Shown one piece after another: positions 1 to 50,962 of a DNA stretch of 50,962 bases; position 1 is the first letter of the stretch; every line of letters begins with the position of its first letter. Source of the DNA: Octopus bimaculoides (Eukaryota); NCBI RefSeq assembly GCF_001194135.2, contig NC_069009.1, forward strand, positions 3,833,572 to 3,884,533, written 5' to 3'. The translations under genes and the position numbers were made by a program. The notes beneath the pieces are model-generated. The model was not told where the DNA came from. It was given only the letters and a program-made list of their open reading frames with translations, and made no database searches.

Positions 1-34
<34 letters not shown>

Positions 35-45
35 GTACATATATA

Positions 46-360
46 TACGAAGGTGAGTCAAAAAGTAATGCCATTTTGTTTAGGACAGGTATATTTACCA
101 ACACAGGAACATGTATCATACATCAAAATGAAGCTGGTCCTCTGTGGATCCCATCCCTACTTCTCAACATTGTCACCGTTTCTTTCAATAGCAATGATCC
201 ACCTTCGAATGAAAGCATGTATCCCTGTCCCGTAAAATTCTGTTGACTGTTCTTTGAGCCACTTCTTCACGACAGTTTTCGCTTCCTTGTCATTGGAATA
301 ATTTAGCGCCTTCAGACTATCATCTCTTTGGTCCCATGAAAGAGGGTTTCAGAGGCAAAC
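46..360 (-). mobile_element. Mariner transposon 3' remnant
   Basis: Minus strand encodes YSNDKEAKTVVKKWLKEQSTEFYGTGIHAFIRRWIIAIERNGDNVEK*, a mariner C-terminus; TA plus a TIR-like end at 46-75. Confidence 0.75.
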
Positions 361-568
361 ATTATTCCAGTGGCAAGGAAATCGGATAAAAAATGTTGAT
401 TTTACATGTGATCAACATAATGGTCGGTCATATATATACACAATCTTCTGTCTTATATATTATAGATATTCATATAAATAAATATACATGTATATGTACA
501 CATATACATATATATATGTACACACATATATATTCATATAATAAATATACATGTATATGTACACATAC

Positions 569-615
<47 letters not shown>

Positions 616-1119
616 AAAATGCAGATAAACATGCTTGGGCTTGATATATAAAATATACATACACGCATGTGTATGTATATATATATGTATGTGTGTATAT
701 ATATATATAGTGAGAGAGAGAGAGAAAAAGAAAAACTGAAAATGTTCAGAAGATGGATACTCATGTATAAGTATATAAACATAGATATTTATATATTTAC
801 ATGAAATATAAAAAATACAGAAAACTAATGGGAGAAGGCATGGTATTTTAAGCCTGACAGCTGTTTCTGGAGGCTTGGAATTATGTACTAATTGTAATGT
901 TTGTAAATGGCAGATGGAGTATGCAATAAGTCAAGGACACGCAACCAGTAGAGGATGCATATAAGCATTACCATGATACTGGCTCCCTCCTTCAGGGTGG
1001 AAAGATTGACAAATAGGAGTTCGCATCATAATGCAAGAAAATTTAAGGATAGAATGGGAGGAGGCGGTAAATAAAAACTTTTAAAGAAAAAAAGGACAGA
1101 GTATGAATGGAACTCTTAC

Positions 1120-1305
1120 CGACAAGTTTCGAATTTACGTGCCCTTTTAGTAAGGAATCCCCGGATTTGTGGAGGCAACAACTTCCTTTTCTTCACTTTG
1201 CAGTCAACTGTAACAGAGGACTGTGAGTTGACTGTAACTTCCCCTTCGTCATCGCTAGGAATCTCCTCATCATCATCATCTTCAACACCATTGTTCTTGC
1301 TGTCC
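1120..1305 (-). CDS. AATF: AATF coding exon 7 (gene continues left of the window)
   Basis: ttcaaaag| acceptor and CG|gtaaga donor; 186 nt, phase 2-2; DEEIPSDDE...KKRKLLPPQIRGFLTKRARKFETCR (cf. SEEISSEDD...[24 protein letters not shown]). Confidence 0.9.
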
Positions 1306-1965
1306 CTTTTGAAGCAGAGAGAAAGAAGATAAAATGAAACAACAGCTACACTAACACCACCTCACTCTCTACTCTTCAAGTGCCACCTCTTTAAGTGGTA
1401 CACGAAGAAGCTGATGAAAGCTTGACCAGAAAGGAATATGCCTGCTTCCAAGCCTTTCAAACAAGTCCACCACACCACTTCCTGACATAACTGAAAGATA
1501 GAGGAAGCCTGGTTGTGCAATTCCTTGCCAATGAAAGGTGGCACATTAATTTTTCACTATAGACTCAAGTGGCAGCCAGTTTCAACCGTTACATGAATAA
1601 TAATAATAATAATAATGTTTTCAAATTTTGCCACAAGGGATGTGTTGATTACATCGACCCCAGTGTTTCACTGGTACTTAATTTATTGACCCTGAAAAGA
1701 TGAAAGGCAAAGCTGACCTCAGCAGAATCTGAACTCAGAATGTAACGGCAGATGAAATACCGCTAAGCATTTCGCCTGGTGTGCTAACGATTCTGTCAGC
1801 TTCCAATAATAATAATAATAATAATAATGGTTTCAAATTTAGGCACAAGCCAGCAATTTGAAAGAAGGAGTAAGTTGTCCCTACTGCTTAACTGGTACTT
1901 CATTTTATTGGCCCCGAAAAGATGAAAGGCAAAGTTGACCTCAGCAGTATTTGAACTCAAAATGT

Positions 1966-2337
1966 TGTTGGCACTCCGTCACTTACGACGTTGAGGGTTC
2001 CTGTTGATCCGATCAACAGAACAGCCTGCTCGTGAAATTAACGTGCAAGTGGCTGAGCACTCCACAGACACGTGTACCCTTAACGTAGTTCTTGGGGATA
2101 TTCAGCGTGACAAGGCCGACCCTTTGAATTACAGGCACAACAGAAACAGGAAGAAAGAGTGAGAGAAAGTTGTGGTGAAAGAGTACAGCAGGGTTCGCCA
2201 CCATCCCCTGCCGGAGCCACGTGGAGCTTTAAGTGTTTTTGCTCAATAAACATTCACAACGCCCGGTCTGGGAATCGAAACCACGATCCTATGACCTCGA
2301 GTCCGCTGCCCTAACCACTGGGCCATTGCGCCTCCAC
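1966..2337 (-). mobile_element. SINE family A nested in a family E SINE
   Basis: 11-bp TSD actcaaaatgt (1955-1965, 2338-2348). Confidence 0.9.
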
Positions 2338-2707
2338 ACTCAAAATGTAAAGCTGGAAAAAATGCCACTAAACATTTTTCCCAGCATACTAATGAGTCTG
2401 CCAGCTTGCTACCATGATACTACTACTAATAATAATACCACTAATAATGGTTTCAAATCTTGGCACAAAGGCAGTAATTTCTTAGTGGGGGGGGCTAAGT
2501 TGATTGTATTAACCCCAATGATCAAATGGTACTTATTTTATTGATCCTCAAAAAGATGAAAAGCAAAGTCAACCTTAGCAGAATTTGAACTCAGAAAGCA
2601 AAGATGAACAAAATGTCCTTTAGCATTTTGCCCGGCGTGCTAATGATTCTGCCAGATTGCAGCCTTTATTAATAATAATAATAATAATAATATTTTTTCT
2701 ATCTCAC

Positions 2708-2822
2708 CCGTCTTTTGACATCTCCTCCCCAGTGACAACATGCTTTGTCTGTGTGTCCTTCAGAAGGAGAGACGTCTGTAGATGAATCAGTGTGTTGAGA
2801 AGATGACACAATTGGTTTTGAA
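2708..2822 (-). CDS. AATF: AATF coding exon 6
   Basis: catttcag| acceptor and GG|gtgaga donor; 115 nt, phase 1-2; QNQLCHLLNTLIHLQTSLLLKDTQTKHVV (cf. LKALLRSLVGLQEELL). Confidence 0.88.
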
Positions 2823-2858
2823 CTGAAATGATAATAATAAGAAGCCCATCATATATAC

Positions 2859-2914
<56 letters not shown>

Positions 2915-4458
2915 CTGTGTTTGTCCATCCTCCATCGGTTGACAACCAATGCTGGTGTGTTTATGTCCCCATAACTTAGCAGTTTGGCAAAAAAGGACCG
3001 ATAGAATAAGTACTAGGCTTACAAAGAATATGTCCTTGGGTTGATTTCTTTGACTTTAAGGCAGTGCTCTCGCATGGCCACAGTCAAATGACTGAAACAA
3101 GAATATATATACGTGGCGTTAGGAAGGGCATCCAGCTGTAGAAACTCTGCCAGATCAGATTGGAGCCTGGTGTAGCTATCTGGTTTCACCAGTCCTCAGT
3201 CAAATCGTCCAACCCATGCTAGCATGGAAAGTGGACGTTAAACGATGATGATGATGATATATGTATACTAGACTAGACCGCCTGTGACCCATTGGGTCAC
3301 CTGGAAAGTCTGAGTTTCCTAGCAACGGAGTTTTGTTTAATGGGTTTTTTTTCCCTCTTCCAGGTTATTTCACATGCTTTCAATGAATGTGACATCAAAA
3401 TCACATGTAAAGTCCTTTCCTTGGAAAAGAAAGATTTGGCTGCTATTTCTTGCATGCTCTGCCACCACATAAGAGCTGGGTCCTTTATCACAAATAGCTG
3501 TTATGTGGTAGCAGAGTGTGCTAGAAATAGCAGCCAAATCTTTGGAGCTGAGATATGTTGAATTCACTGGAAAAACCCATGCGAAAAAATTATTTCACAC
3601 TGAGGTTACAAACGGGTCTTTTATGAAATATTTACCATATTTTTAAAGTCATTTTTACTTTTAAATATTTTTTAAATAAGCCAAAAAAAATTTTTGTAAT
3701 GGTATTCACTTAAAAATAATTTTAAAAAATATTAAAATATTGGCTGTTTAAAGAAAGTTAAAATATAAATACTTACTGTACAAGCAACTTAAATTTTTGA
3801 AATCACATTCACTTAAAAATATTTCTAAATGATTTTAAAAATATTGTTTAAGTCAAAAGTCGATTTTTTATTCTTAAAGAGTGATAGAGAAAGAGAGCGA
3901 AGACTATGTGTGTGTATATGTCACAGATAGCATATGTGTGTTTGTGTTGATTGACATGCCATGCATTCATTATGTATGTGCGTAAGTGTGTTGACGTTAC
4001 AGAAGCCATGTTTTTTTCGTCAAGAAATAACAAATAAAAATTGTGTTTAATTGTTTTCATTAGTAGAGGTCCAAATATCACAAAACCTCATACTGCACTG
4101 CATAAAGTATGAAAATATATATGTAAAAAAAATTAAGATAAAATATACTATTTCTGAGATATTTCGGGAACAAACATCTTCTCGAGTTTTAGTATCATTA
4201 AGATGTATATAATGTGTGTGTATACTTGGAAAGAAGTGAAGGTGGGTGACAGGAGGCGCATCTGGTCGTAGATAATCTACCTCAACAAATTCTGTCTGAC
4301 CCATACATGCATGGAAAAGTGGACATTAAAACGATGATGGTGACCCCCGATTATTATAAAGGCCATATCAATGCTGTGTCTAGTTGAGGGTGCTGATGAG
4401 AGATGAGCTTTATGAATACAAAAAAACCCCCAAAAAACGTTAACTATGCCTCACTCAC

Positions 4459-4596
4459 CTGTATGTACAGCCGAGGTATACTTATCCTTGCCAAGGGCCA
4501 TGAAATGGTGCCAGGTAGAGGGTTGAGGGATTTGGTTAACAAGCGACACTGTCCTCTGTAATTTAATTCGACCTTCCAACAGATTATCCAAAAGTC
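4459..4596 (-). CDS. AATF: AATF coding exon 5
   Basis: ccttaaag| acceptor and G|gtgagt donor; 138 nt; [25 protein letters not shown] matches AATF [25 protein letters not shown]. Confidence 0.95.
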
Positions 4597-4744
4597 CTTT
4601 AAGGAAAAAAAAAAGAAAGAAAAAAGATAAAAAACAAAATCAATGACTGACTATAGCAGCCAAACCTCCCTCATGTCACACTTTACTACACTGTATTTGA
4701 ATAAAGGTGAGATGGCTACAATTGGAGCATCTCTGATTAGAAGT

Positions 4745-5390
4745 CTGTCTGAATCAAGACTGGCCAGGGACGAAACGACAACAATTAGAGCCACTAATAC
4801 TAATTACTGTATTAAACATTAGCTTATGTAGTCCTAGATACACTACATCAGAATACAAGATTAGGACTGTTGTTGGCACTCCGTCGCTTACGACGTCGAG
4901 GGTTCCAGTTGATCCGATCAACGGAACAGCCTGCTCGTGAAATTAACGTGCAAGTGGCTGAGCACTCCACAGACACGTGTACCCTTAATGTAGTTCTCTG
5001 GGATATTCAGCGTGATACAGTGTGATAAGGCTGACCCCTTTGAATTACAGGCACAACAGAAACAGGAAGTAAGAGCGAGAGAGAAAGTTGTGGTGAAAGA
5101 GTACAGCAGGGTTCGCCACCATCCCCTGCCGGAGCCTAGTGGAGCTTTAGGTGTTTTCGCTGCCCTAACCACTGGGCCATTGCGCCTCCACCTGAATCAA
5201 GACTAGCCAGGGATGAAACAACAATTATAGTCACTAATACTAATTACTGTATTAAACATTAGCTTTTGTAGTCCTAGATACACTACATCAGAATAAAAGA
5301 TGGGATGGCCACAGATGGAATATCTTTGATCATTCATAAGTTAGATTAGGACTAACCTGGAGCTAAACAACTACTATAGCCACTAGTACT
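4745..5390 (-). repeat. Family D array interrupted by a SINE A copy
   Basis: gtcctagatacac at 4831 and 5271. Confidence 0.75.
4869..5191 (-). mobile_element. SINE family A with a head deletion
   Basis: High similarity to 7990-8376. Confidence 0.85.
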
Positions 5391-5941
5391 AAAACCTCAC
5401 AAAGCAGTGCTCCAGCATGGCCAGTCAAATGAATGAAACAAAGCAAAAGAATATGTGTGTGTGTGCTTACGTATCTGGCCATGGGGAAATATCTTGTGTG
5501 GAAACAAGTGAGGTTAGGTGACAGGCAGAACACTTCCTTTTCTTGCTTGTATAGAGGCAGATTTTCTACAGACAGATGCCTTTCCTGTAACCAATGCTCA
5601 CCTGTTCCCAAGCAAGGTAATATTTCCCCATGACCAGAGATGTTCTTTGAGAATATTGAAAATGAATGACGATGCTTGTATTATGGCAGTGGCAAACATT
5701 TTACGATTATCACACTGTCAAAACAAGAACACACACACACACACATTCTGTGTATGGATATGATGGGCCTCTTTCAAATTGTCTACCAAATCCACTCACA
5801 AGACTAAGGTTGGCCCAGGGCTATAGTAGAAGACACTTGCCCAGGGTGTCAGAGTGAAATTGAACCCAGAAAACCATGTTGTTAGGAAGCAAGCTTCTTA
5901 CCACACAGCCATGCCTACACCTCCAATGTTACACCTGCACC

Positions 5942-5977
<36 letters not shown>

Positions 5978-6051
5978 GTTCTTTCTACTAAAGGCACAAG
6001 GCCTGATATTTTTGTTGTGGGGACTAGCCAATTACATTGATCCCAGTGTTG

Positions 6052-6187
6052 GGCACTGCACACATCCTACGCAAAACACTTTCAATACAGTAACCCTAAG
6101 AGCATCACAGCAAACCACAGCACATACCCAAGGCACACAGAGCTGCGCTCGGTAGTGAAGTGAAAGCACGTTATAAAAATAAAACTA

Positions 6188-6225
<38 letters not shown>
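6052..6225 (+). mobile_element. Second R4/Dong-like 3' end, different subfamily
   Basis: GTAHILRKTLSIQ*, a distinct 3'UTR and an (AAT)n tail. Confidence 0.65.
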
Positions 6226-6227
<2 letters not shown>

Positions 6228-7244
6228 GTTTCAAATTTTGCCAAAGAGCAGCCATTTTGGGGGAGGGGATGTGTCAATTACATAGACACAGTGCTTCACT
6301 GGTACTTAATTTATTGACCCCAAAAGGATCAAAGGCGAAGTTGACCCCCGCGGAATTTGAACTCAGAATGTAGTGACTCTGAAAAAGGACGAAAGGCAAA
6401 GTTGAACTAGGCAGAATTTGAACTCANNNNNNNNNNNNNNNNNNNNNNNNNNNNNNNNNNNNNNNNNNNNNNNNNNNNNNNNNNNNNNNNNNNNNNNNNN
6501 NNNNNNNNNNNNNNNNNNNNNNNNNNNNNNNNNNNNNNNNNNNNNNNNNNNNNNNNNNNNNNNNNNNNNNNNNNNNNNNNNNNNNNNNNNNNNNNNNNNN
6601 NNNNNNNNNNNNNNNNNNNNNNNNNNNNNNNNNNNNNNNNNNNNNNNNNNNNNNNNNNNNNNNNNNNNNNNNNNNNNNNNNNNNNNNNNNNNNNNNNNNN
6701 NNNNNNNNNNNNNNNNNNNNNNNNNNNNNNNNNNNNNNNNNNNNNNNNNNNNNNNNNNNNNNNNNNNNNNNNNNNNNNNNNNNNNNNNNNNNNNNNNNNN
6801 NNNNNNNNNNNNNNNNNNNNNNNNNNNNNNNNNNNNNNNNNNNNNNNNNNNNNNNNNNNNNNNNNNNNNNNNNNNNNNNNNNNNNNNNNNNNNNNNNNNN
6901 NNNNNNNNNNNNNNNNNNNNNNNNNNNNNNNNNNNNNNNNNNNNNNNNNNNNNNNNNNNNNNNNNNNNNNNNNNNNNNNNNNNNNNNNNNNNNNNNNNNN
7001 NNNNNNNNNNNNNNNNNNNNNNNNNNNNNNNNNNNNNNNNNNNNNNNNNNNNNNNNNNNNNNNNNNNNNNNNNNNNNNNNNNNNNNNNNNNNNNNNNNNN
7101 NNNNNNNNNNNNNNNNNNNNNNNNNNNNNNNNNNNNNNNNNNNNNNNNNNNNNNNNNNNNNNNNNNNNNNNNNNNNNNNNNNNNNNNNNNNNNNNNNNNN
7201 NNNNNNNNNNNNNNNNNNNNNNNNNNNNNNNNNNNNNNNNNNNN

Positions 7245-7566
7245 AGCGAAACGGGCTGATTACTACCTAGCTCATATACCAGGAAACCCCAAAATGGCTG
7301 GAGTTCAAAAGATAGTGCTCATGGGAACTGCCCATATCCTACGTAAAATACTGTCTATGTGATCTCAAATTTTAAAACAAACACATAATTTTCTTATGGT
7401 TTCTCTAGAACAACACTATGTACAAATCCAAATATATGGTACCCTAGGCATAACACCTACATGAACTTCTAACTTGTCTCTTGAGGTCTCTGGGTGAGAC
7501 TTGGATTCAACTTGTACAAATGCAAAGCAAAAGTCAAACATAAAATAATAATAATAATAATAATAA
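7245..7566 (+). mobile_element. 3' end of an R4/Dong-like RLE non-LTR retrotransposon (5' part in gap)
   Basis: ...GVQKIVLMGTAHILRKILSM* (Q.....GTA.ILRK.L C-terminal motif), 3'UTR, then (TAA)n. Confidence 0.7.
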
Positions 7567-7582
7567 GACAGGTGTTACTCAC

Positions 7583-7869
7583 CAAGTTGTGTTTGTACAG
7601 CAAGACCTTTCTGTTTGTCACTAGACATATCTGAGAGCTGTTTCATCATGTTGACCCCTGGGTCTTCAATGTCCATTGATTCTTTATGTCCAGCAGGTTC
7701 CTCTGACCCAGCAGCTTTATCAGAGTCGCCATCACCACTGGCGTCACTGCCACTGTCGCCATCATCGTCATCATCATCATCATCATCATCATCATCGCCA
7801 TCCATATCTTCTGCCATCGCATCACCATCATCATCATCATCTATTTCACTTGACAGTTTTAAGCCATTG
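7583..7869 (-). CDS. AATF: AATF coding exon 4 (acidic tract and start of the AATF/Che-1 domain)
   Basis: ttttttatag| acceptor and G|gtgagt donor; 287 nt, phase 2-1; ends DMSSDKQKGLAVQTQL (cf. AATF EEVEKGRAVKNQI). Confidence 0.92.
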
Positions 7870-7892
7870 CTATAAAAAATAAATTCACTATT

Positions 7893-9012
7893 TAGCTCCA
7901 GGTCAGTCCCGATAGAGTAGAGAGGCCTATAATCAAAGACGTTCCAGCAGTGACCATCCCAACTTTTATTCATACTTAGTATATCTAGGGTGGAGGCGCA
8001 ATGGCCCAGTGGTTAGGGCAGCGGACTCGTGGTCATAGGATCGCGGTTCGATTCCCAGACGGGGCGTTGTGAGTGTTTATTGAGCGAAAACACCTAAAAG
8101 CTCCATGAGGCTCCGGCAGGGGATGGTGGCCAACCCTGCTGTACTCTTCCACCACAACTTTCTCTCTCACTCTTACTTCCTGTTTCTGTTGTACCTGTAA
8201 TTCAAAGGGTCAGCCTTGTCACACTCTGTGTCACGCTGAATATCCCCGAGAACTACGTTAAGGGTACACGTGTCTGTGGAGTGCTCAGCCACTTGCACGT
8301 TAATTTCACGAGCAGGCTGTTCCATTGATCGGATCAACTGGAACCCTCGACGTCATAAGCGACGGAGTGCCAACAAAGTATATCTAGGACTACATTATTT
8401 AATGTATACTATAGTAGTTGGTGTTAGTGGCTATATTTGTTGTTTAACCCCAGGTCAGACCTGATCCAGCAGGCAAATGATCAAAGACGTTCCAGCCGTG
8501 ACCATCCCATCTTTTATTAAAAAATAGCGTATCTCGGTCTACATTATCTAACATATAGCAGTTAGTATCAGCGACTATAGTTGTTGCTGTTTAGCCCCGG
8601 GTCAGTCGTGGTCCAGCAGACACTAAGATCAAAGACGTTCCAACTGTGACCATCTCATCTTTTATTCAGAGACAGTGTATCTAGGACTACATTATTTAAC
8701 ATGTAGTTTAGTAGTTAGTATTAGTAATCATAACTGTTATTGTTATTTAACCCCGGGTCAGTCCTGACCCAGCAGACAATCAAGGATGTTCCACTTGTGA
8801 CCATCCTTTTATTCAGACATAGTATATCTAGGACTACATTATCTCATGTATAGTAGCTACTATCAGTGACCAAAGCTGCTATTGTTATTTAGCCACAGGT
8901 AAGTCCTGATCCAGCAAAGAGAGACCTATGGTCAAAGATGTTCCAACTGTGATCATTTTGTCTTTTATTGAAGCAATATGTATCTAGGACTACATTGTCT
9001 AATGTACAGTAT
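7893..9012 (+). repeat. Family D: tandem array of ~150-bp diverged units, interrupted by a SINE
   Basis: ctacatt anchor at 8390, 8539, 8687, 8834, 8990. Confidence 0.85.
7990..8376 (+). mobile_element. tRNA-derived SINE family A, full length
   Basis: A box tggcccagtgg, B box ggttcgattcc, (CAA)-type tail; 12-bp TSD agtatatctagg (7978-7989, 8377-8388). Confidence 0.9.
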
Positions 9013-9105
9013 AACATCAATAGTCTCACCAAGAACCCCACCACCACCACCACCACCACAACAACATCACTACTACCACCAACACCACCAACAATCAGTC
9101 CTTAC

Positions 9106-9256
9106 CTTCCGAGAGATTTCTTCTGTACGAGTTGACAGAAACCTGCAATATCTTCATCACCATCATTACTATCATCATCATCATCATCTTCACCATCTTC
9201 AGCATCATCATCATCGTCGTCGTCATCATGTGACGATACACCATCTTCACTGTCAC
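9106..9256 (-). CDS. AATF: AATF coding exon 3 (acidic)
   Basis: gtatag| acceptor and AG|gtaagg donor; 151 nt, phase 1-2; D/E-rich DSEDGVSSHDDDD...IAGFCQLVQKKSLG; needed to reconcile phases of exons 2 and 4. Confidence 0.85.
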
Positions 9257-9360
9257 CTATACAACAATACATTATAGATATAGAAACGTGCGTGTTTCTT
9301 ATGTTATCATCATCATTACTTAATGTTGGCAGTTCATGAACTTGCTCAAGCTATTCATCT

Positions 9361-9581
9361 TACAAGGAGGTGCTGAAAAGTTCCTGGCTTTAAGGGTATC
9401 ATGAAAGGTCTGGTTAGAGACCCAACCTTCTGAGTTCTTTTACAGGGCTTAGAAAAACTGAAGGACCACTGTAATAAGTGTGTGAATCTGAGAGGGGAAT
9501 ATATTGAATTAAATCATAATTAACTGATCTTCCTGTATTTTCTTTTATCCAAAGCCAGGAATTTTTCAGCACCCCCTTGTA
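9361..9581 (+). mobile_element. Mariner-derived MITE
   Basis: ~30-bp TIRs tacaaggaggtgctgaaaagttcctggcttt / aaagccaggaatttttcagcacccccttgta; TA ends; internal remnant KCVNLRGEYIE; partial copy near 21503-21620. Confidence 0.8.
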
Positions 9582-9864
9582 TGTCTTTCTAATCATCTGG
9601 TTGCTTAGGAATAGAAACGCTAACTTTAGTATGGAATAGGATAAAATTAGTACTGCTATACTATATAGCACAGAGGGAAAAAGAGGTGATTTGTGCATAG
9701 AAGAAATGTACCAGGTTTTTACATCAAAACACCAGCTGCTTAACAGCAGACGAGAACAGGCCTTGAGATGTTTACACAGACAATGAAAAACCTTTAAGCA
9801 TTTTCATACAGGTAGTGGTAAGCCTTTAACCCTTTAGTGTTCATATTAGTCTGTCAAATGTTTG

Positions 9865-10225
9865 TTGTTGTTGTTTAACGTCCACTTTCCATGCTAGCAT
9901 GGGTTGGACGATTTGACTGAGGACTGGTGAACCAGATGGCTACACCAGGCTCCAATCTGATTTGGCAGAGTTTCTACAGCTGGATGCCCTTCCTAACGCC
10001 AACCACTCTGAGAGTGTAGTTTATATATATATATATATATCATCATCATCGTTTAACATCCGCTTTCCATGCTAGCATGGGTTGGACGATTTGACCGAGG
10101 ACTGGTGAACCAGATAGCTACACCAGGCTCCAATCTGATTTGGCAGAGTTTCTACAGCTGGATGCCTTTCCTAACGCCAACCACTCCAAGAGTGTAATGG
10201 GTGCCAGTCAGGCGGTACTGAGAAC
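9865..10225 (-). mobile_element. Two short RTE 3'-tail copies, apparently inside a TTAA-ended MITE-like repeat (~9826-10400)
   Basis: gtttaacgtcc(a/g)ctttccatgctagcatgggttggacg... occurs twice. Confidence 0.65.
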
Positions 10226-10836
10226 AGTATTCACTTTATTTTAAATTACTCATGTAGCTTCGAGATTTTAATGCTGTGATTGTTTATTCTTAGAATGGAC
10301 ATTGTAGGGTAGGCATGAGAAACCAGATTTGGCTACTTTGAACATAAAAATAGGTTGAATATTTGGGCTAGATATGGCTGGATTAGATTAAATGTTACAG
10401 GGTGATAGAGTGTCAGAGAGGAAAGAAGAGGGAAACAGAATGATGCTATCATTCTGCCTGATATCTTAGCAGAAGGAAGAGAAAGACAGAATGACACTTG
10501 TTATTCTAGAGCTTGTGAAAGCTATAAGTTTCATATTCGTTGTCTATCAGCTTCATCTCATCTACTCTTTTCACCAACTAACTTTGGCTAATGGAATTTT
10601 TGTATTTATAATTATCGCAAAATAGACAGAAAGAGAGGCATATCAGTAAGAACAATGGGAGCCGCTGTAGGTGATTCTTATCTCATTTCAGCTCTTGTTG
10701 GCATAGAAGGGGTCAAAAGGGTCAAGTGAAAAGACATGAATCGACTTGAGCATCACTGCTATCAACCATTGTATTATCCGTGAGAAAATAATGTTGTAAC
10801 CTTAAGGGGAATTCTATAGATTTAGGTTCAAATCTA

Positions 10837-11625
10837 CATCATCATCATCGTTTAACGTCCGCTTTCCATGCTAGCATGGGTTGGACGATTTGACTGAGGA
10901 CTGGTGAAACCGGATGGCAACACCAGGCTCCAATCTGATTTGGCAGAGTTTCTACAGCTGGATGCCCTTCCTAACGCCAACCACTCAGAGTGTAGTGGCT
11001 GCTTTTACGTGTCACCCGCACGAAGGCCAGTCAGGCAGTACTGGCAACGGCCACGCTCAGAATGGTGTATTTTATGTGCCACCTGCACAAGAGCCAGTCC
11101 AGGGGCCCTGGCAACANNNNNNNNNNNNNNNNNNNNNNNNNNNNNNNNNNNNNNNNNNNNNNNNNNNNNNNNNNNNNNNNNNNNNNNNNNNNNNNNNNNN
11201 NNNNNNNNNNNNNNNNNNNNNNNNNNNNNNNNNNNNNNNNNNNNNNNNNNNNNNNNNNNNNNNNNNNNNNNNNNNNNNNNNNNNNNNNNNNNNNNNNNNN
11301 NNNNNNNNNNNNNNNNNNNNNNNNNNNNNNNNNNNNNNNNNNNNNNNNNNNNNNNNNNNNNNNNNNNNNNNNNNNNNNNNNNNNNNNNNNNNNNNNNNNN
11401 NNNNNNNNNNNNNNNNNNNNNNNNNNNNNNNNNNNNNNNNNNNNNNNAAATGGTGTATTTTATGTGCCACCTGCACAAGAGCCAGTCCGGGGGCACTGGC
11501 AACGATCTCGCTCGAAAATGCTACGAAGGCCAGTCAGGCGGTACTGGCAACGGCCACGCTCAAAATGGTGTATTTTATGTGCCACCTGCACAAGAGCCAG
11601 TCCAGGGGCCCTGGCAACAAACGAA
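10837..11625 (-). mobile_element. RTE 3'UTR copy with internal ~115-bp tandem array spanning a gap
   Basis: Same family as 27712-28430; units on both sides of gap 11117-11447. Confidence 0.7.
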
Positions 11626-11701
11626 ATCCACTATTTTTTCTTCCCAAGTAAAACATACTCGTAACAGTACACATACACTCACAAACACACAGCCTACTCA
11701 C

Positions 11702-11884
11702 CTGTCGATCCTTTTCCAGAATCCTGCATCAACTCTTTCCTCGAGGTCTTCCGCCCAGCATACCTGGTATCTGTGTCAGACAACAGTGAAGCAGCTTGTC
11801 TCTTCAGCTTCGTTGATTTCTGTATCTGCTCACCATCCTTCGCATCATCTTCTGTGCCATGGATGCTGAGCTGTGCTGTTGTAT
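11702..11884 (-). CDS. AATF: AATF coding exon 2
   Basis: ttacag| acceptor and G|gtgagt donor; 183 nt, phase 1-1; KLKRQAASLLSDTDTRYAGRKTSRKEL matches the AATF motif IRKLASASLLDTDKRYCGKTTSRK. Confidence 0.93.
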
Positions 11885-13690
11885 CTGTAACAGTCGGGGG
11901 CAAATGAGAGAGAAATTAGCTAAAAGGTTAAACAAGAAAATATAGATCCTCTTCTATCTTTAAGAGACGAAGAATTATGTACATTATTTACATTTGACGG
12001 ATATTTGTCCTCATATAGGTGAATAGCTATAGGATTAGACATAGGTGTGGTTAAGAAGCTCACTTCACAAATATGCAGTCCTGAGTTCAATCTCACTGCA
12101 CAGCATATTAGACAAGTGTCTTTTATTATAGTCATGTAAATGGATTCGATAGAGAAATACTGAAGAAAAGTCCATCATGTGTGTGTATGCATATATAAAT
12201 GTATATATATATATATTATACATGTATATAATATCTTATCTTTTACTTGTTTCCGTCATTAGACTATGGTCATGCAGGGGCACTGCCTTGAAGAATTTTA
12301 GTCAAACAAATCGACCCCAGTACTTGTTCCGAAACACCCCCCGAGTGGGGAACGGTCCTCAAAAGTAACCTCCAATTGTTTTCCCCCCAAATTCCTATGT
12401 TCTCGGAATCTACATAGTCCGAGGTATATTTGTAGAAAATTTCATTAAAAAATATCTATTTTCTTGAAAGCTAAGACGAATTGAAGTGGACGCCGGTGAA
12501 TTTTCCGAAACCCCCCACCCACTTCTAAAACACTTCCCCCCAAAAGTTTTTTATATTCGGAATCTACATGATATAACACATATTCGTAGAAAATTTCATT
12601 AAAAAGTATCCATTTTTCTGAAAGTTATGATCGTCCATATTGGGGGGGAGGGGGCAAGAATCTGTAGTTATGTCACAAATTGTTTTCTGGGACCCTTGAA
12701 ATATTATTGAGGATCTCCAATTTACTGTTTTGTTGCGTGAACCCTGAAAAATTTCATATGGATCCCGGTTGAGAACCACTGTGCTAAAAGCGTAAAGTGA
12801 AACAAAACCCTGCACAGAGATGACACGCAAATTCGTGAAGCGTTCTCCCCGTAACTTAGCGATTCGGCAAAATAAACCGAGAGAATAAACACCAGGTTTA
12901 AATAAAATAAGCACTATGGTCGATTCATTCGACTAAACTGTCTTCAAGGCCTCGCCCCAGCATGGCCCCAGACTGAAGTAACTACAGGAAAAAATAAAAG
13001 ACAATATCTAAACTTTTCAGTGAAATTCATGTTGAAGATGGTGTGCCTGCCTGTATTTGGAGCACTCAGCCAACATCAACATTACCACAACAAATAACAC
13101 AACCACCAGCAGCACACCTTCATACAATAACCAGCTGATGATATCAAGCAAATAAGGATTTCGGGACATCCACTAATTTTGATAACAATATTCACTTTAC
13201 ATGTGCTTTCGTTTATTAAATAAAAAACTGCGTGTAGGGGTGTGTGTGTGTGTGTGTTATATATATATAGGCGGAATTCTACTTTCGACACACCATAAAT
13301 TTTGTATTTTGTGGCATTTTCAGTGAACTTTTCCATATTTCTGTTCTACACAAGGGAATTCATACGACGGCGAAATTGTGCTTTAAGCACGCCCTATAAC
13401 CCCTCATCACGCTTGTATTTTATTTATTTATTTATTTTTTTGGTATTTTCAGAAAGCTTTCGCACATTTATGTCCTGCTGGCGTAAATTCATACAATTAT
13501 CAAAGAAAAAAAACTTTTTTTTTCCTTAATTTTTCGAAAATTCACTGAAATTTCCAAACAATAAAAAAGTTACGAGGGGTTATATGGCGTGCTAAAGGCA
13601 GAATTTCGGCTATATGTATATATTTATATACAGTGGTTTATAAATGTATATATTCATATATAGTGGTTTATTATAAATGTATATGCTTAC

Positions 13691-13769
13691 TGTCTCCAAA
13701 GTCATCGTCAACGTCGTTAAACGTAGGATTAGGTTTAGCGAGAGAATCTAGAAGTTCGCTTAACGCCAT
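13691..13769 (-). CDS. AATF: AATF/Che-1 (BFR2 homolog) coding exon 1
   Basis: ATG in aaacagcATGG context; reads MALSELLDSLAKPNPTFNDVDDDFGD, like the AATF N-terminus (L..LLNPRP...D.E); phase-1 donor A|gtaagc. Confidence 0.88.
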
Positions 13770-13789
13770 GCTGTTTCCAGCAGAAACAA

Positions 13790-13950
13790 CAAGGATATTA
13801 TCGTCTTCTAAATGAGGAGAGCGGAAATGTCAAGTAAAATGGAGTTATCTCGCTTGAAAAACAAGTACGCGCGCGGACTCTCATACACATGTTATACGTA
13901 GTAAGATCATTTGCGCGCGTGCGTGTGTACGTGCTTACACGCGTGCATAC
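13790..13950 (-). promoter_or_regulatory. Putative AATF promoter/5'UTR, CpG-rich patch
   Basis: Local CpG enrichment (gcgcgcgg, ttgcgcgcgtgcg, cacgcgtgc) and a gcggaaat ETS-like site just upstream of the ATG in otherwise AT-rich DNA. Confidence 0.5.
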
Positions 13951-14508
13951 ATACAGACGAACATCTTTACTCTTTTACATGTTTCAGTCATTTGACTGTG
14001 GCCATGCTGGAGCACCGCCTTTTAGTGGAGCCGATCGACCCCAGGACTTATTCTTTGGAAGCCTAGTACTTATACTATCCGTTTCTTTTNNNNNNNNNNC
14101 TCACAAGGCTTTGGTTGGCCCGAGGCTATAGTAGAAGACACTTGTCCAAGGTGCCATGCAGTGGGACTGAACCCGGAACCATGTGGTTGGTAAGCAAGCT
14201 ACTTACCACACAGCCACTCCTATGCGTGTGTGTGTATTTTACTAGTCAGTAGACAGCTGACATGACTTCAATCATCCTGGCAGCTACCGAGCATGTTCTG
14301 CAAATTACGGTTCTCCCACTCCCCTCCTTTAACCTCTTGGACACACACACACACCTTCCCCTTCAATCACTTTCCTGAACTTGTTCACATCCTCGTCGCC
14401 CCTGCACAACTCTTTGCCTTCATCACCTTGCCAATTCTCCTCAAATACTCCACCACTTCTTCTTCAGACAACACAAAGTCCGAAAAAGAAGAATTCAACC
14501 CTCCATTT

Positions 14509-14880
14509 GTTGTTGTTGTTGGCACTCCATCGCTTACGACGTCGAGGGTTCCAGTTGATCTGATCAACGGAACAGCCTGCTCGTGAAATTAATGTGCAAG
14601 TGGCTGAGCATTCCACAGACACGTTTACCCTTAACGTAGTTCTCGGGGGATATTCAGCGTGACACAGTGTGACAAGGCTGACCCTTTGAATTACAGGCAC
14701 AACAGAAACAGGAAGAAAGAGCGAGAGAAAGTTGTGTTTACAGCAGGGTTTGCCACCATCCCCTGCCGGAGCCTTGTGGAGCTTTAGGTGTTTTCGCTCA
14801 ATAAACACTCACAACAGCTGGGGTCTGGGAATCGAAACCGCGAGTCCACTGCCCTAACCACTGGGCCATTGCGCCTCCAT
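14509..14880 (-). mobile_element. SINE family A
   Basis: High similarity to 7990-8376. Confidence 0.85.
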
Positions 14881-15544
14881 TAAACAAGAGGGAAAACATC
14901 ACACTGCCAAGACAACCAAAAAACACGTGTGTTGTCAATTTGTAATATGGTGTCAAAATTTTCGTCCCAAACTGCAAAAATGCAGTTTTTGTATACTCCT
15001 GCATGTACATGCAAGTGAGTGTGTGTGTATTTGCCTCCAGTGCTAAAAAGTACAGTCACCAAAACAAGCTGAATGTCTACTCTGCTGTGTTAAATCTTCT
15101 GCATCCAATTGTTTCATGCCGACCATTCAACTACTATAGTTCAGTAGCCCTCTTTCCACAAATTTGCTAGCCTTGTGTCAAAATTAATAACAAAAGGCAC
15201 AGGTGTGGCTGAGTAGTAAGAAGCTTGCTTGCCTACCCCATAGTCTTGGGTTCAGTCTCACTGTGTGGCACCTGAGACAAGTGTCTTCTACTATAGTCTC
15301 ATGCCAACTAAAGCTTTGTGAGTGGATTTGATAGATGGAAACTGAAAGAAGCCCATTATACATATATATATATATATACATACACACACATACATCTAAA
15401 TCTCTCTTTACCTGTTCCAGTTGCTCACTCGACTGTCGCCAGAGGCTAAAGAAAAAGACACTTGCCCATGTTGCCATGCAGTGGGATTGAACTTGGAACC
15501 ATGTGGTTTGGAAGTAAACATTTTCTCACACAGGCATGCTCATT

Positions 15545-15880
15545 ATCATCATTATTTAACGTCCGTTGACCATGCTGGCATGGGTTGGACAGTTTGACTG
15601 GGTTGGCACGCTGAAAGGCCGAGCCAGGAATCCAGTCCGATTTGGCATGGTTTTCTACAGCTGGATGCCCTTCCAAATGCCAACCACTCCGAGGATGCTT
15701 TTACATGCCACCAGCATTGATGCCATTTGCACGACACAGGTATCTGTCACAATTGCGAATTTGGTCGGCTTGATGGGTCTTCTTCTCAAGCATGACGTAT
15801 TGCCAAATATCTTGACCATTGCCTCTGTGAGGCCCAGCACTCAAAAGAAACTCAGCCACTTTGCCTCCATGAGGCTCATT
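15545..15880 (-). mobile_element. RTE 3' end, diverged
   Basis: GLTEAM...DIWQYVMLEKKTHQA remnant plus shared UTR motif. Confidence 0.6.
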
Positions 15881-15922
15881 AATTAAAAAAAACACCAAGT
15901 TATCTCTTCTGTTTGTAATTTC

Positions 15923-15928
15923 TTTATT
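15923..15928 (-). terminator. Candidate MRPS21 polyadenylation signal (AATAAA)
   Basis: Canonical hexamer on the minus strand ~630 nt after the stop, followed by a U-rich stretch. Confidence 0.4.
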
Positions 15929-16560
15929 TGTTTTTTTTGTTGTTGTTGTTTTTGTTTGAAATGACTTGAAACTAAATAATAATAATAATAATAATAATAA
16001 TCCAGATGATCTAAGAAAAACGGTAAAATGCTAACTGTGAATCAATCAGTCCAGAAATATGGTAGAGACAATAAGGGAAAAGACTCAACTTGCTAGAAAC
16101 AGCAGCCAGATGTCCTTCAAATCACATCCTTCTATTTAAAGTCAGTATTGAACTGTATAGTTACTGGTATCAAAATTCAAGAAAAAATGGGATGGTCGCG
16201 GCTGGAAGCCCCTGAACTGCCTTCTTGTCTGGTCAAGGCTAGCCTAGGACTAAACAACAACACACTCATCTATACAGTCATGGGACATCCCCAAAAGATA
16301 GACAGGATGGTCGGCGATGGAACCTCCTGGACTACTTCTGATCATAAGTTCTGTTGGGTTTAAGGCAGACCTGGGGCTAAACATAAATAGATGGGATGGT
16401 CATTGATGGAACCTCCTGGACCATTCTTGATTGTAAGTTCTGTTGAGTTCAGGGCTGACTTTGGAGCTAAAAAAACAACAAACACATAGACACACAAAAG
16501 TCCAACTTCTCTGCCTGTAGGGGTAGGGCTCCCCAGGCTCACACAGGAGTATATTCTTGT

Positions 16561-16738
16561 TTATCGAAGCCAAGGGTCAGGTCGGTTCTTTCTCATTAGG
16601 AACTCTATCTTCTGGTTCATACTGTTGTCGTAGATTCTCTTACACCTCTCATAGCTAATTCGGCGCCTCTTTTGAAATGGTTTCTCATAGTACATTCGTT
16701 GGCGATGCAGTTCTAAGACTTTGTCGACTCGCAGGATT
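16561..16738 (-). CDS. MRPS21: MRPS21 coding exon 2
   Basis: Polypyrimidine tract and ctag| acceptor; ILRVDKVLELHRQRMYYEKPFQKRRRISYERCKRIYDNSMNQKIEFLMRKNRPDPWLR* matches the MRPS21 C-terminus; 87 aa in total. Confidence 0.95.
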
Positions 16739-16930
16739 CTAGGGGAGAAAGAGAGAGAGAAAACAGAAAAACAATAGTGAGAGATTTATCTTTGTTTCCT
16801 GTGATTAAAGGAGAGAGAGAGAGAGTGTTGTTTTGCCCTATGAAAGTCTTCATATAATAGGGCCTTAACAACACATACAGAGACTATACAACAACTATAG
16901 CCACTTATTATACCAACTATTATACTATAC

Positions 16931-17270
16931 GTGGAGGCGCAATGGCCCGGTTGTTAGGGCAGCAGACTCGCGGTCATAGGATCGTGGTTTCGATTCCCAG
17001 ACCGAGCGTTGTGAGTGTTTATTGAGCGAAGACTCCTACAGCTCCACGAGGCTCCGGCAGGGGATGGTGGCGAATCCTGTTGTACTCTTTCACCACAACT
17101 TTCTCTCACTCTTACTTCCTGTTTCTGTTGTGCCTGTAATTCAAAGGGTCAGCCTTGTCACACTGAATATCCCCGAGAGCTGTGTGAGTGCTCAGCCACT
17201 TGCACGTTTATTTCACAAGCAGGCTGTTCCATTGATCGGATCAACTGGAACCCTCGACGTCATGCCAACA
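16931..17270 (+). mobile_element. SINE family A
   Basis: High similarity to 7990-8376; imperfect TSD tt(a/g)tactatac. Confidence 0.85.
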
Positions 17271-17690
17271 TTGTACTATACATTAGCTAATGTTGTCCTA
17301 GATACACCATGTCTGAATAGAAGATGGAATGCTCACAGCTGGAACGTTTTTGATCATAGGTCTGCTGGATCAGGACTGACCTGGGGCTAAACAACTATAG
17401 CCGCTAACTACTACACTATACATCAGATACTGTAGTCCTAGATACACTATGTTCAAATAAAAGATGGGATGGGATGGTCATAACTGGAACTTCTTCAATC
17501 AGTCAGTTGGGTCAGGGCTGACCTGGGGTTTAACAGCAACAACTACAACCACTAATACTAACTACTATACATTATATAATGTAGTCCTAGATACACTATG
17601 CCTGAATAAAAGGTGGGATTGTCACAGCTGGAACATCTTTGACCATAGGTTAGAAGGACCAGGGCTGACATGGGATTAAAAAGCAATAAC
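17271..17690 (-). repeat. Family D array, reverse orientation
   Basis: gtcctagatacac at 17295, 17435, 17584. Confidence 0.85.
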
Positions 17691-18363
17691 TATAGGTACT
17701 AGGACCTCGCGGAGGTGAAGTGGCTGAGTTCTTTTGAGTGTTGGATTTCATGGAGGCAGAGTGGTCAAGCACCTNNNNNNNNNNNNNNNNNNNNNNNNNN
17801 NNNNNNNNNNNNNNNNNNNNNNNNNNNNNNNNNNNNNNNNNNNNNNNNNNNNNNNNNNNNNNNNNNNNNNNNNNNNNNNNNNNNNNNNNNNNNNNNNNNN
17901 NNNNNNNNNNNNNNNNNNNNNNNNNATATATATATATATATATATACAGTCTGTTAAAGTCTGTCATACCGGCCATGATGAAATACCACAAGGTATAGAA
18001 AATACGTATTCGCCTTCATATATTTAATCCTTTATATTGAACACTCAATATTTCATCTATTCAATAAGACATATTCCATGTATTCAATACTTTATTTCAT
18101 TGTACCATCCATTTTTATGTTATATTGTATATTGTATATTATATTATATATTGTATATTCCATATCCCACATTGGTTTTGCAGGAATATAAATAAAACAT
18201 AAAAAACAGACAGTGTTGGAACTCTTTTAAACAAAATAATATATTCCTCTATACACAATNNNNNNNNNNNNNNNNNNNNNNNNNNNNNNNNNNNNNNNNN
18301 NNNNNNNNNNNNNNNNNNNNNNNNCAATCATACAAAACCCCTTTTTTTGTATTTATTTTTACT

Positions 18364-18411
<48 letters not shown>

Positions 18412-18693
18412 ATAATAGGCAGAAGTTACAGAGTGACAATGGCTAAATTCGTGTTTGATAAGTGTCAATGCACAAAACTCTCAGCTTTTGACTTACTCTC
18501 TAACTTCTGCCGATGATTTATATACATACATATATGTGTAGAAAAATCTCATCATGCAATCGAACCAATGAAAGAGCCTCTACCTGGTCGCTTAACATGC
18601 TGAAAATAGCATGTATCCTCCACTATAGCCCTGGACCAACCAAATCTTCTAAGTGGATTTGGTAGATGGAAACTGAAAGAAGCCCGTCTTTTA

Positions 18694-18910
18694 GGTACTA
18701 CTAAAGCAGCACGGTCCCGAGCGCGCGGTCGCGCTAGCTAGTCGTGAGTGGTCGATCCTAGCCCTGACCCTGTCGCTGACCCTAACCCGCGTGTGCAAAT
18801 GAATACGTGTTTAGGATTAGGGTTGGGGTTGGGGTTGGGATCGACCACTCACGACTGGCTGGCGCGGACACGCGACTGCGCGTTCGGGACAGTGCTGCTT
18901 TAGTAGTACC
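18694..18910. mobile_element. MULE-type MITE with long TIRs and telomere-like internal repeats
   Basis: TIRs ggtactactaaagcagcac.../...gtgctgctttagtagtacc; perfect 9-bp TSD cgtctttta (18685-18693, 18911-18919); inserted in a CORE-SINE fragment. Confidence 0.8.
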
Positions 18911-18944
18911 CGTCTTTTATATATATATATATACATATCATAAG

Positions 18945-19290
18945 GGCAGGCGTGGCTGTGTGGTAAGAAGCTTACTTCCCAATCACATGGTTCCGGGTTC
19001 AATCCCACTGAGTAGCACCTTGGGCAAGTGTCTTCTACTACAGCCTCGGACCGATCAAAGTCTTGAGTGGATTTGGTAGACGGAAACTGAAAGAAGCCCG
19101 TCGTTTATAGATATGATGTTTGTGTGTGTGCGTCTGAGTTCCTTTACTACCGCTGTTATTTTGTTTGTGCCTCCGTAAACTTAATGGCAAAAATGCCCAA
19201 TACTATAAGCACTGGGGTCGATTTGCTCGACTAAAACCCTACAGGGCAGTGGCCCAGCCGGCCCTAGTTGAATAACCTAAACAAGTAAAA
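18945..19290 (+). mobile_element. SINE family C, near full length
   Basis: Same head, CORE-like domain and tail as 39490-39898. Confidence 0.75.
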
Positions 19291-19552
19291 GACACAAGAG
19301 GGTTTTTTGGGGTTCCTATGATTTAGATGTCGGAGATTACGAATATGCAAAAAAAAATTGTTTTTTTATAAATAGATTCTTCTAGCAGAGTATATACAAA
19401 ACAAAGTTGCATTTCGTGGTCTCCGAGTCAGTTTTTATAATTACTGTCGCTAAGTTTTTTTCATTCCGATTGAACAGCACGTTTTGTTTTTATGAATTTT
19501 GAATTAATCAGAAATAACATGTATTTTTTTCCGTGCCAATTATATAACATAC

Positions 19553-19638
19553 CTGTCCAGTGTTCGGTAAGCAGCTTCGAGTTGGTTGTCCTTGACAAGG
19601 ACCGTTCTTGCTATGAACCTCATGTGGTTGGCAGACAT
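19553..19638 (-). CDS. MRPS21: Mitochondrial ribosomal protein S21, coding exon 1
   Basis: MSANHMRFIARTVLVKDNQLEAAYRTLD(R) matches MRPS21 [28 protein letters not shown]; phase-2 donor AG|gtatgt; acceptor aaacag| at 19645, 6 nt before the ATG. Confidence 0.95.
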
Positions 19639-19951
19639 GATGGTCTGTTTAATGAAGGAGGGAGAGGAAGAGGAGGAACTACAAGTGTGATGGGAGAGGG
19701 AAAGAAATTGAGTGAGTGAGGGGGAGAGATAGACTGACTGAGTAAGGCGGAGTTGGGCTGAGTGAGAATATTCAGTGAACGACGGGGAGGAATGGTAGAG
19801 GGAGTAACAGAATGTAAGAGCGAGAGGGAGGTTTAGTAAATGCGGAGGAAGAGGAGAAACAGGTAAAGAGGGGGAAAAAGAGAAACAGATTAAGAATAGA
19901 GAAGGCGAAGCAAGAGAAAAAGAGAGAGAGAGATAGAAAGATTAAGAGGAA

Positions 19952-20645
19952 GAAGAGTGGAGGGTAGAGGATTTACGAATGTGAATGAGTCAAAGAAAAG
20001 AGATACATAGAATATAAAGGAGTAGGAGGAAGGGAGACAGAAAATAACAAGGAGTAGGAGGTAGAAGAGTGGAGGGTAGAGGATTTACGATTGTGAATGA
20101 GTCAAAGAAAAGAGATATATAGAATATAAAGGAGTAGGAGGGAGAGAGAGACAGAAAATAACAAGGAGTAGGAGGAAGAGTGGAGGGTAGAGGATTTACG
20201 AATGTGAATGAGTCAAAGAAAAGAGATACATAGAATATAAAGGAGTAGGAGGAAGGGAGACAGAAAATAACAAGGAGTAGGAGGTAGAAGAGTGGAGGGT
20301 AGAGGATTTACGATTGTGAATGAGTCAAAGAAAAGAGATATATAGAATATAAAGNNNNNNNNNNNNNNNNNNNNNNNNNNNNNNNNNNNNNNNNNNNNNN
20401 NNNNNNNNNNNNNNNNNNNNNNNNNNNNNNNNNNNNNNNNNNNNNNNNNNNNNNNNNNNNNNNNNNNNNNNNNNNNNNNNNNNNNNNNNNNNNNNNNNNN
20501 NNNNNNNNNNNNNNNNNNNNNNNNNNNNNNNNNNNNNNNNNNNNNNNNNNNNNNNNNNNNNNNNNNNNNNNNNNNNNNNNNNNNNNNNNNNNNNNNNNNN
20601 NNNNNNNNNNNNNNNNNNNNNNNAAAAATAACAAGGAGTAGGAGG
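19952..20645 (+). repeat. Purine-rich 111/112-bp minisatellite with dimeric (223-bp) higher-order structure
   Basis: Unit starts at 19952, 20064, 20175, 20287; array continues through gap 20355-20623. Confidence 0.9.
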
Positions 20646-20683
20646 ACAACTATAGAGATTTTTTTTTAAAGCCCGGAACTAAC

Positions 20684-20779
20684 TTTTATTTCAAACGTGA
20701 TTTCCGCTTCCTGTTAAATAAACCAACGCGCGGCCTGAACAACAGACTACCCTCTTCAGGGATCGAACTCGAAAACAAC
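20684..20779. promoter_or_regulatory. Putative bidirectional promoter and non-coding first exons of MRPS21 (-) and NUP62 (+)
   Basis: Outward-facing donors: minus-strand |gttagt at 20683 and plus-strand |gtaagt at 20780; tandem ETS-like cores atttccgcttcctg and CpG cluster cgcgcggcc between them; both genes have an acceptor just before their ATG. Confidence 0.65.
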
Positions 20780-21626
20780 GTAAGTATCCATAATGTGCGT
20801 GTATATATATATATAAGTTATATATATATAAGTAGATCGACAGAAAAAGAGGGGTTAGATTCAGTAAGGGTTAATGAACCTATTTACGGAATGTTGAAGT
20901 CCATTTAACAAAACGTTTTGTAATTGTGTTCACACTTAACTGACTTCTGTTTCCTCACAACTTTCAGAAATATTGGTATTTTTAAATGAAATTATTTAGA
21001 ATTACCTTTCAGGTGATGTCGATTACGATTGTATCGGAATTTAATGTGAAAACAAAAGGCATGCATGTCCATGCCTGCCCCTATCCCCCACTCGATTTTG
21101 TTTCCTCATAACGTACAGAAAGATGGATATATTTTTTAATGAAATTTTTTACAAATACACTTCAGATGGTGTAGATTCTGATTATATCTGAATCTGTGGT
21201 GAAAAAAACCATCTCGAGGGTTGGGTGAGGAGTTTCGGAAAATAAACACGAGACAGCTTTCTTTACTCATAAGCGAGAAAAATCAGTTATTTTTTAAATG
21301 AAATTTTCTATTTGGCGAGCTCGTACACGTACATACGGATACACTTCAAATATATCGAGAAAATGAAACTTGAAATTTCGGGAAAAGTGGTGATGTGTGT
21401 CAATATGTACTTGTGTGTGTGCGCTTACGATTTTTCATTTCACATCAAATTCTGATATAATTGTAATTAGTATTAGGTTTTTTGTTTTGCATATCCTCAC
21501 CTACGATAGGGTGCTGAAAAATTCCTGGCTCTGAGTAAAAAAAAAAAAAACATACAGGAGGATTTTATTCAACATATTCCCATCTCAGATTCACCCATTT
21601 ATTGCAGCAGTTCTTCAGTTAGTCTT

Positions 21627-21785
21627 GAGTGGTCGATCCTAACCCTAACCCTATCCCTAACCCTGACCCTAACCCTAACCCGCGTGTGCAAATGAATACG
21701 TGTTTAGGGTTAGGATCGGCCACTCCCGACTAGCTAGCTCGGACGCGCGACTGCGCGTTCGGGTCCGCGCTGCTTTAGTAGTACC
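21627..21785. mobile_element. Truncated second copy of the same MITE
   Basis: Shares the ccctaacc repeats, cgcgtgtgcaaatgaatacgtgt core and right TIR ending gctttagtagtacc. Confidence 0.75.
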
Positions 21786-21989
21786 AGCTTTCACCATGCT
21801 GGTTGGTTTTTCGCTTTAGTTTGTCATTTGTTTGTATCAATTTCTTTCACCTTTATATTCCTCTTTGTAGTATCTTTGAATATCAGTCTCGGTCTCTCAT
21901 GTTTTTTTTTTACCCTTGTGTAGTTGAGAATAAACTGTTGTCAGGAGAGATGGTTGTTGTCTATCCTATGTACATGTCACGGCTGATAC

Positions 21990-22683
21990 CAGCGCTGGTG
22001 GCACACAATAAGCACCATTCATGCGTAGGTCACTGCCAGAGCCGCCTGACTGGCTCCCTGTGCTGGTGGCACGTAAAAAGCACCCACTGCATTCTTGGAG
22101 TGGTTGGTGTTAGGAAGGGCATCCATCTGTAGAAACATTGCCAGATCGGATTGGAGCCTGTTGCAGTCTCCTGGCTTGCCAGTCCCCAGTCAAAACGTTC
22201 AACCCATGCCAGCATGGAAAACGGATGTTAAACAATGATGATGAGGAGGATTTGTATTGTAGGCAGCAGAGACCACCATACATACTTATGTTATCTGCAG
22301 TCAGTTGTCATTTTGTCATGACTTGGAAAACCTGCTGCATACTGGTCTGTTTTTCACTTGAGTTTGCCATTTATTATGGTCGATTCAAGCGAGATCGTTG
22401 CCAGTGCCCCTGGGCTGGCTCTTGTGCAGGTGGCACATAAAATACACCATCTTGAGCGTGGCCGTTGCCAGTACCGCCTGACTGGCCTTCGTGTGGGTGA
22501 CACGTAAAAGCACCAACTACACTCTCTGAGTGGTTGGCGTTAGGAAGGGCATCCAGCCGTAGAAACTCTGCCAGATCAGATTGGAGCCTGGTATAGCCAT
22601 CTGGTTTCACCAGTCCTCAGTCAAATCGTCCAACCCATGCTAGCATGGAAAGCGGACGTTAAATGACGACGATGATGATGATG
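21990..22683 (+). mobile_element. Two RTE 3'UTR copies
   Basis: Each ends ...ggacgttaaa(c/t)ga(c/t)gatgatg-like tails, near 22240 and 22680. Confidence 0.65.
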
Positions 22684-22790
22684 AATTCCTTGCCTTTTCA
22701 TATTCCTTTCAACAGTATCTTTAAATCTTTGAAATCCCTGATATAGTATGTTATACAACATTCAAAATCTATCTTTTTTTTCCTTTCAGA

Positions 22791-22851
22791 ATGCTTGGCA
22801 CCGGTTCAAATTTGTTTGGCAGTGGCCCGACTGCAGCATCTCCTTCCTCAG
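22791..22851 (+). CDS. NUP62: NUP62 first coding exon
   Basis: tttcag|aATG; MLGTGSNLFGSGPTAASPSS(G); phase-1 donor G|gtagt. Confidence 0.75.
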
Positions 22852-23447
22852 GTAGTAATTTTACCTTCTCCTTATTTTTAGCACAAGTTTTGAAGTGTGC
22901 AGTTCTATTTTAACAGTTATTTTTTCAAAGCTACAATGGAAATGACAAAGGAGCATATTCGGCATATTTTGCTTTATGAGTTCAATAGAGCAAACAACGC
23001 AATGAAAAGTCCGTCTCTTGTCTCACTTCTTGTGATTGATTTAATAACCTTAATTTATTGTTTAATCTTCTTGCGTCCAGTTCGTTCTGAGTGAGACTGG
23101 CTGTTCTTCACCTTGGTCTCTCTCTCTGGTTAACTGTCACCTTCTGTCTGATTCATTCTCCATACCTGTTTTTATAGCAAGTTGATGCAGGTAATTTATC
23201 CCTTCCCCCTCCGACTTTTAGTTTATGCAGTTGTAAAAACTGCATTATTTATGGGATGACCCAATATATGGACATTATAAAAATAAATTGGCACTGGGAT
23301 CAATTCTCTTGACGAAAAAATTCTTCAAAGTGGTGCCCTAGCATGGCTGCAGTCTACTGACTGAAACAAGTGACAGATAAAAGGTAAAAGTTACATATGT
23401 TGTTTCTCTCACACAATCTTATATCTTAGATTTGTTTCCTCTTTCAG

Positions 23448-23576
23448 GAGCACCCACATTTGGCAGTGGGTTAACAACAGACAATAAACCAGCTGCAGGT
23501 TTTACATTTGGGTCTGCACCATCTGGGCCCAGTGCTTCACTTCAAGGAGGTGCAGTACCCAGAACTTTCGTATTCA
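23448..23576 (+). CDS. NUP62: NUP62 FG-repeat exon
   Basis: tttcag| acceptor; APTFGSG...AGFTFGSAP; donor A|gtaagt at 23577 (in-frame alternative G|gtgcag at 23550). Confidence 0.8.
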
Positions 23577-23934
23577 GTAAGTATTTATTTTATCTCTGTA
23601 AAGTGCTGGTGCCACGTAAAAAGCATCCTGTCCACACCGTAAAATGGTTGTTGTTTGGAAGGGCAATCCAGTTGTAAAGACCATGCCAAAACTAACCCGC
23701 CTGGGCTTGTGCCATGTAAAAACGCACTAAGCATTTCGTCCAGCGTGCTAACATTTCGTCCAGCGTGCCACCTTAATAATAATGATAATTTCAAATTTTT
23801 GGCACAAGGCCGGCAAGCCTAGGGGAGGGCTAAGTCGATTACATTGACCCCCACCAATGCTCAACTAGTACTTGCTTATTGACCCCAAAAAGTTGAGTGT
23901 AGGCCTGTTGGGGCAAATGAAATCGAAATTGAAC

Positions 23935-24408
23935 CAAATTCGATGACTGGCACCCGTGCCAGTGGTGCGCTGACAGCTCCATCCAAGTGGGATCACTTGC
24001 CAGAGCAGCGGTCTGGCTTCTGTGCCGGTGGCACATAAAAAGCACCATTTGAGCGTGATCGTTACCAGCGTCGTCTTACTGGCACTTGTGCTGGTGGCAG
24101 GTGAACAAAACATTCGAGAGAGGTCGTTGCCAGTGCCGCTGGACTGACTCCTGTCCAGGTGGCATGTAAAAAACACCATTTGGGCATGGCTGGTGCCAGT
24201 ACCGCCTGACTGGCCCTCGTGCTGGTGGCACATAAAAGCATCCACTAAACTCTCTGAGTGGTTGGCATTAGGAAGGGCATCCAGCTGTAGAAACTCTGCC
24301 AGATCAGATTGGAGCCTGGTGCAGCCATCTGGTTCGCCAGTCCTCAGTCAAATCGTGCAACCCATGCTAGCATGGAAAGCAGACATTAAACGATGATGAT
24401 GATGATCC
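23935..24408 (+). mobile_element. RTE 3'UTR copy
   Basis: Shared UTR and (GAT)n tail. Confidence 0.65.
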
Positions 24409-24956
24409 TTGTGGCAATTTAAGGAATTGCCCAGGGAGTGTATAAGCTTATTAATCATGTAGTAAGCTACAAAATTCTTACATTCTCTCGGTTTCCTGTA
24501 ATTCATGGTTCCATCAGACAAAATCAAAAAGGCAAGGGAGGACAAGCTTGATTCAGTTTCCCCTTTACCAAATCCACTTACAAGGCTTTTGTTGGTCCAT
24601 GATTATAGTAGAAGACACTTGCCCNNNNNNNNNNNNNNNNNNNNNNNNNNNNNNNNNNNNNNNNNNNNNNNNNNNNNNNNNNNNNNNNNNNNNNNNNNNN
24701 NNNNNNNNNNNNNNNNNNNNNNNNNNNNNNNNNNNNNNNNNNNNNNNNNNNNNNNNNNNNNNNNNNNNNNNNNNNNNNNNNNNNNNNNNNNNNNNNNNNN
24801 NNNNNNNNNNNNNNNNNNNNNNNNNNNNNNNNNNNNNNNNNNNNNNNNNNNNNNNNNNNNNNNNNNNNNNNNNNNNNNNNNNNNNNNNNNNNNNNNNNNN
24901 NNNNNNNNNNNNNNNNNNNNNNNNNNNNNNNNNNNNNNNNNNNNNNNNNNNNNNNN

Positions 24957-25120
24957 CTTCAGTTTCTCATTGGCGACAGGGGCACCAACAGCCCCTACAA
25001 CTACTCCTGCGGCTGCCACTGGTATGGCTGCCCCTGTCATAGCTGCTCTCCCTGTTATTACCACAGCTGATTCTGGGTCAGCTTTCAGTTTCACTTCCCA
25101 GGCCACCAGCACCACCACAG
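24957..25120 (+). CDS. NUP62: NUP62 exon, 5' part hidden in gap 24625-24956
   Basis: FSFSLATGAPTAPTTT...AFSFTSQATSTTT, Thr/Ala-rich; donor G|gtaaga. Confidence 0.8.
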
Positions 25121-25492
25121 GTAAGATGTCTTTGTTTCATGTGTTTGCTTATCTCTCTCTATCCTTTTACTTGTTTCTGTGATTTGGACTATGGTCGTGC
25201 TGGAGCAGTACCCTGAAGGGTTTTAGTCAAACAAAATCGACCCCAGTTTTTTTATCTTTCATCTTTTACTTGCTTTAGTCATTAAGCTATGGCCAGGCTG
25301 GGGCACTGCCGTGTAAGAATTTTTAGTCAAAGGAATTGGCTCCAGTACTTCATTTTCCTTTTTTTTAAGTGTGGTGCTTGTTTTATTGATATCTTTGGCT
25401 GAACCACTAAGTTACTGGGACATAAACACTGACACTAGTTGTCAAGCAGTGGTGGTGGTCACACACACACATGAGAGGCTTGTTTTCAATTT

Positions 25493-25724
25493 CTTATTTC
25501 TTTATTGCCCACAAGGGGCTAAACATAGAGGGGACAAACAAGGACAGACAAAGGGATTAAGGCGATTACATCGACCCCAGTGCGTAACTGGTACTTAATT
25601 TATCGACCCCGAAAGGATGAAAGGCAAAGTCGACCTCGGCGGAATTTGAACTCAGAACGTAACAGCAGACGAAATAGCACTAAGCATTCCACCCGGCATG
25701 CTAACATTTTTGCCAGCTCGCTGC
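25493..25724 (-). mobile_element. SINE family E, full length
   Basis: 14-bp TSD cttgttttcaattt (25479-25492, 25725-25738); other copies at ~1590-1800, 2440-2660, 6225-6426, 27570-27710, 40000-40220. Confidence 0.85.
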
Positions 25725-26322
25725 CTTGTTTTCAATTTTTGTCTACCAAAATACACTTGCAAGGTATTGGTTGGCCTGATAGAATATGTATCGGCTTAAA
25801 AGGGGGAAGAAAAAGTATTGGGGTTAATTCATTCAACTTAAAAACTTTTCAAGGCGGTGTCTTGACATGGCCACAGTGTAATGACAGAAACAAATAGAAA
25901 CTAAAAGATACAACTTGGTCATTTAGCGTACTGTTTATCTGTTCTCTCCAAACCCTTATACACACGTTTTCTACATGTCTGAAACAGCTGTCGTGAATCT
26001 CAACCCATTTGTGTTTCTATATATAATCTCGACCATCTAGAATAACGTTCAGTTTCTGTTGGTCATGCTTGACTATCTAGCTGTAAAGTAATGACTATTA
26101 CTTCTGATTGGGCCCTATGGAGGAAATGCCTGAGAAGTGTAACCTTACGACCAGCAGGAAACCTAGGGTAGACCTAGAACATGATGGTTGGGTAATATCC
26201 ATGCTTAGGAATTCAGCTGGAAGGTGTAATGATAGTCGCTTCTGATTAGACCCTATGGAGGAGGTGCCTTAGGACTGTAGCCTTATGACCACTTTGAGAC
26301 ATGGGGTAGACCAAGGGCAAGA

Positions 26323-26620
26323 TCATCATCATCATCATCGTCGTTTAACGTCCGCTTTCCATGCTAGCATGGGTTGGACGATTTGACTGAGGACTGGTGA
26401 AACCAGTTGGCTACACCAGGCTCCAATCTGATTTGGCAGAGTTTCTACAGCTGGATGCCCTTCCTAATGCCAACCACTCAGAGAGTGTAGTGGGTGCTTT
26501 TACGTGTCACCTGCACGAAGGCCAGTCAGGCGGTACTGGTAACGGCCATGCTCAAATGGTGTATTTTATGTGCCACCCGCACAAGAGCCAGTCCAGGGGC
26601 ACTGGGTTGGATAATATGCA
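26323..26620 (-). mobile_element. RTE 3'UTR copy
   Basis: (CAT)n followed by the shared UTR. Confidence 0.65.
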
Positions 26621-26870
26621 TAGTCTCAGATGGTCATGCTTGGGGCTCCGGCCAGAAAGTGTAATGGCTGTTGCTTCTATCAGGACCATATGAAGGAAAT
26701 ACCTGAGGGCTTAAAGCCCCACAACCCTTCAAAGAATAATAGTTGGATGGAATGGAAGGCCTATGTAAACTTAGATTCCTGGTGTTGTGAAACGCACCTC
26801 AGCTGTGGCCACACACACACACCTGTTTTCATATGCTCCCTCTCACCTTCAATCTCTTCTAATATTTCAG

Positions 26871-27033
26871 CACCAGCAAGCAAGCCTTCTTTCATATTTT
26901 CAACAGCTGGGGCAGCTACCACTTCTGCCCCTGGTATTCCCTCTAACGTTAGCACAGGGCTAGCTCTCCCTGCTTCCACCACATCTTCTGGCTTTACCTT
27001 GGGCTCTAGTGCTGCCCCAACAACAACTGGAAG
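26871..27033 (+). CDS. NUP62: NUP62 Ser/Thr-rich exon
   Basis: tttcag| acceptor and AG|gtaaga donor; 163 nt, phase 1-2; PASKPSFIFST...GFTLGSS. Confidence 0.85.
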
Positions 27034-27273
27034 GTAAGAAATTTTTGTTTTGCATCATTCATTAATAAACAATCTATCACTGGTTGTCAGCAGCTGCTAC
27101 TCCCAAGAATTATAGGTGCTGGCATAGTTGTTTAGTGGTTAACAAGCTTGCTTCTTAACCCTGTGGTCTTGGGTTCAGTCCCACTGCACGGCACCTTATG
27201 CAAATATCTTATGCTGTAGTCCCTATACACATGCATAAATACACTCTCTCTCTCTCTGTTTCTTATTTTGCAG

Positions 27274-27520
27274 CTTCCTCAGTACGGCTCCAAGAACGGC
27301 AGTAGCGGCAGCAGCAGCAGCAACAACAACAACAGCAGTTGTTGCCCCAACTATTTCAGCCGTGGCAGTGCCTGGTGGCGAGAGTCAGATGAATTTCCGT
27401 CAGTTGGAGGAACAGATCAACAAATGGATGCTGGAGTTGGAGGAGCAGGAGAAGGCTTTCCTCCAGCAGGCGACCCAGGTCAATGCCTGGGACAAGCTGC
27501 TTTTGAACAATGGAGAAAAG
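27274..27520 (+). CDS. NUP62: NUP62 linker and start of the Nsp1_C coiled coil
   Basis: MNFRQLEEQINKWMLELEEQEKAFLQQATQVNAWDKLLLNNGEK matches the NUP62/Nsp1 C-terminal domain; phase 2-0. Confidence 0.96.
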
Positions 27521-27711
27521 GTCAGGTCATTGTTGTCTCATTATTTATCTTTTCATAGGTGGTAAGCTAGCAAGATCGTTAGCACACCGGGCAAAATGCT
27601 TAGCGTTATTTCGTCTGTCTTTATGTTCTACATTCAAATTCTGCCGAGATTGACTTTGCCTTTCATCCTTTAGCAGTCGATAAATTAAGTACCGGGTTGA
27701 ACAGTGGGGTC

Positions 27712-28430
27712 AATCATCATCATCATCATCGTTTAACGTCTGCTTTCCATGCTAGCATGGGTTGGACGATTTGACTGAGGACTGGTGAAACCAGATGGCT
27801 ACACTAGGCTCCAATCTGATCTGGCAGAGTTTCTACAGCTGGATGCCCTTCCTAATGCCAACCACTCCGAGAGTGTAGTGGGTGCTTTTACGTGCCACCA
27901 GCACGAAGGCCAGTCAGGTGGTACTGGCAACGGCCACGCTCAAAATGGTGTATTTTACGTGCCACCTGCACAGGAGCCAGTCCAGCGGCACTGGTGATGC
28001 TAGTAACGATCATGCTCAAATGGTGCTATTTACATGCCACTGGCACGGAAGCCAGACAGCTGCTCTGGCAAAGATCTAGCTCGGACGGTGCTCTTAGTGC
28101 TCCACTGGTACAGGTGCCAACACGACTTCGCTTTCACTTGCCCTAACAAGTCTTCGCAACCTGAGTTTAGTGTCCAATGAAGGAGAGGTTGGCATGGGTG
28201 CCAGTCATCGAATTTGGTTCAATTTCGATTTCACTTGCCTCAACTGGTCTTCGCAAGCGGAGTTTAGTGTCCAAGGTATGCATAAGTGGGCTGGCTACAC
28301 CCCTGGCAGATGCCTCGGATTATGGTCTCACTTGGCTTGCCGGGTCTTCTCACGCACAGCATATTTCCAAAGGTCTTGGTCACAAGTCATTGCCAAGAAC
28401 CACCCAAGCTTGGGTCAATGTAATTAACTT
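27712..28430 (-). mobile_element. 5'-truncated RTE LINE: ORF2 end, 3'UTR with tandem units and (GAT)n tail
   Basis: Minus strand reads AMTCDQDLWKYAVREKTRQAK*, then a UTR with the ggttggcrttaggaagggcatcc motif, ending gatgatgatg. Confidence 0.7.
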
Positions 28431-28595
28431 AACCCCTCTCCAGAAATTGCTAGCTTTGTGCCAAAATTTGAAATGAATATTAATCTGATTAAAAGCGGCA
28501 AACTGGCAGAGTGCTAAGTGGCATTTTGTCCTAGTAGTTTCTTTTAGGTCTCTTTCTCCTCCTTTAACCCTTTATTTCTCTCCTGTATATTACAG

Positions 28596-28780
28596 ATACA
28601 CCAACTGAACCATGATTTAGACAGGGTCAAAGTTGACCAACAGAGGCTGGACAATGAACTGGACTTCATTCACTCACAACAGAAGGAACTGGAGGACCTC
28701 CTGACCCCGCTTGAGGCCTCGGTGGAACAGCTTCCACCTCTTAGTTACCAACATCATGCTGACATAGAACGTGAACACAC
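28596..28780 (+). CDS. NUP62: NUP62 coiled-coil exon
   Basis: IHQLNHDLDRVKVDQQRLDNELDFIHSQQKELEDLLTPLE...HADIEREHT; ttacag| acceptor and AC|gtgagt donor. Confidence 0.96.
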
Positions 28781-30322
28781 GTGAGTATTGCCTGTGTTAG
28801 TGTGTGTGTGTAACATGTTTATATGTGGGTGATAAGTTTGCTTCTCAACCATAAGGTTCTAGGTTCAGTCCCACTGTGTGGCACCTTGTGCATGTGGCTT
28901 CTGCTATAGCCCTGATCTGACCAAAACCTTGAGTGGATTTGGTAGGTGGAAACCGAAAAAAATCCTGCCATATATATATATATATATATTTTCTTTTGTT
29001 CTTTTACATGTGTCAGTCATTTGACTGCAGCCATGCTGGTGCACTGCTTGTAGTCGAGCAAATCGACCCCAGGACTTATTCTTTGTAAGCCTAGTACTCA
29101 TTCTATTGGCCTCTTTTGCTGAACCGCTAAGTAAAAAGGTGCAGTACATGTAATTCAAAGAGTGTGTGTGTGTGTGTGTGTATATACATGCGTTTTCTCC
29201 ATTCCTTAAATTTTTATATATATATATATATATATAATGTATGTGTGTATGGTGTCTTTGTGTNNNNNNNNNNNNNNNNNNNNNNNNNNNNNNNNNNNNN
29301 NNNNNNNNNNNNNNNNNNNNNNNNNNNNNNNNNNNNNNNNNNNNNNNNNNNNNNNNNNNNNNNNNNNNNNNNNNNNNNNNNNNNNNNNNNNNNNNNNNNN
29401 NNNNNNNNNNNNNNNNNNNNNNNNNNNNNNNNNNNNNNNNNNNNNNNNNNNNNNNNNNNNNNNNNNNNNNNNNNNNNNNNNNNNNNNNNNNNNNNNNNNN
29501 NNNNNNNNNNNNNNNNNNNNNNNNNNNNNNNNNNNNNNNNNNNNNNNNNNNNNNNNNNNNNNNNNNNNNNNNNNNNNNNNNNNNNNNNNNNNNNNNNNNN
29601 NNNNNNNNNNNNNNNNNNNNNNNNNNNNNNNNNNNNNNNNNNNNNNNNNNNNNNNNNNNNNNNNNNNNNNNNNNNNNNNNNNNNNNNNNNNNNNNNNNNN
29701 NNNNNNNNNNNNNNNNNNNNNNNNNNNNNNNNNNNNNNNNNNNNNNNNNNNNNNNNNNNNNNNNNNNNNNNNNNNNNNNNNNNNNNNNNNNNNNNNNNNN
29801 NNNNNNNNNNNNNNNNNNNNNNNNNNNNNNNNNNNNNNNNNNNNNNNNNNNNNNNNNNNNNNNNNNNNATCTATGTGTGTAACAATTTTAGAGTTCGGAT
29901 TCTAGAGTTAGGGTTAGGGTTAGGGGATTAATACGATATACACCGTTACAGCGCTAACTGTTTTCAACTGAATAGACGTCAGTGATTAGTAGAAATTATC
30001 GAAATAAGACAATTTTTTACATGACATAAATTCGAATACAAAAATTTTTTTATATTCTATAACACAAAATAGATAAGTATACAAAGTTTGAAAGTCTTTC
30101 CGTACCAAAAACACTACATAAAACATAAATGAAAACTGGTGCCCCCGTTTTAAAATAGATCCAAAATAAGTACCATTTAAATCCTGGGGGCGTTGCTATC
30201 AAATTATCCCCTCCCCCCGAAATTACTGGCCTTGTATCAAAATTTGAAACTGATATTACGTTTGAGTGAATGACCTGAATGCTAAAGGGTTAAATTGTGT
30301 TGTTTTTTGTTTCTTTAACCAG

Positions 30323-30434
30323 CTACCAATTGGCCGAAAGTATAGATGGTCAGCTGAAGAGAATGGTGCTTGATTTGAAGGAGATCATCGACCATCTGAA
30401 TACGACCAACACCAGTGAGGAGAATACAGATCCT
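30323..30434 (+). CDS. NUP62: NUP62 coiled-coil exon
   Basis: YQLAESIDGQLKRMVLDLKEIIDHLN...DP; phase 2-0; gtaagt donor. Confidence 0.96.
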
Positions 30435-30519
30435 GTAAGTAACTATTTCGGAAGGGGTCAGAGAGAAAGAGAGAGAGAGAGGTGTGTGATGGAGATGGAG
30501 ATGGGATGTCTTTTGTTTT

Positions 30520-30945
30520 ATCCCCGGTCAGTTCTTGTCCGGCCGCCCTCCTGTGATCAAAGATGTTCCATTTGTGTTTATCCCATTCTTTTAGGTATCG
30601 TGTACCTAGGACTACATTACCTAATGTACAGCATCATAGTTGGTATTAGTGGCTATACTTGTTGCTGTTGTTGTTTGGCCCCAGGCTAGTCTTGATCCAG
30701 TAAACCTATGATCAAAGATGTTCCAGTTGTGACCATCCCATCTTTGATTCAGACATAGTGTATCTAGGACTACATTATTTAATGTACAGTAAAATAGTTA
30801 GCATTAGTGGCTATCATTATTGCTGTTTAGCCCCAGGTTAGTCCTGATCCAGTAAACCTATGATCAAATATGTTCCAGTTTTGACCATATCATCTTTGAT
30901 TCAGACATAGTGTATCTAGGACTACATTATCTACTGTAGTGTAAT
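30520..30945 (+). repeat. Family D array
   Basis: ctacatt at ~30612, 30770, 30922. Confidence 0.85.
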
Positions 30946-31083
30946 TGTAATTGATGTTATTGTCTGAAACACTGGCAAATGATGCTTCAGCATGGCCACA
31001 ATCTAGCAATAAAATAGATGAGAGCAATCTAACAATAAATAGATATAACAATCCATTCAATGAAGTTACTATTTCTTCTGCAG

Positions 31084-31150
31084 GTTCACCAAATCACCAA
31101 AATCCTGAATGCTCATATGGACTCTCTACGGTGGATTGACCAAAATGCTG
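31084..31150 (+). CDS. NUP62: NUP62 exon
   Basis: VHQITKILNAHMDSLRWIDQNA; ctgcag| acceptor and G|gtaagt donor. Confidence 0.96.
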
Positions 31151-31741
31151 GTAAGTAATCCTGTATCATAAACATAATAATTATTGTACTTAGCAGACTT
31201 GCATTTGTCTGTCTCTCTAACCAATGACAATCTTGTCTATAATATGACTGCATTTGATGAAGGGCAATTTTTTTGATCATCATCATTTAATCTCCCGGGT
31301 GCTTTTTACATGGCACCATCACTTATAAGGTCTGCTTTGGCATCGTCTTTACAACTAGATCCCCTTCCAAATGTCAACTACTTTACAGAGTGACCTCAAT
31401 GCATTTTATGTGATACCAGTGTCGGTGAGGTTTGTTTTGGCATGGTTTTTACAGCTGGATGGCCTTCTTAATACCAACCACCTTACAGAGTGGACTGAAT
31501 GCTTCTTACATGGCACCACCATTGGCAAGGTCTGTTTCAGCAGGGTTTCTACAGCTGGATGCCCTTCAAAATGCCAACCACTTTACAGTGCAGACTGAGT
31601 GCTTTTTAAGTGATATCAGTACTGGTGGGGGTCACCAAATAATTTGCAAGACAAAGATCCTTTGAGAGGTTTTGTATTGTAGGAGGTGACCTTGTGCCAG
31701 GTGATGAGAAGTTCTAGTGTGACAGAGGGATAGAAACAGTT

Positions 31742-31969
31742 GGTGAGCTGGCAGAAACGTTAGCACGCCGGGCGAAATGCTTAGCAGTATTTCGTCTGCC
31801 GTTACGCTCTGAGTTCAAATTCCGCCGAGGTCGACTTTGCCTTTCATCCTTTCGGGGTCGATAAATTAAGTACCAGTTACGCACTGGTTTCGATGTAATC
31901 AACTTAATCCCTTTGTCTGTCCTTGTTTGTCCCCTCTATGCTTAGCCCCTTGTGTGCAATAAAGAAATA
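31742..31969 (+). mobile_element. tRNA-related SINE family E, full length
   Basis: B box gagttcaaattcc; central gaggtcgactttgcctttcatcctttcggggtcgataaattaagtaccag; TSD agaaacagtt(g) (31732-31742, 31970-31980). Confidence 0.85.
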
Positions 31970-32097
31970 AGAAACAGTTGTTTTGCTGTGGAAGAGATAC
32001 ATGGTTACCAGTCAGTGGATTGTGTCTTCTACGCTAGCAGATATGGTAATTAGTGATGTGTTATTGTCATTAATTACGTTCCTTATTATCATTTCAG

Positions 32098-32189
32098 GAC
32101 TGCTCAACCGCCGTGTGGAGGACATCTCCAAGCAGATGGAACTTCAGAGGAAAGAGCAGGAAAGGAACTACAGACTGGTCTTTAACTGA
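32098..32189 (+). CDS. NUP62: NUP62 last coding exon
   Basis: LLNRRVEDISKQMELQRKEQERNYRLVFN* (cf. RKEQERSFRITFD). Confidence 0.95.
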
Positions 32190-32329
32190 ACAACACCATC
32201 GTACATTGCAGGGCGGTTGGAGGGACATGCCCTGTTGTTTTTGTCACACCTCCATCCATCCATCCATCCTGAACATCAACACTATCCATTTTGACAGAAT
32301 CCCATCCAGCAATGGAACATAACACACAA

Positions 32330-33030
32330 TCTAGTTCCTACCCCCTACAACATACAGAATATCCATATGGAAATGTGGTGGGGGGAACTGAGCCCAATGA
32401 AGCCCCCCACCCCATCCCCTACATTACACAGACCTACAAAATAACCATCTGGGAATGAGAGGGGACAGTGTTCAGAGTAGTCTTCACCCACTACAATGAG
32501 TCGGTGGGGGTGAACACTGCCCAGAGCAGTCCCTACCCCCTACTACACATATGCATACAAAATAACCATATGGAAATATGAAAGGAGGAAGCTCCTACTC
32601 CCTACATTACACAGAAAAACCATCTGTTAATGAGGGGGTAGGTACACTGCCCAGAGCAGTCACACCCCCTACAACACACATACATACAGAATAATCATCG
32701 ACGAGGGATGGGGGACACTGCCCAGACAGTCCCTGCCCCCCGACAACACATACAGAATAATCATCAGGAAATGAGGGGGCGACAGAGCCCAGAGCAGTCC
32801 CTACCCCCTACTACACATATGCATACAAAATAACCTTCTGAGAATGAGGTGGGGGAGCCCAGAGCCCTACCCCCTACAACTCATATATATATATATACAG
32901 ACTAACTCTCTGGGAATGAGCAGGGCACATAGACCTGAGCGGTCTGCCCTCTACAACAGGTATACATACAAAATAACCACCAGAGAATTCGGTGGGGACA
33001 ATGTTCAGAACAGTCCAAACACATTTTGGG
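32330..33030 (+). repeat. Degenerate ~60-80-bp minisatellite in the NUP62 3'UTR
   Basis: ~10 units of cccctac(a/t)acaca..cataca(a/g)aataa(c/t)cat...gggg..cactgcccagagcagt. Confidence 0.8.
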
Positions 33031-33186
33031 GGCTGATTGATAACCCAGACCAGTCACTGCCTTGCCCTTAGGACTTCCAGAATGACCCTTATCTCCTTCT
33101 TCTTTGACTGAAAGAGAAGCACCTTAAGTTGTATTTTTGGGGCAATTTTTTTTTTCCTTTTGGTGGGGTGGTGGTTTAAATTTAAA

Positions 33187-33192
33187 AATAAA
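33187..33192 (+). terminator. Candidate NUP62 polyadenylation signal (AATAAA)
   Basis: Canonical hexamer ~1 kb after the stop, followed by GU/U-rich sequence. Confidence 0.55.
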
Positions 33193-34465
33193 AGAGTTGT
33201 TAAAGTTGCCTATTGTTTGGATTGAACCTGCTTCTTTTTGTTTGTCAAGTTTCATGCTTTTGTTGGCTGGTATAAGGCCAGATTGAGTTGGTGTTAGTGG
33301 TGATGGTCACCTTGAATGAATGGAGAGGTCATATCTGGGTACAACTGGTTGGATTGTCTCCCTTGTTACATGACCATGTGATTCAGTATACACCCTCATG
33401 TCCACTTCCAGTTGGGTTTTAATCCTTTTGATGCCAACCCACCTGTGAACTTCCCCTTTTAAAGTAATCCTAAGATCTTCCATCAAAATTTCATGTTAAT
33501 TTATGTTCCAAACACCAGCTTAATAATTAAGACCATTTTCAAAATTAGTTGCATCAAAGACAGTTGGTTTCCCTTTTGATGCTAACCCACTGAGACTGTT
33601 CCTTGGTTCTGTGATATAAATTTCCAGTTTAAAGAGATCTAAATCAAAAGTCTTCCATCAAAATTTCATGCCATTTTATGTTCCAAACATCAGCTTGATA
33701 ACGACAAAGTTATTTTACTAAATAGTTTTAAAGATTAATTGAAACAGTGTATTTCAACAGAAATATCGTAAGAAATAGGTTAAGGTGATCTAAAATCCTT
33801 TAATTGAAACAGGCGTATTTCNNNNNNNNNNNNNNNNNNNNNNNNNNNNNNNNNNNNNNNNNNNNNNNNNNNNNNNNNNNNNNNNNNNNNNNNNNNNNNN
33901 NNNNNNNNNNNNNNNNNNNNNNNNNNNNNNNNNNNNNNNNNNATAGCCTCGGGCCGACCAAAGCCTTGTGAGTGGATTTGATAGACGGAAACTGAAAGAA
34001 GCCCGTCGTATATATGTATGTATGTGTGTGTATATGTTTGCGTGTCTGTGTTTGACCCCCCCCCCTCCAGCATCACTTGACAACCGATGGTGGTGTGTTT
34101 ACGTCCCCGTAACTTATTGGTTCAGCTAAAGAGACCGATAGAATAAGTACTAGGCTTACAAAGAATAAGTCCTGGGGTCGATTGGCTCGACTAAAGGCGG
34201 TGCTCCAGCATGGCCACAGTCAAATAACTGAAACAACTATAAGAGTAAAAGAGATAACACGGATAGCAGAGCGCTTTCTTGAGTACTGTTTACAGAGGCT
34301 TTCAGCAGATGTGGATGGATCTGGTTTGATCAGGCTAGCTGATAGCCTCTTTAATCCTTTTGAGATTGCCCCTTGGTTCTATGATATAAATTTCCTGTTA
34401 ATTTATGTTCCAGATGTTGACAAGAACAGTTATTTTATTAAATTCTTCATTATTAACGGGACCCA

Positions 34466-35065
34466 TGAATATTTCACAGAATTAATGGTAAACCTATTAG
34501 GCTGTTTCTGAAAACTTTATCCAAAAAACCTGAAAGCAGATCCTGTATTGTGTCAGTTTAGAAAGATAGTCACTCATCTGCTAATCATTGAAAAGTGAAA
34601 GAAATTGGAATACAATGATTACTTAATGTACTTTATATGTACTTTATGCACAATTTTATAGACTTAATACACAGCACTCATAAATTAAATATTCACTCTC
34701 ATTTTTCCATTTTTCCCCAATAAAAATTATATCCTGTACATATGGTACAATCTTTAGTTAAATTGCATATCTGCTGCATAAATAAGTGTGAATATTTCAC
34801 AGAATTAATGGTAAACCTATTAGGTTGTGTCTGTAAGGAAAGATAATCATCTGCTACTCATTGAAAAGTGAAAGAAATTGGAATACGATGATTACTTAAT
34901 GTACTCTTTATGTACTTTTTGCACAATTTTATAGACTTAATTCACAGTACTCATAAATTAAACATTCACTCTTATTTTTCCATTTTCCCCCATAAAAATA
35001 TCCTGTACATATGATACAATCTTTAGTTAAATTGCATATATTTGTCACATAAATGTGTATATTTC
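34466..35065 (+). repeat. Two-copy tandem duplication (period 323 bp)
   Basis: tgaatatttcacagaattaatggtaaacctattagg at 34466 and 34789. Confidence 0.85.
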
Positions 35066-35124
35066 ATGCTCTTAAGCACGTGTTAAGCTATAGGTGATAT
35101 AAAAAAACTTAGTTGAATTTAAAG

Positions 35125-45455: not shown

Positions 45456-47593
45456 NNNNNNNNNNNNNNNNNNNNNNNNNNNNNNNNNNNNNNNNNNNNN
45501 NNNNNNNNNNNNNNNNNNNNNNNNNNNNNNNNNNNNNNNNNNNNNNNNNNNNNNNNNNNNNNNNNNNNNNNNNNNNNNNNNNNNNNNNNNNNNNNNNNNN
45601 NNNNNNNNNNNNNNNNNNNNNNNNNNNNNNNNNNNNNNNNNNNNNNNNNNNNNNNNNNNNNNNNNNNNNNNNNNNNNNNNNNNNNNNNNNNNNNNNNNNN
45701 NNNNNNNNNNNNNNNNNNNNNNNNNNNNNNNNNNNNNNNNNNNNNNNNNNNNNNNNNNNNNNNNNNNNNNNNNNNNNNNNNNNNNNNNNNNNNNNNNNNN
45801 NNNNNNNNNNNNNNNNNNNNNNNNNNNNNNNNNNNNNNNNNNNNNNNNNNNNNNNNNNNNNNNNNNNNNNNNNNNNNNNNNNNNNNNNNNNNNNNNNNNN
45901 NNNNNNNNNNNNNNNNNNNNNNNNNNNNNNNNNNNNNNNNNNNNNNNNNNNNNNNNNNNNNNNNNNNNNNNNNNNNNNNNNNNNNNNNNNNNNNNNNNNN
46001 NNNNNNNNNNNNNNNNNNNNNNNNNNNNNNNNNNNNNNNNNNNNNNNNNNNNNNNNNNNNNNNNNNNNNNNNNNNNNNNNNNNNNNNNNNNNNNNNNNNN
46101 NNNNNNNNNNNNNNNNNNNNNNNNNNNNNNNNNNNNNNNNNNNNNNNNNNNNNNNNNNNNNNNNNNNNNNNNNNNNNNNNNNNNNNNNNNNNNNNNNNNN
46201 NNNNNNNNNNNNNNNNNNNNNNNNNNNNNNNNNNNNNNNNNNNNNNNNNNNNNNNNNNNNNNNNNNNNNNNNNNNNNTGTTTATTGCTCCTGAGCATCTG
46301 CCACATACAATATATATAATATATATATATACACACGTATCCATACATACATACATATACAAATATATATATATTTGTATACGTGTATATGAGTCTATAT
46401 GTATGTATACATGTGTGTGTGTGTGTGTGTATATATCATCACCATCATCAACATAATTTAACTTCCATTGTCCCATGCTGGTATGAGTTGGATTGGTTTG
46501 ACCAGGGCTGTTAACACCACTGTTAACATCATCACCACCACTACCATCACCAGCAACACCAGTATCACTTCCCATCACTCATCAACACAAAAACCACCAC
46601 CACTATCACATTCACCACTATCATAATTACCACTACCACTACCATCTTGACAACCACCACATCTACAGCACCCTCTACTATAACTCTAACACTAACATCT
46701 TGATTAATCCCCAAATGAAACTCAATCTGATGCCTCTACAAATCTTTTATTGCAGTGAAACCAGCCAGTTTTTCTGACCACCCCTCCAGAACTCCTTTTT
46801 CCTGGCATTGAAGCTACAGATTTTGGACGGACATAGTGAGCACATTTACAGTGGTAAGACTTGTTCTTCTTGCTGTCAAATACCCACTTTCTTCCAATCT
46901 AGAAAGGGGAAAATAAATCCCTTTTATCTCTGATACACAAATATGTTTGGATATATTAATCCCCATTTTGTGGATATAACGTCTTTGTTTACCAGATATA
47001 CACAAACCAGCTTTTTCTTCCTCATACAAAATGCAGTTTTCATAATACTTGTTCTTCTTGCTATCAAATAAACTGTTTCCAATCCCACAAAACCTTGCTT
47101 CTGGAGTCAAAAATTTACCCACTTCTTTTTTTTTTTTTTTTAGTCTCTGATACACAATTCTGCCTGGATATACAACTTCATCTTGTGGATATGCTGTTTT
47201 TTTTTTTTTCCTGCTGGATTTACTCATCCTGTTTCTTCTGATAAATTGTATGGAAAGTATAACCCTGTCTTCCAGAGGACAAAATAACATTCTTTCATCT
47301 GGAGAAAAAAAAACCCCCCAAAAAAACAAACATCTTTTATACTCAACACCCAACATCTAATTTTTTTCTGGATATACCAACACATTTCATGGACATACTA
47401 TCATTTGTAACAAATATATAATTTGTTCTTCAAGCAGGATATGCAGACTAATGTGTTTGCAGAAAAACTAATACTGTTATGTAATATACCTCTCGCAGTT
47501 TCACATTTCCTTCACCCATACAAACATATCTTTCGTTCCAGGCATACAGTTCTGTTTAAATATACAACCTTTTGTATATCCTGAAGGAACTGT

Positions 47594-47628
<35 letters not shown>

Positions 47629-48128
47629 TCAAATCTGTTTTAATATTACCTTGTTTTGCCTGTGATCATCTGAGGTTAAACAAAACATCAGCATCAACAT
47701 CCTACATACCTACATTAATATAAAATTTCATCATAATCTTTGAAACATTAACATTTGGGACACCATGAGAGACTTTTTCACCATATATTTCAAGTTGAAT
47801 TCTTCAGATCTTTTAGAGAAATCAACCAGACAGCATCGGTTCCATTGTGGATCGAAATGACATTTAGTAAGAAACCCAACCAAACAAAAACACATCAATT
47901 TTAGATTTTGCTTTAGTTTAAACAAAGTCGAATTAACATTCCTCAGGATGCTGACTTTATTACCCATGATACTTGTGCCATTTTCACTGGCGAACACTTA
48001 AATGCAATCCATTTATAATTTTCAATCAATGTAAAGCAAGCATAGGGCAAAGAAATACCTTACCGACTTTGTCAGACGAGGCTGCTTTGACAGCCACATC
48101 CGTCTGAACATTTGGATCCATTGACGCG

Positions 48129-49232
48129 ATGCACACTGAAGTATACACACATGCGTCGTATTCGTATTACTCGGAACCTCAGTATGTTCTTGCTTTGAAG
48201 ATCATTTCATTGGCTCTGATCATATTCACCGGTATTCTTGGCAACAGCATGGTTGTCTACACAATAATCAGAGACAAACGCTTACACCGGCCACCATTTT
48301 ATTACCTGGTCAGTCTGGCCATGTCAGATTTAGCTCGATCAGTGTTTTGCCTGCCTTTTGTATTAACCACTGTAATCCAGGGTTATGTGTGGGTGTATGG
48401 CGAGAACGCATGTATCCTGGTTGGCTTCACAAACACTTTTTTTATCTACAGTTCTGCCGTAACCTTTCTCCTTATATCAGGTGACAGATATGTCGGTGTG
48501 GTACAGACTCGCTTTTATCGACGCAAATGTGGCGGCCTGCTGTCACTTGCGTTCATCGTGTTTGGATGGGGTGTAGCATTTTTAGTGTCTTTCCCACCTA
48601 TCTTTGGGCTAGGTAGCTACACATTTGTGCCAAGTGAAGCTCAGTGCACATATTCACACACACACTACAGGTCAAATGATACGCTCGTCTTTTTATTAGT
48701 GTTTACATTCATAATGAGCCTGTCGCTGCTTCTTTATTACCGGATACTAATGTTTTTAAGAAACCATCGCAAAATGTACCCATTTTTCCATCAGCCAGCA
48801 CGTAGTAACAACTGGACGTTTCTAGGACCCGGCGCCAATGGACAGGCTTTAGTGAACTGGTTAAATGGTTTTACTGGATTCAGGCAAAACCCTTGGCTTA
48901 ATCCTATAGCAGCTGGTTTTCAAATGCCCCCACGACAACTTGGACGGACAGTCAACTTAAAAGTTGTGAAAGGGGAACACCTCAGTCGACTGTTTTTCAC
49001 TGTTACCCTTGTTTTCGACATCCTATGGGTCCCATATTTGGTATTGTCTTACTGGCAGGTTTTCGAGGTTTCCCACCAGCTGTCATCGACTTTCATTGGT
49101 GTGGCAGCATGGTGCAGCTATCTTGCAGTTGCTGTCAACCCGTTAGTATATCTCTGCTGTAGTGGCACTTTACGGAGAGCCTTTCGCCCGGAAATAGAAA
49201 GTTATTCAAAACGAGGTACTCTTAGAGAATAA
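48129..49232 (+). CDS. Intronless class A GPCR of the SREB family (GPR85/GPR27/GPR173-like), 367 aa
   Basis: 7 hydrophobic segments; GN (TM1), LAMSD (TM2), DRY, FPP, WVPY, NPLVY; SREB signatures RDKRLHRPPFYYL, EAQCT..H..YRSND and NWTFLGPGANGQALVNWLNGF; in-frame stop 24 nt upstream of the ATG. Confidence 0.93.
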   Translation: MHTEVYTHASYSYYSEPQYVLALKIISLALIIFTGILGNSMVVYTIIRDKRLHRPPFYYLVSLAMSDLARSVFCLPFVLTTVIQGYVWVYGENACILVGFTNTFFIYSSAVTFLLISGDRYVGVVQTRFYRRKCGGLLSLAFIVFGWGVAFLVSFPPIFGLGSYTFVPSEAQCTYSHTHYRSNDTLVFLLVFTFIMSLSLLLYYRILMFLRNHRKMYPFFHQPARSNNWTFLGPGANGQALVNWLNGFTGFRQNPWLNPIAAGFQMPPRQLGRTVNLKVVKGEHLSRLFFTVTLVFDILWVPYLVLSYWQVFEVSHQLSSTFIGVAAWCSYLAVAVNPLVYLCCSGTLRRAFRPEIESYSKRGTLRE

Positions 49233-49549
49233 ATGGTATTGGAAATAGATTTTGAAGGTACTTGAAACGAAGCTGTGTAAGAGAATTAATAATGGTAAAA
49301 ATAATAATAACTGGAAATAGGAAAGGTTTCCATAATGAGCTATCGTCAGAAGAATTGTTGTGTTGGGTAATTAAAAAAGCTATTCAGAATGAAGTAGTAA
49401 GAGAGAGAATATATATATATGTATATATATATAGTATATAATTGGAAATGACATACCGTATGAAATCTGAAACTGGAAAACAGTGTAAAAGCTACTTAAG
49501 TGTGTATGTGTGTGTGTTCACATGTGCACATGCATATGGTAAATGAAAA

Positions 49550-49603
<54 letters not shown>

Positions 49604-50414
49604 TACGCATGCAAATATGTGTACAAATATGTGTTTTGGCTGACACATATGTGCATATATGTATGCTCAGGTGGTTATAGGAATGCTGCAGTAATTTATA
49701 TATATATATATTGATATTATATGAATGTGGATGTGTGACCTCATCTTGGAGGAATGTAAAAGAATGGAGCAGTGACATAAGAAATGGCAGTATGTGACAC
49801 AAAGTCAAGGTTTGTGAGCCAATAGAAATACGATTGATTTCAACCAGGATAACAGTTTGAGAAAGTGGTGAATAGTTGAGTTAGAGAGAAGAGCGCAGTG
49901 GAAGTGACTTCTTTGGGAAATGATTTACATAACGGGTTGGCCAGAGCAAGGATTTTGTGAATAATTTCATTACGGGTGGGGCGGGGCAGGGCAGGGTGCT
50001 GTTGTGGAACCTCTGTCCCCCGACCGATGCGAGGTGTCTCGTGGGTACTGGTGCCATACGAGAGCATTGCGGGTTTTGGCAAGGTTTTATAATACTGCTG
50101 TTATATGCAGGGACTGGGATAACTAAAAATGCATATGTAAGGGTTGGCATGTGCGCTGCAACCCGATACACGTAAATACACTCGGACGCATACACGGAAG
50201 CATGCGCATAGAACATATGCACATGAAAATAGACACACTCACAATAGATGCCAGACAGATTTTAAATTAATGCAAGTAGTATATACATGTATGTACATAT
50301 TGTCTATGTGTGTATATATTATGTATGTGTGAATGTTAGTATGGATGTCTGTGTACATATATATATATGTATATGAATATATATATATATATACACACGC
50401 ATGAGTAAATATAA

Positions 50415-50448
<34 letters not shown>

Positions 50449-50929
50449 ATATACATATGTATATGTGTGTGTGTGTGTATTCATTGGTTTCCTTGAACGG
50501 GTGGAATGTCCTCATTATCGAGGTAACAGTAGCTTGTTACTCTGGAGTTATGCCCCTTGTTATCACAGGCGGTGACAAGATTTAAGGGGAAAAAGTTGTA
50601 GGATCTACATACATACATGCATACGTATATATATATATATATATACATACGCATATATATATATATATAATATAGGTGTGTGTTTTTTCTTTTAAAAATG
50701 CTGCTAGAATGCAAATGAAGCTGTTAACTAATGGCTCCATAAACTATCAGACAAAATACTCCTTAAATGGGAAAAGGGGGGAAAAAAGTAGACAGAATAA
50801 GCTACAAGAATCGAACCACATGTCTGCTGTATATTGTATATATTCTGTATGTGTACATACATACATACTACACACATAGCCACACACACATATACATGTA
50901 TGTAATTCAATTTTTTATGTGTATGTATG

Positions 50930-50962
<33 letters not shown>

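What the first reader, a model, noticed from the sequence alone, without database searches (positions are those of the whole stretch)
48129..49232. SREB-family orphan GPCR in an apparent cephalopod, keeping canonical activation motifs
Seen: intronless 367-aa 7TM ORF with SREB signatures, including the ICL3 motif NWTFLGPGANGQALVNWLNGF (GPR85: NWTFHGPGASGQAAANWLAGF) and ECL2 QCT..H..YRSND. Established: SREBs (GPR27/85/173) are brain-expressed orphan receptors originally described as vertebrate-specific; GPR85 has TRY and NPFVC in place of DRY and NPxxY. Seen: this protein has DRY and NPLVY, an unusual Asp in TM6 (FDILWVP) and no N-terminal glycosylation sequon. Inference: SREB predates the bilaterian split, and this copy may be closer to the ancestral signalling state and useful for deorphanisation. 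Automated annotations may already label such genes GPR85-like.
Basis: partly seen in the sequence, partly recalled or inferred. Interest (0 to 1): 0.75.

Follow-up and report, generated by a model that had tools for sequence, protein, structure and literature searches.

The report
Octopus SREB orphan receptor gene, already catalogued
This is a real, strongly conserved single-exon gene for the Octopus bimaculoides counterpart of the vertebrate brain orphan receptors GPR27/85/173; the same protein is already in a published SREB family tree, so what may be new is only that it, like other protostome copies, keeps the standard GPCR activation motifs that vertebrate copies lost.

Summary

The window is Octopus bimaculoides (100% match to GCA_001194135.2). 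O. sinensis encodes the identical protein (40 synonymous, 0 non-synonymous differences). A third octopod gives dN/dS = 0.008.

SREB membership holds:
- 100% bootstrap for the SREB clade against the nearest non-SREB GPCRs.
- The clade's shared derived features are present: the ICL3 motif NWTF.GPGA.GQA..NW..GF, the ECL2 motif E.QC...H..Y..ND, Leu6.47 and no Pro5.50.

The novelty is largely gone. The exact sequence (UniProt A0A0L8I0D3, OCBIM_22000086mg) is in the "SREB_cluster" dataset and tree of Yañez-Guerra, Thiel & Jékely 2022 (MBE), who already concluded an urbilaterian origin.

I found one point in no paper. D3.49 and Y7.53 are the rule in protostome SREBs (48/51 and 35/52) and are lost in all sampled deuterostomes. 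Parsimony puts DRY and NPxxY at the SREB root, and octopus keeps that full set, as does Priapulus. Asp6.45 is shared with other lophotrochozoan SREBs. Ligand, coupling and expression remain untested.

The parts
48129..49232 (+). Complete single-exon CDS (367 codons plus TAA) of the Octopus bimaculoides SREB orthologue (UniProt A0A0L8I0D3 / OCBIM_22000086mg)
   Evidence: ORF; Pfam 7tm_1 E=5e-44. Collinear end to end with 360-367-aa relatives. Identical protein in O. sinensis with 40 synonymous / 0 non-synonymous differences, and dN/dS 0.008 against a third octopod. Verbatim in the published dataset.
48105..48107 (+). In-frame TGA stop 8 codons upstream of the start ATG
   Evidence: Upstream in-frame translation ...TSV*TFGSIDA-M. 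Stops occur in all three frames of the 420 nt upstream, so an N-terminal coding extension is unlikely.
48483..48491 (+). D119-R120-Y121: canonical DRY (3.49-3.51) at the cytoplasmic end of TM3
   Evidence: Sequence. D3.49 in 48/51 protostome-type SREBs against T in 113/119 vertebrate SREBs. D and Y are the inferred states at the SREB root.
48636..48680 (+). ECL2 SREB signature EAQCTYSHTHYRSND, including Cys173 (partner of Cys95 at 3.25) and sequon N183
   Evidence: Pattern E.QC...H..Y..ND present in SREB-clade hits and absent from the non-SREB tail. C95 and C173 are invariant. Modelled as a beta-hairpin, E164-167 and E172-175.
48807..48872 (+). ICL3 SREB signature NNWTFLGPGANGQALVNWLNGF (residues 227-248)
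   Evidence: The most conserved longer segment between octopus and vertebrate SREBs: 65-74% identity against 28-33% overall (the 8-residue ICL1 reaches 75% against GPR85 only). Present across the SREB-clade hits down to E of about 1e-30 in recognisable form; complete in molluscan, annelid, nemertean and deuterostome members but degenerate after the NW.F core in several divergent ones (e.g. spider, Priapulus). Absent below that apart from one borderline hit. Low AF2 confidence, pLDDT about 50-55.
49014..49034 (+). TM6 FDILWVP: F6.44, D6.45, L6.47 (in place of the Cys of CWxP), W6.48, P6.50
   Evidence: L6.47 is shared by the SREB clade, whereas the nearest other GPCRs have C in 72/111. D6.45 occurs in 13 protostome-type SREBs and is not among the common residues in vertebrates or in the outgroup.
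49137..49151 (+). N337-P-L-V-Y341: canonical NPxxY (7.49-7.53) in TM7
   Evidence: Sequence. Y7.53 in 35/52 protostome-type SREBs against C or S in 114/116 vertebrate SREBs. N7.49 is kept in only 6/52 protostome-type sequences. N and Y are the inferred root states.
47556..48128 (+). Conserved 5' flank (probable 5' UTR/promoter; non-coding)
   Evidence: 7.3% mismatches against O. sinensis and 8.0% against the third octopod, compared with 15% and 24% at synonymous sites. Stops in all frames.
49233..49717 (+). 3' flank (probable 3' UTR); an AATAAA overlaps the stop codon at 49228 and an ATTAAA lies at 49370
   Evidence: 8.1% mismatches against O. sinensis; poly(A)-signal hexamers. Transcript ends were not determined.

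Best explanation
Shown: window 48129-49232 (+) is the single-exon gene for the Octopus bimaculoides pro-orthologue of the three vertebrate SREB orphan receptors (GPR27, GPR85, GPR173). Yañez-Guerra et al. 2022 describe invertebrate SREBs as single-copy; copy number was not tested here. It is a functional class A GPCR gene under extreme purifying selection. It carries the features that mark the whole SREB clade: the ICL3 motif NWTF.GPGA.GQA..NW..GF, the ECL2 motif E.QC...H..Y..ND, Leu6.47 and no Pro5.50. Unlike deuterostome SREBs, it keeps the complete canonical microswitch set: D2.50, D3.49-R3.50-Y3.51, Y5.58, F6.44, W6.48, P6.50 and N7.49-P-x-x-Y7.53. By parsimony that is the state of the ancestral bilaterian SREB.

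Inferred: because the microswitches are intact, the octopus receptor most likely works as a conventional ligand-activated GPCR. Agonist binding in the 7TM pocket would be followed by outward movement of TM6 and engagement of a heterotrimeric G protein through R3.50, Y5.58 and Y7.53. The ligand is unknown and is unlikely to be a classical monoamine, because position 3.32 is Asn, not Asp. The invariant ICL3 motif is most likely a family-specific cytoplasmic docking or regulatory site, kept for more than 550 Myr.
For: Gene reality and selection:
- ORF and in-frame upstream stop; 7tm_1 E=5e-44.
- Identical protein in O. sinensis (40 synonymous / 0 non-synonymous differences); dN/dS 0.008 against a third octopod.

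Organism: the window is 100% identical to GCA_001194135.2 CM046629.1, which is O. bimaculoides.

Family membership:
- An exhaustive HMMER scan of 1.84 billion representatives finds only 38 clusters at E<=1e-30. The full-length ones among them carry the SREB signatures in at least recognisable form; the GPCR tail below does not, apart from one borderline hit.
- Named hits are GPR85/GPR173 of chiton, abalone, clam, hemichordates, amphioxus, hagfish and others.
- NJ tree (61 taxa, 325 columns, 200 bootstraps): SREB clade 100, window inside a mollusc clade 71, deuterostome SREBs 86, vertebrates 100.
- The same protein is placed in the SREB cluster in a published ML analysis.

Motifs:
- Census of microswitch positions.
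- Named protostomes in the published set: Priapulus DRY/NPIVY, Araneus DRY, Platynereis DRH/VPLVY.
- Fitch reconstruction gives D3.49, Y3.51, N7.49 and Y7.53 at the SREB root.

Structure and conservation:
- The AF2 model is a confident 7TM bundle, pTM 0.81; its nearest solved folds are aminergic, adenosine and orexin receptors.
- The ICL3 motif is the most conserved longer segment between octopus and human, 74% against 33% overall.
Against: - No functional data exist for any invertebrate SREB. Coupling, ligand and expression were not tested here.
- Even vertebrate SREBs have no accepted ligand or pathway. Proximity labelling found no G proteins near them.
- Y7.53 is not strictly kept in protostome SREBs: F, H, C, M or N in about a third, mostly bivalves. 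N7.49 is usually Cys, and Y3.51 is usually His. The family as a whole therefore tolerates erosion of these switches, so retention in octopus could be passive.
- The SREB-wide lack of Pro5.50 and Cys6.47 already departs from the canonical activation machinery.
- AF2 gives no confident structure for ICL3.
Confidence: 0.6

Rival explanations
1. Same gene and same family, but it acts as an atypical, G protein-independent receptor, as has been proposed for vertebrate SREBs. It would work as a scaffold or trafficking partner through the invariant intracellular loops. DRY and NPxxY would then be retained ancestral characters with no special signalling meaning.
For: - The intracellular loops, not the pocket, are the most conserved parts: ICL3 motif 65-74% and ICL1 up to 75% identity to vertebrate SREBs, against 21-50% for the TM helices.
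- BioID on human SREBs found EPB41L2, SLC3A2 and LRBA but no G proteins, and the authors consider non-canonical function.
- Y7.53, N7.49 and Y3.51 are repeatedly lost within protostome SREBs.
Against: - D3.49 is kept in 48/51 protostome-type sequences, R3.50 in 51/51, Y5.58 in 51/52 and W6.48 in 52/53. That level of retention over more than 500 Myr is hard to explain without the canonical conformational switch.
- Constitutive Gi coupling has been reported for GPR27.
Confidence: 0.28
2. Same gene, but a ligand-independent, constitutively active receptor whose output is set by expression level.
For: - Constitutive activity has been reported for some vertebrate SREBs, and several 'inverse agonists' have been described.
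- The N-terminus is short (about 17 residues before TM1) and unglycosylated.
Against: - An intact D3.49-R3.50 pair normally stabilises the inactive state. The constitutive-activity argument in the literature rests precisely on loss of D3.49, and octopus has not lost it.
- ECL2 and pocket-lining positions are conserved, which suggests a ligand.
- GPR85 was reported to lack constitutive activity.
Confidence: 0.1
3. It is not an SREB but a divergent monoamine (for example 5-HT2-like) receptor, as some automated annotations of its molluscan relatives imply.
For: - The best solved-structure hits are 5-HT2A/2C and adrenergic receptors at E of about 1e-20.
- Two Plakobranchus relatives are named '5-hydroxytryptamine receptor 2a/2b'.
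Against: - Human GPR85 hits the same aminergic structures at the same level, 4e-21, so this is simply the family's nearest outgroup.
- Position 3.32 is Asn, not the amine-binding Asp.
- Pro5.50 and Cys6.47 are absent, and the SREB-specific ICL3 and ECL2 motifs are present.
- SREB monophyly has 100% bootstrap with 5-HT1D-like receptors outside.
Confidence: 0.02

Closest known systems
The same protein as already catalogued: UniProt A0A0L8I0D3 (OCBIM_22000086mg), 'SREB_cluster' entry in Yañez-Guerra, Thiel & Jékely 2022, Mol Biol Evol 39:msac051 (PMC9004410)
   Same: All 367 residues are identical. It was placed in the SREB clade with monoamine receptors as outgroup, and used to infer the urbilaterian origin of SREBs.
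   Different: Nothing differs in sequence. The paper's main text does not discuss activation motifs, selection, gene structure or the TM6 Asp.
Vertebrate SREB2 / GPR85 (human P60893)
   Same: - 33% identity overall, but 74% across the ICL3 motif and 75% in ICL1.
- Same ECL2 motif, Leu6.47, no Pro5.50, the Cys3.25-ECL2 disulfide pair, a long ICL3 and similar length (370 against 367 aa).
- Extreme within-lineage conservation.
- An intronless coding sequence in vertebrates (my own knowledge).
   Different: - GPR85 has T3.49 (TRY) and C7.53 (NPFVC); octopus has DRY and NPLVY.
- GPR85 has Leu6.45, octopus has Asp.
- GPR85 has Gly at 3.32, octopus has Asn.
- GPR85 has N-terminal sequons and ends in ...PYCVI; octopus has no N-terminal sequon and ends in ...GTLRE.
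Other protostome SREBs (chiton Liolophura 'GPR173', Haliotis 'GPR85', Lottia, Biomphalaria, Platynereis, Owenia, Lineus, Priapulus, Araneus)
   Same: - 37-55% identity to the lophotrochozoan members measured (alignment figures 54% chiton, 50% Haliotis); the two ecdysozoans were compared only by motif.
- D3.49 and mostly Y7.53.
- The ICL3 and ECL2 motifs, though the ICL3 motif is degenerate after NW.F in Priapulus and Araneus.
- Asp6.45 in chiton, Platynereis and several others.
   Different: - Most lophotrochozoans have DRH rather than DRY, and Cys, Val or Thr at 7.49.
- Of the named species, only octopus and Priapulus combine DRY with NPxxY; two unnamed sequences also do (the 84%-identical relative P0002 and P0041).
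- Gastropod copies carry long Ser/Thr-rich N-termini, and bivalve copies carry extended C-termini.
Monoamine receptors (5-HT1/2, adrenergic): nearest non-SREB class A group
   Same: - General 7TM fold and microswitches.
- Best solved-structure and fold matches.
- The closest cluster in the published CLANS analysis.
   Different: Octopus SREB has no Asp3.32, no Pro5.50 and no Cys6.47, and it has the SREB-specific loops. Monoamine-type receptors fall outside the clade at 100% bootstrap.

Membership tests
SREB orthogroup (GPR27/GPR85/GPR173 and their invertebrate pro-orthologues) | Falls inside the SREB clade in a phylogeny rooted with the nearest other class A GPCRs | tested here: met
   NJ tree, 61 taxa, 200 bootstraps: SREB monophyly 100%. 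The same protein sits in the published ML SREB cluster.
SREB orthogroup (GPR27/GPR85/GPR173 and their invertebrate pro-orthologues) | Conserved ICL3 motif NWTF.GPGA.GQA..NW..GF | tested here: met
   NNWTFLGPGANGQALVNWLNGF at residues 227-248. Present across SREB-clade hits and absent from the non-SREB tail apart from one borderline hit. 74% identical to GPR85.
SREB orthogroup (GPR27/GPR85/GPR173 and their invertebrate pro-orthologues) | ECL2 motif E.QC...H..Y..ND with the conserved disulfide Cys | tested here: met
   EAQCTYSHTHYRSND at residues 170-184. C95 and C173 are invariant.
SREB orthogroup (GPR27/GPR85/GPR173 and their invertebrate pro-orthologues) | Leu instead of Cys in CWxP (6.47), and no proline in TM5 (5.50) | tested here: met
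   LWVP, and Ile at 5.50. No SREB sampled has P5.50, against 92/111 in the outgroup. L6.47 predominates in SREBs, whereas C is found in 72/111 of the outgroup. Both are described as SREB features.
SREB orthogroup (GPR27/GPR85/GPR173 and their invertebrate pro-orthologues) | Exceptional sequence conservation ('super-conserved') | tested here: met
   0 non-synonymous against 40 synonymous differences between O. bimaculoides and O. sinensis; dN/dS 0.008 against a third octopod.
SREB orthogroup (GPR27/GPR85/GPR173 and their invertebrate pro-orthologues) | Intronless coding sequence | tested here: met
   Uninterrupted ORF, collinear end to end with its relatives. The amphioxus entry spans 1080 nt for 360 codons. 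The intronless state in vertebrates is from my own knowledge.
SREB orthogroup (GPR27/GPR85/GPR173 and their invertebrate pro-orthologues) | Expression in brain / nervous system | not testable with these tools
   No expression data were available. The Logan contigs could not be assigned to RNA or DNA.
Vertebrate-type SREB (as originally defined: atypical motifs) | TRY in place of DRY (T3.49) | tested here: not met
   Octopus has D119. T3.49 is limited to chordates, with S in hemichordates and E in echinoderms. It is a derived chordate character, not a feature of the bilaterian family.
Vertebrate-type SREB (as originally defined: atypical motifs) | NPxxC (or NPxxS) in place of NPxxY | tested here: not met
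   Octopus has Y341. C7.53 is inferred to arise on the deuterostome stem.
Vertebrate-type SREB (as originally defined: atypical motifs) | C-terminal ...PYCV[IM] tail | tested here: not met
   Octopus ends ...KRGTLRE, whereas GPR85, GPR173 and fish GPR27 end in PYCVI or PYCVM.
Biogenic amine receptors | Asp3.32 as counter-ion for the amine | tested here: not met
   Asn102 at 3.32. N is the inferred SREB root state.

The most novel reading that the evidence does not exclude
The atypical TRY/NPxxC state that has made vertebrate SREBs so hard to assay would be a deuterostome innovation. The ancestral bilaterian SREB would have been a conventional G protein-coupled receptor, and octopus (with Priapulus) would preserve that full ancestral switch set. 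If so, the octopus receptor should give normal G protein read-outs. It could then be used to find the conserved SREB ligand and, through D119T/Y341C and the reverse human substitutions, to explain what the vertebrate receptors lost or gained.
Probability: 0.35. Interest if true: 0.6.

Novelty: already known. Interest (0 to 1): 0.3.

Why it matters
GPR27, GPR85 and GPR173 remain unpaired or disputed orphans (IUPHAR 2026). They are linked to brain size, schizophrenia risk, insulin regulation and reproduction. Their lack of DRY and NPxxY has led some authors to ask whether they signal through G proteins at all. Part of the field still states that they are absent from invertebrates, although the 2022 MBE paper shows otherwise.

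The useful point is comparative rather than a discovery of the gene. Protostome orthologues, with octopus among the most complete, share the SREB-specific loops and pocket framework but keep the canonical switches. That gives a practical handle for deorphanisation and for testing what the motif changes do. The gene itself and its family assignment are already in the literature.

Tried and rejected
- Word-indexed homologue searches with the octopus protein and with a molluscan/hemichordate profile did not reach vertebrate SREBs. I solved this by querying with human GPR85 and with the exhaustive representative scan.
- Solved structures: no SREB structure is in the PDB copy. GPR85 and the octopus protein both hit only aminergic or peptide receptors at about 1e-20.
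- The first AF2 job was lost. The second gave a confident 7TM core but pLDDT of about 50-55 for ICL3, so it gives no structural insight into the signature motif. Foldseek against the PDB returned generic class A receptors only.
- An 87-aa ORF is called immediately upstream of the receptor in all contigs of the 84%-identical relative. It is low-complexity, and the octopus upstream region has stops in every frame. I rejected it as a spurious gene call rather than a conserved uORF or upstream exon.
- The Logan contigs of relatives end in microsatellites and are collinear with genomic DNA. They could not be used as transcript or expression evidence.
- Rfam scan of the window: nothing.
- Pfam on six other long ORFs of the window: nothing.
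- Literature searches for molluscan or cephalopod SREB, or for invertebrate SREB motifs, returned nothing beyond the 2022 paper. One broad query was uninformative because of my choice of terms.
- Protostome-type SREBs were not recovered as a supported monophyletic group (18% bootstrap). The ancestral-state inference therefore rests on outgroup comparison and parsimony, not on a resolved internal root.
Full report
**1. Observation**

The ORF listing returns an ORF at 48129..49232 on the + strand: 367 aa with an ATG start. An in-frame TGA lies at 48105-48107, eight codons upstream. The 420 nt upstream carry stops in all three frames.
- GDRYV, residues 118-122.
- EAQCTYSHTHYRSND, residues 170-184.
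- NNWTFLGPGANGQALVNWLNGF, residues 227-248.
- FDILWVP, residues 296-302.
- NPLVY, residues 337-341.

The N-terminus has no N-x-S/T sequon. The only sequons are N183 in ECL2 and the intracellular N228. Pfam gives 7tm_1 at E=5e-44 over residues 38-341.

**2. Source organism and reality of the gene**

The exact protein is encoded on two NCBI chromosome-scale assemblies. The window is 100% identical over 4,685 nt to GCA_001194135.2 (CM046629.1). The octopus genome literature identifies that assembly as Octopus bimaculoides and GCA_006345805.1 as O. sinensis.
- The O. sinensis copy differs at 40 synonymous and 0 non-synonymous sites.
- A third octopod (Logan contig L001) differs at 63 synonymous and 2 non-synonymous sites (H179Y, R349Q), giving dN/dS = 0.008.
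- A more distant relative (P0002, 84% aa identity, 88 Logan contigs) aligns only across the CDS, with synonymous sites saturated. It is presumably another cephalopod, but that is not shown.

This is a functional gene under very strong constraint.

**3. Family assignment**

The closest named relatives are 'probable GPR85/GPR173' of chiton (54%), abalone (50%), clam and hemichordates (37%).

An exhaustive HMMER scan of 1.84 billion cluster representatives finds only 38 clusters at E<=1e-30, followed by a long tail of ordinary class A receptors. Aligning these hits shows the SREB signatures across the clade down to about 1e-30, in at least recognisable form. They are absent below that, apart from one borderline hit. 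The signatures are the ECL2 motif E.QC...H..Y..ND, the ICL3 motif NWTF.GPGA.GQA..NW..GF, and LWxP in TM6. The ICL3 motif is complete in molluscan, annelid, nemertean and deuterostome members but degenerate after the NW.F core in several divergent ones, such as the spider and Priapulus.

Cluster look-ups name members from amphioxus, hagfish, teleosts, turtle, brittle star, crinoid, the annelid Owenia and the nemertean Lineus. Tail sequences are 5-HT1D-like receptors, peropsin and similar.

Human GPR85 as I recalled it proved 100% identical to the mammalian GPR85 cluster. It retrieved named GPR85, GPR173 and GPR27 sequences.

An NJ tree (61 taxa, 325 well-occupied columns, Kimura distances, 200 bootstraps) gives these supports:

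| Clade | Bootstrap % |
|---|---|
| All SREBs | 100 |
| Window + P0002 | 100 |
| Window inside a mollusc clade | 71 |
| Deuterostome SREBs | 86 |
| Vertebrate SREBs | 100 |

Protostome-type SREBs as a single group are not supported (18%).

No SREB structure exists in the PDB copy. GPR85 and the octopus protein both find aminergic receptors at about 1e-20. An AF2 model has a confident 7TM core (pTM 0.81) and matches generic class A folds.

**4. What is already known**

Breton et al. 2021 described SREBs as vertebrate-only, with TRY, LWxP and NPxxC. Yañez-Guerra, Thiel & Jékely 2022 then reported single-copy SREBs in cephalochordates, ambulacrarians, ecdysozoans and lophotrochozoans. They concluded an urbilaterian origin.

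Their Supplementary Figure 5 lists 'Obim (Octopus bimaculoides)'. Their Supplementary File 8 contains, under 'SREB_cluster', UniProt A0A0L8I0D3 / OCBIM_22000086mg, with a sequence identical to the window ORF over all 367 residues.

Automated annotation also names molluscan relatives GPR85/GPR173.

**5. What I could not find in the literature: the motif states**

The main text of the 2022 paper does not discuss activation motifs. Searches for molluscan or cephalopod SREB, or for invertebrate SREB motifs, found nothing else. [quoted passage not shown]

My census across the clade:

| Position | Protostome-type SREBs | Deuterostome SREBs | Nearest non-SREB GPCRs |
|---|---|---|---|
| 3.49 | D 48/51 (E in 3) | T 113/119 in vertebrates; T amphioxus, S hemichordates, E echinoderms | - |
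| 7.53 | Y 35/52 | C or S 114/116 in vertebrates; C in amphioxus, hemichordates, starfish and brittle star | - |
| 5.50 | no Pro | no Pro | P 92/111 |
| 6.47 | Leu predominant | Leu predominant | C 72/111 |

Named protostomes in the published dataset agree:
- Priapulus: DRY and NPIVY.
- Araneus: DRY and TPFAF.
- Centruroides: DRY (sequence truncated).
- Lottia and Biomphalaria: DRH and CPxxY.
- Platynereis: DRH and VPLVY.
- Acanthaster (a deuterostome, for contrast): ERY and NPILC.

Fitch parsimony on my tree puts D3.49, Y3.51, L6.47, N7.49, Y7.53 and N3.32 at the SREB root, with C7.53 arising on the deuterostome stem and T3.49 in chordates. Octopus has the inferred root residue at all six positions. 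Most other lophotrochozoans have changed Y3.51 to His and N7.49 to Cys.

Asp at 6.45 is unusual for class A receptors. It is not among the common residues in the outgroup or in vertebrate SREBs. It recurs in 13 protostome-type SREBs, including chiton and Platynereis, and is reconstructed for the mollusc clade.

**6. Mechanism**

Shown: a class A 7TM protein with D2.50, DRY, Y5.58, F6.44, W6.48, P6.50 and NPxxY, the 3.25-ECL2 disulfide pair and an ECL2 hairpin in the model. Position 3.32 is Asn, so the pocket is not a classical amine site. The ICL3 motif is the most conserved longer segment between octopus and human (74% against 33% overall); ICL1 is next, at 75% to GPR85.

Inferred:
- Intact switches make conventional agonist-driven G protein coupling the most likely mode (about 0.6).
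- The main rival (about 0.3) is the atypical, partner-scaffolding role discussed for vertebrate SREBs. It is favoured by the loop-centred conservation, the BioID results and the repeated erosion of Y7.53, N7.49 and Y3.51 within protostomes.
- Constitutive, ligand-free activity is less likely because D3.49 is present.
- A monoamine-receptor identity is rejected.

**7. Verdict**

However, the gene and its SREB assignment are already known and published, down to the identical sequence. The residual value is a modest comparative point: canonical DRY and NPxxY are ancestral and retained in protostomes, and lost in deuterostomes. I did not find this stated anywhere. It makes a practical experiment obvious, namely to use octopus or Priapulus SREB, and reciprocal motif swaps with the human receptors, in standard transducer and ligand screens.

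Interest is 0.3. Novelty class: already known.

Noticed in passing
window 30297-30450 (+), with Thr/Ser/Ala/Gly-rich ORFs at about 24505-25182 and 26630-27037 (+): A Nup62 nucleoporin orthologue lies upstream on the same strand. The peptide SYQLAESIDGQLKRMVLDLKEIIDHLNTTNTSEENTDPV matches human NUP62 residues 433-471 (E=6e-9). The upstream low-complexity ORFs look like its FG-repeat exons. Pfam did not detect the short exon.
   Followed up: partly
window 47556-48128 and 49233-49717: The roughly 500-nt flanks of the receptor ORF differ by only 7-8% between O. bimaculoides and O. sinensis, whereas synonymous sites inside the ORF differ by 15% (24% against the third octopod). The flanks evolve at about half the synonymous rate, which suggests constrained UTR or regulatory sequence. 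Alternatively, synonymous sites may be unusually fast.
   Followed up: partly
window about 10904-11869, 23865-24245 (-), 43511-44237; also about 2888-3101, 13966-14089, 28973-29132, 34008-34252, 39488-39725: Interspersed repeats. One element repeatedly yields ORF fragments such as GNGHAQNGVFYVPPAQEPVQGPWQ. A roughly 240-nt element next to the O. sinensis locus (L002 4864-5100) matches at least five places in the window at 85-92%. Both are probably SINE-like cephalopod repeats and were not classified.
   Followed up: no
whole window, e.g. 6.4-7.3 kb, 11.1-11.5 kb, 29.2-29.9 kb, 38.1-38.6 kb, 43.6-44.1 kb, 45.4-46.3 kb: Many runs of N (assembly gaps), often flanked by (TA)n or (CA)n microsatellites. 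There is strong strand-asymmetric low-complexity sequence at 34-38 kb, with GC skew up to 0.57.
   Followed up: no
relatives P0018/P0019 (Plakobranchus ocellatus) and P0233 (Platysternon megacephalum): Public names are misleading. Two sea-slug SREB orthologues are annotated '5-hydroxytryptamine receptor 2a/2b' although they carry the SREB ICL3 and ECL2 motifs. A turtle SREB cluster carries the name '30S ribosomal protein S14'.
   Followed up: partly
relatives P0006, P0024, P0027-P0033 (gastropods) and P0009, P0016, P0017, P0020 (bivalve-type): Gastropod SREBs have 130-300-residue Ser/Thr/Asn-rich N-terminal extensions. Bivalve-type SREBs have extended C-termini ending in ...ELSV...ELEV or ...ELTV, which look like PDZ ligands. 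Octopus, chiton and allies end in ...x-x-E, and vertebrates in ...PYCV[IM].
   Followed up: no
loci L004-L011 (contigs of P0002), immediately upstream of the receptor ORF: Gene callers place an 87-aa ORF ending 8 nt before the receptor ATG in every contig. It is low-complexity and has no counterpart in octopus, so it is most likely a spurious call.
   Followed up: yes
literature: [quoted passage not shown] The 2022 finding of invertebrate SREBs, buried in a neuropeptide paper, has not fully reached the SREB field.
   Followed up: partly
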